Source: a candidate division KSB3 bacterium (lineage in GTDB: Bacteria > Moduliflexota > Moduliflexia > Moduliflexales > Moduliflexaceae). Taken from it: 64,000 nt of DNA. The position numbers and the translations under genes are program-made. Below the pieces are notes generated by a model that saw only the letters and a program-made list of their open reading frames with translations, did not search any database and was not told the DNA's origin. Of this stretch, positions 1 to 64,000 are shown in pieces. The stretch spans positions 9,066 through 73,065 of the forward strand of contig PDSJ01000029.1 of assembly GCA_002748425.1 (NCBI GenBank), given 5' to 3'. Positions within the stretch are counted from its first letter, which is position 1. Each line of letters begins with the position of its first letter.

Positions 1-1058
1 AGCAGTCCCGTAAAACGGCCGAAGAGGTAATAATAGATGTTAAGCAGCAGTGTGCGTGGATGAAAAAACCACGATTTTTCCCAGTAGTCACCTGTTGAAA
101 GACGAACGCCCTGGTCCCAGACCGGATCTGATGCATCTTGCGGAAACTGCCGATAGAAACTTCGCCGATCGCCGCCATAAGGATTGATACTGCCGGTATA
201 ACGATATTGCAGCGTGTAAAACATACCTACGACCAGCAGAAAAATCAGACAGACGATCGCAAGCCGCCTGGCTCTGGAGATCCACCTGCTGCTCATCGGA
301 ATTCCAATCTTTTCTTGTGCCTGTTCGTCACGGCCGGCAAAGAAGAGGTCCGCCAGGATCGGCACAAAGAACAAGACGTTCGGAGGTTTCGCCATCGTCG
401 CCATGGCAATCGGAATCGGAGCGAGGTAGAGACGGCCTTCCGGACTGAGCAGAATCCACATGAGAGCCGCCGTGAGCCCTGAGCGACTGGATACGGCCGA
501 AGAGCGATGGTCAACGTGGTAGAGCCACAGGAACAGGCCGCTTGCCACGCAGCCCATACTAAAGACTTCAGGTGTCAGCCAGAAGAGATAGATCGCGCTG
601 GAAGACAGCAGAAAAAAGGCCAGGGACAACAGCAAGGCCGGCCAGGAGGCGTTGAACTGCCGCAGGTATACCCAGCCCAGGACGATCAGGCCGAACAGGA
701 TCAACGCATTCAGCAGCAGGAAGCCGTTGACCCCAAACAGACGTATAAAAGGCGACAACACCCAGGAATACATAAATGCTTTGGAGTAGAAGATTTTTCC
801 GTTGAGCTTGCTCAAAAAAATTCCCAGCGGACCGGCCTTCCAGCCGTCTTCATAAAACCGTATCAAATCCTCGCGCGTATATTCGAGATCCTGATCAAAG
901 GCCAGACTCTGCGCCATCATGTAGTAAACTGACTCATCGCTGAACAGATACTCCAGCGCCAGACGGTAATTCAGCGTCAGGGCCGTCAACAGAAGCGCTC
1001 CGCCCAAGACAGCGAGCACGATCAATTCACGCTGATAATGTTGTATCCGTGTCTTCAT
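1..1058 (-). CDS. GT-C fold membrane glycosyltransferase (PMT_2 / ArnT-like, family 39-like), C-terminus cut by window edge
   Basis: Absent from the ORF track because it has no stop inside the window. Manual reverse-strand translation from ATG 1058-1056 gives MKTRIQHYQRELIVLAVLGGALLLTALTLNYRLALEYLFSDESVYYMMAQSLAFDQDLEY... and stays open to base 1. It has an acidic DE..Y loop after TM1 followed by many hydrophobic helices. The + strand ORFs 138-482 and 507-932 are low-complexity antisense artefacts. Confidence 0.6.
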   Translation of the reverse strand, partial: MKTRIQHYQRELIVLAVLGGALLLTALTLNYRLALEYLFSDESVYYMMAQSLAFDQDLEYTREDLIRFYEDGWKAGPLGIFLSKLNGKIFYSKAFMYSWVLSPFIRLFGVNGFLLLNALILFGLIVLGWVYLRQFNASWPALLLSLAFFLLSSSAIYLFWLTPEVFSMGCVASGLFLWLYHVDHRSSAVSSRSGLTAALMWILLSPEGRLYLAPIPIAMATMAKPPNVLFFVPILADLFFAGRDEQAQEKIGIPMSSRWISRARRLAIVCLIFLLVVGMFYTLQYRYTGSINPYGGDRRSFYRQFPQDASDPVWDQGVRLSTGDYWEKSWFFHPRTLLLNIYYYLFGRFTGL

Positions 1059-1144
1059 AAGCTACAAACAGTGCAGTCTGCCGGCTTTCATGCCGGCACA
1101 GCATCGCTGTGAAAAGCGCGTACTCGCATATCCCTTTTTAAGAA

Positions 1145-2128
1145 CTATTTCTTGCGCAAAGCATATACCAGGCCGCCGGCGATCCCTTGTACCAGGATCA
1201 TTGCAAAAGCGATCCAGCTGAAGGCAATCGCCTCGGCACTGGAAACGCCGAATTCACCGAGCAAGAGGATATACGCTGCTTCACGTCCACCGATCCCGTT
1301 GATAAACATCGGCAGCATCAGCATGACGGTGACTGCCGGAATAATCAAAAAGAAATACATCATCGGCACTGGCAGTCCCATGGCATGGGAGATAAAATAA
1401 TAATGAAGGATCACGTTGACCTGAAGCAGCAAGGCCGCCGCATACGCGATCGCCATCACGCGGGTATTGCGCTTATAAACGCATAACGCGTCATAGATTT
1501 GTTTCAATTTTGCCTGAGCATTCCGCAGGAACGGACTGTTACGTATTTCAGCGTGCCTGAACAGATGCTTCACGACTTCTGCTGTCCGGGGATTCATTGC
1601 AGCGACGAAAAACACAAAGGCCAGCCCCAATCCGCCGATTGCCGACCAGATAATGGGGATGCTGCCGAAATGTGAGAAGCCCAGCACCAAGGCCAGCAGG
1701 GCAAACAGGCCCAAAGCGAACATGCCCGTCAGTCGTTCGACCACGACAACCGTCATCGCCTCGGTTTTCGATCCCACTCCGGCCGCTGTATCATAGGCTC
1801 GAAACAGATCTCCGCCGACAGTAGACGGCAAAAAATTATTGAAAAACACCCCGATAATGTAGCTTTGAATCAACGTCAGGATCGAAAAATGAGCGTCACG
1901 AGCCGCAAGCAGTAATTGCCAGCGATAGGCGGTCAGTAAAAAACCGATAATATGCAGCAGAAATGAAAACAGCAGCCAGAATGGATTTGCGCGAGCCAGA
2001 GCATCTCGAATTGCCGGCAGATCGACCCGGGAGAGCAGATACCCCAGCAACAGCAGACTGATAACGCACCTGACAAAGACTTTTTTTCGCTTCGAACTGC
2101 GTTGTTGCGCAGTACATTGTTCTTGCAT
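1145..2128 (-). CDS. Flippase-like / lysylphosphatidylglycerol-synthase TM-region family (UPF0104) integral membrane protein
   Basis: 327 aa. Basic N-terminus (KRKK) followed by about 8 hydrophobic helices. The FNNFLPSTVGGD..R motif is typical of this family. Confidence 0.65.
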   Translation of the reverse strand: MQEQCTAQQRSSKRKKVFVRCVISLLLLGYLLSRVDLPAIRDALARANPFWLLFSFLLHIIGFLLTAYRWQLLLAARDAHFSILTLIQSYIIGVFFNNFLPSTVGGDLFRAYDTAAGVGSKTEAMTVVVVERLTGMFALGLFALLALVLGFSHFGSIPIIWSAIGGLGLAFVFFVAAMNPRTAEVVKHLFRHAEIRNSPFLRNAQAKLKQIYDALCVYKRNTRVMAIAYAAALLLQVNVILHYYFISHAMGLPVPMMYFFLIIPAVTVMLMLPMFINGIGGREAAYILLLGEFGVSSAEAIAFSWIAFAMILVQGIAGGLVYALRKK

Positions 2129-2155
2129 GATATGTGCAATAGAACCTGGAAACGC

Positions 2156-2947
2156 CTATGTTCTCTTCGCGGACAGCATCAAAATATATCCCGGCGTAAA
2201 GGGGATCAATCTATCCAGCAGCGAAACAGTTTTGACGATCGGATAGATCAGCGAATACACTTTCAGGGATTTCGCATGGCGCGCCACATCATCGCCGGAT
2301 TCAGGCGAAATGCCGCCTTTGATACCTCCACGATGCTGCTTGTGGCTGAGGAGGAAAAAATAGCCGAAGTTAATACCCAGCTCGATCCCTTCGCTGAAGA
2401 AGCGGCTGAAACTGGTAGAGCGCTGCACGGCAAAGCCACCGTTTTCTAATTGTTCTTTCAGCCCCTCCAGTGAATAGCCCTCACGCACATGCCCGTAATC
2501 TTCTGGTTTGAATCCGAGCCACTTACGGACAGAGTTCAGAATCAGGCCCTTGCCGATCCGGGGCACTGTGACGTATAAGATACCGTCATCCTTGAGAACC
2601 CGCCGCATTTCACCGATAAATTCCTGATCGGTCTCAATATGCTCGAGAAAATCAATCGCTACGATATAATCAAAGCTGCGATCCTCAAAGCGCAATGTTT
2701 TTCCATCAGTATACTCGACGCCATCTCCGACAAGCTCGCGTGTAATGCGGATATTTTCTTCATCTGCGTCAATGCTCGTCCACTTCCCGCCCCATTGTCG
2801 AAGATAATAGCTCAGAACTCCTTTATCACATCCAACTTCAAGACAGATCTTCCCATCCATTGGCTCGATAAACTGTTTGATAGCTTGGATTTTTTCCTGC
2901 TTTTTTAATGATTTTTGTGCGATCTGCAATTGCCAATGCTGTTCCAT
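2156..2947 (-). CDS. Class I SAM-dependent methyltransferase
   Basis: SAM-binding motif I LEVGCDKG, acidic loop SIDAD, and motif FDYIVAIDFLEH (Methyltransf_11/23-like). Confidence 0.8.
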   Translation of the reverse strand: MEQHWQLQIAQKSLKKQEKIQAIKQFIEPMDGKICLEVGCDKGVLSYYLRQWGGKWTSIDADEENIRITRELVGDGVEYTDGKTLRFEDRSFDYIVAIDFLEHIETDQEFIGEMRRVLKDDGILYVTVPRIGKGLILNSVRKWLGFKPEDYGHVREGYSLEGLKEQLENGGFAVQRSTSFSRFFSEGIELGINFGYFFLLSHKQHRGGIKGGISPESGDDVARHAKSLKVYSLIYPIVKTVSLLDRLIPFTPGYILMLSAKRT

Positions 2948-3038
2948 ACGCGTTCTCCATCACGAGATTCAAGACCGACACAGTCCTGAAATCTGCCGGA
3001 CATCCTTCATCTTCCCAACTAATGATCGATACGGCCTG

Positions 3039-3698
3039 CTAAGAATTCAGCGTCATTCTCGCTTTTAAAGCAGCAAGTTCCTGATCCAGTTCTCCTTCTT
3101 CAGGGCCCAGCGCCTCACATTGCTGTACCAACGATTCCCCCTGCAGCTCCTCCTGCGCAGCGGTGATCGTTTCAGTCTCCAGCAATTTCGACTCGAACGT
3201 TTCAAAGACCTGATTCCCGGACAAATCATTCAGCATCTGCTGTAAACGCTTCTGGGTTTCAGCCCGCTTCAGGCGTGTCAGCAGCATACGCTTCTTGCGC
3301 CGGGCGCTTTCAATGCGATCACGCAGATCATGAAATGTCCTTTTCAATCGTTCGGCAATCTGCTGCTGCTGTTCCCATTGCGGCTGGAGCTGCTGCGTAT
3401 AAGCCAGAGCTTCCCGCCTGCGCTTCAATGCCGCACGCGCCAGCTCATCCTTTCCCTCTTTCACAGCCAACATAGCGTTCTGATCCCACCGTTCAGCCTC
3501 GTTCTGATATTTCTCAAGCTGGAATTTCAGTTTTTTTTCCTCAGCAATAACGCTAACGGCATCTCCCCGGAGCTGATTGACCTGCTTTTGCATATCTCTA
3601 ATTGACTGTTCCAGAACCTGTTCAGGACGTTCAAACCTGTCGATCCAGGCATTGACATGCGATGCAATCATTCGCCACAGTCTTGTGAAAATATTCAT
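3039..3698 (-). CDS. pspA: PspA/IM30 family membrane-stress protein
   Basis: MNIFTRLWRMIASHVNAWIDRFERPEQVLEQSIRDMQ... with long coiled-coil heptads, the classic PspA N-terminus. I moved the start to the ATG at 3698, which has a GAGGAA Shine-Dalgarno about 7 nt upstream; the track ORF starts at 3710. Confidence 0.85.
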   Translation of the reverse strand: MNIFTRLWRMIASHVNAWIDRFERPEQVLEQSIRDMQKQVNQLRGDAVSVIAEEKKLKFQLEKYQNEAERWDQNAMLAVKEGKDELARAALKRRREALAYTQQLQPQWEQQQQIAERLKRTFHDLRDRIESARRKKRMLLTRLKRAETQKRLQQMLNDLSGNQVFETFESKLLETETITAAQEELQGESLVQQCEALGPEEGELDQELAALKARMTLNS

Positions 3699-3739
3699 AA
3701 CATTCCTCATTCTTTCAAAACATACGTGCGGTCACGAAT

Positions 3740-3770
3740 AAAAAAAGCGGCGAGACAGATCCCCGCCGCC
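3740..3770 (-). terminator. Rho-independent terminator downstream of the NYN-domain gene
   Basis: On the minus strand, GCGGCGGGGAUCUGUCUCGCCGC is followed by UUUUUUU. It lies between the stop at 3806 and the pspA start. Confidence 0.55.
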
Positions 3771-3805
3771 ATCACCAGGCATGACATCACACACGCCGCC
3801 CATCA

Positions 3806-4780
3806 CTAATGCGCAGTATTTCCACTGTTGTTGTGGTGGCTATGATGATTATGGTGATGATTATACGCTGACATTAAACGACGCTGCGGACTTACGAGCT
3901 GCATTTTTTTGGCCTGCATGCCGCTTTCGTGTCCTTCGGCATCTGCGACCTCAAACTCAAAAATCAAACTCCGACTTGGAAGTTCAGAAAAGCTGACCTC
4001 TTCCGGCAACTGCGAATCATGGAAAAAGACACTGTAGTACGGGGAATCTTTCTGCCGCGAATCGATACGCCACAAGTCCGGGGCTATCGTTTTCATGGCT
4101 CGTAAAAAGCCGTAGCCCTTCGAAGAATGATTATAGCAGACTCCCCGCATTCGAGACCCGATACGGCCCCAGTGCGTTTTATTCACCGAGGGCCCAGTGG
4201 GCAGCAGATTAGGAATCAGATAGCCGGAAATAAACATGTCTGCTTCGCGCCTCAACTCTGCTGACACATTCTCAAAGGCGACAACTTCGACGCGGCAACC
4301 GCTATTCTGCAGGGCCTGCACGACTCTCACAAAATCGCCGTCGCCAGTCACCAGAACGACGCGATCCATGTTATTTGACTGCAGCAAGACATCGACGGCC
4401 ATATCCAGATCGGCGTTAGCTTTTCCAAATCGATTGCCGCTTTCGTCCACATACCACTTCACGTTTTTTTGAATAACTTTATATCCAAAATCCCTTAGCA
4501 ATGAGTAAAAACCGTACTGTCCATCTTTATACACATAATCGACTTCAGAACGGTCGCCGTCAAAACTGACGTACGCGTTCAGACGGATCGGTTCGGCATT
4601 ATCACGGCAGGCAAATTCTCTCAAGACATCATATCGCATCCCATAGCCGCCATTCATGGCAAGGTTTGCGACATCGACATACAATCCAACTCTACGACTG
4701 GCTCCTGACATAATATTTTTTGTTCTACACTCCATAGAATGCTCATAAACAGTTTTGCAAACGTTACTCAGACTCCGCAC
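3806..4780 (-). CDS. NYN (LabA/DUF88-like) ribonuclease domain fused to a cold-shock-like OB domain, with a His-rich C-terminal tail
   Basis: NYN motifs: GLYVDVANL ... ADLDMAVD ... VVLVTGDGDFVRVVQALQNSGCRVEVVAF. The C-terminal GVCYNHSSKGYGFL ... SVFFHDSQL resembles the CSD RNP1/RNP2 motifs. The tail is YNHHHNHHSHHNNSGNTAH. The start is uncertain: GTG at 4780 or ATG at 4711. Confidence 0.7.
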   Translation of the reverse strand: MRSLSNVCKTVYEHSMECRTKNIMSGASRRVGLYVDVANLAMNGGYGMRYDVLREFACRDNAEPIRLNAYVSFDGDRSEVDYVYKDGQYGFYSLLRDFGYKVIQKNVKWYVDESGNRFGKANADLDMAVDVLLQSNNMDRVVLVTGDGDFVRVVQALQNSGCRVEVVAFENVSAELRREADMFISGYLIPNLLPTGPSVNKTHWGRIGSRMRGVCYNHSSKGYGFLRAMKTIAPDLWRIDSRQKDSPYYSVFFHDSQLPEEVSFSELPSRSLIFEFEVADAEGHESGMQAKKMQLVSPQRRLMSAYNHHHNHHSHHNNSGNTAH

Positions 4781-5118
4781 CCGTGAGCGGGGTTCCCAGA
4801 GGGCTCTGTGCTGGTGTTTTTGGAAATGGCGGAATTGTCAAGGAAAACTCAATTATTGTTTTCGAGATTTTTTGCGTAACGTTGTATGAATCTATACTGG
4901 CAGAATCGGAGCGTGTCACAAAGCCATTGAAAATGGACAAAAATATGCTTAATACAAAAAACATCCTTGACAATAACTATTTTCATTAAAAGCATAGTGT
5001 AGATCTTGATACACTTCACGAAGAATCCTGGAGAGTGTATGATTGCGATATCAGGCTCAGCCAGAGAACAGAAAACGCCTGGGAGCCTCAGCTCTCTTGT
5101 TAGTAAGCTTAGGATTTC

Positions 5119-7074
5119 ATGGAATCTCAAATCTTAATGATTGGTCATACACGTGATGAACTTCAACGGCTGTCAAAGATCCTCAGCAGTCAGGGCTGTA
5201 AGGTTCACACATCATCCGGCGGGCAAAGAGCGATTATGTCGGCCAGAACTCACGCAGTCGATTTGATATTACTGGATATTGCAATGCCGGGCCGAGGCGG
5301 CTATAAGCTGTGTTCGCGCCTAAAAGCGAACGTGCACACGAAAAATATTCCAGTTATTTTTCTAAGCGTATTCAACGACATCAGCAATATCGTACGAGCG
5401 TTTGACGTCGGAGGCGTTGATTATATCACCAGGCCCTTCCAGGACGAAGAGGTCGTGGCGCGTGTAAAAACGCATTTAGGCTTGGCGGCGGCCCAAAAAC
5501 GTCTGCAAGCGAAAAATGTGCGGCTCCAGCAGAAAAACCTTAAACATAAACGTAGCAAAAAAGCTCTCCAACACGCAAAAGAACGTGCAGAAGAGGCCAA
5601 TCAATCGAAAAGTGTTTTCCTCTCCAACATCAGCCACGAATTGCGATCCCCCCTCACTACGATTCTCGGATTTACGCAGGTTATGGATCGGAGCGCGTCT
5701 CTGCCTCCGGAGCACCGGGAGAACATAAGTGTGATCAAGCGGAGTGGTGAGCACCTGCTCGCCCTCATCAATCAGGTGCTCGATTTATCAAAAATTGAAG
5801 CGGGACGCATGGTCCTCACGGAAGATACTGTCGATCTCTACGGTCTGTTGCGTGATGTGAGAGACATGTTCACCCTGAACGCTGAGACAAAGGGGCTGCA
5901 ACTGCTGCTTGAACAAGAAAAAGCGTTACCGTCTTTTATTCATGCGGATGAGATGAAGCTTCGTCAAATTCTTATCAACCTGCTTCATAATGCCGTGAAA
6001 TTTACGAGTCAGGGGAGCGTTCAGTTGCATGTGAGCTGTAGCGGAGATGGAGAGCAGATGTCAGAGGATCGAATCCCAGAGCTTGACTATTGTGAGCTGA
6101 CATTCACTGTCAAGGACACCGGTCCCGGAATTTCCGCAGAGGACATGAAGCGGCTCTTTGACGTATTCGAACAAACAGAAAGCGGACGCCAAATCCGGGA
6201 AGGAAGCGGGCTGGGCTTATCCATAAGCCGCAAGTTTGCCCAAATGATGGGGGGCGATATTGAAATCGTCAGTGAAGTCGGCAAAGGGACATACTTTATG
6301 TTTCATATCCGGGTTCAGAGGTGTACCGACACAGCGACGACGCGGCATTGCAGCCGCCGCAAACGCTTTTTAGCAGCAGGGCAGCGGGATCGCAGTGGAA
6401 ATTGTTTTCGATTGCTCGTGGCAGACGACGAGAAGATGATCCGTCAGGTCCTTGTGAAAATGCTGGCACCTCTGGGCTGTGATATACGTGAGGCCGAAAA
6501 CGGGCAGCAAGCCATCGAGATCTGGAAGACCTGGCATCCGCACCTCATCTGGATGGATATGCGGATGCCGATCATGAACGGTTATGACGCGACAAAACAG
6601 ATTAAGCAACTGGAGCGGAACACTGCAAGCGATCCAGCTGCAGGTCATACCGGTTTTCCTGCGAAAATTATTGCTTTGACAGCCAGCAGCTTCGAGGAGG
6701 AACGGGCCGAGATTCTGGCAAACGGCTGCGATGACTATCTTCGAAAACCGTTTAAACGTTCCGACTTATTTGACTTACTGCATAAGCACCTCGACATGAA
6801 GTATGAGGAAGGGAACGTTGTCTCCTCCGATATTTCCTCAGCACATGATTTGCAGCACCGAGCGCATAGCAGCGTGTTGACGCCAGAAGCCCTGGCATTG
6901 CTGCCGTCTGATCTGACAGCAGCACTTCGACAGGGGGTCAAAGAAGCGAATATAACAGCGTTACTCGACCTCGTTCAACGTATTCGCCCACATCATGAGA
7001 ATGTTGCCGATATACTGACGCAGTTGCTAAAAGACTTTGATTACGAGACTCTCTCTCAATGGCTGAATATCTAA
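5119..7074 (+). CDS. Cytoplasmic hybrid sensor histidine kinase (REC - coiled coil - HisKA - HATPase_c - REC - C-terminal helical module)
   Basis: H-box FLSNISHELRSPLTTILG, N-box LLHNAVKFT, G1 DTGPGI, G2 GSGLGLSI. The second receiver is canonical: LLVADDE ... IWMDMRMP ... ALTAS ... LRKPF. There is no TM segment and no recognisable sensor domain. Confidence 0.85.
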   Translation: MESQILMIGHTRDELQRLSKILSSQGCKVHTSSGGQRAIMSARTHAVDLILLDIAMPGRGGYKLCSRLKANVHTKNIPVIFLSVFNDISNIVRAFDVGGVDYITRPFQDEEVVARVKTHLGLAAAQKRLQAKNVRLQQKNLKHKRSKKALQHAKERAEEANQSKSVFLSNISHELRSPLTTILGFTQVMDRSASLPPEHRENISVIKRSGEHLLALINQVLDLSKIEAGRMVLTEDTVDLYGLLRDVRDMFTLNAETKGLQLLLEQEKALPSFIHADEMKLRQILINLLHNAVKFTSQGSVQLHVSCSGDGEQMSEDRIPELDYCELTFTVKDTGPGISAEDMKRLFDVFEQTESGRQIREGSGLGLSISRKFAQMMGGDIEIVSEVGKGTYFMFHIRVQRCTDTATTRHCSRRKRFLAAGQRDRSGNCFRLLVADDEKMIRQVLVKMLAPLGCDIREAENGQQAIEIWKTWHPHLIWMDMRMPIMNGYDATKQIKQLERNTASDPAAGHTGFPAKIIALTASSFEEERAEILANGCDDYLRKPFKRSDLFDLLHKHLDMKYEEGNVVSSDISSAHDLQHRAHSSVLTPEALALLPSDLTAALRQGVKEANITALLDLVQRIRPHHENVADILTQLLKDFDYETLSQWLNI

Positions 7075-7168
7075 TCGAAATCAGCCCCATTGCTATTCGT
7101 TACTTCCCTGTTGCCCGAGCGTCAGCACAGCATCCCATTCTTTGACAGCCTTCTCCAACTCGTCGTTA

Positions 7169-7505
7169 GAAGTTCCCGACACCCTGTCATCCTGAAGAGC
7201 CCTCCATACCCTGTCATCCTGAGGAGCCTGCGACGAAGGATCTCCTACATTGAGATTCTTCGCTCTGCTCAGAATGACACTTATAGGCTCAGAATAACAG
7301 CCTTTATTTTGTCATCCTAAGAAGTTCCCGACACCCTGTCACCTGAGGAGTCCTTCACATCCTGTCTTCCTGAAGAGGCCTCCATGCCCTGTCATCCTGA
7401 GGAGCCTGCGACGAAGGATCTCCTGCAGTTGAGATTCTTCGCTCTGCTCAGAATGACAGATATGGGCTCAGAATGACAACGTACTTTTTGTCATTCTGCG
7501 GAGGC
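7169..7505. repeat. Tandem duplication (two units of about 150-180 bp) built from at least 11 direct and inverted copies of a GTCATYCTGAGGAG core
   Basis: Unit 1 starts GAAGTTCCCGACACCCTGTCATCCTGAAGAG at 7169 and unit 2 starts with the same string at 7321. A roughly 120-bp segment, CCATRCCCTGTCATCCTGAGGAGCCTGCGACGAAGGATCTCCT..GAGATTCTTCGCTCTGCTCAGAATGACA, recurs at 7205 and 7383 at about 90 percent identity. Each copy is an imperfect hairpin: GTCATCCTGAGGAGCCTGCGACGAAGGATCTC pairs with GAGATTCTTCGCTCTGCTCAGAATGAC. Confidence 0.8.
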
Positions 7506-7572
7506 TTTGCTTTCGGCAGCTCGCTACGAAGAACAACAGGCTGAGAACGAAACGGCTAAGGATACATCATGA

Positions 7573-9045
7573 TCAGCGTTTCCAGAAATCAGGTAACAGG
7601 CAGATCAGGACAGCGAAGAGTTCTAAACGTCCGGCAACCATGTAAATTGAGAGAAACACTTTTGGGAATGGGGCCATAAACGCATAGTTACCCGTTGCCC
7701 CCACCAGCGAGAAACCAGGGCCGATATTATTCAGACAGGCTGCAACAGACGAAACCGTCACCGGCCAATCATAGCCATAGGCCGCAATAACGAGCACACC
7801 CACACCATACACAAAGAGGTAAATAAAAAAGAAACTCAATGTGCGCTCAATGACTGGCTGTCCAACCGCTTTTCCGGAAAGTTTAAACGGAAATTTTCGC
7901 TGCGGGGAATATGAGGAGACGATCTGAGCGTAAGCATGTTTCAACAACATCACTAAACGCACGACTTTGATTCCTCCGCCTGTTGAACCGCCGCAGCCGC
8001 CTATAAACATCAACACCAAGAGCCAGGCTTTCGTCAGCATCGGCCAAAGATCGGTATCAGTGGTTCCATAGCCGGTCGTCGTCATGATTGAGACGACATT
8101 GAAAAATGCTGAAACACCGGAATCGAACGCAGTTGCAAAATAGTCCTGAGTATACAGGAGATAGGTAAACACAAATGTCGAAATTCCGATAATGCTCAGA
8201 TAGACCCGCAGCTCACTATCACGCCAGACCTGTGTGAATTTGCCTTTCAGCAGGAAGTAATACAGCGAAAAATTCGCGCCGGCAATAACCATGAACACCG
8301 TGATAATAAGGTAAATGACAGCGCTGTCATAGAAGCCGATCGAAGTATTTTTTGTTGAAAATCCACCGGTCGCCATTGTCCCGAACGTATGACACATTGA
8401 GTCGTAAAGCGGCATGCCTGCGGCCCAGAGCGCCAGAGTTTCGAGCACAGAAATGCCCACATAAATCGACCAGAGAATAAAGGCTGACGTTTGAATCTTC
8501 GGACGCAAGCCCCCGACATCGGGACCAGGGACTTCAAACTGATACATTTTTTTTCCGCTGATTTCCAGAAAAGGAAAGATCGCAACAAAGAGCACGATAA
8601 TCCCCATGCCTCCCAGCCAGTGCGTATAGCTGCGCCAAAACAGCAGTCCTTTCGGCAAGGCTTCAATATCCGTCAGGATGGAGGCCCCTGTGGTTGTAAA
8701 GCCGGAAATTGTCTCAAAAAACGCATCGTAAAAATGCGGGATATAGCCGCTGAGATAAAAGGGCAAGGCGCCCACGATTCCGGCAACAAACCAGCCTCCC
8801 CCTACCATGAGCATTGCTTCTTTGCGGGAGAGATGAGTCTCTTTACTGCAGCGTCCGAGCCAGTACAGCCCCCCTCCCAGCAAGCATGAAATCGACATCG
8901 AAAGGAGGATGTACTTCCACACAGCTTCAGCAAAGTACAGCGCCCAGGCAAGCGCGCCAAGCATGTTGACAGCAATCGAGATAATCAGCAGACCTAATAA
9001 ACGTGCAACAATATTATATCTCATTGGGGCTGAAGATTTCCACAA
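7573..9045 (-). CDS. trkH: Trk/Ktr-type potassium uptake permease TrkH
   Basis: Four selectivity-filter-like repeats: GFTTTGAS, MATGGFS, MTTTGYGT and GGSTGGGIKV. It overlaps the 3' end of trkA; an alternative start is the ATG at 9024. Confidence 0.9.
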   Translation of the reverse strand: MWKSSAPMRYNIVARLLGLLIISIAVNMLGALAWALYFAEAVWKYILLSMSISCLLGGGLYWLGRCSKETHLSRKEAMLMVGGGWFVAGIVGALPFYLSGYIPHFYDAFFETISGFTTTGASILTDIEALPKGLLFWRSYTHWLGGMGIIVLFVAIFPFLEISGKKMYQFEVPGPDVGGLRPKIQTSAFILWSIYVGISVLETLALWAAGMPLYDSMCHTFGTMATGGFSTKNTSIGFYDSAVIYLIITVFMVIAGANFSLYYFLLKGKFTQVWRDSELRVYLSIIGISTFVFTYLLYTQDYFATAFDSGVSAFFNVVSIMTTTGYGTTDTDLWPMLTKAWLLVLMFIGGCGGSTGGGIKVVRLVMLLKHAYAQIVSSYSPQRKFPFKLSGKAVGQPVIERTLSFFFIYLFVYGVGVLVIAAYGYDWPVTVSSVAACLNNIGPGFSLVGATGNYAFMAPFPKVFLSIYMVAGRLELFAVLICLLPDFWKR

Positions 9046-10360
9046 GCGTATTAAAATTCTCTTTCAATCCCAGGGCAATCACCCTGTCTCCTGTTTCCAG
9101 TACCGAATCACCCCGGGGGATAAAGACATGCTCTCCTCGCAGAACAGCGACTAAGAGCGTTTGGGCAGGCAGCGTCAGGTCACGCAGGGCTATGCCTGCT
9201 AATCGAGAGTTCTCCCGGAGATCAAGTTCGACAAATTCAGGCTCAATATTCTTAAAATTCTGGAAGGTGAGCACATCACGAGAACGGATGATCCCGGCAA
9301 TGTCATTTGCGATAATGATTTGGGGGCTGAATACCTGATGGATACCGGCTTTTTCGACGGAGCTCAAAAGGTAGGAACGGTGAATCACGCAGGCCACCAT
9401 GCTGAGCCCTTTTTCTTTAACCAGCATCGAAGACAAAAGGTTTAACTCATCATTTTCCGAGACGGCGATGAAATAATCGTGCTCGTTCAGCAAAATTTCC
9501 TCTAATAAATTCGACTGAAAGATGTCATCGTTATAGACGATCGTATTGCTGAGAAATTGCGTCGCCCAATCGCTTTTGTCCTGGTCTGCTTCGATGATGA
9601 TGACCCGATATTTTTTTTCCAGCAGCCTGGCGAGATAAAAGCTGGTTTTGGTTGCGCCGAAGAGCACAATCCGCTTGATCCCTTTGCTTTCGATCGGCAG
9701 GATCAAGTGGGTATCACGCATGCTTTCTTCTTTTCCGACAATAAACAATGTATCATTCGGAAGAATCACAGTGTCGGCTGTTGGAAACAGAAAATCCTGT
9801 TTACGCGTAATCCCGACGATCAACATGTCTTTAGTCAGTGAAATGTCTTTGATTTCTTTATAGGCAAAGGGGCTGCGGGACGAAATACGGTATTGATTGA
9901 TATGAACCCGGCCGTCACCCAGCGTATCGACTTTCAGGAACTGCGGGTATTCAATCGACTGAAACAGAGTCAGGGCGGTTCGCCGTTCTGGTGAAATGAG
10001 CAAATTAATCCCCAGCGCTTCGTAATCGCTCAACTGCTCTTCTTCAAGGTAAAGCGGATTACTCACACGCGCAACCGTGAAGGCTGCCCCGAGCTTCTGG
10101 GCGATCAACGCAGAGACGATATTCACTTCATCATTATTCGACACCGCCAGGAAGATATCGGCCCGATTGACTTCAGCCTCTCTGAGAATGTGTGGAGCCG
10201 ACCCATGTCCTTCGATCGTCTGAACATCATACGCTTCTTCGAGCACTCCGATGCGTTTAGGACTATTATCAATACCCACAACATCATATTTTTCATGCGA
10301 GGCGAGCATGCTTGCCAGATACGATCCGACCTCGCCAAGACCAACAATCACAATATGCAT
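9014..10360 (-). CDS. trkA: Trk system potassium uptake protein TrkA (tandem RCK/NAD-binding domains)
   Basis: MHIVIVGLGEVGSYLA Rossmann motif, a second motif RIVLFGATKTSFYLA, and two TrkA_C-like segments. Confidence 0.9.
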   Translation of the reverse strand: MHIVIVGLGEVGSYLASMLASHEKYDVVGIDNSPKRIGVLEEAYDVQTIEGHGSAPHILREAEVNRADIFLAVSNNDEVNIVSALIAQKLGAAFTVARVSNPLYLEEEQLSDYEALGINLLISPERRTALTLFQSIEYPQFLKVDTLGDGRVHINQYRISSRSPFAYKEIKDISLTKDMLIVGITRKQDFLFPTADTVILPNDTLFIVGKEESMRDTHLILPIESKGIKRIVLFGATKTSFYLARLLEKKYRVIIIEADQDKSDWATQFLSNTIVYNDDIFQSNLLEEILLNEHDYFIAVSENDELNLLSSMLVKEKGLSMVACVIHRSYLLSSVEKAGIHQVFSPQIIIANDIAGIIRSRDVLTFQNFKNIEPEFVELDLRENSRLAGIALRDLTLPAQTLLVAVLRGEHVFIPRGDSVLETGDRVIALGLKENFNTLVEIFSPNEI

Positions 10361-10420
10361 AATTCATGTGTAACCCATGGCACGTTATGAGTAGAATTGC
10401 AAATGACAATCCGCCGTTTC

Positions 10421-11185
10421 TCAAGACTCACGCGTCATCGATTCTTTTTCAGCTTTTCGTTGTTTGATCACCTTTGCCGGAATTCCGACGGCTATCGTAA
10501 ATGCCTCAAGAGTTTTATTGGCAATCGCACCGGCCCCCATAATCACACCGTCGCCAATCTCCACGCCATCGAGCACTTTCGCTCCGGCCCCCAGCCAGCA
10601 GCCGCTTCCGATGCTCACACCCCGCGCATAAGAACCCTGCTGAATCGGAGGAACATCAGGCTCGTCAAGATGGTACATCGAGCCGCCTATATAACATTGA
10701 GCTGCAAAAAGCGTGTCGTGTCCAATGCGAATTTCTTTCCCGGAATAGAGCAGGCAGTGCGCACCGAAATTGACGTTGTCGCCGATCAGAAGCCGTCCGC
10801 TTTTCGCGCTTAAGACACAACCCCGACTTACAATAACGTTGTTGCCAAGCACGAATTCAGCAGATTCACATCCCTTTGCATCAAGGACACATTGATCGTC
10901 AATCATGACATGACTGCCGATTTTGATCTTATGAGGATGCCTGAGGACAAGATTACGCCCAAAAACGACCCCCTGTCCAATTTCAGCAAATAAGGATTTG
11001 TAAAACACTTTCCGCAGCACAAAGCCCAATGCTCCGGGAACCCAACTGCACAAAAGCATAATGAGTTCGAATTTCAGCAGAGGGACAATCCCTTCCTTCC
11101 CGAGAACAGTGACCTGATATTTTTTCAACGCGGAGACTGTTTCATCAGTAACGTTCGACTGAAATTTCGTCTGAGATTTTCTCAT
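10421..11185 (-). CDS. Left-handed beta-helix (hexapeptide repeat) acyltransferase with an N-terminal membrane segment
   Basis: Repeated [LIV]G..[x]4 hexapeptides (IGSHVMIDDQCVL, LGNNVIVSRGCVL, IGDNVNFGAHCLL, IGSGCWLGAGAKV, IGDGVIMGAGAIA), WcaF/MaaA-like. Substrate unknown. Confidence 0.7.
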   Translation of the reverse strand: MRKSQTKFQSNVTDETVSALKKYQVTVLGKEGIVPLLKFELIMLLCSWVPGALGFVLRKVFYKSLFAEIGQGVVFGRNLVLRHPHKIKIGSHVMIDDQCVLDAKGCESAEFVLGNNVIVSRGCVLSAKSGRLLIGDNVNFGAHCLLYSGKEIRIGHDTLFAAQCYIGGSMYHLDEPDVPPIQQGSYARGVSIGSGCWLGAGAKVLDGVEIGDGVIMGAGAIANKTLEAFTIAVGIPAKVIKQRKAEKESMTRES

Positions 11186-11496
11186 TGAGATTTCCTGTAT
11201 TGCACGCCTGCAAGAGAAAAATCAGTGTATACTTGCTTATTTGCAGACACAAAGACCCGGCTCGTCATTTTCGTCAAACTTTTTTTCCTCTTCTTTTTAA
11301 TGTGTCCCTTAAAACACAGGACGTAGGCGGATCACGCAGGGAGTGGAGGGGCGTAAACTGATTGCTGCTGACTCTATTCTTTAATGGGAAAAAGCATCAT
11401 GAGCCTCTTCGTATCATCCAGGGTATATTGCCGCCATGAACGAGGAGGCTCAGCTGTGAGAACCTGAAAGCCGAGCGGTTACACACTCTTCTTCAT

Positions 11497-12510
11497 TTAC
11501 TCTACGGTCAATGGTACCGGGCGGCGTTCTTTCAGGGATTCAGCAGCAGCCATGGCCATAAGTACCGGAATCTTTCCATCAATACCAGTCGGAGCAGGCA
11601 CTCGATCGTCTTTGATGCACTTGATAAACTCCAGTGTTTCCAGCAGATAGGCGTCTTTATAGCGATCCAGGAAAAAATAATGCAAGGGATCGTACTCGAC
11701 TTTTCCACGTTTGAAGAATGTCGCGGCATAGGGAGCGGGATTTCCAACGACGACACACCCCTCTGTTCCGAACACTTCGATGCGTTGATCGTAGCCATAA
11801 ACTGCTTTACGACTGTTGTCAATAATACAATATGCACCACTGTCATACGTCAACGTGACGACTGCAGTATCGATATCACCGACTTCGCCGATTTTGGGAT
11901 CGACCAGCGAAGTTCCAGCGGCATAAATCTCAACCACCTCTTCTCCCATCAAGTACCGGCACATGTCAAAATCATGAATCATCATATCAAAAAACAAGCC
12001 GCCGGACGCTTTGACGTAGTCGATCGGCGGCGGTTCCGGATCGCGGCTGGTAATCTTGATGACATGCGGCGTCCCCAGGCGACCAGCAGCCACGGAATCT
12101 CTGGCATGTTTAAAATCCGGATCAAAACGGCGGTTAAAGCCGATCTGAAGTTTCACACCGGCTTTTTCAACAGCATCAAGGGCAGCGTCAATGCGAGCGA
12201 TGTCAGCATCGATCGGTTTTTCACAGAAAATATGTTTTCCCGCCTCAGCCCCTTCAATAATCATCTGGGAATGCGTCTCGGTCGATGAGCACACAAAAAT
12301 CGCATCAATATCAGGGTCTTCCATAATTTCCCGATGATCTTGAACTGCCTTCGGGATACGGCATTCTTGCGCACAGTTCCGAGCACCGTCTACATAAATA
12401 TCAGAGACCGCCAGGACCTCTGCGTCAGGGATACGGAATGTCAAGTTCCTGGCGTGCATACGTCCAATTCTGCCTGCTCCAATCACACCAAAGCGCACAA
12501 TGTCATTCAT
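11497..12510 (-). CDS. iolG: Gfo/Idh/MocA oxidoreductase, myo-inositol 2-dehydrogenase-like (IdhA/IolG type)
   Basis: RFGVIGAGRIGRMHA Rossmann motif, FCEKP, and GFNRRFDPDF ... ITSRDPEPPPIDYVKASGGLFFDMMIHDFDM, which closely resembles IdhA-type inositol dehydrogenases. I moved the start to the ATG at 12510, which is preceded by AGGAGGA; the track ORF starts at 12588. Confidence 0.7.
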   Translation of the reverse strand: MNDIVRFGVIGAGRIGRMHARNLTFRIPDAEVLAVSDIYVDGARNCAQECRIPKAVQDHREIMEDPDIDAIFVCSSTETHSQMIIEGAEAGKHIFCEKPIDADIARIDAALDAVEKAGVKLQIGFNRRFDPDFKHARDSVAAGRLGTPHVIKITSRDPEPPPIDYVKASGGLFFDMMIHDFDMCRYLMGEEVVEIYAAGTSLVDPKIGEVGDIDTAVVTLTYDSGAYCIIDNSRKAVYGYDQRIEVFGTEGCVVVGNPAPYAATFFKRGKVEYDPLHYFFLDRYKDAYLLETLEFIKCIKDDRVPAPTGIDGKIPVLMAMAAAESLKERRPVPLTVE

Positions 12511-12789
12511 ACAGCGTTTCCTCCTGTGAAAACGATCGCAGCGACAAACAGTCACGTTCGCCGAACAGCTTAGCAGGTACAAATGCAAGGTCTTGAAATT
12601 GTCTTTTCCCCTGCATTGTCGTTAATACGATACATAATACGCTTAAAGAAATTCCCATGTTTTGTCAAGGCTAAAGTGACAAGCTTGCCCAGCGTTTTGA
12701 ACTCAGAGATCTGCGCATGCCTGCTTGTCACACACTCATGCTCTCACAGCAGCGCCGTCCCGTAAGAACCCGAATGTGTAAACATTCCT

Positions 12790-15700
12790 TCAAAAAAGTG
12801 CGAGCTGAGGATGTTCTCTCTGCCTTTTGAACGCGCCTTTCCCGTGTCGACTGCGAATTGCTTTCAGGGCATCTTCAATATCATTCAAAAAACGGGACGG
12901 CGGATTGTGGACGCTTTGCCCAAACAGGAAACGCTTTTTAGCGCGCATGAGAATCAACTTTTCCTGAGCACGGGTCATGCCGACATAGAAGAGTCGGCGC
13001 TCTTCTTCAAGATCAAGCTTTTTCCCGTCGCGCTGGTAGGGAAGGATCGTTTCTTCACAGCCGGTCATAAAGACAATTGGAAATTCTAATCCTTTGGAGG
13101 CATGCAATGTCATCAACGTCACCCGCTCGGCTCGTGGGTCATACTCATCAATTTCCTTGCGCAGGGCTGTTGTTTCCAGAAAATCCTGCAAGCGCGTTTC
13201 GAACGGCACAGCTCGGCGGAGCAGCGCTTTTATACGGTCTTCCTGTTTTGACGCAGCAGTAGCGACCCGCCGAGCCATACAAAATTCTGCAATCCGTCCG
13301 ACAAGATCTGCAACGCGCAACGAGCTGCAGATCGGTCTGAGCTCTTCTAAAAAGGCCCGTGTTTCCAAGGGATGCGCAACTTGGTCGTCATAAAAATCCG
13401 CATCAGGATTATGCAGCAGCCACAGGCAGGCGAGGATCTCGCGAATCTCGTTGTGCTCATAAAGCGACGCCTGGCCGACAATTTGACAGGGGATGCCGGA
13501 ACGCTGAAAGGCCTCAGACAAGGCATGACTTTGGGCTCCCAGACGATAGAGCACGGCAAAATCTCCAAAAGAACGTGTTTCGATCGTATCATCCTCCACA
13601 CGACCCGAATTCAGCGAAAACGAGCTGGTTCCGCCAAGCATTTTTTCGATTTCGTGCACTACGTACTCAGCCTCAGCTTTATAGGTTGGAGCCTCATAAA
13701 TCTCAACTCTGCTTCGGCTGACGATATCCGACCAGAGTTCCATGGCCTGCGGGTCAGAAGCGTGCGAGATGACTTGATGCGAAGCATTCAAGATAAGCTG
13801 GGTGGAACGGTAATTTCGTGTCAGGTGAAATGCGACCGCATCAGGGAAATCTTGTCGAAACTGCAGAAAATACTCTCGACTCGCGCCACGAAAGCCGTAA
13901 ATGGCCTGATCCGGATCGCCGATAACGCACAAACCCAGCGCCGGCCCTTTTAAGCGTTTTAATAATGTGTATTGGGCAGCGTTCAGGTCCTGGTACTCAT
14001 CGACAGAAATCCAGCGAAAGCGCTGCTGATACTCGCTGAGGATTTCGGGAAATGCTTCAAACAGCGTTACTACTGCGAGAATCAAGCCATCAAAATCAAG
14101 AAGCTGCCGTTCCTGCAACGCTCTCTCATACGCCTGATATGCAGCGAAAAAATCCTGATGCTTTTCTCTTGCCTGGGGAAGAAATTGATCGACAGCTTCT
14201 GTATCCCCTGCGTGTATCACACGATTTTTGAGGATCGAGATTCCATCAAGATACTGCGTCAGAAGCTTTTTTTTCAGATCCGGATACAATTGCTTGAGCA
14301 GACTGCGCCGGTCTCTGTCGCTGCAAATGCAGAAATTTTGTTTCACGCCGATCGCGTCGCCTCTTTCGCGGAGGACCATGGCACAAAAGGCATGAAAGGT
14401 CTTCACGAGAATCCGGGCCGCGATCCTGGGGCCGAGCAAGTCTTTCAGACGCGCGATCATTTCGTCCGCCGCTTTATTGCTGAAGGTCATGGCCAGCAGC
14501 TGTTCCGGGGCAGCAAGCTGTTCCTTCACAAGATAGGCCATGCGATGCGTCAGGGTGCGCGTCTTTCCGGTTCCCGGACCAGCGCTGATAATCAGCGTCG
14601 GAGCACTGCACAGCACTGCCTCACGCTGCTCAGGATTCAGAACAGCCAGAAGCTCCTCTGATCCCGCTTGAAGAACAGAGGGAGCGCTGTCTGTTTCTGC
14701 TGCAGAATCTGTTTCTTGAGCGTAAGCGTTCTTTTTCCGCGAGACCCCGTGTTCTTTGTTAAAAAGAGGAGGGACAGGCCGGGATGCCTGTCCGCTCGCA
14801 ACAGAAGCTGATACGCTTTTTTTTCTGCGGGACCTTTGTTTGCTTTGCAGTCCAGGCAGCAATCCTGTTTGCAAAGCGAAACTCTCCCGTTCCTGGGCCT
14901 CAAAGAGTCTGATCGCGCCGAATTCACCATCAAAGCCGCCCTCTGCAATCACCTCACCGCTGCGCATACGCCGAACACCTTCCGCCAGGAGCGCACCGCC
15001 GGCTTTTTCAAGAGCTTCCACCGGCAGATCCAGCAGAATTGCGAGTTCAGACCCTAACTGTGTGAGCAAGGCTTCATAGCTCTGCATAACCCGTTTGGAA
15101 GCCGGCCCGACACCGCAGCCTTCTGACAAAATTTCCACCAGTGGAATCAGGCGGTAAAACGGCGCAGCAGATTCAGGCATTGCCCCCTCAGGGCGATCCG
15201 CCAGAACTTCAACACGATGCGAGACACCGACAGTCACGGGCCTGCCACAAACGGGGCAGATACTCTTATGTTCGAGCGTGGTCTTCGGGTCCCAGCGGAT
15301 ACCGCATTTACGATGTCCGTCAAGATGATATTTTCCCTCTTCCGGAAAAAACTCAATCGTACCGAGAAAACGCTCAGAATTACTGGTCTTCAGTGCGTCG
15401 AAAATTGCGTGATATGACAATTCGGTATCGAACAGGTTCGCCTCACGAGCCAGCTTCTGAGCTGAATGTGCATCAGAGTTAGAGACAAGCGTATAGCGAT
15501 CCAGAGCTGAAATCCGCCAATTCATCGGCGGATCTGAAGAAAGGCCGGTTTCCAGCGCAAAAATGTGAGGCGTTAAATCTTCGAAACAGTCTTCGATGGC
15601 ATCAAATCCGGATTTCGAACCAAACAGCGAAAACCAGGGAGTCCAGATATGCGCAGGAATGAGATGAGCCTGCGGGTCGGTCTCTAAGACGATTTCCAGC

Positions 15701-16140
15701 AAGTCCCTGGCATCCAGGCCCAGAATCGGGCGCCCGTCGGAACGAATATTTCCGATTCTCTCCAGAGCGGCCTGAAATGTGCTGGCCGCTTCAAAAGAAG
15801 GGAGGAACACAATATTGTGATTTTTACGGGTCTTCCCATGCTTTTTGTAGATATTGCTGATCTCACCGGAAAGCATAAAACGCAGCGGCTGCCGGCACGC
15901 TTTACAGATTTCCGACTGCACAGCATCAGCATACTCTTTTTTAAGACAAAACAGGCCTGAGCCATCTGGTTCGAGCTTCTCCTGAATTTCCTCGAGCCAC
16001 CCAGGATGGCTGAGGTCACCGGTACCGATGACCTGAAGGCCTTTCAGCTGCGCCCATTTATACAAATTCTCAATAGTCAAGGCACGGCTTGTCGCGCGGG
16101 AATAACGGGAATGGATGTGAAAATCAGCAATAAATTTCAT
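12790..16140 (-). CDS. Fusion protein: N-terminal EndoQ-like PHP-domain endonuclease (about aa 1-430) plus C-terminal UvrD/PcrA-type SF1 helicase (about aa 500-1116)
   Basis: N-terminal part: FIADFHIHSRYS, GTGD, PAHIWTPWFSLFG, LETGLSSD, SNSDAHS, GKYHLDGH, and the zinc ribbon CPVCGRPVTVGVSHRVEVLADR. Helicase motifs: I AGPGTGKT, Ia TFHAF, II VDEYQD, III GDPDQAIYGFRGA, IV NYRS, V TLHASKGLEF, VI EERRLFYVGMTRA. Confidence 0.85.
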   Translation of the reverse strand: MKFIADFHIHSRYSRATSRALTIENLYKWAQLKGLQVIGTGDLSHPGWLEEIQEKLEPDGSGLFCLKKEYADAVQSEICKACRQPLRFMLSGEISNIYKKHGKTRKNHNIVFLPSFEAASTFQAALERIGNIRSDGRPILGLDARDLLEIVLETDPQAHLIPAHIWTPWFSLFGSKSGFDAIEDCFEDLTPHIFALETGLSSDPPMNWRISALDRYTLVSNSDAHSAQKLAREANLFDTELSYHAIFDALKTSNSERFLGTIEFFPEEGKYHLDGHRKCGIRWDPKTTLEHKSICPVCGRPVTVGVSHRVEVLADRPEGAMPESAAPFYRLIPLVEILSEGCGVGPASKRVMQSYEALLTQLGSELAILLDLPVEALEKAGGALLAEGVRRMRSGEVIAEGGFDGEFGAIRLFEAQERESFALQTGLLPGLQSKQRSRRKKSVSASVASGQASRPVPPLFNKEHGVSRKKNAYAQETDSAAETDSAPSVLQAGSEELLAVLNPEQREAVLCSAPTLIISAGPGTGKTRTLTHRMAYLVKEQLAAPEQLLAMTFSNKAADEMIARLKDLLGPRIAARILVKTFHAFCAMVLRERGDAIGVKQNFCICSDRDRRSLLKQLYPDLKKKLLTQYLDGISILKNRVIHAGDTEAVDQFLPQAREKHQDFFAAYQAYERALQERQLLDFDGLILAVVTLFEAFPEILSEYQQRFRWISVDEYQDLNAAQYTLLKRLKGPALGLCVIGDPDQAIYGFRGASREYFLQFRQDFPDAVAFHLTRNYRSTQLILNASHQVISHASDPQAMELWSDIVSRSRVEIYEAPTYKAEAEYVVHEIEKMLGGTSSFSLNSGRVEDDTIETRSFGDFAVLYRLGAQSHALSEAFQRSGIPCQIVGQASLYEHNEIREILACLWLLHNPDADFYDDQVAHPLETRAFLEELRPICSSLRVADLVGRIAEFCMARRVATAASKQEDRIKALLRRAVPFETRLQDFLETTALRKEIDEYDPRAERVTLMTLHASKGLEFPIVFMTGCEETILPYQRDGKKLDLEEERRLFYVGMTRAQEKLILMRAKKRFLFGQSVHNPPSRFLNDIEDALKAIRSRHGKGAFKRQREHPQLALF

Positions 16141-16366
16141 AAGTCATACGTGTGTTAATGTTCTCAAGCAATTTTTTCGATGAAGACTCCTGTCTCAGCT
16201 GGATCTCTGGAGTGCTGAGATGTCAATAAAAATTGTTCTTCGCAGTATTGACTTTCTCCTGTTAGCACTTCATAAAATATGATAATGCTGTGAAGGACAG
16301 AGCAAAGGTTCTATTTGATCGTCATGCCCCGCAATGTGCTATGAACAACATTACAAGGAGGAAAGT

Positions 16367-17122
16367 ATGCAGGAATCTCATAAGGAACAATTTCGGTATT
16401 TTCTGAAAGACAGCATCCGCCAAACGATTGATTTCGAGCAGACCGATCAACATCAGGGAATCGCGCCGCCGCCGATTGAAAAGGCCGTCCCGCCCGATGC
16501 AAAACGTCTCGATCTTCTTCCTCCGGCTCAATGGACGGGGATTCCAAAAGTTGACCTGCTCTCAGCGATCCAACGTCGCAAAAGTCATCGCAGATTTCAG
16601 AAACAGCCTTTTACGCTTGAAGAATTAGCATTCCTGCTCTGGACGACACACGGCATCACACATGTGGTGCAGCCGGGAACAGCCTTCCGTACGGTGCCGT
16701 CCGCCGGATGCCGGCATGCGCTGGAAACCTATCTCTGCATCTTGAATGTCAAAGGGCTGGAAATGGGCATTTACCGTTATCTTCCTGTAGAGCACCAACT
16801 TATGCTGGAATTTCATGATGATGAGCTGGAACGCAAAATTATCGATGTAACGCTCGGACAAAAATTCACGGGAAGGGCGGCTGTCACCTTTTTCTGGACC
16901 ACGATACCCTATCGCATGGAATGGCGCTACGATGCAGCGGCCTATAAAGTCATTGCGTTGGATGCCGGGCATGTCTGTCAGAACCTGTACTTGAGCTGCG
17001 AAGCAATTGAAGCGGGCTGTTGTGCTATCGCTGCATACAATCAGGTATTAGCAGATGCCCTGCTCAAACTCGACGGCCAGGAGGAATTCAACCTCTACCT
17101 GGCAGCAGCAGGGAAGATTTAG
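16367..17122 (+). CDS. SagB/ThcOx-family (nitroreductase fold) dehydrogenase
   Basis: RRKSHRRF ... TLEELAFLLW ... RTVPSAGCRHALETY ... GIYRY. I placed the start at ATG 16367, 6 nt after AAGGAGGA; the track ORF starts at 16334. Confidence 0.75.
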   Translation: MQESHKEQFRYFLKDSIRQTIDFEQTDQHQGIAPPPIEKAVPPDAKRLDLLPPAQWTGIPKVDLLSAIQRRKSHRRFQKQPFTLEELAFLLWTTHGITHVVQPGTAFRTVPSAGCRHALETYLCILNVKGLEMGIYRYLPVEHQLMLEFHDDELERKIIDVTLGQKFTGRAAVTFFWTTIPYRMEWRYDAAAYKVIALDAGHVCQNLYLSCEAIEAGCCAIAAYNQVLADALLKLDGQEEFNLYLAAAGKI

Positions 17123-17171
17123 CGCGTCTTTCCCGCGCAGCTCTGCCCCTTAGGGCTACACAGCTCAAGCA

Positions 17172-18473
17172 TTACTCATGAAGATATTGCAGCTCCTGCC
17201 TGCCTTTTTTTTCGTCAACAAAATAGAAGAGCATTCCGCCGGCCAGGAAAAGCAGCGACAAGGATGTCATCCCTGTACGGGTTGCGCTGTCGCTGCTGCT
17301 GCCAGAGCTTCTGAAAAGCAGGCCGACAGCTCCCATCAGGACCGGGCCGATCACAGCGGCAAATTTGCCGAGCATATTGTAGAAACCAAAGTATTCGGCT
17401 GAACGGCTGGCTGGAATGATACGCGCGTAGTAGGAACGGCTTAAAGATTGAATGCCTCCCTGCACCAGGCCAATCAGAACAGCCAGCATATAAAATTCGA
17501 ATTTCTCCCGGATAAAAGCCGCCCAAATCGAGATGAACAAATACACGGCGATGGCAAGAAAGATGCCCCGTTTTGCACCGATTTTTTTGCCTAAAAAGCC
17601 AAAGGCAATTGCCGACGGAAAGCCCACGAATTGGGTCACGAGAAGCGCTTTAATCAGCTCTCCCGAATCAAAACCAAGGGACAAGCCGTAATCTACCGCC
17701 ATGCGCACGATGGTATCCACCCCGTCGATATACAACCAGTAGGCGGCAAGAAACAAGAAGATCGTTTTCATGTGGCGGATTTCCTGAAAGGTCTGTCTGA
17801 GTTGTGTAAAACCAGCCAACACCATGTTCTCAGTGGAATGCATGCTTTTGACATGCGGCTCCTTAATAAAGAGAATCGCCGGCACAGAAAAGAGCGCCCA
17901 CCAGATGCCTGCAGACAGAAAGGAAAAGCGCACGGCATCTCCGGGTCCGGCAAAGCCGAAGGTCTGCGGACGCTGAACCATCCAGACGTTCAGGGCAAAC
18001 AGCAAGCCGCCTCCAAGGTAGCCCAACGAGTAGCCCAGGGCCGACACAACATCCATTTTTTCTTCAGAAGCCACGGCACTCAATAAGGCATCGTAAAAGA
18101 CATTTGCCCCTGAGAAACCGATCGAGGCAAAGATATAAAGCAGCATAGCCAGCAGCCACTGCCCTTGTGCCGCCAGAAACAGTCCCGATGTCATCACCAG
18201 TCCGAGATAGGTAAAAGCAATCAGAAAGCGTTTTTTCGCGGTCCCTTTATCGGCAATCGCCCCCAGAATCGGCGCCATTAGCGCGACAAAAATTCCGGCC
18301 AGCGAATTCGCCAATCCAAGTCGTGCCGTGCTGACCGTAGCATCGACACCGATATTCCAGAATTCTTTAAAAAACACCGGGAAAAATCCGGCAATCACGG
18401 TGGTCGCAAACGCCGAATTCGCCCAGTCATACATCGCCCACGCAAACATTGCCTTTTTCTCGTTTAATTGCAT
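17172..18473 (-). CDS. MFS transporter, UMF1 / Atg22-like family
   Basis: The N-terminus MQLNEKKAMFAWAMYDWANSAFATTV is typical of UMF1, followed by 12 predicted TM helices. The start at 18473 is preceded by AAGGAG; the track ORF starts at 18515. Confidence 0.8.
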   Translation of the reverse strand: MQLNEKKAMFAWAMYDWANSAFATTVIAGFFPVFFKEFWNIGVDATVSTARLGLANSLAGIFVALMAPILGAIADKGTAKKRFLIAFTYLGLVMTSGLFLAAQGQWLLAMLLYIFASIGFSGANVFYDALLSAVASEEKMDVVSALGYSLGYLGGGLLFALNVWMVQRPQTFGFAGPGDAVRFSFLSAGIWWALFSVPAILFIKEPHVKSMHSTENMVLAGFTQLRQTFQEIRHMKTIFLFLAAYWLYIDGVDTIVRMAVDYGLSLGFDSGELIKALLVTQFVGFPSAIAFGFLGKKIGAKRGIFLAIAVYLFISIWAAFIREKFEFYMLAVLIGLVQGGIQSLSRSYYARIIPASRSAEYFGFYNMLGKFAAVIGPVLMGAVGLLFRSSGSSSDSATRTGMTSLSLLFLAGGMLFYFVDEKKGRQELQYLHE

Positions 18474-18542
18474 CAGGGGGTACTCCTTAAAGACTGTGGT
18501 TTCCGGAAACGTCATAATTTCTGCCGGGATGCCAGGACATTA

Positions 18543-19043
18543 TCACAGTTCGTAGAGTGTCTCGTCAACATTTGGTTGAGCGCGTTGTTCAGCCCGAGAG
18601 CGCGCTTTTTTAACCTGCTCCATAAAAGGCTCCTCTGATTCGAGCAGGTCTCCCATGTCAGCTTCGACTTGCTCCGGATCTTCGCCGCGTTCCATTCTGG
18701 CCAGAGCCTCCTCCATGGCCGGTCCCATTGAGAGCCCGGTCGCATCCGACAGTTTGCGCATCAATTGGGCCGCTTGTCTGGGATCATCTTCATTCATGTG
18801 CTCGGCCTCCCGGGCCAGCATCCCCATCGCCTGTTCCATTCTGGCTTCATCGATCGGAGGCATACCATCTTCGCCGCTTTCAGCATCTCCACGACGGGAA
18901 ATTGTGGCAAACAGCGAAACCTTGCGCTGCAATTTCACATCCGCACATTTCGGGCAGAAAGGAATTTTTTCAGTATTCACACTTCTCGACAGAAAATTAT
19001 ATATGGTATGGCAATGTCTGCAATAAAATTCATAAATCGGCAT
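18543..19043 (-). CDS. FmdB-family zinc-ribbon protein (CxxC-CxxC) with a long acidic C-terminal extension
   Basis: MPIYEFYCRHCHTIYNFL ... CPKCADVKLQRKVS. Confidence 0.7.
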   Translation of the reverse strand: MPIYEFYCRHCHTIYNFLSRSVNTEKIPFCPKCADVKLQRKVSLFATISRRGDAESGEDGMPPIDEARMEQAMGMLAREAEHMNEDDPRQAAQLMRKLSDATGLSMGPAMEEALARMERGEDPEQVEADMGDLLESEEPFMEQVKKARSRAEQRAQPNVDETLYEL

Positions 19044-19383
19044 GATGCTTCTCCACACTCCAAAAAAACTCTTGGTTCATAAAAACGAGCCGTCAAAAGC
19101 ATAAACAGGAAACACATCGACGCAGCAAGCTGTTGACAGCCGGCTACACGTCGATGCTCATTATGGTTTGCACGCCTGCGCGGTCTTACACAGAGATATT
19201 AATTTCCTGAATACGAGCACAATTTGTCAATACTTTTTTCACAGGTCCACACACCGGAAAACGCATACGCTCTGCTTATCGGGAAGATTTCGTCTTTTTT
19301 CAATTGACAATGCTGAATCAAAATATTATGCGTTATGTGTCGATTGACCTCTGTTGAATGATCTCATATAACATGCTATAACA

Positions 19384-20151
19384 ATGCCTTCATTTATTCA
19401 TCGTTCACATCGTTTATGTTACCGCGAAGAGGGCAAAGGGCCTTTATTGTTGCTGCTTCCGGGAAACACGGCTTCATCTGCCTGCTATGACGGAGAATTG
19501 AATTATTTCAGCAGCTATTTCCGCACGGTATCTCTGGATTTCTGGGGAACCGGTCAATCAGATCGGATCGAGGGTGCGTGGCCGGAAGACTGGTGGGAAA
19601 TCGGGGCGCAAGATGCGGCAGCCCTCATAAAACATTTGGGAGAAAAAAACGCGCTGGTACTGGGGACAAGCGGTGGAGCCATCACGGCGTTGCTCATGGC
19701 GATGTTGTTCCCGCAGCACGTACAGGCAGTCGTGGCAGATAGCTGTATCCAGCGTTATCCGGCGGCTTTGCTGCGCATGGTCGTGGCGGAACGCCGACAA
19801 CGCAGCGAAAAACAGATCGCCTTCTGGAAAATCGCCCACGGCAGCGATTGGGAACGCGTGATAGAAGCTGACAGCGAATGCCTGCAACGGCTCTCAATGC
19901 AGGGAGACCTGGACTGGACGCAAGGACGACTCAGAAATATTCGCTGTCCCGTACTTTTGACCGCAAGTTTATTAGACCGCAGCCTGCCCGACGTGGGGCG
20001 CAAGATCTGCGGTATGGCCGAACAAATCCCTGAAAGCCGTGTCCTGCTGATAAATGGTGGCGACCATCCTCTTATGTGGAGCCGGCGGGAAGATTTTTTT
20101 CATGTCTGTATCTATTTCCTCAAAGAAGCCCTCAAAAAATCTCGTGAATGA
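19384..20151 (+). CDS. Alpha/beta-fold hydrolase
   Basis: Oxyanion-hole region LLLLPGN and nucleophile elbow GTSGG. The length and layout fit the AB_hydrolase_1 family. Confidence 0.75.
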   Translation: MPSFIHRSHRLCYREEGKGPLLLLLPGNTASSACYDGELNYFSSYFRTVSLDFWGTGQSDRIEGAWPEDWWEIGAQDAAALIKHLGEKNALVLGTSGGAITALLMAMLFPQHVQAVVADSCIQRYPAALLRMVVAERRQRSEKQIAFWKIAHGSDWERVIEADSECLQRLSMQGDLDWTQGRLRNIRCPVLLTASLLDRSLPDVGRKICGMAEQIPESRVLLINGGDHPLMWSRREDFFHVCIYFLKEALKKSRE

Positions 20152-20220
20152 CTCGTTCGCGATAACGCGCGTTCAATGGCCAGATGACTCATTATGAACT
20201 GACATCTCAAGGATAAGAAC

Positions 20221-21057
20221 ATGACTGCCCACAAAGCACGACTTGCATTTTTGGTGATCGATCCACAAAACTCATTTTGCCATCCGAGCGACGGTGAACT
20301 TTTCGTTCCAGGAGCGGATAAGGATGCAGTTCGGCTCGCACAACTGATCGAGAAACTGCTCTATGAGATCGATGCAATTCACGTCACCCTTGACACCCAT
20401 CACGAACTCGATGTGGCTCATCCGATCTTTTGGGTAAACGACAAAGGAGAGCATCCGGCGCCCTTCACCTGTATTTCCAGAGAAGACGTGCTGACCGGAG
20501 TCTGGAAACCCTTTCATCCAGAGCTCGCCTGCCCTCCGGACGGCACGCTGCGGGATCGCATGATCAAATACGTCACGGCACTTGAGACCCACGGACGCTA
20601 CCAGCTGACGATCTGGCCGCCCCATTGTCGTATCGGAACCCCGGGGCATAATGTGGTCGAGCCATTACGCAACGCTTTCCGTACATGGGAACTGAGCCGC
20701 TTTACGGCAATCAACTATATCGCCAAAGGCAGTAATATCTATACCGAGCATTACTCCGGAGTTCAGGCGGACGTTCCGGATCCGCAGGATCCATCCACAC
20801 ATTTGAATACGGCCCTCATTCAAGCCCTTGAGAACGCGGATACCATCGTTTTCAGCGGAGAAGCTTCCTCGCACTGTGTTGCCAACACTATCCGAGATAT
20901 TGTGGAGAATGTTGATGAGGATACGGTCGGGAAATGTGTCTTACTGGAAGATGCCATGAGCCCGGTTCCAGGGTTCCAGCAATTTGCCGACGATTTCTTT
21001 CAGGAGATGATCGCCAAAGGCATGCACATTGCCAGAACCACCAATTGTCCTGTGTAA
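20221..21057 (+). CDS. Isochorismatase-family cysteine hydrolase (nicotinamidase-like)
   Basis: LAFLVIDPQNSFC N-terminal motif and candidate catalytic Cys in GEASSHCVANT. Confidence 0.65.
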   Translation: MTAHKARLAFLVIDPQNSFCHPSDGELFVPGADKDAVRLAQLIEKLLYEIDAIHVTLDTHHELDVAHPIFWVNDKGEHPAPFTCISREDVLTGVWKPFHPELACPPDGTLRDRMIKYVTALETHGRYQLTIWPPHCRIGTPGHNVVEPLRNAFRTWELSRFTAINYIAKGSNIYTEHYSGVQADVPDPQDPSTHLNTALIQALENADTIVFSGEASSHCVANTIRDIVENVDEDTVGKCVLLEDAMSPVPGFQQFADDFFQEMIAKGMHIARTTNCPV

Positions 21058-21188
21058 AAACGCCGACGAACCCTCTGGACGAGGAGACACGTAACATTTT
21101 TAAGGATCGTGAAGAACTCATAATGTCTTCACAAGCTGTCAAATGCTGAAGCGTTGTGTCAATGGAAAAATCAGCAAGGACTGTACGC

Positions 21189-22304
21189 ATGAAAATCGGA
21201 ATCGATGCGCGTAAAATTCGCGATTTCGGCATCGGCAACTATCTCAGACAGTTGCTCATTCGTCTTCCAGATCACGATAACGAATACTGCATTTTCCACT
21301 ATCCTGAAGATGCTGAATGTATCCCGCATGAGAGTCCCAATATCAGTCTTGTCCGGGAGAACTCTCCCAAATATTCCTTGCAGGAACTCTTTGTGCTTCC
21401 TCTAAAAATGGCTGCACAACAACTCGATCTCTTTCATGCTCCTCATTACACCTTGCCTCCCATTCGTCCCTGCAAGGGAATCGTCACAATTCACGACGTG
21501 ATCCACCTGCGTTTTCCCGGGAATTTACCCCATCCCGCAGCCTGTTATTATGCCAGGGGAATCATGTGGGCGGCAGCCAGAAGCGCAAAAAAGGTTTTGA
21601 CCGTATCAGAGTGTTCCAAACAGGATATTATACACTATCTTGGGGTGCCGGAGCAGAAAATTGAAGTGATCTATAACGGTATTACCCCGCGCAGTGAGGC
21701 AATTGAGCGTATCAGAAATCCGGAATCGCGTGAAACGCTGAGACAACAGTTCGGCATTTCCCGCAAGTATCTGTTATTTCTCAGCAATTTTATGCCTCAC
21801 AAAAACTTTGAAACCTTGATCAAAGCCTGCAGCCTGCTCAAACATCGCAGGCAACTCGACGCCTGCCTGGTGCTGGCGGGAAAAAACGATAAGCTCCGCT
21901 CGCAGCTTCAGGCGCTCATCAGCAGCGAGAAGATGACAGAGGATGTCCTCTTAACCGGTTTTGTAGAACCGGAACTGATACCGGCGTTATATGCCAATGC
22001 CGAGCTTTTTGTTTATCCCTCTCTCTATGAAGGCTTCGGATTACAAGCGCTCGAGGCAATGAACTACGACATTCCAGTTGCGATTTCCAACGTCTCAGCC
22101 TTGCCGGAAATCGCCGGAGATGCTGCGATTACCTTTAATCCAGAATCGGTTGAAGACATGGCGGCCGCCATTTTCAAAATCTTGAGCGATCCAGGACTCC
22201 AGGCCGCATTGCTTGAAAAAGGCAGAGCACGTGTGCAGACATTTTCCTGGACAACAGCAGCCGAACGAACACTTGAAGTGTATCAGGCAGCTCTTCAGGG
22301 ATAA
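21189..22304 (+). CDS. Glycosyltransferase family 4 (GT-B, Glycos_transf_1)
   Basis: MKIGIDARKI start and the E..G..LEAM signature (YEGFGLQALEAMNYDIPV). The track ORF starts at GTG 21156. Confidence 0.8.
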   Translation: MKIGIDARKIRDFGIGNYLRQLLIRLPDHDNEYCIFHYPEDAECIPHESPNISLVRENSPKYSLQELFVLPLKMAAQQLDLFHAPHYTLPPIRPCKGIVTIHDVIHLRFPGNLPHPAACYYARGIMWAAARSAKKVLTVSECSKQDIIHYLGVPEQKIEVIYNGITPRSEAIERIRNPESRETLRQQFGISRKYLLFLSNFMPHKNFETLIKACSLLKHRRQLDACLVLAGKNDKLRSQLQALISSEKMTEDVLLTGFVEPELIPALYANAELFVYPSLYEGFGLQALEAMNYDIPVAISNVSALPEIAGDAAITFNPESVEDMAAAIFKILSDPGLQAALLEKGRARVQTFSWTTAAERTLEVYQAALQG

Positions 22305-22343
22305 CTGCAACCCACAAGTGATCCGTGGACAGCTGAATTGAAA

Positions 22344-22370
22344 GGCGGTCCAGAGTGTATCCAGACCGCC
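22344..22370. terminator. Candidate bidirectional hairpin between convergent genes
   Basis: GGCGGTC - 13 nt - GACCGCC (7-bp stem) between the stops at 22304 (+) and 22411 (-). There is no clear U-tract. Confidence 0.3.
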
Positions 22371-22410
22371 CGCCTTGATCAGCAACTTCCCGCTTCACTC
22401 AGTGCAGAGC

Positions 22411-24867
22411 TTAGACTCCCAGCCGATTGCGCCGCAGGATTTCCCCAGTGCTTTGGACCGTGCTCACCCGATGTCCGGGCAGTGGAAGGATACGTTCGTG
22501 GATCATATCGATGATCCATGCCGCCTGCGGAAAAAATATGTCTTCCATCTCAGCGGCCGGAGTGATCCAGTTTCGAGACCCGAGCACAGCCGGCGGTCCG
22601 TCGAGATAATCAAAGGCCAGTTGTGTCAGGTTCGACGCCACATTATGCAGGAAGGAATTCCGTTCACAGGCATTTGAGGTCAGCAGGACTTTCCCGGTCT
22701 TCTTGACCGATTCCACCAGGAGATCGTAGTTCAGAGGATTAATAAAGCGCAAGTCGATCACCTCAGCGCTCAGACCGAATTTCTCCTGCAATTCGTCGGC
22801 AGCCTGAAGAGCAGTATACAGCGCTGCGCCAAGCGTCATAATCGTCAGGTCGCGGCCTTGACGCCGAACAGCCGGCTCACCTTCCGGAATTTCATAATAA
22901 CCTTCCGGGATCCCGGATTTCTCAAAGATCTCGCCGATGCCGTAGAGTTTCTGGCTTTCGAAAAAGACAACCGGATCAGTGCCGCGCAAGGCCAGATTCA
23001 ACATACCTTTTGCATCATACGGTGTAGCCGGGAACATGGCTTTCAAACCGGGGATATGCGCCACGATGCTGGTCCAGTCCTGTGAGTGCTGAGCACCATA
23101 TTTGCTCCCGACCGAGACTCTGATGACCAGCGGCATTTTTAAGATCCCCGCGGACATCGACTGCCATTTTGCGACCTGATTGAAAATTTCATCACCGGCA
23201 CGACCCATAAAGTCACAGTACATCAACTCTACCACTGCACGGCCTCCGCTCAGAGCGTAACCGACACCGGACCCGACAATCGCGCCTTCTGAAATCGGAG
23301 AATTGAACAAACGGTGATACGGCAGTGCTTCGGTCAGTCCGCGATACACGGCAAAGGCTCCGCCCCAGTCGCGGTTCTCCTCACCATAGGCCACCATCGT
23401 AGGATCTTCATAAAAACGATGTAACATTGCTTCAAACAAGGCATCACGATAGCAGACGATTTTATTGGCCGGATACGGTTTCCCCTGCTCATCAAGCCCG
23501 AAGCGCCGACGTTTTGAGAGCGATTTTACACGCGGATTGTCTTCCTTTGGCATGAGCACTTCCGGCTTGCGATCGTCAAACTTCTCGACCGTTTCGTTCG
23601 AGAACATCACGCCTTCGATAAACGGCCCATCAACTCTCGGCGAAGTCTCCAGGGAGATCGCCAGACGCATGGCATTGCTGATTTTTTCGACGACCATTTC
23701 TTGAAACTCTGCAATGGCAGCGTCGGACAGAACATCGTTGTCTTTCAGATACGCTGCGTAATTTTTAATACAATCTTCTTCCTGCCAGAGGGCAAGCTCT
23801 TCTTTTGTACGATAAGAAGATGCATCAGAAGGAGAATGTCCGGAAATGCGATAGGTAATTGTATCCAGCAGCACCGGCCCGCGACCGTCCAGGAGAATCG
23901 CCTTTTTACGTTTGATCGCATCGGCCACTGCCAGCGGATTATAGCCATCGACCCGCTCTGCGTGCATATTTTCCGGGTTGACGCCTGCGCCCACTCTGGC
24001 TAAAATGTTATAGCCCATGGTCTCGCCGGAAGTCTGTCCCCCCATCCCGTAAAAATTGTTGAAGAAATTGAAGAGGATCGGCGGTGCACCGCCGAGCTCT
24101 TTATCCCACAAGCTACGATACTGATCCATTGCTGCCAGCGAGATACCCTCCCAAACCGGGCCACATCCCATTGATGCATCGCCGATATTTCCGATCACGA
24201 TCCCTGCTTTGCGATTAATGCGTTTGTATAACGCTCCGCCGACACAGATGTCGCCGCTGCCGCCGACGATCGCGTTATTCGGCATACTGCCGAAAGGCGG
24301 GAAAAAGGCATGCATCGATCCGCCAAGCCCTTTGTTAAATCCGGTTTCGCGGGCGAAAATTTCCGCAAGCGTCCCATAAATGACATAATCAACCGCCAGG
24401 TCTTTGACTGAGCTGTGACGTCCCTGTTCAACCACCTTCAGGCACGCGCCCCCCATAAAGTCCTGCATAATCTTCATCAAGGACTCATCATCCATTGTAT
24501 GAATTGCTGAAAAGCACTTTGCCAGAATCTCACCGTGACTCCGGTGGGAACCGAAAATCATATCATCAGAATCCAGCAGCACACACTGTCCGACAACCGC
24601 CGATTCCTGGCCCATAGAAAGATGAGCCGGGCCTTTATGATCATATTCAATGCCCTGATATACTCCCTGAGTTTTAATTGCGTTCAGCATCGACTCAAAC
24701 TCCCGGATCAGCAGCATATCGACATAAATTTGTATCAGGCCGTCCTTTCCAAAAGTCTCAAGCTCTTTTTTGAAATCTGGCGAATATTGATTGACAGGAA
24801 TATCCTGAATTTTCAACTTTTGCGCTTTCCGCACTTCTTTTGGGTCGACAACAAGTGATTTAGGCAT
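22411..24867 (-). CDS. 2-oxoacid dehydrogenase E1 component with fused alpha and beta subunits (TPP-dependent)
   Basis: 818 aa. The alpha part contains GSHRSHG and the TPP-binding motif [12 protein letters not shown]...N. The beta/transketolase-like part contains [12 protein letters not shown] and the C-terminal domain. Confidence 0.85.
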
Positions 24868-25000
24868 GTTTTATTGTAAATTTTTGAATTGGGATGGAAG
24901 ATCTCTTTCAAGCAGTCACAAGTAGGTCTTAGATCCCAAATCTCAAATCCAGATATCCTCTTGACGTGTTTTATTCTCAACGCATTGCTTCCACACACGC

Positions 25001-26329
25001 TTATATTTCCCACAAGGCGTCTTTAATACTTTCCGATACCGTTGGATGCGGAAAGATGATTTCCTGAATATCCTGAACCCGCAGTTCAGCTTCAAGCAGA
25101 GCAGCGACGCCGTAAATCATTTCAGAGCATGCGGCTCCAAGGAGATGAACGCCTTTGAGAATATTGGTATCAGCCTCGACAACAACCTTACACAGGCCGG
25201 GAGAGCTTTTCCCGTACTCTGCCAGAAAACGACCGTTGGCCCGCATCTGCACGGTTGCGCTTTTGACGCGAATGCCTTGGGCCTGAGCGTCCTGCTCAGT
25301 CAAACCGCAGCCCGCCACTTCTGGCAGCGTATAGACGACCCAGGGTACTGCCTGGTAACGCATCTGATCGGGACGTCCACAGATCGTATTCACTGCGACC
25401 TCTGCCATACGCGATGCAGAATGCGCCAGCAGTGATTCGCCATTGACATCTCCGACAGCATAAACGCCCGGAACATTGGTCTGCATCTTCTCATTGACTT
25501 TTATGCCGCTCGGTCGAATATCAAGCCCAAGTGCTTCCAGGCCCTGCACGTTCGGGCGACGCCCAACTGACATTAAAATCACGTCAGCTTGCAGGGTTTT
25601 TTCTCTGCCGTCCTGTGACAAGTTCACGCGATCCTTCTCGATCGATTCGACCTTTGCACCAAGATGAAATGACACGTTCGGCAGGGATTTCCGCAAGGTC
25701 TTTGAAAATCGGGCATCCATCATGGGCACGATTTCCTTCATCATTTCAACCACATGTACCTCCACGCCCACATTCGAGAAAAACGACGCGAATTCCATGC
25801 CAATATAGCCGCCGCCGATAATCACAATACGTTCCGGCAGGTCCGCAATCTTGAGAATTTCGCGGTTCGTCATGACATGCGGACTGTCGACGCCCGGAAT
25901 CGGCGGAACTGCTGCAGACGAACCGGTCGCGATAATAAGATCGCGCCCTTGATACCTCTGCCCGGCCACAAGGATCGTCTGGCGATCCAGAAACTCTGCC
26001 TCGCCCGTGATCACCTCAACGGCATTCTTTTTCATCAAAAAGGCAATACCTTTACGAAGAGTCTCGATCACATCGCGTTTCCAAGCCATTGCATCAGGCA
26101 GGCTGAAACGGGCACCATCAAAATATACGCCGAATTTGTCGGCCTCCAGACCGTGTACATACTGTTTCGCAGAATTCAATAACGACTTTGTCGGGATGCA
26201 GCCTTCATTCGTACACACCCCGCCAAGCTCAGCTTTCTCAACCAGCAGAACAGATTTTCCTCGTGCTCCGGCCCGTTCTGCCGCGATATAGCCTCCAGGG
26301 CCGGCTCCAACAACAATAATATCATACAT
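25001..26329 (-). CDS. lpdA: Dihydrolipoyl dehydrogenase (E3)
   Basis: MYDIIVVGAGPGGY FAD motif, redox-active GGVCTNEGCIPTK, NAD motif IIGGGYIGMEF, and C-terminal HPTVSE. Confidence 0.9.
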   Translation of the reverse strand: MYDIIVVGAGPGGYIAAERAGARGKSVLLVEKAELGGVCTNEGCIPTKSLLNSAKQYVHGLEADKFGVYFDGARFSLPDAMAWKRDVIETLRKGIAFLMKKNAVEVITGEAEFLDRQTILVAGQRYQGRDLIIATGSSAAVPPIPGVDSPHVMTNREILKIADLPERIVIIGGGYIGMEFASFFSNVGVEVHVVEMMKEIVPMMDARFSKTLRKSLPNVSFHLGAKVESIEKDRVNLSQDGREKTLQADVILMSVGRRPNVQGLEALGLDIRPSGIKVNEKMQTNVPGVYAVGDVNGESLLAHSASRMAEVAVNTICGRPDQMRYQAVPWVVYTLPEVAGCGLTEQDAQAQGIRVKSATVQMRANGRFLAEYGKSSPGLCKVVVEADTNILKGVHLLGAACSEMIYGVAALLEAELRVQDIQEIIFPHPTVSESIKDALWEI

Positions 26330-26341
26330 AATTCCTTCTCC

Positions 26342-27709
26342 CTAACCGGCCAGCAGCAGATCGAAATCCGCGAGGGCCGTACAGAGTGCCTTCAGGAACC
26401 GTGCTGCCGGTGCGCCGTCCACAGCCCGGTGATCAAAAGTTAATGATAAATTGATATGCGGTCTATACGTGACGTCATCACCGTCCAGAACCGGCTTCGG
26501 TTGAATAGCACATACGCCAAGAATGGCCACTTCAGGCGGATTCAGAACCGGGGTAAAACTTTCGATGCCCAATGCGCCCAGGTTTGTCATCGTAAAGCTT
26601 GCTCCGCTTAAGTCATCAGGCGACACTGCTCCGCTCTTTGCGGCCGCCCCCAGGCGCTTGGCTTCTCCTGACAACGCCTTTAATGCAAGACGGTCTGCAT
26701 TCTTAATAACGGGAACCAGCAAGCCTCGTTCAGAATCCACAGCCATCCCCAGATGAACGTTCGCAAACTCCCGAATTGTCTCTCCCAGAAAATGGGCGTT
26801 CATAAAAGGGAACTGCGGGAGCGTTCTGGCAATGGCGTAGAGCACGAAATCGTTGATCGTGATTCCAGACAGCCCAAGCTCCTCGTTTGACTGTTTGAGA
26901 CGTTTGCGATAGGCCAAAAGCGCAGAAGCATCAGCCGAGGCATTGATGGTCAACTGTGCGGTGCTTTGTAAGGAATCAAGCATACGGGAGGCAATAATTT
27001 TACGGACACCTTTGACTGGAATGTCGGTAACGGCTCCGGAGGAATCCGCAGCGGCTGCCTGAGCGGGGCAAGGATTCGGGGCGCTCTGAAGATCGGCAGT
27101 CATCACGCGACCGCCGATACCAGAGCCGTGTTCTGGGGCTTGCCAGTCTCGATCCAGTAGCACAGCTTTGGCTGCCGGACTAAGTGGAGCCTGATCGCCA
27201 AGCGCCGCCAGCACATCGCGTTCGATAACACGTCCTTCCGGGCCGCTGCCGGTCACACTCGCCGGATCGAGACCTTTGGCTGATGCTACACGGCGGGCAC
27301 GCGGTGAGACTGCCTGCCGTCGGCCTGCCGCAGCGTTCACAGTAGCCGCGTCCGGAATCACTGCTGCAAGGTGTTCAGGCTCACTCACAACAGCTTCTTT
27401 CACTGCGGGGGCCTCCTGAGGAGAAGCGTCAGGATCTTTGGCAGCAGCAAGCATGTCGCTGATATCTTCACCCGAATCGCCGACAATTGCAATCGGACGC
27501 AGTACTGCGACATCCTCGCCTGCAGGATATAACAATTTCAAAATCATTCCACTCTCTTCCGACTCGACTTCAAATGCAGCTTTATCGGTTTCCACTTCGC
27601 ACAGCACGTCCCCAACCTCAACGCGATCGCCTTCCTGCTTGTGCCATTCCAAAATCAAACAGGATTCTACAGTGTTTCCCTGCCTCGGCATCAGTATTTC
27701 TTTTGCCAT
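26342..27709 (-). CDS. Dihydrolipoamide acyltransferase (E2) with lipoyl, subunit-binding and catalytic domains
   Basis: Lipoyl-lysine motif VETDKAAFEVES, PSBD segment SPRARRVASAKGLD, and canonical catalytic DHRAVDG. Confidence 0.9.
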   Translation of the reverse strand: MAKEILMPRQGNTVESCLILEWHKQEGDRVEVGDVLCEVETDKAAFEVESEESGMILKLLYPAGEDVAVLRPIAIVGDSGEDISDMLAAAKDPDASPQEAPAVKEAVVSEPEHLAAVIPDAATVNAAAGRRQAVSPRARRVASAKGLDPASVTGSGPEGRVIERDVLAALGDQAPLSPAAKAVLLDRDWQAPEHGSGIGGRVMTADLQSAPNPCPAQAAAADSSGAVTDIPVKGVRKIIASRMLDSLQSTAQLTINASADASALLAYRKRLKQSNEELGLSGITINDFVLYAIARTLPQFPFMNAHFLGETIREFANVHLGMAVDSERGLLVPVIKNADRLALKALSGEAKRLGAAAKSGAVSPDDLSGASFTMTNLGALGIESFTPVLNPPEVAILGVCAIQPKPVLDGDDVTYRPHINLSLTFDHRAVDGAPAARFLKALCTALADFDLLLAG

Positions 27710-27809
27710 AATTTTTCTCCTTACTTGAATGACTGGCCAGTCGAAACGGTGTATACACTCCGTCCATCCAAAAACATCAGATCATCCCTGATAAAAATTT
27801 GATTATTTC

Positions 27810-27899
27810 TTGAGTACCTTTTGTTATATCTTGGGTATTTTATGCAATAAAAAAATTCATTTCTTTATAAGAATCGCTTTTTTGTTTACATTTTGAGTA
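27810..27899. promoter_or_regulatory. Three phased TTGRGTA boxes in the divergent E2 / DeoR intergenic region (candidate operator)
   Basis: TTGAGTA at 27810, TTGGGTA at 27831 and TTGAGTA at 27893. The spacings are 21 bp and 62 bp, roughly 2 and 6 helical turns, in an AT-rich region. Confidence 0.25.
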
Positions 27900-27997
27900 T
27901 ATTTTTTATTCTATGACACACGGATGACTTCAACACTACGACAAGCGCCTTTTTAATATTGTATAGGCTCCGCTTCACGCGGACGTGGCGAGGTAAT

Positions 27998-28762
27998 ATG
28001 GTGAAACTTCAACGACTTCAACAAATCGAAGAATACGTCAGACGGCGGAATTCCGTCAGCCTCGACGATTTATGCCGGCACTTCGATGTCTCGAAGAATA
28101 CCATTCGACGTGATATGAACGAGCTGGAGGCCCGGAATATTATTAAAAAAGTCTATGGCGGCGTCATCTTCAATCACAAAGAGACGGCTATTCCTTTACA
28201 GCAGCGACAGATTTCCATGAAAGATGAAAAGCTGGCCATGGCAGCAAGGGCCGCCGAATTTGTGAATGACGGCGACATCATTATTCTCGATGCCGGTTCG
28301 ACCACTGTCCATATTATTGAACACTTGCGCCAAACGCAGCAGGTTACGATCATCACGAACAGTGTGCCTGTGGTCAACGCCGCCCTGCCGTATGACAATC
28401 TGCACGTGATCATCACTGGCGGCGACTTGCTGCGTTCGACCAATTCGCTTGTGGGACAGGAAGGCGTTGAGATGCTGCGAAAATTCAATGCACATACGGT
28501 CTTTCTTGCTGCCACGAGTCTCTCGCTGGAAAAAGGCCTGACCAACTCCTTAACCGTCGAGACTGAAATCAAGAAAACAATGATGCAGGTCAGCGAACAA
28601 GTCATTCTCCTTGTGGATCACACGAAATTCGAGACCGTCTCTCTGGTGAAGTTTGCCGATCTGAATCAGGTTGATGCGATCGTCACGGACAAGATGCCCC
28701 CGGAGAGCTATTTTCATTACTGTCACAAGCATGGCAAGGACATCATTGTCTCAGGCACGTGA
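27998..28762 (+). CDS. DeoR/GlpR-family transcriptional regulator
   Basis: N-terminal wHTH (RLQQIEEYVRRRNSVSLDDLCRHFDVSKNTIRRDMNEL) and a C-terminal DeoR sugar-binding domain (IILDAGSTT ... ITNS). Start chosen at MVKLQ; the track ORF starts at 27959. Confidence 0.85.
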   Translation: MVKLQRLQQIEEYVRRRNSVSLDDLCRHFDVSKNTIRRDMNELEARNIIKKVYGGVIFNHKETAIPLQQRQISMKDEKLAMAARAAEFVNDGDIIILDAGSTTVHIIEHLRQTQQVTIITNSVPVVNAALPYDNLHVIITGGDLLRSTNSLVGQEGVEMLRKFNAHTVFLAATSLSLEKGLTNSLTVETEIKKTMMQVSEQVILLVDHTKFETVSLVKFADLNQVDAIVTDKMPPESYFHYCHKHGKDIIVSGT

Positions 28763-28922
28763 GAGCATCAGCCCACATCATACTTATTCCGACGTTTGCA
28801 GATATATTCAGTGCTAAAGTGCTCATCCTGTCTGGATAGTCTTGACAATTCTCCCGGACGTTTCCTGGATGTCACAAGACCGTCCGAAAAATTTCAACTT
28901 TGGCGTGACAGGGAAAATCTAT

Positions 28923-29435
28923 ATGGGACACGAGGAATATACGCGTCAAGCGGCAAAAAAAGCAGCCTGCATGGTCATCACAATCAGTGATACGCGCACT
29001 GATGAGAGCGATACAAGTGGGCGCCTTATTATCAAATTGCTGGAACATAACGGGCATCGGCGTGTAAAAAAACATATTGTTCCAGACGAACCGCAGGACA
29101 TCCGGGCCCTCCTGCAAGATGGAATTGCCTCCGATGAGATTCAGGTGATCCTGTGTCACGGCGGAACCGGCATCTCCGCTCGTGACCGCAGCTATGAAGC
29201 CATTGATGCTGTTTTGGAAAAGCGGCTTACTGGCTTCGGAGAACTCTTCCGCATGCTCAGCTATCAAGAAATCGGACCCACCGCCATGATGAGCCGCGCG
29301 ACAGCAGGAATAAGCGCTGGCACGATTATTTTTTCGATGCCAGGGTCAAAGGCAGCGGTAAAGCTCGCCATGGAAAAACTTATTCTTCCTGAACTCAGCC
29401 ATCTTCTCTGGGAGTTGGGGAAGCATTCAGGATAA
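28923..29435 (+). CDS. moaB: Molybdenum cofactor biosynthesis protein B (MoaB/MogA family)
   Basis: ITISDTRTDESDTSG ... GGTGISARD ... PGSKAA. The start is uncertain (28842 or 28923). Confidence 0.75.
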   Translation: MGHEEYTRQAAKKAACMVITISDTRTDESDTSGRLIIKLLEHNGHRRVKKHIVPDEPQDIRALLQDGIASDEIQVILCHGGTGISARDRSYEAIDAVLEKRLTGFGELFRMLSYQEIGPTAMMSRATAGISAGTIIFSMPGSKAAVKLAMEKLILPELSHLLWELGKHSG

Positions 29436-29449
29436 ATCAACGACACCCT

Positions 29450-29938
29450 ATGCCATCTTTTTTTCTCAATGAGACACTCCATGGCGTCATCGAGCCTGCC
29501 CGGCTCAGTGACATCGATGAAATCGTCAGCCTTGAGCATCGCGCTTTTCTTTACCCCTGGCCGCGAAATCTGCTGTTGGCAGAGCTGGACGGAGAGTCGT
29601 TTTCCCATGTCTATGTTGCCCGCTTGATCCGTGATGACGGTGTGCCACAGAAGATTATCGGGTATAATTTTTTCTGGCTGGTCGCCGATGAAATCCATAT
29701 CTTACACATTGCCGTCGATCCTGAACATCAACATCGCGGACTTGGTAAGCTTCTGCTCGACTTTGCTGCTGATTTCGGACGCAGACACGGAGCCTGCTGT
29801 ATGATCCTCGAAGTCAGGGTTTCCAATGCGAAAGCGCAGGGCCTCTACCGTAAACTCGGATTTCAGCAGATCGGAATCCGTAAAAACTATTATAGTCCCA
29901 ACAACGAAGACGCGTATGCGATGAAAAAGATGTTATAA
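29450..29938 (+). CDS. rimI: Ribosomal-protein-alanine N-acetyltransferase (GNAT)
   Basis: IHILHIAVDPEHQHRGLGKLLL ... LEVRVSNAKAQGLYRKLGFQ ... RKNYY. Confidence 0.8.
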   Translation: MPSFFLNETLHGVIEPARLSDIDEIVSLEHRAFLYPWPRNLLLAELDGESFSHVYVARLIRDDGVPQKIIGYNFFWLVADEIHILHIAVDPEHQHRGLGKLLLDFAADFGRRHGACCMILEVRVSNAKAQGLYRKLGFQQIGIRKNYYSPNNEDAYAMKKML

Positions 29939-30040
29939 TTGAAGCCTGAAGACTTTTCCAAAGAAATTTTCAAGCATGCCCAGTCCGAATTTTTCTTTCA
30001 CGACAATTTTTGGAAACAGCAAGTAATCAGAAATTTTTAC

Positions 30041-30069
30041 TTGACAAAATATACGAATATTCGTATATT
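30041..30069 (+). promoter_or_regulatory. Near-consensus sigma70-type promoter (TTGACA-17-TATATT) overlapped by a perfect 22-bp palindrome (candidate operator)
   Basis: TTGACA at 30041-30046, 17-nt spacer, TATATT at 30064-30069. The palindrome AATATACGAAT|ATTCGTATATT spans 30048-30069, covering the spacer and the -10. Confidence 0.55.
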
Positions 30070-30246
30070 CTAAATAATTTAATACACAAAGGCTGAAATT
30101 TTTCCGCACTTACGTATCCAGAGAGTATCATGCAGCGAAAGCTCATTGAGACCAGAGGTTACAAGCGGCAAGCACCATCGGAGATGATTGTCTGTACGCG
30201 TATATGACAAATTCTGAAAACTCTGGCACAGACAGATGGAGGAGAT

Positions 30247-30546
30247 ATGATTTCATTAACAGAAAGAGCACGCAACAAACTGAAAGAAATAGCCAATTCC
30301 GAAGACCACAGTCCAATGTGGGACATTGTGTTTATGGGCTTTGGCTGAGGCGGTCCGCGTATGCGACTGGTTCAGTCTCGCTCAAAAGATATCGAACACA
30401 CGGTTGAAGTAGAAGGCTACCGATTCAGAATTGAAAAAAATTTGCGTAAACTGCTGCCTCATTACGGCAGCCTGATCGTCGATTTCAGAGAATCGTTCTT
30501 TGGTGAAAATTTCACCATACGATTTGGCCGTCAGGAGTTCTGCTAA
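30247..30546 (+). CDS. HesB/IscA-like small protein with an in-frame UGA (candidate selenocysteine at codon 34), 99 aa
   Basis: ATG 30247 follows GGAGGAG. Translation: MISLTERARNKLKEIANSEDHSPMWDIVFMGFG-U-GGPRMRLVQSRSKDIEHTVEVEGYRFRIEKNLRKLLPHYGSLIVDFRESFFGENFTIRFGRQEFC. The TGA is at 30346-30348. The ORF track reports only the distal 61 aa (30361-30546). Confidence 0.7.
30363..30381 (+). promoter_or_regulatory. Candidate bacterial SECIS hairpin
   Basis: GCGACUG-GUU-CAGUC(U)CGC begins 14 nt 3' of the UGA. It has a G/U-rich apical loop and a bulged lower stem. Confidence 0.45.
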
Positions 30547-30653
30547 CGCGTTCAGGTCTGCAAAAAGATTATTCGCCCCGGGCAAGACATGACGTGTTGT
30601 CCGGGACAGCAGGATAAAATTTTTGCGTCCCTGAATTCCTTACAATGTAAACA

Positions 30654-31226
30654 ATGCCAAAATTTTTATTCAGCATCATCACGATATGTGTCTTCCTTTC
30701 GGGCCAAATGTTTGCCGCTGAAAAGGACGCTTCGTCCGCTCCGGGTCCCCGCTGGTGTATCGCGACCCCGACGTTACGAATCAGGGCTTTGCCCTCGACT
30801 GACGGCGAAATTATCGATAAGATTCCTTACGGCGTTCAGGTCCATGTGCTTGGTGAGAGAAGCGAAGAGCAAACGATTGGCAGGAAAACAGGACGCTGGG
30901 TCGAGGTCCAGTTTCACGGTAAACACGGCTATGCCTTTGATGCATTTCTCAGCGAAAAAGAGCCTACCGTCACGATTAAAGGTATCGAAAAGAAAACTGC
31001 CGCACTTGTAAACAGCGTCAAACAGCAAGAGGACCATTGCAGCATTGAATTTGTCGATGCCGCAGGTACAACGTTTGTCGAAACAGCTCGTTCTGCTGAC
31101 GTTTGTCGCAGAGCCCTGCTCGGCAAACGGGTCAAGCTCCTGTACACACTGAATAAAGCGTGTACGCACAGTGATTCCTGCCCGAAAATTATACTCGATG
31201 ACCTGCAAGTTCTTCCGTTTCGCTAG
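30654..31226 (+). CDS. Secreted bacterial SH3 (SH3_3) domain protein
   Basis: Signal peptide MPKFLFSIITICVFLSGQMFAAE. SH3b-like segment LRIRALPSTDGEIIDKIPYGVQVHVLGE ... GRWVEVQFHGKHGYAFDAFL. Confidence 0.65.
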   Translation: MPKFLFSIITICVFLSGQMFAAEKDASSAPGPRWCIATPTLRIRALPSTDGEIIDKIPYGVQVHVLGERSEEQTIGRKTGRWVEVQFHGKHGYAFDAFLSEKEPTVTIKGIEKKTAALVNSVKQQEDHCSIEFVDAAGTTFVETARSADVCRRALLGKRVKLLYTLNKACTHSDSCPKIILDDLQVLPFR

Positions 31227-31337
31227 CATTCTCACGACAATGCAGGATCAATTCGATTTTGGCCCGGTCTTGTGATAACACCGATCTGCACAAGACCGAC
31301 CGATAGGGACACGAGGACAATAACGTAAAATTGCCAA

Positions 31338-31805
31338 ATGACTCCAGCCATTCAGACTGTAAAGCGTGCACGCATATTCTTTCAACTTCATGAGTATGCG
31401 CATAGCCCTTCAGCCACTTCATACGGAAAAGAAGCAGCGCTCAAATTAGACGTTGCTCCTGAAAGAATCTTCAAGACCCTAGTCCTTACTTTGGATGCGA
31501 AGAGTCTTGCCGTTGCCGTAATTCCAGTAGCAATGCAGCTCAATCTCAAACGCTTTGCCAGGTGCCTGGGGGCGAAAAAAGCCGTAATGGCCGAGAAAAA
31601 AGCCGTGGAAAACAGCACGGGTTATGTGCTGGGCGGTGTAAGTCCTCTTGGGCAAAAGAAACCCCTGCCTGTGCTTATCGATGTCTCTGCAAAGAACTTT
31701 GAAACCATTTATGTCAGTGCTGGTCGAAGAGGTCTGCAGATAGAATTGTCGCCGGAGAGCCTGAGCACCTTAACCAAGGCATCTTTCGCGATCATCGGAA
31801 AGTAG
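31338..31805 (+). CDS. ybaK: Cys-tRNA(Pro)/Cys-tRNA(Cys) deacylase YbaK
   Basis: Matches include IFKTLVL ... GYVLGGVSPLGQKK ... ISAGRRGLQIEL-like motifs. The length of 155 aa is typical of YbaK/EbsC. Confidence 0.85.
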   Translation: MTPAIQTVKRARIFFQLHEYAHSPSATSYGKEAALKLDVAPERIFKTLVLTLDAKSLAVAVIPVAMQLNLKRFARCLGAKKAVMAEKKAVENSTGYVLGGVSPLGQKKPLPVLIDVSAKNFETIYVSAGRRGLQIELSPESLSTLTKASFAIIGK

Positions 31806-31894
31806 AAAGAGCGAAAATACGCCAAGCGGGCCGCAGCATTTCTCAATTTCATCCATCTCCAGTCCCTGCCAGGAGGACTCTTGCTTTTCAGAAG

Positions 31895-33184
31895 TTATGG
31901 CGTGTACAGACCGGCTTTTATCGGAAGATAGAGCGACAGGCTTGGCAGAAGCGATACAATGATCAGCACAACAATATCAGCCAGCACAAATAGAACAGCT
32001 TCTCTGGCAACAGAGTCAAGGTCTCCTTTGATGAGGTTGGTTGCCGTAAAGAGATTGACGCCTACCGGCGGTGTTGCCTGGCCGATCGCCAAAGCTGTGA
32101 TAAAGATCACACCATACCACAGCGGATCGATCTGAAAGACGGCCAGTACCGGAATCAGGATCGGCATAATCAAAAAGGAAATCGAAATCGCATCCAGAAT
32201 CATGCCCAGCGCCAGCAGCAGGAAATTCACGAGAATAATCATCACGATCGCGTTCGGCGAAATACTGACAATTGCGTTCGCAAGGGTATCCACCACGCCG
32301 ATCACTGATGCCGCCCAGGAGAAAATGCCGGCAAAGACCACGATGAACATGATCACTGCACTTGTCACGCTCGCGTCAATCAGGATTTGGACCAGATCGT
32401 ACCAACGGATCGAATGGTAAATCACGACTGCCACGAAAAGGCTGTAAAATACAGCGACAACAGCCGCCTCGGTCGGTGTGAACACACCGGCGTAAATTCC
32501 CCCCAAAATAATAAGCGGCGCGAGGATTGCCCAGAGAGAATCTCTCAAGGCCCTCAACATCTCTTTCACGCTGCCACGACGCTCCAGGCCGCGATAGCCG
32601 CGCTTTCGAGAGACGAGATAGGCCACAATTGCGGTCGCAATTCCAGTCAGAATGCCGGGTATAATACCCGCGACAAACAGCGCACTGACGGACACGCTGG
32701 TAATATTGCCGTAAATGATAAACGCAATACTGGGCGGAATGATAATCGAGAGATCCGCTGATGTCGCAATCGTCGCAGCAGCGAAATGCTTATCATAGCC
32801 ATGCTTGACCATTGGAGCGATCAGGATCAACCCCACTGCTGCTGTTGTCGCCGGCCCGGACCCGGAAATCGCCCCCCAAAACATGGCGGTCAGGACCGCA
32901 ACAACTGCCAGGCCGCCGGTTGAACGCCCGACCACTAATTCAAAAAATCTTGCAATCTTGGCTGCCAGCCCCGCTTTTTGTAAAATCGTTCCCGCCAGTA
33001 CGAAAAATGGGATCGCCAGCAACGGAAAAGATGCGATTCCTGACACGAAATTCCTGCCGAGCATTCCGATTCCCAAATTAAAATAGAGGATGGTCGTGAC
33101 CGCTGCCACCCCAAGCGATGTGGCAATTGGGATCCCCAAGAACATCAAAAGCACAAAGAGTAGAATAATCAGTATTGCTTCCAT
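31895..33184 (-). CDS. dctM: TRAP transporter large permease (DctM family)
   Basis: 429 aa, about 12 TM helices, with the typical MEAILIILLFVLLMFLGIPIA N-terminus. Confidence 0.9.
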   Translation of the reverse strand: MEAILIILLFVLLMFLGIPIATSLGVAAVTTILYFNLGIGMLGRNFVSGIASFPLLAIPFFVLAGTILQKAGLAAKIARFFELVVGRSTGGLAVVAVLTAMFWGAISGSGPATTAAVGLILIAPMVKHGYDKHFAAATIATSADLSIIIPPSIAFIIYGNITSVSVSALFVAGIIPGILTGIATAIVAYLVSRKRGYRGLERRGSVKEMLRALRDSLWAILAPLIILGGIYAGVFTPTEAAVVAVFYSLFVAVVIYHSIRWYDLVQILIDASVTSAVIMFIVVFAGIFSWAASVIGVVDTLANAIVSISPNAIVMIILVNFLLLALGMILDAISISFLIMPILIPVLAVFQIDPLWYGVIFITALAIGQATPPVGVNLFTATNLIKGDLDSVAREAVLFVLADIVVLIIVSLLPSLSLYLPIKAGLYTP

Positions 33185-33294
33185 AAGAAAGATTCCTTTG
33201 AGCGCTGGCTGCGGGGGCCTGCTGAGACAAGGTCAGTCTGGGATTACATGAGGCTGCACATAGATTTCCTCTGAAGGTCTCCTCATGAGAGCCG

Positions 33295-33789
33295 TCAGGT
33301 TCTATACTGTTCTTGAAGCGCGTTTAACTGAGCTCGGGCTCCGCGATAAATACCGATAAAGACGAAGACTGACAGGACAGGGACCCCGATATAGTAGATT
33401 GTAACCGGAATTCCCAGTGCGGCGGAAGTCGAATGGAACAGAGTGAGTTCGCTGTGAATTGTCTGGATCATAATCAAATCTACCAGCACAAACAGCACTG
33501 TTCCCAATATCGTACTGAGCAGAATCACGAAATTCTTCAATGCCTTTGGGAACAGTTTATACAAGGTCACCATTCCGAGCTGACTGCCGCGTTCAAAGGC
33601 GATCCCGATGCCAATCAGCGTCATCCAGACAAAAAAATTGATCGTGAGTTCTTCGGTCGCAGCAAAGGAGAAATGAAAAAAATACCGGCTCAACACATTC
33701 AGGAACGCGATCAGCGCCATGACGAAAAGCAGAATCGCCACGATCCATTCATCAATACGAAATCTTTTTTTTGCAGGGCTCTTATCCAT
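33295..33789 (-). CDS. dctQ: TRAP transporter small permease (DctQ family)
   Basis: 164 aa, 4 TM helices, located immediately between dctP and dctM. Confidence 0.8.
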   Translation of the reverse strand: MDKSPAKKRFRIDEWIVAILLFVMALIAFLNVLSRYFFHFSFAATEELTINFFVWMTLIGIGIAFERGSQLGMVTLYKLFPKALKNFVILLSTILGTVLFVLVDLIMIQTIHSELTLFHSTSAALGIPVTIYYIGVPVLSVFVFIGIYRGARAQLNALQEQYRT

Positions 33790-33893
33790 AATTCAATCAG
33801 GAGATCGAAGTCTTTCCGACAGGACAACAATCTCCCGGAACGTTCACCCTCCCCTGCAACGTATGGGGACGTGCAGGGGGGGGGCGATCACAA

Positions 33894-34970
33894 TTATTGT
33901 TCCATATCTGCCAATGCTTTCTGGTAAAGCTCTTCGCCGATTTTGGGAACCCATTTATCATAAATCGGCTTTGTAAGCTCCTGAAAGGCCTTAAGCTCTT
34001 TTTCTGAAAGAAAAGAGACTTCCATTCCCTTGCTTTCCAGAAATTCTACCGGATTCGGGACAGCAATTTCGTAATCAAACTCATCTTTCAGGATGCGTAA
34101 TGACGTCTCACCATCCAAACCGGCACGGCACAGCGCCTTTTCAAAGCGTGCAGCGAGTTCCGCCGATTCTTGAATCGCTGCCTTAATCTCATCGGGAAAA
34201 GCATCCCACTCTTTTTTATTCCAGTAAATAATGAGGGGATCGACCAGGTAATTCCAAAACGTCGCATACTGATTATATTGATAAATCTGTACCGGAATTA
34301 AGACCCCAACCGGATTTTCCTGACCGTCAACCGTCCCCTGCTGAAAAGCAGTTATCGCATCACCCCAGTTCATATTAATCGGGTCGGCACCGAGCAATCT
34401 GAAGGTTTCGATGAAAATCGGGCTCCCTACCACGCGAACCCGAAGCCCCTTCAGATCTTCAGGGTTATGGATTGCGGTCTTACTATTGGTGATCTGGCGA
34501 AAACCATTTTCAGCCCATGCCAGTCCTACAGCACCTTTTTCCTCCATTGCCTTAAAAATTGCCTTCCCAGTTTCACCATATTCCAGTTTATCAAGATTAT
34601 CAAAACTGTTGATAAAAAACGGCAGGGAGAAAATATTATTTTCAACAATCACAGGTGATGAATTAATCGTCGACTCAAACGCGACATCAATAATCCCCTG
34701 CGAGACCATCTGAAAAGAATTCAACTGCGCACCTTTCAGCAACGCACTGCCAAAATACGGCTTAATATTGATCTGGCCGTCGGTTTTTTCCGCCACCAGA
34801 TCAGCGAATTTCTGCGCACCGATTCCCCAGTAAAAGGTTGGACCAACATTGACCTGCATTTTATACTCTTTTTTCAGCTTGGCCGCTTCAGCGTCCAGGC
34901 CCACACCCAGCACAAAAGACATGAACAAGAGCGTCAGGCCAGACAATCCCATGATTTTCCCAATTTTCAT
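33894..34970 (-). CDS. dctP: TRAP transporter substrate-binding protein (DctP family)
   Basis: Start moved to MKIGKIMGLSGLTLLFMSFVLGVGLDAEA, a signal peptide whose ATG at 34970 follows AGAGGGA. DctP-like body. The track ORF starts at 35108. Confidence 0.85.
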   Translation of the reverse strand: MKIGKIMGLSGLTLLFMSFVLGVGLDAEAAKLKKEYKMQVNVGPTFYWGIGAQKFADLVAEKTDGQINIKPYFGSALLKGAQLNSFQMVSQGIIDVAFESTINSSPVIVENNIFSLPFFINSFDNLDKLEYGETGKAIFKAMEEKGAVGLAWAENGFRQITNSKTAIHNPEDLKGLRVRVVGSPIFIETFRLLGADPINMNWGDAITAFQQGTVDGQENPVGVLIPVQIYQYNQYATFWNYLVDPLIIYWNKKEWDAFPDEIKAAIQESAELAARFEKALCRAGLDGETSLRILKDEFDYEIAVPNPVEFLESKGMEVSFLSEKELKAFQELTKPIYDKWVPKIGEELYQKALADMEQ

Positions 34971-35195
34971 AACGAATCCCTCTGTTGTTGAAATAGTAAC
35001 TATTGTGTGACTAACAGGCTCAAAACACGCATAAAAATTGAAACGGCCAGAAGCTCTGTCAAGTTTTTTTCCCAGAAGAAGATTAAAAAACTTGAGGGGG
35101 AACTGCATGCGTTATTTCAGGCGGGAATTTTCCTGCAAGAGGCTTTGCCCCAGGCAAAAAATGGATCACGCATCTTCACACGGGAAGACGTGAAA

Positions 35196-35882
35196 CTATT
35201 CCTCAAGCACGTCTTTCAGCTTTGCCAGAAACCCGGCAGCCATTGCCATATCAATCACACGAGGATCGCAACTTAATTTGACTTTAAAAACAGGCAGGTT
35301 GATAATCCGATTGCCGGTCATCACCAATCGATAGTCGATCGTGCCGACTGCGAGGGACGCAGTTTGCGGGGCGTAGATCGGTGCGCGAAAATCACAGATT
35401 CCGAACATACCTAAATTGTGCAGGCTAAACGTAGATTCATGCATATCTTCAGAAGACAGGCTCCCCCTCGACGCTTGCTCGGAAAGTGCCTTTAATGATG
35501 TTTCAAGGTCGGCGATCGGACGGTTGTTGACATCCTCTAAGACAGGAAAGACCAGTCCGGCAGCAGAATCGACTGCGATCGCAATATTCACGGAGGAATG
35601 CAGTTTGAGGCTGTCTTCAGAAACAAACGTGGCGTTGAGTAATGGAAAAGCACGCAGCGCCTTTGCGGCTCCCTGTGCAAGAAAGACCGTCAGAGAAGGC
35701 CGTTTTTCCTCCTGCCAGGCATTAATTTCCGCCAGCATCGTCGACGCGTTCACTTCAATCGACAGATCAAAAGGAAGGGGAACTTGTGCATATTGGACGC
35801 TTTGGCGACCCGGCCGATCCTGAAGATGACTCAACGTGATTATGTCGCCGGCATGAACGCGGGCCTCATTTAATTCAACCAT
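35196..35882 (-). CDS. Stand-alone 2-oxoacid dehydrogenase E2 catalytic-domain (CAT-like) paralog with substituted active-site residues
   Basis: Aligns along its length to the E2 catalytic domain (FLAQGAAKALRAFPLLNA ... NIAIAVDSAAGLVFPV ... TFSLHNLGMFG ... LSCDPRVIDMAMAAGFLAKLKDVLE) but has no lipoyl or PSBD domains. It reads DPRVIDM where E2 enzymes have DHRxxDG. Confidence 0.7.
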   Translation of the reverse strand: MVELNEARVHAGDIITLSHLQDRPGRQSVQYAQVPLPFDLSIEVNASTMLAEINAWQEEKRPSLTVFLAQGAAKALRAFPLLNATFVSEDSLKLHSSVNIAIAVDSAAGLVFPVLEDVNNRPIADLETSLKALSEQASRGSLSSEDMHESTFSLHNLGMFGICDFRAPIYAPQTASLAVGTIDYRLVMTGNRIINLPVFKVKLSCDPRVIDMAMAAGFLAKLKDVLEE

Positions 35883-35977
35883 AGCTGTAACCTCCTCACT
35901 GATAAATCTATAGTTAGAGACATAGACAGGCTACTAACGCAGAATGCGATGTCAAGCAATTAACACTTTTGCCGTTT

Positions 35978-36643
35978 TTACGAAAAATCGATGCGGACTT
36001 TTGCAGGCAAGCGCGCACTGACAACACACAATAACAGTCCTTGACGCAGACGAATAACGGCTCGTTCGTTCAGCATCACATTACTCATACCTCGACTGCT
36101 TCCCATAGGAAGCGTTTCGTCGCGTAAAGGCCATTTCAAGCCCTCGCTCGAGACCCCCTGTGCATCGCCGGCCAGTGGGAGAATCGACACGAGGTCTCCG
36201 GTTTTGCTGAGGATTGTCACTCGATTCCGAAGCAGAAAAGCGTGCTGATTTCCATCGAGAATACTCACCGGCGTCTCCTTCAAGATCGGCAAGGTCAGCA
36301 GCATGATGTTAGCAAGACTTTGATCCAAACGCCCTCCCAGGGCGGCAATCAGAAGAATGCTCTCCACCCCTTTCTCCAGCGCATGCTCAATGGCCAGCTC
36401 AAGATCGGTTTTATCTTTATCACCTGGAAAACGTAAGAACTGTGTCGAAGCACGTTTAAGCCGCCGTTCAAGCTCCAGGGATAACGAATCGAGATCCCCA
36501 ATGACGATATGCGGATTCAACCCCAGAACAACGGCATGACGAGCCCCGCCGTCGGCAGCAATCAGGTAATCACAGGGCGAGACATGTTGACGGGCAGTTT
36601 CAGGAGAGTGAAAGCGCCCGTTCACAAAAATAACGGCTTTCAT
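35978..36643 (-). CDS. thiN: Thiamine diphosphokinase (thiamine pyrophosphokinase)
   Basis: LIAADGGA ... VIGDLDS ... KDKTDLELA ... GGRLDQSLANI. Confidence 0.8.
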   Translation of the reverse strand: MKAVIFVNGRFHSPETARQHVSPCDYLIAADGGARHAVVLGLNPHIVIGDLDSLSLELERRLKRASTQFLRFPGDKDKTDLELAIEHALEKGVESILLIAALGGRLDQSLANIMLLTLPILKETPVSILDGNQHAFLLRNRVTILSKTGDLVSILPLAGDAQGVSSEGLKWPLRDETLPMGSSRGMSNVMLNERAVIRLRQGLLLCVVSARLPAKVRIDFS

Positions 36644-36652
36644 AAAAAATGT

Positions 36653-37729
36653 TTATTTGTCAAGATTCTCGCCGCTATCTCCATCCGGCCTTTCAACAAC
36701 ATCACTGGGAAGGGCCTGACAGCTCTCATGAATCCCTGAAATATCGATAATGCGGTCGCGCAGAGTGCCGAGAATGTCCGGATGTTCCTTCAAATACATT
36801 TTGGCGTTTTCACGCCCCTGCCCAATGCGCTCATCACCATATGAATACCAGGCTCCGCTTTTCCGGATCAGCTCTTGTTCCACTGCTAAATCGAGAATAT
36901 CACCTTCGGTAGAGATCCCCTCACCATACACGATGTCAAATTCGGTTTCTTTAAAAGGCGGTGCGACTTTATTTTTGACGACTTTGACCCGTGTGCGATT
37001 TCCGATCACATCCTGCCCGTGTTTGATCGATGAGATACGTCGAATGTCAAGGCGCATTGAGGAATAGAATTTCAAGGCTCGTCCACCGGTTGTGGTTTCC
37101 GGGTTCCCAAACATCACGCCGATTTTTTCACGAAGCTGATTGATAAAAATCATCGTGGTTCGAGTTTTCCCAACCACTCCGGCCAGCTTACGCATGGCTT
37201 GCGACATCAGGCGCGCTTGCTGCCCCATTGACGCGTCCCCCATGTCTCCTTCAATTTCGTTTTTAGGGACCAACGCTGCCACCGAGTCCACGACAATGAC
37301 GTCGACGGCTCCGCTTCGCACAAGCGTTTCAGCAATTTCCAGCGCTTGTTCTCCGGTGTCCGGTTGCGAAATCAGCAATTCATCTGTATTCACGCCAAGC
37401 CTGCGGGCATATTTAGCATCCAGAGCGTGTTCGGCGTCGATATACGCCACAATGCCTTCTTGTTTTTGAGCTTCAGCGGAAACATGCAGAGCCAATGTCG
37501 TTTTTCCAGAGGATTCTGTGCCGAAAATTTCCACAATGCGTCCGCGCGGCATTCCTCCAACACCGGTGGCCAGATCAAGCGAAAGGCAGCCGGTCGAAAT
37601 CGCCGGAACATCAATGATCACCCCTTCTGCACCCAATTTCATAATCGCACCTTTCCCAAACTGCTTGGTAATCTGCGAAATGGCAAGATCCAGGGTCTTT
37701 TTACGTTTTTCAAAATCATTATCAGCCAT
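36653..37729 (-). CDS. recA: Recombinase RecA
   Basis: [12 protein letters not shown], Walker [32 protein letters not shown] and [22 protein letters not shown]. Confidence 0.97.
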
Positions 37730-37914
37730 ACTTTCCTAGACGATGTTACACCCGGCAGTACGCACATGAGATCCGAAGACTCGAATCCCCTCCGAGAGTA
37801 AAATCTAAGCAGGGGGTATAACATTTTAAACACTTTATTATATATAGTTAAATACACATAAAGCGAAAATCAAAAAATGTTACACCAACAAGAACATTTT
37901 AGTTTTCTGTAAAC

Positions 37915-38928
37915 CTAGAGAAGATCTGGCGGTTCTTCATCAACTCCAGGCAGTGCGCGAAACGCAAACCATAAGATCGAGCTGGCAATAATCACGATGG
38001 GCAGCATTCCCAGCATGTCTTCCACACTCAGCAAGGCTTCACACTGCAGACGATCGAGCTGTTCGATGCCCTGAATGCGCGATGAACAGCGAGACAATAA
38101 AAGCGTGATAGCATTATTGATCCCATGTGAGAGTATGGCTGGAAAAATACTGCCTGTTTTTACAACGAGACAAGCGAATAGCATTCCTAATAAACTTACC
38201 GGGAGGAAGCGATAAAAGTCAAGGTGAAAGAGGCCGAAAAGAATCCCGACCGCTATCACCGCCGGCGCATCCGGAATTTTCTTGCGCAGGCCCTGCAGTA
38301 AAAATCCCCGAAAAAACAACTCTTCACAGACCGCAGGCAACACGGCAATCACACATAGCGCTGTCAGGAATGGTGCTTGCTCCAATTTCTGCATCAGTTC
38401 TGCCCAGAGGGCAAGATATTCAGGGGAACGATGTAAGAGTAATTCTTGCAGCGCAGCCACAACCATGACCGGCACAAACGCTGAGCAGGCGATCATGACT
38501 GTCAACAGGGCGGTTTTTATATGAATCGAGCGCAGAAAAAAGCTGCGCGGCAAATCGTAGTGACAAAGGATGGTGTAAAGCAGGGCCGGGCCTGCAATAA
38601 CAGCGATCTGGCTGACAGCCAGCCCCCAGAACAGATGAAGATATTGCAACGCCGCGCCCAATGTAACAAGAAGAACGCCAGAGAGAAGATAGATCGCAAG
38701 GCATTCTCCCAGCGACGGCGTATTGCCGGAAGAGAGAAGAGCAGGCTGCTTCAGCTCAGCCCGTAACGGCAGAGGAATGCCTTGCTCAGCTTCAGCGGGC
38801 TGGAGATCGTGCGTTGACTGGTGACACATGCGTCTCTCTGCTCCGGGACAGACAACAGCAGAAATCCGCTCGACCCCTCCGGACGGAAGTTCGCTCGACT
38901 TTCTGCTGTTTCGGGTGTGAGCCTGCAC
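37915..38928 (-). CDS. CPBP-family intramembrane glutamic endopeptidase (CAAX protease/Abi family)
   Basis: Motifs EELFFRGFLLQGL, FGLFH and LSHGINN in a multi-TM protein. It starts 9 nt after the EF-G stop. The N-terminal 70 aa are non-conserved, so the start is uncertain. Confidence 0.75.
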   Translation of the reverse strand: MQAHTRNSRKSSELPSGGVERISAVVCPGAERRMCHQSTHDLQPAEAEQGIPLPLRAELKQPALLSSGNTPSLGECLAIYLLSGVLLVTLGAALQYLHLFWGLAVSQIAVIAGPALLYTILCHYDLPRSFFLRSIHIKTALLTVMIACSAFVPVMVVAALQELLLHRSPEYLALWAELMQKLEQAPFLTALCVIAVLPAVCEELFFRGFLLQGLRKKIPDAPAVIAVGILFGLFHLDFYRFLPVSLLGMLFACLVVKTGSIFPAILSHGINNAITLLLSRCSSRIQGIEQLDRLQCEALLSVEDMLGMLPIVIIASSILWFAFRALPGVDEEPPDLL

Positions 38929-38937
38929 CAGAAGGAT

Positions 38938-41025
38938 TTATTCTTCTTCCTCAGCAGCTTTTTTGGCGTCTTCGATAATTTTCTCCTGAAATTGTCCAGG
39001 GACTTCTTCGTAAGAATCAAATTCCATCGTATAGCTTCCACGTCCGCCGGTCATCGATTTTAACGCCGGAGCGTATTTCAGGATTTCAGCCATCGGCACC
39101 AGGGCGCGGATGATCTGGAGATTTCCCTGACCGTCCATTCCCAGGACACGACCACGGCGTCCGTTAATGTCTCCCATAATGTCGCCCATGCACTCTTCAG
39201 GCACAACGACTTCCATTTTCATCACTGGTTCGAGCAGAGTCGGCTTACACTTCGGCACAGCTTCTTTAAAGGCCAGGGATCCGGCAATTTGAAAGGCCAT
39301 TTCCGACGAATCCACCGGATGGTATGAGCCATCGTACACGGTAATTTTGACATCGACCGTCGGGTAGCCGGCCAGAACCCCATTTTCCATGGCTTTCACA
39401 ATACCTTTTTCCACTGCAGGGATATATTGTTTTGGGATCGCTCCGCCGACAATAGCGTTCACGAATTCAAACTGCCCGCCACGCGGCAAAGGCTCCATTT
39501 TAATCCAGCAGTCACCGAACTGACCACGCCCGCCAGATTGTTTTTTATGGCGTCCACGCACTTCGGCTGTGCCTTTGATGGTCTCAAGGTACGGCACTTT
39601 GGGGGGAGCCAGCACAACATCGACCCCAAACTGGCTTTTCAGCTTATCAACGATAATCTCCACATGCAGCTGCCCCATACCGGAAATCACAAACTCTTTG
39701 GTGCGCTCGTCGCGTTTATACACCAATGTCACATCTTCTTCCATCAAACGGCTCAGTCCGAGACCGATCTTATCTTCATCACCACGAGATTTCGGCTTGA
39801 TGGAAAAGGAAATAATCGGTTGAGGAATGGGAACAGCAGGCAGGATGATACCTTGCTTTTCTTCAGACAGCGTATCGTTGGTTCCGGTTTCGGTCAGTTT
39901 CAAGACAGCGCCGATGTCGCCAAGGTTCAATGCATTGACTTCCGAATGCTTTTTCCCCATGACGCAGACAATATGGGCAACCCGTTCCTTGATCTCTTTA
40001 TTCAGGTTATAGAGTTGACTGTCTGCTGTGAGTGTTCCGGAGTATACGCGAAACAAATTCACCCGACCAGCAAAAGGATCGATAAAGGTTTTAAACACAC
40101 GCGCAAGAACCGGAGCATCCGAATCGTGAGAGCAGATCACCTCTTCATCAGAATCAACGCGTTTGCCTGCGACAGCTTCATGCTCAAGCGGACTCGGAGC
40201 CCAGCTGACAATCGCATCCAGGACCTGTTTCGCGGCAATATTTTTCAAGGCTGATCCACAGAAAACCGGGCACACAGTTCCTGAAAGCAGCCCGGCTTTC
40301 AAGCCCTCGACAATTTCTTCATCACTGAGTTCGCCTTCTTCAAGATATTTTTCAATCAGCTCATCTTTTCCTTCAGCCGCTTTTTCAATCAGACTGTCTC
40401 GCGCTTCGGCTGCGGCATCTGCCATATCGTCCGGAATAGCACTTTCGCGTACGCTTCCGGAAGCATTGTCATAAAGGTATGCTTTTTGAGAGACTAAATC
40501 GACCACACCTCGGAATGATGATTCTTGCCCGACAGGAAGCTGTACAGGAATAACACTGTCGCCAAAAGTTTCTCGGAGAGAGTCCATCGTGCGTTCGAAA
40601 CTGGCGCGTTCTCGATCGAGCTTATTAATAAAAAGAAATTTTGGAAGCTTGAACTCGTCGGCAAAATTCCAGGTTCTGGAAGTCAGGACCTCAACACCGG
40701 AAACACCACAGACCATGAGCAGCGCAATATCCACCACCGACAAAGACACCTTCGTGTCCGTCATAAAATCAGCGAAACCAGGAGTATCAATCAGATTAAT
40801 TTTATGCTTATTCCACTCACAGTAGGCGACAGTACTATTAATCGTGATTTGGCGTTTTTTTTCGTCTTCGTCATAATCTGTCGTAGTATTTCCGTCGTCG
40901 ACTTTCCCAAGGCGCTCGATCATCTTGGCATTGAACAGGAAGGCTTCCGCTAAAGAGGTTTTCCCAACATTTCCATGACCGACTATTCCGACATTTCGTA
41001 TCTGGGCAGAATCATATTTCTTCAT
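38938..41025 (-). CDS. fusA: Elongation factor G family GTPase (EF-G paralog, not in the str operon context)
   Basis: G1 GHGNVGKT, G3 DTPGFADF, G4 NKLD, followed by domains II-V (e.g. GGRGQFGDCWIKMEP, GAIPKQYIPAVEKG). Confidence 0.88.
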   Translation of the reverse strand: MKKYDSAQIRNVGIVGHGNVGKTSLAEAFLFNAKMIERLGKVDDGNTTTDYDEDEKKRQITINSTVAYCEWNKHKINLIDTPGFADFMTDTKVSLSVVDIALLMVCGVSGVEVLTSRTWNFADEFKLPKFLFINKLDRERASFERTMDSLRETFGDSVIPVQLPVGQESSFRGVVDLVSQKAYLYDNASGSVRESAIPDDMADAAAEARDSLIEKAAEGKDELIEKYLEEGELSDEEIVEGLKAGLLSGTVCPVFCGSALKNIAAKQVLDAIVSWAPSPLEHEAVAGKRVDSDEEVICSHDSDAPVLARVFKTFIDPFAGRVNLFRVYSGTLTADSQLYNLNKEIKERVAHIVCVMGKKHSEVNALNLGDIGAVLKLTETGTNDTLSEEKQGIILPAVPIPQPIISFSIKPKSRGDEDKIGLGLSRLMEEDVTLVYKRDERTKEFVISGMGQLHVEIIVDKLKSQFGVDVVLAPPKVPYLETIKGTAEVRGRHKKQSGGRGQFGDCWIKMEPLPRGGQFEFVNAIVGGAIPKQYIPAVEKGIVKAMENGVLAGYPTVDVKITVYDGSYHPVDSSEMAFQIAGSLAFKEAVPKCKPTLLEPVMKMEVVVPEECMGDIMGDINGRRGRVLGMDGQGNLQIIRALVPMAEILKYAPALKSMTGGRGSYTMEFDSYEEVPGQFQEKIIEDAKKAAEEEE

Positions 41026-41443
41026 AGATGGCTCCTTTTACATCAAAAATAGTAATTCACTGCAAAGTAGAGAGCTTATAGCCAATGGAGCAGACATATC
41101 GTCAAGAAAATTTTCTTTGCCCCGGCTTCCAGTCAAAAGCTTCAGACAGGTCTGTTCGCATCCTCCCTGTATGACAGTGGCGTTTCCAAATCGAGAAAAC
41201 TTTTTGCCAGGTTTTCTCAGAAATGAAATTTTTGTAAAGAATTTATTATATTTTTATATTTTTTGCCGATAGATTTGCAGAGACGGTGTTTCCTGCGGCG
41301 TTTTCCTCTCCTGGATCAGCAAGTCGGCGAAAAGGACAAGATTTTATTGACAGAATTCAGTCTTTCAACTAGAGAGCTTTCTTGATTTATCGTGCGGAAA
41401 TTCCAGGAGAAGCTTACAGCCAACGTAAAGGAGAAAAAATGTT

Positions 41444-42739
41444 ATGGCAGGCCCGGAAAAAATGGAAAAGATCGTTTCCTTATGTAAACGACGTGGATTT
41501 ATCTTTCAAAGCAGTGAAATTTATGGAGGGTTGAATAGTTGTTGGGATTATGGCCCGCTGGGAGTCGAATTAAAGCGCAACGTCAAAGACGCCTGGTGGC
41601 GTTCTGTGGTCTATGAACGCAGCGACATCTATGGTCTGGATGCCAGCATTCTGATGCACCCTGAGGTCTGGCGCGCTTCGGGACACATCGAGGGCTTTTC
41701 AGATCCTCTGGTGGATTGTAAAAAATGCAAGCATCGTTTCCGTCAGGATCACCTGGAGGACAGGTCCATCTGTCCCGACTGCGGCGGAGAGCTGACTGAA
41801 GCCAGACAGTTTAACCTCATGTTCAAAACGTTCATGGGGCCAGTAGAAAACTCTGCCTCCACCGTGTATATGCGCCCGGAAACCGCACAGGGAATTTTCG
41901 TCAATTTTCAGAACGTCATTAAATCCTCACGCGCCAAAGTGCCTTTCGGCATCGCCCAGATCGGGAAAGCCTTCCGCAATGAGATCACTCCGGGGAATTT
42001 TACGTTCCGCACCCGCGAATTCGAGCAGATGGAAATCGAATTCTTTGTCAAACCTGGCGAAGACGAGACATGGCTCCATTATTGGAAAGACCAGCGCTTT
42101 AACTGGTATATCAGCTATGGCATTAAAAAAGAGAATTTGATGCTACGTCAACATGAAGCCGACGAATTAGCCCATTACGCCAAAGAATGCTATGATGTCG
42201 AGTATCAGTTTCCTTTCGGCTGGTCTGAGTTAGAAGGGATTGCAAGCAGAACGGATTTCGATCTGACCCAACATCAGACCTTCAGCACAAAGAATATGAG
42301 CTACTTTGACGAAGCAAGGCAGGAACGCTATATCCCTTACGTGATCGAGCCCTCTGCCGGTGCAGATCGATCGACACTGGCCTTCCTCGTCGATGCATAC
42401 GATGAAGAAGAGGAACGGGTCGTGCTGCGTTTTCATCCAAAACTGGCTCCGGTTAAAGCCGCCGTATTTCCCCTGATGCGCAAGGAAGGGCATCCCGAAA
42501 AAGCCCGGGAAATCGAAAAAATCTTACGCCCGCATTTCAAAGTGCAGTACGACGAATCCGGAAATATCGGACGACGCTACAGACGTCAGGATGAAATCGG
42601 GACCCCTTACTGCGTGACGGTCGATCATGATACATTTCAGGACGACAGTGTGACCCTGAGGGATCGCGACTCGATGGAGCAGGTGCGCGTCCCGATTGCC
42701 GGACTTATCGACATTCTTCAAGAAAAAATCAATGCCTGA
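41444..42739 (+). CDS. glyQS: Glycine--tRNA ligase, homodimeric alpha2 (GlyQS) type
   Basis: [24 protein letters not shown] ... WDYGPLG ... [11 protein letters not shown] ... [10 protein letters not shown] ... [14 protein letters not shown] ... EPSAGADR. Confidence 0.92.
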
Positions 42740-42865
42740 GCCGGACAAACAGCATACTGTGCATCCAAAATCGGTCTGACAGATGTGGGGATATTACGGC
42801 CGGCTGTTGCTGGCATCATGAAGGATTCTTTTGGACGAAAAATCCGCTGCAGCGACGTTTTATCA

Positions 42866-42894
42866 TTGACAAAGGGGATGTTATCTTATATAGT
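42866..42894 (+). promoter_or_regulatory. Candidate sigma70-type promoter upstream of mreB
   Basis: TTGACA (42866-42871), 17-nt spacer, TATAGT (42889-42894). Confidence 0.4.
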
Positions 42895-43026
42895 AATTAC
42901 GGTAGATAATTGACCACGGTGTCATCATGAATAATCCGGCTCCGCCGGCACTGTACTTTCCCTTCTGTTCATTAAGTGTTGAAGGTGATGTGAGTCATTC
43001 CCTTCAATAGATACTATATACAGCGC

Positions 43027-44043
43027 ATGTTGAATGTATTTAAATGGTTTTCAACGGATTTAGCGATCGATCTTGGTACGGCAAATACATTGGTCTATCT
43101 GCGGGGTAAAGGGATCGTAATGAACGAGCCCTCTGTGGTCGCGACCGACACGCGTAGCGGGAAGATTGTCGCCATTGGGCATGAAGCCAAAGCGATGCTC
43201 GGAATGACCCCCGATCAAATTGTAGCCGTTCGCCCTCTGAAAGATGGGGTCATCGCGGATTTTCGCATGACAGAGGCTCTCTTACGGCATTTTATTAAAA
43301 AAGTCTGTAACAACTTTCTCGTGCGTCCTCAAGTTGTTGTGGCTGTGCCCTTCGGGATTACCGAAGTCGAAAAAAAAGCGGTGAAAGATTCCGTGATCCA
43401 ATCCGGTGCAAGCGAGGTTACCCTTATTCTGGAACCAATGGCAGCAGCTATCGGAGCAGGGCTGCCCATCCAGGAACCGTCCGGGAATATGGTTGTCGAC
43501 ATCGGCGGGGGGACAACCGAAGTGGCTGTCATTTCGCTGGCGGGAATCGTCTACAGCCGCTCAGTTCGCATTGCCGGAGATGAAATGGATGAGGCAATCA
43601 TCCAATATGTCAAGCGTAAATACAACCTGTTAATCGGAGTAAAAACAGCAGAAATCATAAAAAAAACGCTGGGATCCGCCTATCCCCTGGATTCTGAAAA
43701 AGTCGTGGAAGTCCGCGGCCGTGATTTGGCGGGCGGCGTACCGAATATCATGAAGATTTCGAGTGAGGAAGTCCGTGATGCATTAGCGGAAACAACGTTT
43801 TCGATTATTGATTCGATTCGGGTAACGCTTGAAAAGACTCCGCCGGAACTCTCTGCAGATATTATCGATCGGGGAATTATTCTGACTGGCGGAGGCTCTC
43901 TGCTGAAAAATCTTGATTATAAGATTAAGGAAGAAACTGGGCTTCCGGTTGCACTGGCAGATGACCCCTTGACAACTGTGGCCCTGGGGACCGGAAAAGT
44001 CCTGACAGACAAGGACCTGTTGAAAAAAATTGCGATCAGTTGA
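43027..44043 (+). CDS. mreB: Rod shape-determining protein MreB
   Basis: DLAIDLGTANTLVY ... NEPSVVA ... VVAVPFGITEVEKKAV ... VDIGGGTTEVAVISL ... GIILTGGGSLL. Confidence 0.95.
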   Translation: MLNVFKWFSTDLAIDLGTANTLVYLRGKGIVMNEPSVVATDTRSGKIVAIGHEAKAMLGMTPDQIVAVRPLKDGVIADFRMTEALLRHFIKKVCNNFLVRPQVVVAVPFGITEVEKKAVKDSVIQSGASEVTLILEPMAAAIGAGLPIQEPSGNMVVDIGGGTTEVAVISLAGIVYSRSVRIAGDEMDEAIIQYVKRKYNLLIGVKTAEIIKKTLGSAYPLDSEKVVEVRGRDLAGGVPNIMKISSEEVRDALAETTFSIIDSIRVTLEKTPPELSADIIDRGIILTGGGSLLKNLDYKIKEETGLPVALADDPLTTVALGTGKVLTDKDLLKKIAIS

Positions 44044-44046
44044 GAC

Positions 44047-44071
44047 GCATGACGGAGTCATTCCGTCATGC
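44047..44071. terminator. Perfect 10-bp-stem hairpin between convergent mreB and the DHH gene (candidate bidirectional terminator)
   Basis: GCATGACGGA-GTCAT-TCCGTCATGC. It overlaps the DHH-gene stop codon (44066-44068) and is followed by a weak T-rich run, TGTTTCC. Confidence 0.45.
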
Positions 44072-45277
44072 TGTTTCCTTCCACTCTGAAGACGTCTTTG
44101 TCGTTGCCACACCAATTTTATTGAAGATTTTCTGTTTCACCTGGAGATCGAACATCTTCCACTTCAAATCTTCATACTCATTCCCGTAACTGCCTGCCAG
44201 AAAACCGACTGGAACAGCAAATCCTCCGGCTTCCTGTTTACCGCCACCGAAATAATTGCCACTCTCTCCTTTCCCGAACGCTTCTTTTACAAAGGTGTCA
44301 GCGTCCAGGGTCAGTTTTGACGTCCTGATGGAACCGCTGAGCAGTTCTTCCTGATTATCGTTGACGACAATGCCATAGACGATCACGGTATGCACATTCT
44401 CTTCTGTGAGGAGAAAGTCAGCAGCCTGGGCGATCGCATCGCGATCTTCCTGGCGCAGATACCCGATACCGGAAATGCTGTAATTATCTTTAATCACACG
44501 ATTCGCTAACGCCTTCTCAATAATATCCATCACCTTTTTCGAACGAGCCTGCATCACAATTTCACTCAAAAGGTTCGGATTGTAATAATTACTGAGAAAC
44601 GAGGCCGCAATCAGGTCATGCTCGCTGGCCCGGATCAGCTCGTTCGTGTCACTGCGAATGCCATGCATCAGCGCTGTCGCACAACGCACATGAAACGCAT
44701 CGGACTTATCCAATTCCACCAGGCCATGCTGCAAATAATTCGCATAGATGGTCGAGGTCGCCCCAATTTTACGAATGTCATAAAATTCAGCCGACAGACC
44801 TGTAGAGCGTTCATGATGATCGACAATAATTATAGGTGGAATCCCGTGAGCTTCAAGCTTTTTGGTTAAAATCGTCGTTTTCCCCTGATTGTCAAGAAAG
44901 ACGCTGCCCTGGTAGGGGGAAAAATCAAAATTATCATCAGTACAGCGGGTCATTTCGATATTTAATAATTTTACAAGTGCGATATTTTGTTGATGGCTGA
45001 TCCGTCCGCCGTAGACAATATCCACTTCAATATTATAATTCAGGCAAATTAATCGATGCGCCACTGCAGACGCAATTGCATCCGGATCGGGGAAATCCTG
45101 AATCGCGACAATATGCGTTTCCCCTCTATGGGCTTCAAGTACTTCCCGTAATTTTTCGAACTTCTGGCTTCCCCGTAATGCCACAGTGTCGAGTTTTACA
45201 TTCTCCACGAGCTCCTCCGGCTCTGTTTTGCCTGCTTTCTTATCAACCTCGCTTAACAAAATACTCATGTTCTCCAC
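44066..45277 (-). CDS. DHH/DHHA1-family phosphoesterase
   Basis: DFPDPDAIASA (DHH motifs I/II), IIVDHHE (motif III) and the DHHA1-like GGGKQEAGGF near the C-terminus. Confidence 0.75.
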   Translation of the reverse strand: MENMSILLSEVDKKAGKTEPEELVENVKLDTVALRGSQKFEKLREVLEAHRGETHIVAIQDFPDPDAIASAVAHRLICLNYNIEVDIVYGGRISHQQNIALVKLLNIEMTRCTDDNFDFSPYQGSVFLDNQGKTTILTKKLEAHGIPPIIIVDHHERSTGLSAEFYDIRKIGATSTIYANYLQHGLVELDKSDAFHVRCATALMHGIRSDTNELIRASEHDLIAASFLSNYYNPNLLSEIVMQARSKKVMDIIEKALANRVIKDNYSISGIGYLRQEDRDAIAQAADFLLTEENVHTVIVYGIVVNDNQEELLSGSIRTSKLTLDADTFVKEAFGKGESGNYFGGGKQEAGGFAVPVGFLAGSYGNEYEDLKWKMFDLQVKQKIFNKIGVATTKTSSEWKETA

Positions 45278-45359
45278 ATGACAACATCTGGTTCTCTCTG
45301 TTGAAAAACTTCACCGAAGGGAACCAGAGCTCACCTACATTCCCCACCATGCGTGTGTA

Positions 45360-48017
45360 TTAAGTCGAGCATGCCTCGACAATCTGAAACACGTGTTCAA
45401 GGGCTTCATTGAGTTTTTCAGGGTGCTTGCCTCCTGCCTGCGCCATATCAGGACGTCCGCCGCCGTTTCCTCCGACAACGGCAGCCACCTCTTTAATAAT
45501 CTTTCCGGCATGATAGGCAGGGTTCAAATCTTTCGTTACAGCAGATAGCAGGGAAACACGCCCAGTATCGCTTTCAAGTCCCAACACAATAATTCCCGTC
45601 CCAAGCTTTGCTTTAAGGACATCTGCAAAGTTCCGCAAGCCTTTCGCATCCAGATGTTCAATCCTGGCTGCGATGACGTTCACCCCGCATATTTCACGCG
45701 CCTGTTCCAGCAATGACGACACTTGTGCTGTCGCGAGTTTCATATTCAAACGCTCGATTTCGCGTTCGTAGTCGCGTGTATTCCCCAGCAACCGCTCAAT
45801 TTTCGGCACGACTTCCTCTGAAGACACTTTCAGGAGCGATGTTGCCTCACGCAAACGCGTTTCTTCCTGCTGAACATATTGCAGCGCCGCTTCTCCGGTA
45901 AGGGCCTCTATGCGGCGGACTCCTGCAGCAATACTGCTTTCGTTAACCAGCTTGCACAAGCCAAGTTCACCGGTTGCCGACGCATGTGTCCCACCACACA
46001 ATTCCATACTGATCCCGGGAATCTGAACCACGCGGACCCGATCACCGTACTTGTCTTCAAAAAATGCCAGTGCCCCCATATCAAGCGCCTCATCCATCGA
46101 GACTTCCGACGTCTCGACTGCGGTGTTGGTCAGAATTCCGCGGTTGACGAGTTCTTCGATACGACGCAATTCCTCGAACTCAACTCCTGAAAAGTGCGTA
46201 AAGTCAAAACGAAAGCGATCCGGCAGAACCATCGACCCGGCCTGTTTGACATGATCCCCGAGCACTTCACGCAAGGCGGCATGCAACAGATGCGTTGCCG
46301 TATGATTACGACGGGTCTTTTTGCGGAGTTCTTCATCGACCTGCACGATGAGCTGCTGTCCGACATGCAGACTGCCGCGCTCAAGAGTGGCATGATGCAC
46401 AAAAATTTGTGGAACCGGCTTGCTCGTTTTACTGATGCTCCCGGCAACAGTGCCGTCTTGCGTCTGAAAGACTCCCCGATCTCCGATCTGTCCGCCAGAT
46501 TCTCCATAACAAGGGGTGACGTCCAGGACAAGCTCAACCCGATCGCCCTCAAACGCGTCATCGACGAACGCGTGATCCTTGATAAGCGCCAAGACGATTG
46601 ATCCTGTTGATCGAAACTCAGAATAGCCGATAAAGCGGGTTGCAGGCTGCGTAGACGCCACATTTTTATAAATGTCGGCGACCGCCATTTCTCCTGAGCC
46701 TTTCCAGGCATTTCGCGCACGGGAACGCTGAGCGTTCATTTCCCGTTCAAAGGCCTCGAGGTCAACGCCTAATCCGGCCTCTCCCGCAATGTCTTGCGTC
46801 AAATCCAGAGGAAAGCCGAAGGTATCATACAGCCGGAAAACTTCCTTACCGTCGAGGGCTGCGATATTGTGTGCCTGTGCTTCAGCGACCAGGTTATGCA
46901 GAATCTCGATACCTTGATTGAGAGTGCGTCCAAAACGACGTTCTTCATTCAATGTCACCTGCGCAACGTGTTCGCCATTATCGGACAATTCCCGATAAAC
47001 GTCCTTCATGCAGTCGACGACAACCCGAGTGCCTTTATAGAGAAAGGGTTCCGACAAGCCGAGCATTTTTCCATGGCGCGCCGCCCGGCGCAGAATCCGG
47101 CGCAGAACATAGCCACGCCCCTCATTCGCAGGCAGAACACCGTCGCTGATCAGAAATGTGGTTGAGCGCAGATGATCAGCAATAACCCGCATCGAGATGT
47201 CATCTTTCTCGTGTTCTCCATACCGCTTTCCGCTGATCTCTTCACTAAAGTGGAGCAGCGGGGCAAAAAGATCACTGTCGTAATTGCTCTGCACTCCCTG
47301 CAAAACGGCCGCTACACGCTCCAGCCCCATGCCTGTATCGATACTGGGCTTCGGCAGGGGGGCAAGATTGCCGTCTTCATCACGTTCATACTGCATGAAC
47401 ACCAGGTTCCACAGTTCAAGATAACGATCGCAATCGCACAAACCAATGCCGCACTCCGGCCCGCATCGCATGCTTTCGCCCTGATCAATCAAAATCTCTG
47501 AGCAAGGGCCGCAGGGGCCGACATCCCCCATCGCCCAAAAATTATCTTTTTTCCCCATGCGGATGATACGTTCTTCGGGGACTTGTATGAAATCTTTCCA
47601 GAGGAGATAGGATTCATCATCTTCTTCATAGACTGTGACCCACAGTTTATCCGGCGGCAGCTCCAAAATTTCTGTCAGAAATTCCCATCCAAAGCGAACA
47701 GCATCATTTTTAAAATAATCTCCAAAGGAAAAATTCCCCATCATCTCAAAAAACGTATGATGGCGAGCTGTACGGCCAACATTTTCCAAATCATTGTGCT
47801 TTCCTCCAGCCCGCACACACTTCTGAGCGCTTGTCGCTCGAGAATATCCTCGCTGCTCGGCTCCGAGAAAAACATCTTTAAATTGGACCATGCCTGCATT
47901 CGTAAATAATAGGGTCGGATCGTTTTGAGGAACAAGCGAAGAACTTGGAACAATCGTATGACTGTTTCTTTCAAAGAACGCTAAAAATTTTCGGCGCAGT
48001 TCGTTTCCTGTCATCAT
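45360..48017 (-). CDS. alaS: Alanine--tRNA ligase
   Basis: LRRKFLAFFERNSHTIVPSSSLVP ... FTNAGMVQFK ... RAGGKHNDLENVG ... HHTFFEMMGNFSFGDYFK, the editing-domain HTATHLLH ... CGGTH motifs, and a C-terminal DHHA1 domain. Start at 48017 or 48014; the track ORF starts at 48059. Confidence 0.95.
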   Translation of the reverse strand: MMTGNELRRKFLAFFERNSHTIVPSSSLVPQNDPTLLFTNAGMVQFKDVFLGAEQRGYSRATSAQKCVRAGGKHNDLENVGRTARHHTFFEMMGNFSFGDYFKNDAVRFGWEFLTEILELPPDKLWVTVYEEDDESYLLWKDFIQVPEERIIRMGKKDNFWAMGDVGPCGPCSEILIDQGESMRCGPECGIGLCDCDRYLELWNLVFMQYERDEDGNLAPLPKPSIDTGMGLERVAAVLQGVQSNYDSDLFAPLLHFSEEISGKRYGEHEKDDISMRVIADHLRSTTFLISDGVLPANEGRGYVLRRILRRAARHGKMLGLSEPFLYKGTRVVVDCMKDVYRELSDNGEHVAQVTLNEERRFGRTLNQGIEILHNLVAEAQAHNIAALDGKEVFRLYDTFGFPLDLTQDIAGEAGLGVDLEAFEREMNAQRSRARNAWKGSGEMAVADIYKNVASTQPATRFIGYSEFRSTGSIVLALIKDHAFVDDAFEGDRVELVLDVTPCYGESGGQIGDRGVFQTQDGTVAGSISKTSKPVPQIFVHHATLERGSLHVGQQLIVQVDEELRKKTRRNHTATHLLHAALREVLGDHVKQAGSMVLPDRFRFDFTHFSGVEFEELRRIEELVNRGILTNTAVETSEVSMDEALDMGALAFFEDKYGDRVRVVQIPGISMELCGGTHASATGELGLCKLVNESSIAAGVRRIEALTGEAALQYVQQEETRLREATSLLKVSSEEVVPKIERLLGNTRDYEREIERLNMKLATAQVSSLLEQAREICGVNVIAARIEHLDAKGLRNFADVLKAKLGTGIIVLGLESDTGRVSLLSAVTKDLNPAYHAGKIIKEVAAVVGGNGGGRPDMAQAGGKHPEKLNEALEHVFQIVEACST

Positions 48018-48109
48018 GAAAAACCATCTATACGCACAAGGCATAACGCACATGCTCATTCAGAAACATTGCGAAAGCCCACTCGCACATTATGAGTTCA
48101 TCGGCATGA

Positions 48110-49315
48110 TTAATATTTGGTAAACATTGAATCCGAAGACTCCTCGCTGTCGGACACAGCCTTTTCGCCGGGACCCTTTGGGTCCTGGGGCGCTTCCTCC
48201 TGTGAGTCTTTGTCCGCTTTCATGCTGTCGATCGACTCTTCGGTTGACTGAATTCCCTTCACCTTCAGGGCGAAATCTGCAGGACGGGTACAATGCAAAA
48301 GAGCCTCTTCATAAACAATAAGGCCCCGTTGAAAAAGGTCAAACAGGGCTTGATCGAAGGACTGCATGCCGTACTGCGAACGCCCGGCTTCAATATATTC
48401 CGGGATCCTTAAGGTTTTCCCTGCCTCAAGGATGCATTGCCTGATGATATCGGTCACGACCAGCACTTCAACGGCCGGCACACGGCCTTTCCCATCTTTC
48501 CGACGCACCAGACGCATGGAAAGCGACGCTTTTAAGACTTCGGCCAGCTCCAGACGGATCTGTCCCTGCTGATACGCCGGAAACATTGAAATAATACGAT
48601 TGATCGTTCCCATTGCATCGGACGTATGGAGCGTACTCATCACCAGATGACCGGTTTCCGCCGCCGTGATTGCCGTTTCGATCGTTTCCTTATCACGCAT
48701 CTCTCCCACAAGAATAACATCCGGGTCCTGACGCAAAGCACTTCGCAGGGACGTGCTGAAGCCTTTTGCATCCGCCCCGATTTCACGCTGATTGATCAAC
48801 GCGCGCTGATCGTGATGTATGTATTCGATTGGGTCTTCTATGGTGATGATATGCACATCCCGATTCTGGTTAATGTGCTGAATCATTGCGGCCAATGTCG
48901 TTGATTTCCCACTCCCGGTAATTCCGGTCACCAGTATCAGGCCGCGCGGCTCAAGAGCGATTTTATTCAACACCAGGGGCAGACCTAATTCATCAACGCT
49001 TTTAATGACCATTGGGATCGAACGGAACACTATCCCGACGCTGCCACGTTGTAAAAATGCATTACAGCGGAAGCGTCCCAAACCTGAGACGCTGTACGCA
49101 AAATCGACTTCACATTCTTCATTAAAGATCGCCTTTTGCTTTTTATTCAGGATTTGAGAAGCGATTGTGACCGTCACCTCGCGACTCAGCTGAGAAAAGT
49201 CCTTTAAGATATGCAACGCACCGTTAATTCTCAGCACTGGAGGATTCCCCACCTTCAAGTGTAAATCGGAAGCTCCGCGTTCAACCATTAACTTCAGCAG
49301 CTCATGAATATTCAT
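48110..49315 (-). CDS. pilT: Type IV pilus retraction ATPase PilT with an acidic, Ser-rich C-terminal tail of about 50 aa
   Basis: GASDLHLKVGNPPVLRINGAL, Walker A GITGSGKST, ITIEDPIEY, VGEMRD and STLHTSDA. Confidence 0.9.
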   Translation of the reverse strand: MNIHELLKLMVERGASDLHLKVGNPPVLRINGALHILKDFSQLSREVTVTIASQILNKKQKAIFNEECEVDFAYSVSGLGRFRCNAFLQRGSVGIVFRSIPMVIKSVDELGLPLVLNKIALEPRGLILVTGITGSGKSTTLAAMIQHINQNRDVHIITIEDPIEYIHHDQRALINQREIGADAKGFSTSLRSALRQDPDVILVGEMRDKETIETAITAAETGHLVMSTLHTSDAMGTINRIISMFPAYQQGQIRLELAEVLKASLSMRLVRRKDGKGRVPAVEVLVVTDIIRQCILEAGKTLRIPEYIEAGRSQYGMQSFDQALFDLFQRGLIVYEEALLHCTRPADFALKVKGIQSTEESIDSMKADKDSQEEAPQDPKGPGEKAVSDSEESSDSMFTKY

Positions 49316-49380
49316 ACGTACAACGCCTCAAAAAATATTGATCAAGCGTATCAGTGCAATCGCAACACTCAAGTCCATTC

Positions 49381-49941
49381 CTAAAAAAACGGAGGCGGAC
49401 AGGACAAATCCCCCTGTTCAAGTATAAGCGGGGGAATGCCGGGAGCAAGCGTTACCACATCTTCCCAAAAAATTGTAGGGATACTTGGACTCGCATAGCG
49501 AATAATCGGACCATCATCATAAAGACCGACGGCTTCGCTTTCGATCGTTCCCCGACGCAGAAGAAATGACTCCAGAATCTCGTTCTCCTCCAAACCAATC
49601 GAGACATACGCAGGGGCATTTGCCCGAAAAGCAATCGCAAACGTGTGTGGCTGCGGCGTGCCAGGACTTGCAGGGCTTTGGGGTCGATCCTCTTCCCCAT
49701 TCAACGTAATATAGGTCAGTAGATAATCACCGGCTTCAGGAATATTCATGCAGAATTCATGTTGGCCCTGGCTCCATTCGAACGCAGCAGACGCTGGTGT
49801 CCCTGCCAAAAACTTCGGCATTCGCAATGTCTCTGCAACAGGAGTGACCAACGCCGGTCTATCAGTCTCAAAGCGGCTGCATCCACTTCCCAGGAAGAGA
49901 AGGCACAGCAAACAGCCTATGATTTTGCCTCGTCTATTCAT
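49381..49941 (-). CDS. Hypothetical lipoprotein
   Basis: Lipobox in MNRRGKIIGCLLCLLFLGSGC. I recognise no other family signature. Confidence 0.5.
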   Translation of the reverse strand: MNRRGKIIGCLLCLLFLGSGCSRFETDRPALVTPVAETLRMPKFLAGTPASAAFEWSQGQHEFCMNIPEAGDYLLTYITLNGEEDRPQSPASPGTPQPHTFAIAFRANAPAYVSIGLEENEILESFLLRRGTIESEAVGLYDDGPIIRYASPSIPTIFWEDVVTLAPGIPPLILEQGDLSCPPPFF

Positions 49942-50204
49942 ACTGAGTCAGTCATTCTGCTTCCCATGATGAGTTCCTGATTCACACTTATACAGTAAGA
50001 GATTCTGTATAATAAGAAGCTCATAGATTTCCCTTTCAGGAGTCAAGAAAAATTTGAGAAAAACTTACCACACGCATGAGAGTTGACTTTTCTCAGAGCA
50101 GGGGCTGTCGAAAAGTTGGCGTAATTTTTCGACGGCGGTGGCCCTGAAAAACTGGACCATGTGTTAAGCTCTAAGTCAGACTCAAAATACAGGAGAAGCT
50201 CATA

Positions 50205-50490
50205 ATGGGGAAAACGCGTAAAACACACAGTCCCGACTGTACGACCAAAGTGGCTCTGACGGCACTTCAAAACGACGAAACGCCCTCTCAGAGAGCCAGT
50301 CGTTTCCGTGTCCAACCGACGATGGGTTCCAGCTGGAAGCGGCAAATGGTGGAAGATGCCGCCGCTGTCTCTGACAAAAACACGAGCTCAAAGAAACCAG
50401 GCGGAAGCCAATTACTCTTATCGCCAACCGCCAATTCAACAAAAAGAGAGGGGTATTTGGGTTTACCTTGCCCGCTCGCTGAGGCTGCCT
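50205..50490 (+). pseudogene. Degenerate IS3-family transposase orfA (HTH) remnant; frameshifted and lacking orfB/DDE
   Basis: MGKTRKTHSPDCTTKVALTALQNDETPSQRASRFRVQPTMGSSWKRQMVEDAAAVSDK matches the IS3/IS911 OrfA pattern (..KVALEAL....T..ELA..F.VHP..I..WKKQ..E.A..VF). The next frame continues ..YRQPPIQQKERGIWVYLARSL, comparable to the leucine-zipper ..YRQIGQLKVERDFLA.. No DDE catalytic ORF follows. Confidence 0.55.
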
Positions 50491-50647
50491 GATGCGTATT
50501 GCTATCTTTTTCACTTCAGGACTGGTAGCGTATCACAGATTTCTTCATGCGATGTGTTTGAGCAATGTATGAATATGCTTTTCTTCACGTGACCCGGAAA
50601 TCCGTCTGAAGAACGCCCGGGCGTGTAAAATCCACCCTATAAGAGGC

Positions 50648-51583
50648 TCAATCCTGCAAAAGATCAACAGCAGCTTCCCCAGGCGGCCGGGTTTTCCAAC
50701 GATTATGGATCCAGAACCACTGATCAGGATACCTTCGGATGACATCCTCAATAATTTTGTTGAATTTCTCCGTATTCACCGCAATATCTTTCTGAAAATT
50801 GCCACTGCGCTCAATCTCGATTTCCGGGCCGAAAAAGAGCTTATGCCTATCAAAGCCCGTCCGAATAATGAATCCGGGAACGACCGGCACGTTGTAGCGT
50901 AAGGCGAGGATCGCAATAACCGGAGTAGTACATGCAGCTTTTCCAAAAAAATCAACGAAAATGCCTTTGCTGCGCAGGGTATTCTGATCCATCAGAATGC
51001 CGACCCGCTCGCCTTTTTTCAAGGCGGCCAGAATCTGTCTCAGACCGTTTCCCCGATAAATGAGCGGATTGCCGAACATCATACGGCGTTTGCAGATTTG
51101 CTCGTTCAAATAAGGGTTATCGAGCGGACGCATGACTGTATGAATCAGATAACCAGCGGCGGAATAGGCATGCGATGAGAACTCCCAGCAGCCCAGATGA
51201 CCGGTAAGATACACCAGCCCCCGACCTTTATCCTTTGCAGCCCGGCAGTACTCTTCGCCGACAATTTCCACTTTTTCCAGCAAGGCTTCCCGACTGATTT
51301 TCGGCATGCGCAGCGTTTCAATCAGTGTCTTACCTAAATTTTTAAAGGTGGTTTTCAGAATTGCTTTGCGCCCTGCATCAGACAATTCGTCTCCAAAAGC
51401 CACCTGCAAATTCTTCAGGCCGATGGCCCGGCGGGACGGCAGGAGGTAATATAACAAGCGTCCAATCGTCTCTCCGGCGCGCAATGCGATTCTGTGGGGG
51501 AGCATGTAGAAAGGCGCGGCAACGATGACTACAGCCGCATATTCAAGGAATTGCAGAGTTTTCAGCTTTTTCAGTTTCATCAC
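50648..51583 (-). CDS. Lysophospholipid / lipid A late acyltransferase (LpxL/HtrB family)
   Basis: N-terminal TM helix, HX4E motif GHLGCWEF, and C-terminal PDQWFWIHNRWK, typical of the Lip_A_acyltrans family. Confidence 0.8.
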   Translation of the reverse strand: MMKLKKLKTLQFLEYAAVVIVAAPFYMLPHRIALRAGETIGRLLYYLLPSRRAIGLKNLQVAFGDELSDAGRKAILKTTFKNLGKTLIETLRMPKISREALLEKVEIVGEEYCRAAKDKGRGLVYLTGHLGCWEFSSHAYSAAGYLIHTVMRPLDNPYLNEQICKRRMMFGNPLIYRGNGLRQILAALKKGERVGILMDQNTLRSKGIFVDFFGKAACTTPVIAILALRYNVPVVPGFIIRTGFDRHKLFFGPEIEIERSGNFQKDIAVNTEKFNKIIEDVIRRYPDQWFWIHNRWKTRPPGEAAVDLLQD

Positions 51584-51592
51584 ATGCTCGCG

Positions 51593-52573
51593 TTAAAGGA
51601 TTTGCTGGACAGCAGCAATGACAGCAGCATGCAGGTGTCCGTTCGTCGCAACCACTCCGACATTCTTGAATAAGCGCCGTCCCAGCGAAAAATCCAGCGT
51701 TCTCCCATACACGTCGGTCACGTTTCCACCAGCCTCGCGAATCACGGCAACCCCGGCAGCGTGATCCCAAATACAGGAATAATAGCCCGGTGGGGTCAAG
51801 CGCAGGTAAATCGAGGCGTCACCCCCCGCAACAACGGCATATTTACATTGGCTGTCAATGTGGTACGCTGGAGTGCTTATCCCAAGAATCCCGGCAATTT
51901 TTGCATGCTGATCATGTGCGACATGAGCGGCTTCAACGGAATCGCAGAACCTCGCGTTTGACGGATCAGTGACGGAATCGACATGCGCGATCTGTTCGCA
52001 CCCGCCGTTTAAAGGGCGCATAACAGCGCCCCTGTCTTTCACAGCGATAAACAGCATCCCCTTCCCTCGTCCAGAATGCTTATCATCTTCAGGAAGATTC
52101 GGGCATCCCAGCACGCCCAGAACCGGCTGTCCATCTTCGACCAATGCCAGGGCGACAGCATATTGGTCTCCCCGCAGAAAGCCTTTTGTGCCGTCGATCG
52201 GATCGAGTGTCCAATAGCGCTGCCTAAAATCACCGGATCGTGCCCCGTAGTCGATCGCGTTAAGAATCATCTCTTCCGTCAAATCAGTTTCGAACAATTG
52301 AACCAGGCTAACAACCTCATTTTTCAGGGGCTGCTGGTCCTCCCGACGAAGAAGTGAAGCTTCCTCTTCGCCGATAATCGTATCATTGGGAAAAATCGTC
52401 CGCAAACGGGAGATGATCAGAGCCTGCGACCCAAAGTCAGCGACTGTGACGGGCGATGCATCCAACTTGGCAACGGTCAGGGGGCCGGCAATTCGATTCT
52501 GAACATTTCTGCATAAACAACAGGCTTCAGTCACTGCCTCAATTGCGACAGCTCTTTCACGTTCGAGATACAT
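51593..52573 (-). CDS. 3'(2'),5'-bisphosphate nucleotidase, HAL2/SAL1-like (inositol monophosphatase superfamily)
   Basis: WTLDPIDGTKGFLRGDQYAVALAL, GCPNL, DSQCKY, YLRL and IWDHAAG..IREAGG. Confidence 0.8.
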   Translation of the reverse strand: MYLERERAVAIEAVTEACCLCRNVQNRIAGPLTVAKLDASPVTVADFGSQALIISRLRTIFPNDTIIGEEEASLLRREDQQPLKNEVVSLVQLFETDLTEEMILNAIDYGARSGDFRQRYWTLDPIDGTKGFLRGDQYAVALALVEDGQPVLGVLGCPNLPEDDKHSGRGKGMLFIAVKDRGAVMRPLNGGCEQIAHVDSVTDPSNARFCDSVEAAHVAHDQHAKIAGILGISTPAYHIDSQCKYAVVAGGDASIYLRLTPPGYYSCIWDHAAGVAVIREAGGNVTDVYGRTLDFSLGRRLFKNVGVVATNGHLHAAVIAAVQQIL

Positions 52574-52636
52574 ACACTTTCAGCATTTTTTCACACATAA
52601 TACGTGTAAAAAACACTACAGAGAACACATCCTCAG

Positions 52637-53671
52637 CTATCTTCCAAGGCTTTCCCGGACAAAATTTTTCATGTGGGAGGTCGGGATTCCTAAAAAAGAG
52701 TCGCGATACAAGAGATCACAAGTGGCACAAGGATTTAACGCTTTGTAATCTTTAGTTTTCATTTTCCTGCGCAGCTCGACGGTCTCTTCGCCAAGCCAGA
52801 CTTCACGGATTGTAGACTCATTCAGATTCCCCAGGCAAAGATTATTATAAAAATCCTGCGGACAGGGCGAAACATTCCCGTTCCAGAATACAACCATCGC
52901 ATACCAGGGAAAGGTGCATGCGCAGAATTTTTCAGGATGCAGCGGATTGCCGTCGGCATCATACGTACCTGCCCAGTTATGCGGGGCTTTTAAGACAAAC
53001 TTATCAAGCGGCAAGTCATTGAATTGTTTTTGAAACTCCAGTTGTTGCGGAGTTTTTTGCAACTGAGAGGCCGGAGTGCCTGGTTTTGCCGTAAAGTCGA
53101 TCACCTCAAAGACTGTAAACGGCCGTTCAAGCCCTTTTTCCTGCTTCAAACGCAAAAAATTGAGAATATTTGCCAAGGTGTGCTCGAAATTCGCTCCACG
53201 ACGGATGTCTTCATAGGTTTTTTTCTCGTAACCATCAAAAGAAAACGACAGAAAATCCAAACCTGCTTCCAGGATCCCCTTTGCTTTTTCCTCATCCAGA
53301 CGGGTTGCATTCGTATGCATGCGTGTGTAAATCCCTGCGCGTTTGGCGTAACGAATCATCTCAATAATCTCTGGATGGAGCAGGGATTCTCCGCTGTGAT
53401 GGAGATTCATGTCATAGACAGCATATTTCGCCTCATCTATGATCTTCTGAAAGAGCGAGAATTTCATAACACCGCGCGTAAACTTGATATCCTCGCGGCT
53501 TTGAGGACACATCACGCAGCTGAGGTTACAGGCATTCGTCGGTTCGACCCACATGCGTATCGGCATGTAAGCCGGTTTCAGATTTCGGGTCCAATACCCG
53601 CCTGCCATCTGGGCCAGTCGTACTGTATGTCCAAGTGTATTCATATAAATAACTGGAAGCACATGCAGCAC
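52637..53671 (-). CDS. Radical SAM enzyme with a C-terminal SPASM domain
   Basis: CNLSCVMC (Cx3Cx2C). SPASM cysteines in CTFPWY ... NGNVSPCPQD ... CLGNL ... NPCATCD. Start is GTG 53671 or ATG 53644. Confidence 0.8.
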   Translation of the reverse strand: MLHVLPVIYMNTLGHTVRLAQMAGGYWTRNLKPAYMPIRMWVEPTNACNLSCVMCPQSREDIKFTRGVMKFSLFQKIIDEAKYAVYDMNLHHSGESLLHPEIIEMIRYAKRAGIYTRMHTNATRLDEEKAKGILEAGLDFLSFSFDGYEKKTYEDIRRGANFEHTLANILNFLRLKQEKGLERPFTVFEVIDFTAKPGTPASQLQKTPQQLEFQKQFNDLPLDKFVLKAPHNWAGTYDADGNPLHPEKFCACTFPWYAMVVFWNGNVSPCPQDFYNNLCLGNLNESTIREVWLGEETVELRRKMKTKDYKALNPCATCDLLYRDSFLGIPTSHMKNFVRESLGR

Positions 53672-54090
53672 ACGCTATCGTCGACTTTTCGTCCGACAAC
53701 GACGATGCGTGCCGTACAACGTTCTGAAGATGCTCTCAATTACACGCAAGACGCGCACAGACTCTCTTTTGATTGTTAAATTTTACGGAACAAGGAAGGT
53801 GTCAAGCAAAACTGTAGAAAATTTAATGCAGAAAGAAGCAAACAATCCGCGCGAATTTTTCATATAAGGGTCGTGACATGTCAAAGCGTCTCATCGATTA
53901 TCTCCCTCACTCCCTCTTTCATTGATGCACAAACAGCGTTAATTCATCACCAACGCGCTCTCTTTTTGTCTCATGACAAAAATGAAATTTTTCTTGACAC
54001 CTTTTCCGCTAAAAGGTCAGAATTTTTTCTGTCGATTATTCAGCAGTATGTTTTCAACCCTGATGCACTCACTAAGGAGAATATGCTATT

Positions 54091-55071
54091 ATGAAAAAGA
54101 TGCTCTGCTTCATCATTGTCTGCCTCTTCATCAGCACTGGAATCAATCATGCATCCGCCCAGCGTCCGGATCAGTTGAAATTTGTCGCCGGGCCTCCTGG
54201 AGGAACCTGGTTTTCGATGGGTGGAACTATTTCAGACGTCATGACCAAGGAAGTCATCCCCACGACATCATCGACCGGCGGAGGAGTTAGCAATGTGGTC
54301 AACATCAGCCGGGGCAAAGCGGATTTAGGGCTTTCTGCAGCCGTACTCGGCACTCCGGCTAAAACCGGAGAAACCCCATTCAAGTCACCTCTTCCCAACA
54401 GTATGCGCCTGGGAAACTTGTACAAACAATACCTGTATGTTGTGATCCGCAAGGACTACGCTCAAGAGCATAAGGTCACAACGCTGGGCGACATCTTTCG
54501 GCAGAAGCTGCCAATCCGAATGGCTATGCTGAAACCGGGAACCGTGAGCGAATTCGTGGTTCGACAGACCCTTGCTGCCTATGATGTCAGCTATGATCAG
54601 ATCAAGGAATGGGGCGGAAAGATTGAATTTGCCTCATATTCCGACGGCTCAAACCTGCTGGCGGATAATCATATCGACGCTTTTGCGTTTACCGTATCAA
54701 GTCCGGCCTCAATTGTCCTCAAAATCGAAACGCAGGTTGATATCGAAATTCTTCCGACTGATCAGGACGTTCTCGACAAAATGAAAGAACGCATGGGCAC
54801 CACGACTCACAACATCCCAAAGGGTATGTATAAATGCGCTGTTGAAGATATTCCTGTTGTCGGGGACTATACCGTAATTCTGATCCGAGGCGACTTGCCA
54901 GACGAACTGGTGTACGAGATGACTAAGGCCTTGTTTGAGAACAAAACTACGCTCGCACAGTCCATTAAGGCCCTGGAAGCCTTGAATCCTCAGGACGCGG
55001 CTGCAGAAAACGCCTTTGTTTTACATCCCGGCGCGTTAAAATACTACAAAGAAATCGGCGCAGTGCAATAA
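54091..55071 (+). CDS. TAXI-family TRAP transporter solute-binding protein
   Basis: Signal peptide MKKMLCFIIVCLFISTGINHASA. The segment FVAGPPGGTWFSMGGTISDV ... STGGGVSNV is typical of the TAXI family. Confidence 0.85.
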   Translation: MKKMLCFIIVCLFISTGINHASAQRPDQLKFVAGPPGGTWFSMGGTISDVMTKEVIPTTSSTGGGVSNVVNISRGKADLGLSAAVLGTPAKTGETPFKSPLPNSMRLGNLYKQYLYVVIRKDYAQEHKVTTLGDIFRQKLPIRMAMLKPGTVSEFVVRQTLAAYDVSYDQIKEWGGKIEFASYSDGSNLLADNHIDAFAFTVSSPASIVLKIETQVDIEILPTDQDVLDKMKERMGTTTHNIPKGMYKCAVEDIPVVGDYTVILIRGDLPDELVYEMTKALFENKTTLAQSIKALEALNPQDAAAENAFVLHPGALKYYKEIGAVQ

Positions 55072-55206
55072 TTTCAACTTTGGATACGCTATCAGACAGT
55101 CCGATGCTTGCAACCCTGACGGCGCGAAACAGAGCTAATTAAACGCTGATGTGCTTCAGACCTGTCAGGCTCTGATGTCTGACAGGTCAACAACGAAGGA
55201 GATATT

Positions 55207-57051
55207 GTGAGAACACTTCACGGCTGGCAGCAGCGCACGACCTATGTTTTTATCCTGGCGATGGGAGTCTTCCACCTCTACACAGCGATTTTTGGCGTTA
55301 AAGAGGCGTATTTACAGCGTATGATTCATTTAACCTTTGTGCTGCCGCTGGTGTTCCTCCTCTATCCAATCAGCAAAAAATCCCCCAAGGACTCTATTCC
55401 TCTCTACGATTGGATTCTGGCCGTGATTTCGCTTCTGCCAGGAGTCTATGCGATCGTCAACTATGAAGAGATTTCACTGCGGATCGTCCAGGTCGACGCG
55501 GTCACTCCGCTCCAGCTTTTTTTCGGAATCCTGTTAACTCTGACGCTTTTTGAAGTCACGCGGCGGGTCGTTGGCTGGCCTTTATCGCTGATCGCCATTG
55601 TCTTCACGACCTATATGCTCTACGGCTATCTCCTGCCCGGTATGCTGAAAGGCTTTCAGTTCAGCATCCAGGAAGTTGTCGAAGAGTTGTATCTTACCGG
55701 GGAAGGGATTTTCGGAATCCCATTAGGAGTTTCTGCAACCTTTGTCATGATCTTCCTGATCATGGGCGGCTTTCTGAATGAAAGCGGCATTGGGGAATAC
55801 TTCATGGAGATGGCGGTCGCGCTGACAGGAAAAAGCCAGGGTGGGCCAGCGAAAATTGCTGTGGCATCGAGCGGCCTGTTCGGCATGCTGTCGGGAAGCG
55901 CCGTCGCCAATGTTTACGGAACCGGGACCTTCACGATTCCTCTCATGATCAGAATCGGCTACCAGAAAACCTTTTCCGGAGCGGTTGAAGCGGTTGCCTC
56001 CAGCGGCGGGCAGATTATGCCGCCGATCATGGGAGCCTCGGCCTTTATTATTGCCTCGTTTTTAGGAGTTCCCTATAAGGATGTCATGATTTCAGCCTTT
56101 GTCCCGGCGATTTTCTTCTTTTTTGCTATCGGTATGATGGTGCATTACCGGGCAGTACGCCTGAATCTCCGAGGGATGAGCGCTGAAGAACTTCCCGACA
56201 AAAAGCAGATTTTAAAAAAAATCTACCTCCTCATTCCTGTCATCGTTCTGATCGTGTTGCTGTTGGCGGGTTATACCCCGATGTGGGCGGCCACGCTTGG
56301 AATCCTCGCATCTGTCCTGGTCTCGCTCCCGCATAAAGATCATCGCATGGGCCCCAAAAGCATTCTTAATGCGATTGTGTTCGGCAGCAGAAACGTCCTG
56401 GTCGTTGCCGTGGCTTGCGCTTCAGCAGGAATCGTTGTGGGCTCAGTAACACTGACCGGTTTCGGCTTCAAGTTTGTCACTGCCGTCTTTTCGCTCAGTC
56501 AAAACCTTCCTTTTCTCGCCTTGATATTAATTATGATCGTATGCATTATTTTGGGAATGGGGCTCCCGACGGTCGGTGCATATATTTTAGCCTCCGCGCT
56601 CGGAGTGCCTGCCCTGATAAAACTCGGGTTCAATCCCATGGCCTCGCACCTGTTCATCTTCTATTTTGCGATCGTCTCTGCCATTACGCCACCAGTGGCA
56701 TTAGCCGCTTATGCTGCATCGAGCATTTCAAAAGCTCCTCCCATGCAAACGGGTTTTGTCGCCTCGCGCTTGGGCTTCGCCGCCTATATCATGCCTTTTG
56801 CATTCATCTATGAACCAGGATTCCTGCTGCAAGGCTCCTTGCTCACTAATATTATTGCAGTAGGCTTCGGAGGAGTTGCCGTCGCCGGACTAGCCTTTGC
56901 CCTGGAGGGATTTATCGTCAGGCCCTTAAAATATTGGGAGCGGGGCATACTTATTCTTGGCGGCGTGTTTGCCTTATTTCCGGGAATCTGCTTTAAAATT
57001 ACCGGACTCGTCCTGATGGCGATCGCCTACGTCTTTGCCCGGAAACTGTAA
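55207..57051 (+). CDS. TRAP transporter fused 4TM/12TM permease (TAXI-type DctQM fusion)
   Basis: 614 aa polytopic protein immediately downstream of the TAXI binding protein. GTG start preceded by AAGGAGA. Confidence 0.85.
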   Translation: MRTLHGWQQRTTYVFILAMGVFHLYTAIFGVKEAYLQRMIHLTFVLPLVFLLYPISKKSPKDSIPLYDWILAVISLLPGVYAIVNYEEISLRIVQVDAVTPLQLFFGILLTLTLFEVTRRVVGWPLSLIAIVFTTYMLYGYLLPGMLKGFQFSIQEVVEELYLTGEGIFGIPLGVSATFVMIFLIMGGFLNESGIGEYFMEMAVALTGKSQGGPAKIAVASSGLFGMLSGSAVANVYGTGTFTIPLMIRIGYQKTFSGAVEAVASSGGQIMPPIMGASAFIIASFLGVPYKDVMISAFVPAIFFFFAIGMMVHYRAVRLNLRGMSAEELPDKKQILKKIYLLIPVIVLIVLLLAGYTPMWAATLGILASVLVSLPHKDHRMGPKSILNAIVFGSRNVLVVAVACASAGIVVGSVTLTGFGFKFVTAVFSLSQNLPFLALILIMIVCIILGMGLPTVGAYILASALGVPALIKLGFNPMASHLFIFYFAIVSAITPPVALAAYAASSISKAPPMQTGFVASRLGFAAYIMPFAFIYEPGFLLQGSLLTNIIAVGFGGVAVAGLAFALEGFIVRPLKYWERGILILGGVFALFPGICFKITGLVLMAIAYVFARKL

Positions 57052-57093
57052 GCAAGAAAACAGATGGAATCGAAAGCATGTCTCATCGCCCGT

Positions 57094-57387
57094 TTATTTT
57101 TCCCGGAGCAGCGTTCCAAGGCCTGCAAAAGGCTTGTGGGTACTGATTGGCACGTCCTCATTTGCCGAAAGCGTTTCAGCTTCCAGCTCGCGGGAATGTT
57201 CGTTATCATGGCAATAGATGCATAACATCTCCCAATTGCTGCCGTCAGGTGGATTGTTCAGAAAATTATGGTCTTTGTGGTGAACCGTCAACTCCCGAAG
57301 TTTCTTGCCGGAAAATTCGCGGCCGCATTTCGCACAGACCCAGGGTAGAATTTTTAATGCCTGCTCTCGATATTCTATTTTCTGCAT
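57094..57387 (-). CDS. yajD: YajD-family HNH endonuclease
   Basis: CAKCGREF ... TVHHKDHN ... NWEMLCIYCHDNEH. Confidence 0.8.
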   Translation of the reverse strand: MQKIEYREQALKILPWVCAKCGREFSGKKLRELTVHHKDHNFLNNPPDGSNWEMLCIYCHDNEHSRELEAETLSANEDVPISTHKPFAGLGTLLREK

Positions 57388-57464
57388 GTGTGGTTTTCTC
57401 CTGATAATTTTGCCAAAACATCATGGTGCCATCAGCCGGCGAGCATTAGAGCAGATCGAGCCTC

Positions 57465-58007
57465 TCAACTGTTCTGAAGACGCCAACGCTTCATCTGCCG
57501 GAGATACATTTGCCGGATGTGTAATAACTCGCGATCGTAGCGTCCGGTTTTAAAATCCGGGAAGGTCCAGTGAAACGGTTGATAACGGCCTTTTTCATAG
57601 CGTCCCAGCAGATCCGCGTAAATGCCGTTAGCGATATAAATTTTCTGGCCTGCGCCTTTGGCCGATGCCAGCACGAGCTTATTGTGGTCCAGATATCCAG
57701 CATCGAGGTTGATGATCCGCTGCCCCTGCTGAGCCGTGGCATTCTCGATCTCGTTACAGCGTAACTTCATCCCGACCAGCTTTGTTGGCATCATAAGGGT
57801 TTCAAATGCCACAAGGCGTCGATAGAGAGGTGCTCCCATTTCCGGCTCATAATAATCGCTGATATCGAAGAGATGATCCTCTCCTTCAAAATCAAAGGCT
57901 CCCCAGCATTCCATCAAGGCGCGTTTTCCTTGTTCAAGGTCTTCAGGCCTCCGAAATAATATCGCCACAAAATATTTCAAGGCTTCAGGAGCAGACGTTC
58001 GGGCCAT
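57465..58007 (-). CDS. DUF4416-family protein (function unknown)
   Basis: Pattern FDISDYYEPEMG ... INLDAGYLDHNKLVLASAKG ... GIYADL ... FPDF, as I recall for DUF4416. Needs an HMM check. Confidence 0.6.
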   Translation of the reverse strand: MARTSAPEALKYFVAILFRRPEDLEQGKRALMECWGAFDFEGEDHLFDISDYYEPEMGAPLYRRLVAFETLMMPTKLVGMKLRCNEIENATAQQGQRIINLDAGYLDHNKLVLASAKGAGQKIYIANGIYADLLGRYEKGRYQPFHWTFPDFKTGRYDRELLHIRQMYLRQMKRWRLQNS

Positions 58008-58037
58008 AGTCTCAATGTCCTTTTCATGATATGACGG

Positions 58038-58883
58038 TTACAGCAACGACAGTGCCCGGGACATAATAGCGGCATCAATCCCTAAATTGAGGCTCACAAG
58101 AGCCTGGTCCTCAGCAGACGCAAGCTGTTCTTTCCGACTGCCGGCGGCATTGCGGATCCGTAAGGTGTTACCTTGCAGGTAATAATGCGCCCCCTGACAA
58201 TAGCGTGTCAGCACCGGGAAGGTCATCATTTCCCAGGCAAAAGACCGTTCCCAGGCTCTTCGAAAAGCTGGTCCGTCGACCGGGCTGATTTTATAGCTCA
58301 GGCGGAAACGGCGGCTGTTCTGACTCAGGGTATATAGTTCGACCTGTGTTCCCCCTGCTTCAGGGACAAGTTCAAAACGATTCACGCCGTTCGAGCACGT
58401 GACAGCTGCTGTTGTCGGGAGCGCGACAGGAGTCGTAATAAGATAGCCGGGATCCAGCAGAAGGAACTCTCCGGCTTGTGGGAACAGCAGGGCACAGTGC
58501 GTATCGCTGCCGTAACTCCGGTCTGCCAGAATAGGGAACGCGTCAAATTCAAAAGCGTTCAGCAGCGCGATGCACGTTGCGGTCAGGGAAAAACACGTGC
58601 CCCCGCAGCCATATCTCAGAAAGTCGTGCAACACTTCATCCGGCATCCGTTTGGCACTCACAGGGCTTAAAACCGAATCAGATTTGATAATCTTTGTCAG
58701 GTTTTCGTAGGGGATACTTGAAAATGCCGTACAGAGCTTTTTAAGGAGAAGGGTGCTACCAATACGAGAGGGCTCGATGGCAAAACGTTCTAAAAAATTC
58801 GATAAGAGCGCAGGGTTTTGGATCGAAAAATGTGGATCCGCGCATGACTTGTGACTAAAATACAGAGTAGTTTCTGACTGCAA
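58038..58883 (-). CDS. Arylamine N-acetyltransferase (NAT) family protein
   Basis: IPYENL, candidate catalytic Cys in GCGGTCFSL, His in THCALLF, and Asp in LLDPGY. The TTG start in the track is doubtful. Confidence 0.6.
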   Translation of the reverse strand: MQSETTLYFSHKSCADPHFSIQNPALLSNFLERFAIEPSRIGSTLLLKKLCTAFSSIPYENLTKIIKSDSVLSPVSAKRMPDEVLHDFLRYGCGGTCFSLTATCIALLNAFEFDAFPILADRSYGSDTHCALLFPQAGEFLLLDPGYLITTPVALPTTAAVTCSNGVNRFELVPEAGGTQVELYTLSQNSRRFRLSYKISPVDGPAFRRAWERSFAWEMMTFPVLTRYCQGAHYYLQGNTLRIRNAAGSRKEQLASAEDQALVSLNLGIDAAIMSRALSLL

Positions 58884-59052
58884 CCTTGAGCCCTCGTCAT
58901 CCCATGCAGACGACGTTCGGCACGCAGCCTTATCAACGTCGAGTCTATGAGAGCAAGCTCTTTGTTTTCCTCAAGAACACCTGTGAGGCAGCAACTGCTT
59001 GTTAAAAGAACGCATTTCAGAGCATGACAGCCTTGAGAGCAGTGCAGGAATG

Positions 59053-59150
59053 TGGCGGGGGCGCATCGGAATCGAACCGACCCAGGACAGTATTAATGCC
59101 CCACACTGGATTTGAAGTCCAGGAGCGTCACCAGACCGCTATCCACCCCC
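59053..59150 (-). tRNA. selC: tRNA-Sec (anticodon UCA), 98 nt including encoded CCA
   Basis: Reverse complement: GGGGGTGGATAGCGGTCTGGTGACGCTCCTGGACTTCAAATCCAGTGTGGGGCATTAATACTGTCCTGGGTCGGTTCGATTCCGATGCGCCCCCGCCA. The anticodon loop is CUUCAAA on a CUGGA/UCCAG stem. It has a long variable arm, a GGTTCGATTCC T-loop and an extended acceptor stem, and is collinear with E. coli selC. Confidence 0.9.
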
Positions 59151-59167
59151 ATCCTGTGACAGAAAAT

Positions 59168-59195
59168 ACCTTATGATTGTCTTAAAAAAAGTCAA
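59168..59195 (-). promoter_or_regulatory. Candidate promoter for selC
   Basis: Minus strand TTGACT (59195-59190), 16-nt spacer, TAAGGT (59173-59168), about 17 nt before the tRNA 5' end. The -10 is weak. Confidence 0.3.
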
Positions 59196-59370
59196 GCATT
59201 TTTTCCGATTCTTTAGTATTGAAATATTTTGCTCCTTGTAAAATCGTTGGATCGCCACTATGGAAAAAGTGAACTGAATTGTGTCATCGATTATTTATGG
59301 CCGTGCCGCATGAGTCTTGAGAGGGGAGCAGCTTCTCAAGGTCCATGTGAGACAGGGACAAGAAAGAGCT

Positions 59371-60900
59371 ATGCGATTTCATAGAAAATATGTTTTTGCG
59401 ATGTCGGCGCTTGCCTTTACACTATTCATCTCTTACGAGATGCCTCTCCTGGCTGAAAATCTCCCGGAGCCGGTTATGGGCGGCAAACTGGTCTATGCCA
59501 TACCGGGAAATCCGGATACGCTCGATCCCCAGATGACCTCCGGCACACTCACGTTCCAGTGCGTGAAAAGTGTGTATGATACGCTTGTCGAAGCCGATCA
59601 GCGCGGAAATATCATTCCGGCCTTAGCAGAGTCCTGGGATTTGTCGCAGGACGAACTCACGTTGAGCCTTCACTTACGGCAGGGAGTCAAATTCCATAAC
59701 GGCGACACCTTGACGGCAGCTGACGTTAAGGCGAGTTTCGAGCGTTTGTTGTCAGACGAGTCCAGATCTCCTCATAAGACGAAATTCGAGCTAATCAACG
59801 CGATTGAGATTCCTGATCATACTACGGTGCGATTGATTCTCAGCAGGCCGTACGCTCCTCTGTTGAGGAATCTGGCGGGCGGGGCAGCATCGATATTACC
59901 CAGAAGAGCGATTCAGGAAGGACACGAGTTCAGCACGCATCCCATCGGGACCGGTCCTTTTGTATTCAAAGAGTGGATCCGAGACGATCGAATCAGCTAT
60001 ACTAAATTTTCAGACTATTGGCAGAACGGCAGACCCTATCTGGATGAGCTGGAAATGAAGGTCGTCGTGGAACCAACCACACAGCTTATGGGCTTGAAAG
60101 TGGGAGAATTTGATAGTATCCATGTTGTCGAATCCCATACGGTTCCGCAGTTCGACAAGGATCCGACTATCAAACTGTTTATCCATCAAACAGCTCTGGC
60201 GCTCGTGCTTGCGATGAATCACGCCCGTCCGCCGCTGGAGACCCTGCTGGTCAGAAGAGCAATTGCTCATGCCATTGACCGTCGGGCATTGCTCGATATT
60301 GCCTATAACGGCGGCCGGACAATCGAAGCGTTCATCGATGCCAGCAGTCCCTATTTTCTCGACCAGCCGGAGGCATATTCCTACGATCCTCGCCAGGCTA
60401 AAGCTTTGCTCGCCGAATCAGGCTATGCTGACGGATTTGACATCACCCTGACACTGCCGCAGAATTATGCCCCTCATGTCAATGCCGGAAATATGGTGCA
60501 AAACATGTTGCAGCAGATCGGTATTCGGGCAAAAATCGAACTTGTGGATTGGCCGACGTGGATCGGACAGGTGTATTACGGGAAAAATTATGACATGACC
60601 ATCATCGGACATACCGGACATCTCGACCCGGACGGACGGCTTAGCGGAGAATTTGCCTATACCAACTACCATAATCCTGACATGCTCGATGCAATTCAAC
60701 AGGCCGCAGCGGCCTCTCGTCCGGAAGAGCGTACAAGTTTGTATGCGAAGATTCAGCGTATGATGACTGAAGATGCAATGATGGTATTTATCGGGACGCC
60801 GCAAGGGCTGCGCGGAATGCGCAGCAATGTCTACGGCTTTCGGATGAGCTATGCGCTGGACACACCGGATTTTCGGGAGACCTTTATCGTGAAAGAATAA
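59371..60900 (+). CDS. ABC transporter substrate-binding protein, family 5 (peptide/nickel type)
   Basis: Signal peptide MRFHRKYVFAMSALAFTLFISY. SBP_bac_5 features include LDPQ ... LVE ... G.I.PALAESW ... KFHNGD. Start at ATG 59371; the track ORF starts at 59317. Confidence 0.85.
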   Translation: MRFHRKYVFAMSALAFTLFISYEMPLLAENLPEPVMGGKLVYAIPGNPDTLDPQMTSGTLTFQCVKSVYDTLVEADQRGNIIPALAESWDLSQDELTLSLHLRQGVKFHNGDTLTAADVKASFERLLSDESRSPHKTKFELINAIEIPDHTTVRLILSRPYAPLLRNLAGGAASILPRRAIQEGHEFSTHPIGTGPFVFKEWIRDDRISYTKFSDYWQNGRPYLDELEMKVVVEPTTQLMGLKVGEFDSIHVVESHTVPQFDKDPTIKLFIHQTALALVLAMNHARPPLETLLVRRAIAHAIDRRALLDIAYNGGRTIEAFIDASSPYFLDQPEAYSYDPRQAKALLAESGYADGFDITLTLPQNYAPHVNAGNMVQNMLQQIGIRAKIELVDWPTWIGQVYYGKNYDMTIIGHTGHLDPDGRLSGEFAYTNYHNPDMLDAIQQAAAASRPEERTSLYAKIQRMMTEDAMMVFIGTPQGLRGMRSNVYGFRMSYALDTPDFRETFIVKE

Positions 60901-60914
60901 TGGAGCTGCGGTCT

Positions 60915-60956
60915 GGAGTGCTGGACTTGTCGGAGACAGACGCTTTCCAGCACTCC
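60915..60956. terminator. Hairpin between convergent genes (candidate terminator)
   Basis: GGAGTGCTGG - 22 nt - CCAGCACTCC (10-bp stem). The loop contains an inner TGTC-GGA-GACA stem. No U-tract. Confidence 0.3.
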
Positions 60957-60967
60957 GTGACTCCAAT

Positions 60968-61981
60968 TTATCTGGTCATCAGCTCGGTCCAGGCCTTCAG
61001 CCAGCGATCGTAGTTCTGCTCGATCAGTTCCGGATCGATCGAGAGGAACTTGTCGCTTTTTGCGGCATATTCGAAACTCTGGGGTAATTCGACATCTGGA
61101 TTGACGGGAAAAACCCATTGGGTCAGGGGAATTTCCTGCTGGAAGTCTTCAGTCAGGATATAGTCGATAAATTTTTTCGCCAGTTCAGGATGTTGGGCGC
61201 CTTTCACAATCCCCATTCCCTCGATCTGGCGATAAAACCCTTCTTCCATCACGGCGGCACGATAGCGTGTGCTTTGCTCGACTTCGACATGGTAAGCCGG
61301 ACTTGTCGCATAACTCAACACAATCGGCGCCTCTCCGCTTGTAAACATGCCATACGCCGTATCCCAGCCCTTTGTCACCGTCAAAATCGACGGTTTTAAT
61401 TTTTCCCAGAAGTCCAGATAGCCGTCTTCACCGAAAGCCGCAATCGTCCAAAGCAAGAGGGATACACCTGGACTCGATGTGCGCGGATCTTCGAGAATCA
61501 CTTTCCCTTCCCAGCGGGCTTCAGTGAGTTCGGAAAGGCTTGAAGGTGGCGCATCAATTTTTTCAGTATCGTAGACGAAGGTGATATACCCATATTCAAA
61601 AGGGGTCAAATGTAAACTTGTGTCAAAGATCAGCTCTTCCGGAATGTTCGCAAGATGTTCAGAACGATATGGCTCCAGAATATCGAACTTCAGGGCTTTT
61701 GCCAGATAGTTATTGTCAATGCCGACAACGATGTCAGCCTGGGGATAATCTTTTTCCAGGATGACACGATTCAAGACCTGCCCTGCATCACCAACGGCGA
61801 TCAGCGTGACCTTGCAATTGTTCGCTTCTTCAAACTGCTGCATCGTGGCTTCCGCCAGTCCCCATGAAATAAAGCTGTCGTAGGCGTAGACCACTAAAGT
61901 TTCCTGTTCCTGGGCCGAGGCAAAAGAACCGCCTGGCACGAGGAGCGCACAAAGACTCAGAACGATAATGACATGTTGCAT
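60968..61981 (-). CDS. thiB: Thiamine/TPP ABC-transporter periplasmic binding protein (ThiB/TbpA-like)
   Basis: Signal peptide, then LVVYAYDSFISWGLA ... GDAGQVLNR ... DIVVGIDNNYL. It lies directly downstream of a TPP riboswitch, with a Shine-Dalgarno of AAGGAGGAA. Confidence 0.8.
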   Translation of the reverse strand: MQHVIIVLSLCALLVPGGSFASAQEQETLVVYAYDSFISWGLAEATMQQFEEANNCKVTLIAVGDAGQVLNRVILEKDYPQADIVVGIDNNYLAKALKFDILEPYRSEHLANIPEELIFDTSLHLTPFEYGYITFVYDTEKIDAPPSSLSELTEARWEGKVILEDPRTSSPGVSLLLWTIAAFGEDGYLDFWEKLKPSILTVTKGWDTAYGMFTSGEAPIVLSYATSPAYHVEVEQSTRYRAAVMEEGFYRQIEGMGIVKGAQHPELAKKFIDYILTEDFQQEIPLTQWVFPVNPDVELPQSFEYAAKSDKFLSIDPELIEQNYDRWLKAWTELMTR

Positions 61982-62184
61982 AGGACAATTTCCTCCTTGT
62001 CCGGCAAGGCATCCCTCAAAACAACCCGAAGCTATTTACCTAACCGCCCTTCCTCGCAGGATAAAAAGGCGCATGAGACAGCTTGCCGGTGATTGTGATT
62101 CCGGACGATCGTTGTTTCGACATATTCTCAGGCATTGTCAAAGGTTTTCAGGGCACTTACTGCCGTTCCGGAAGACAATCCAAT

Positions 62185-62220
62185 AAAAAAGGAGAACACC
62201 GAACTTCAGGCATTCTCCTT
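62185..62220 (-). terminator. Intrinsic terminator forming the expression platform of the TPP riboswitch
   Basis: Minus strand AAGGAGAAUGCCUGAAGUUCGGUGUUCUCCUUUUUUAUU. The GGAGAA/UUCUCC stem is followed by U6. Confidence 0.55.
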
Positions 62221-62261
62221 CATCAGCATGACACTCGACAACGCTCCTGTCGAGCCCAGAC

Positions 62262-62340
62262 TGTTTTTTCTCCCTACGCCGGTACGAACCGGATCAGGTT
62301 CGAAGGGTATTTTCTCAGCCTTCCTGGCACCCCTGAAAGT
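62262..62340 (-). promoter_or_regulatory. TPP (THI-box) riboswitch aptamer
   Basis: Minus strand CAGGGGUGCCAGGAAGGCUGAGAAAAUACCCUUCGAACCUGAUCCGGUUCGUACCGGCGUAGGGAG. It contains the conserved GGGGUGC, CUGAGA, ACCC..GAACCUGAUC.GG and GCGUAGGGA elements. Confidence 0.9.
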
Positions 62341-62415
62341 TTCTTTGGCACATGACCAAGTCTACTACAGAGTGTATCTTGCCGGATTTTGTCAATATAA
62401 AAGATTCAAAAATTA

Positions 62416-63318
62416 TCACGGCTGCTGTGAACGTCTACAACCCGGAAATTTCAGTTGAAACTGCGAAAGCAAGATTCCTGTAAGCATCAGCGCAGAACCG
62501 AAAATGCCGCGCTGGGAAAGTGCTTCTCCGAGAAGCCAGCAACCGCCAAGAGCCGCAAACACTGCCTCAAGGCTGAGAATAATTGCAGCATGAGCCGCGT
62601 GGGCGTGGCGTTGGGCAATGACTTGAAGCGTATGGGCAATCCCCACAGACAAGAGTCCGCCATAGGCAATCGGAACTGCGGCGTCTGAAATGCCCTGAAT
62701 GCTGATCTTTTCTGTCAAAGCGGCCGCCAGCAAGCTCAGAACCGAACAAGACAGAAATTGTACGAACGCAATTTTCAAGGCATCCATCCGGCGGGCCAAT
62801 CGTCCTATCAGTAATACATGTGCAGCCCAGCAAAACGCTCCAAGCAGTTCCAGCAGATCCCCAAACGCGATTGTAAATTGTTCTGTGACACTTAGAAAAT
62901 ACATCCCGACTGCCGCGAGGCATGCGCCGGTCCAGGCTTCGATACTGGCCTTCTGTTTCAGAAACAGACCCATCAGCGGCACCAATACAACGTATAATCC
63001 GGTAATAAACCCTGCGTTGCCGACCGTTGTATACACAATGCCGACTTGCTGCAGTGACGCTCCGAGAAATAAGGCGATACCTGCCGAAACTCCTCCCAGC
63101 AGCAGCGCAGTCAAGCCTGTGTCTGGGCCAGGATCTCGCTGTCGATTCATAGAAAGTAATAACGGCAGTAAAGAAAATCCGCCGAGTGCAAAACGGAGAC
63201 CGTTAAAGGTAAAGGGGCCGACATAATCCATTCCTATGCGCTGCGCCACGAACGCAAATCCCCAGATTATTGCAGTCAACAGTAACAAGATATTCGAACG
63301 TAGCGTCGGTGTATTCAT
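62416..63318 (-). CDS. DMT-superfamily transporter (two EamA domains)
   Basis: 300 aa, 10 TM helices. N-terminus ILLLLTAIIWGFAFVAQR. Confidence 0.8.
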   Translation of the reverse strand: MNTPTLRSNILLLLTAIIWGFAFVAQRIGMDYVGPFTFNGLRFALGGFSLLPLLLSMNRQRDPGPDTGLTALLLGGVSAGIALFLGASLQQVGIVYTTVGNAGFITGLYVVLVPLMGLFLKQKASIEAWTGACLAAVGMYFLSVTEQFTIAFGDLLELLGAFCWAAHVLLIGRLARRMDALKIAFVQFLSCSVLSLLAAALTEKISIQGISDAAVPIAYGGLLSVGIAHTLQVIAQRHAHAAHAAIILSLEAVFAALGGCWLLGEALSQRGIFGSALMLTGILLSQFQLKFPGCRRSQQP

Positions 63319-63548
63319 CGATCGGGGGCTCCATGTATGCAGAGATTATCGAACCGTCATGTGCGACTGTGCCTGGACCTCTGTTACGGCACAGCATCAC
63401 CATCGCTCTTCATGCTTTCAGCCCATGGCTACCGTCAAGCGAAAAGATACTAGCGGCAGAAAAATACGTGACAGAACTTGACTTTTACGGAGAATTCCGG
63501 CAGCGCAGTAATGCGAAATTCCTGAATTGCGCCGCACACGAACTGCCT

Positions 63549-64000
63549 ATGTCACGTAGCACTCAAAAGACAAAATTTTCGCGGATTCTTCTGGTGAATC
63601 CCTGGATCTATGATTTTTCCGCCTTTGATCTCTGGATAAAACCGCTGGGATTACTGTATGTTGGCGGGTATCTTCGGCAGCACGGCTATGACGTCCACCT
63701 TATCGACTGCCTGGATCGGCATAACCCGCAATTGCTGCGTCTGCAAGGACGGACAGGGCCGCAACTCAAAGCCTACGGAACAGGAAAGTTTTTCCGCCGC
63801 GTGATCAAAACTCCGGAGGTCCTCAGGCAGTTTCCCTATCCTTACCGTTGCTACGGCCTTCCCGAAGAGATTTTCTGCGGGATGCTTGCCCATAGGCCTC
63901 GCCCTGACGCCATTCTTGTCACGTCTATGATGACGTACTGGTATCCTGCCGTCTTTCGCGCCATCGAACTGCTCAAGCAGCACTTCCCGCACGTGCCGAT
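63549..64000 (+). CDS. B12-binding-domain radical SAM protein, N-terminal part only (runs off the window)
   Basis: Absent from the ORF track because it has no stop. Manual translation from ATG 63549: MSRSTQKTKFSRILLVNPWIYDFSAFDLWIKPLGLLYVGGYLRQHGYDVHLIDCLD ... ILVTSMMTYWYPAVFRAIELLKQHFPHVP. This is the typical N-terminal Rossmann/B12-binding-like module of class B radical SAM enzymes. The CxxxCxxC region would lie beyond base 64000. Confidence 0.6.
   Translation, partial: MSRSTQKTKFSRILLVNPWIYDFSAFDLWIKPLGLLYVGGYLRQHGYDVHLIDCLDRHNPQLLRLQGRTGPQLKAYGTGKFFRRVIKTPEVLRQFPYPYRCYGLPEEIFCGMLAHRPRPDAILVTSMMTYWYPAVFRAIELLKQHFPHVP

Follow-up and report, generated by a model that had tools for sequence, protein, structure and literature searches.

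The SECIS of the E. coli fdhF type is a hairpin directly 3' of the UGA, within the open reading frame, with a small G-U loop roughly 20-25 nt from the UGA. More generally, the apical loop of a bacterial SECIS lies 16-37 nt after the UGA (PMC10778597), and a G is expected in this small loop (PMC1088965). Among the proteins made in this way, HesB-like selenoproteins appeared in the 2006 survey of bacterial selenoproteomes by Zhang et al. (PMC1794560), and a 2026 catalogue defines the class by the model TIGR01911 and the motif UxGP (PMC13188914). The gene described here encodes a candidate selenoprotein that resembles this class in its length (about 92-100 aa in the class), in its relationship to IscA/HesB, in a Sec-containing motif, U-x-G-P (U-G-G-P in this protein), at the position of the first conserved Cys, and in a SECIS-like element just downstream of the UGA within the ORF. 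It differs in belonging to a more divergent, separate clade, in which no Cys form was found among 1.84 billion representative proteins. The gene is very probably real, and a rather unremarkable new entry in a class that has been known since the 2000s.

We analyzed a stretch of 64,000 nt from a candidate division KSB3 bacterium, hereafter the window. An earlier note on this DNA had proposed that an in-frame UGA joins two short frames, and direct reading bears out the layout it gave: an ATG at 30247 behind a GGAGGAG ribosome-binding site, 33 sense codons, a TGA at 30346-30348, 65 further codons and a TAA at 30544-30546, with the TGA in the context F-M-G-F-G-[TGA]-G-G-P (Table 1). GGAGGA is kept at the equivalent spot in two relatives, L001 and L002. 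Upstream, a promoter candidate sits in the 308-nt gap that follows rimI; it stays a candidate because the promoter and terminator scan of this region returned no more sites than shuffled sequence. Our preferred reading, which we hold to be highly likely from the comparisons below, is that 30247-30546 is one gene whose UGA is recoded to selenocysteine (Sec), yielding a selenoprotein of the IscA/HesB type.

Table 1. Features of the candidate selenoprotein gene and of the tRNA-Sec gene, in window coordinates.
Feature	Coordinates	Strand	Basis
Candidate sigma-70-type promoter, TTGACA-17 nt-TATATT	30041-30069	+	consensus scan, 11/12 matches
Ribosome-binding site GGAGGAG	30238-30244	+	read directly
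Probable single gene of 99 codons, IscA/HesB-fold selenoprotein (M1...U34...C99, stop TAA)	30247-30546	+	translation, relatives, dN/dS, profile
In-frame UGA, proposed Sec codon, residue 34, motif G-F-G-U-G-G-P	30346-30348	+	TGA in 12/12 members
Bacterial SECIS-like hairpin (helix 30362-30368/30374-30380, apical loop GGUUC 30369-30373)	30362-30380	+	pair counts, RNAalifold
Cys99 codon TGC, final residue	30541-30543	+	Cys last in 11/12 members
tRNA-Sec gene, anticodon UCA	59053-59150	-	ARAGORN; Rfam RF01852, 69.9 bits (gathering score 47)

Automated annotation breaks this gene apart. The mechanical ORF list reports the distal 61 aa alone (30361-30546), as had been noted before; gene calls for assembly GCA_002747525.1 (contig PDPS01000037.1) give two ORFs of 33 aa and 61 aa; and an independent Logan assembly of run SRR6011892 is split again, into 33 aa, a 12-nt gap and 61 aa. 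That the Logan assembly has the identical split, and that TGA is found in 11 other members from unrelated samples, speaks against a sequencing or assembly error that wrote TGA for TGC or TGT. Nothing specific favors such an error apart from the assembly being apparently a draft in many pieces (37 contigs or more, going by the contig name), and we give it a negligible chance.

Relatives of the window protein proved to be few and mostly truncated in databases, as fragments of about 60 aa that begin right behind the UGA motif. Among 5.8 billion proteins, a word-indexed search found 61-aa distal fragments only, and the contigs encoding them have the geometry of the window: a short frame closed by TGA, then 12 nt, then the distal ORF. 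An exhaustive HMMER search with a distal-fragment profile against the 1.84 billion representative proteins gave 12 credible relatives, comprising 10 fragments of 48-64 aa and two full-length proteins with 'W' at the Sec position. Pattern scans of genomes and metagenomes added one new orthologue, L006. Two further sequences, L005 and L007, were rejected as orthologues, being LpxB-like proteins that share just the word FGCGGPRM. The clade is therefore rare, at about a dozen 50%-identity clusters among the 1.84 billion representatives. DNA was recovered for 12 distinct members, namely the window copy and 11 others whose proteins are 32-75% identical to it.

All 12 members carry TGA at the aligned codon, within the motif [F/Y]-G-U-G-G-P, and 11 of them end in a C-terminal Cys. 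The exception is L006 (1203-1493), which keeps the TGA and the hairpin described below and stops four codons early (...FGR-TAA), without the terminal Cys; the Sec/Cys pair is thus not universal. In L001, two tandem paralogues (5881-6186 and 6277-6582) each have their own TGA and hairpin. Nei-Gojobori dN/dS, calculated among the five closest copies, is 0.05-0.35 upstream of the TGA (35 codons) and 0.06-0.41 for the codons downstream of it, so that, by this measure, both pieces are under purifying selection within one frame.

These data bear directly on whether the gene is decaying after mutation of an original Cys (TGC/TGT) or Trp (TGG) codon to TGA. Such a pseudogene would account for the two fragments reported by gene callers, for weak HMM scores, and for a Gly to Arg change inside the window hairpin. 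It would not be expected to show TGA at one codon in 12/12 divergent members from independent samples, dN/dS of 0.05-0.41 across both sides, an intact start codon, ribosome-binding site and stop, or a downstream hairpin that covaries. Conservation of the TGA, together with low dN/dS on both of its sides, excludes pseudogene and sequencing error alike; on these sequence comparisons, the pseudogene reading is effectively refuted and we regard it as exceedingly improbable. The earlier note's preference for UGA-to-Sec recoding over a pseudogene is accordingly well supported.

A different way to read the same layout is as two small genes, a 33-aa peptide ending at the TGA and a 61-aa protein starting from ATG 30361, perhaps translationally coupled. 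In 10 of 12 members there is indeed an ATG 12 nt past the TGA, which gene callers take as the start. The Met of this internal start is nonetheless replaced in three members, by ATC in L008, TTA in L010 and Leu in P0019, and the presence of Ile or Leu where the second gene would have to begin argues against two independent genes. The 12-nt spacer, GGCGGUCCGCGU, has no clear Shine-Dalgarno sequence. Furthermore, the best-conserved motif, GFG-U-GGP, straddles the TGA, and the two pieces jointly form one predicted IscA-fold domain, with a profile match spanning residues 2-97 and a structural model at pTM 0.79 (both below). We consider two separate genes very unlikely.

The region 3' of the TGA holds a hairpin that is conserved across the clade, which the earlier note had named as the place to look for structure. 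We aligned 45 nt from the TGA in the 12 members, without gaps. Helix columns 18-24 with 28-34 are paired in 91.7% of cells, and four of the seven pairs have changed on both sides. Of 500 shuffles, none came up to the alignment on four of five measures and one did so on the fifth (pairs changed on both sides), a control that overstates the significance because the twelve sequences are related. Sliding the helix partner by 1-3 columns drops pairing to 18-62%. RNAalifold independently recovered the same helix, pairing columns 17-23 with 29-35 around a 5-nt loop, G-G-U-N-N.

The GGU of the apical loop is invariant across members, and its first G, which is the third base of Leu+7, is G in 12/12, whereas the wobble bases of Gly+2 and Pro+3, in the spacer, are free to vary (entropy 1.78 bits). 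Part of the compensation has required coordinated amino-acid changes: Gly-Ser (GGA...UCC) has become Asp-Ile (GAU...AUC) in L016, and L017 has GGG...CCU. The hairpin begins 13 nt past the UGA and its loop 20 nt past the UGA; both the loop distance and the G in a small loop agree with what has been published for bacterial SECIS elements. It departs from the fdhF-type SECIS in having no evident conserved bulged U, a helix of just 7-8 bp and an unrelated sequence.

The window copy is one of the weaker examples. It has a C.U mismatch (30364/30378) and a non-synonymous Gly to Arg change within the hairpin, and at -4.9 kcal/mol it is the second weakest of twelve, most members lying at -8 to -12. Folded as a single sequence, the 60 nt after the UGA are no more stable than shuffles (z = -0.28); that the hairpin is more than chance follows from the comparison with relatives, not from the window sequence alone. 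The earlier note had placed a hairpin at 30363-30381. A hairpin is indeed there, while the conserved helix is the one in Table 1 and the register first given is a window-specific alternative with a 2-nt bulge. The minimum-energy single-sequence structure, which includes the UGA itself, was rejected: it is not conserved, since the Gly+2 wobble base that it pairs takes all four bases among members. A search of Rfam at a permissive threshold gave no SECIS family, with chance snoRNA and lncRNA matches only.

A dedicated tRNA-Sec gene lies 28.7 kb from the selenoprotein gene in the same window, found by both ARAGORN and Rfam and in agreement with the 29 kb noted previously. It does not adjoin selA, selB or selD; around it (57465-60900) are genes for an ABC substrate-binding protein and a fused TRAP permease, and two ORFs of 180 and 281 aa without an NCBIfam match. 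None of the 30 largest window ORFs scanned with NCBIfam is selA, selB or selD. TGA ends 13 of the 48 long ORFs of the window and occurs 0 times internally in their 18,028 codons; as an ordinary stop that is never internal in long ORFs, it shows that the genetic code of the window is standard and that the TGA at 30346 is a gene-specific exception. We also scanned TAA/TAG-delimited window frames containing TGA for other selenoproteins. The two likeliest candidates, a lipoprotein (49381-50064, minus strand) and a PspA-like protein (3039-3839, minus strand), were rejected, as each has an ordinary start after the TGA.

The UGA might also be read through without Sec: TGA could be reassigned, to Trp (code 4) or Gly (code 25), or the hairpin could help a near-cognate tRNA to insert Trp, Cys or Arg. 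Database entries P0012, P0018 and P0019 do show W at this position, and dependence on SelB is something that we infer for this gene. These W residues are, however, TGA translated under code 4 on short contigs, and the stop usage described above leaves no sign of reassignment in the window. The dedicated tRNA-Sec, the SECIS-like distance and G-containing loop of the hairpin, and the position itself, that of a metal-ligand Cys for which Sec is a chemically equivalent replacement, all count against readthrough of this kind, for which we see only a slim chance. As a database artefact, the Sec codon appears as Trp ('GFGWGGP') in L008 (39-335), L009 (164-460), L010 (1218-1508) and P0019.

HMM scans of the window protein, with U written as C, place it near the HesB-type selenoproteins at low score. 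The sole meaningful NCBIfam matches are NF038090 (IscA_HesB_Se; 36.4 bits, E = 5e-9, cut-off 85), TIGR01911 (HesB_rel_seleno; 27.4 bits, E = 3.8e-6, cut-off 66.35) and TIGR00049 (22.1 bits, E = 1.3e-4, cut-off 58.8), and Pfam PF01521 (Fe-S_biosyn) gave no match at E <= 1. The model search proposed in the earlier note therefore yields matches to three NCBIfam models, all far below their cut-offs, and none to PF01521. Residues 5-91 of the protein align to positions 7-91 of 92 in TIGR01911, nearly the whole model, and residues 1-92 to positions 1-89 of 101 in NF038090. Across the clade, NF038090 and TIGR01911 match 12/12 members and TIGR00049 matches 11/12, with NF038090 the best model for all 12; the best member E-values are 5.4e-10 for NF038090 and 2.3e-8 for TIGR01911. 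Judged by these scores, the clade is divergent and covered by no current HMM, because the window protein fails the score thresholds of both dedicated models.

Profile comparison connects the family to IscA-type structures. Searched against the PDB, a profile of the 12 members matched HI1723 (2apn, E = 4.6e-4) and AQ_1857 (1nwb, E = 1.1e-3), with the Sec column falling on the Cys of G-G-C-S-G, the first ligand, in both. This alignment corroborates the earlier proposal that the TGA occupies the first conserved Cys position of HesB/IscA proteins. A narrow 4-member profile found nothing relevant among PDB sequences, and the IscA-type structures were reached by the 12-member profile only. In a joint alignment that includes the Cys forms described below and a sequence taken as E. 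coli IscA, the columns of Sec/Cys and of the terminal Cys coincide throughout; the latter is invariant and falls on the C-terminal Cys motif. Comparing the family with that single IscA sequence by hhalign was not significant (probability 0.8%, E = 0.071), with the Cys/Sec columns again coinciding, and we give this comparison no weight.

Structure prediction gave the same family. We modelled P0012, a clade member with 36% identity to the window protein, writing Trp for Sec, and AlphaFold2 returned a model with pLDDT 87.5 and pTM 0.79. Foldseek matched this model to 1x0g (IscA with a [2Fe-2S] cluster), 2apn, 2d2a (SufA), 1nwb, and 1r94 and 1s98 (both E. coli IscA), each at probability 1.00 and with TM scores of 0.56-0.67, about 0.65 for 1x0g, 2d2a and 1r94. 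This confident model predicts that the family has the fold of the A-type Fe-S carriers (IscA/HesB/SufA). Relative to the A-type carriers IscA, SufA and ErpA (PF01521, TIGR00049), the modelled clade member has the fold in common and the Sec of the clade falls on the first ligand Cys. It differs in having Sec in place of that Cys, a single terminal Cys in place of C-x-C, and two potential ligands per chain instead of three. The window protein itself has Sec at the first ligand position, a single C-terminal Cys and no third Cys, short of the full three-Cys set, and Cys99 is the probable partner of Sec34.

The Cys forms that we found lie outside the clade. The earlier note had suggested aligning orthologues at this codon in search of TGA or Cys; beside the 12 members with TGA, a profile search of a large database surfaced the relative P0022, which reads G-F-G-C-G-G-P with a real TGC codon and carries a precomputed PF01521 match. 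P0022 passes TIGR00049 (68.7 against a cut-off of 58.8) and reaches 57.9 with NF038090, below the cut-off of 85. It does not have the family hairpin: 4 of 7 pairs are broken and there is no GGU loop. The proteins closest to it, 'iron-sulfur cluster assembly accessory proteins', come from Desulfitobacterium, Desulfosporosinus and Peptococcaceae. Together with P0028 (Desulfitobacterium dichloroeliminans) and P0031 (Desulfosporosinus), these Firmicute Cys forms have G-F-G-x-G-G-P in common with the window protein and align with it over the full length, at 26-34% identity over the domain. Unlike it, they have the TGC codon, a long Cys/Gly-rich C-terminal tail, TIGR00049 scores above the cut-off, and no family hairpin.

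Under the recoding reading, the ribosome would meet the UGA at codon 34 while the hairpin 13 nt downstream offers its small GGU-containing apical loop 20 nt past the UGA. Acting as a bacterial SECIS, the hairpin would recruit SelB carrying Sec-tRNA(Sec), the latter presumably supplied by the tRNA-Sec gene at 59053-59150. With Sec inserted, translation would run on to the TAA and yield the 99-residue product. In that product, Sec34 would replace the first cluster-ligating Cys, and Cys99 would replace the first Cys of the C-terminal Cys motif.

What the protein does can be predicted only in outline. The modelled fold and the alignment of ligand positions point, more loosely, to metal or Fe-S chemistry. 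With only Sec34 and Cys99 in each chain, a dimer could supply four ligands for a [2Fe-2S] cluster, and the most likely biochemistry is a homodimer that uses its two Sec and two Cys to bind, for transfer, either iron or a [2Fe-2S] cluster. The Sec/Cys pair might instead cycle through a selenenylsulfide with thioredoxin-type partners. The clade appears always to have Sec, and its three-Cys site is cut down to one Sec and a terminal Cys; it may comprise selenenylsulfide redox proteins or selenium/sulfur-transfer proteins that are no longer Fe-S carriers, a possibility that we rate as unlikely. Genes for a thioredoxin directly upstream in L010 (659-970) and L017 (667-987), and for pyridine-nucleotide disulfide oxidoreductases (Pyr_redox_2/Pyr_redox_dim) upstream in L011 (684-2099) and L013 (540-1964), are hints in that direction. 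A rubrerythrin gene is also found near the gene in L011.

Gene neighborhoods are mixed overall. In L001 and L002 (1-9200), the gene lies within an Mrp/Mbh/Nuo-like membrane-complex cluster (MnhB, NuoK-like and NuoH-like genes, then NuoB/C/D-like genes). Nuo-type neighbors may link the family to the maturation of Fe-S subunits of such complexes. The Cys form P0022 (L018, 3998-5146) is encoded just upstream of a NuoE-like 2Fe-2S_thioredx gene. In the window, the neighbors of the selenoprotein gene are rimI and an SH3_3-domain gene. The SH3_3-domain gene is located downstream in the window (30654-31226, plus strand), in L001 (9418-9987) and in L002 (9104-9664), and in L001 and L002 three Nuo-like genes stand between it and the selenoprotein gene.

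HesB-like selenoproteins are already catalogued, and the finding changes no current view of selenoprotein biology and would not surprise a specialist. Its practical weight lies in annotation. Deposited calls split what is very probably a real selenoprotein gene into 33 aa and 61 aa. The two NCBI models dedicated to HesB-type selenoproteins would miss it, since all of the clade stays far short of their cut-offs. With a new model made from the alignment of the 12 members, annotation of the clade would be put right everywhere and the Sec-as-Trp artefact would disappear. The clade also adds a probable case in which Sec, apparently never replaced by Cys, occupies a metal-ligand site in the fold of an Fe-S carrier; with 99 residues, one Sec and one Cys, the protein would be a compact test system for the function of HesB-like selenoproteins.

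The remainder of the window is housekeeping chromosome, with genes for RecA, EF-G, GlyRS, AlaRS, MreB, PilT, TrkAH, a 2-oxoacid dehydrogenase complex and TRAP transporters. The gene for the substrate-binding protein of a thiamine ABC transporter (60968-61981, minus strand) is directly preceded by a TPP riboswitch (62254-62344, minus strand; RF00059, 72.1 bits). In an ORF of 1116 aa (12790-16140, minus strand), a TIGR00375-family domain at the N-terminus (residues 5-410) is fused to a PcrA/UvrD-type helicase (residues 497-915).
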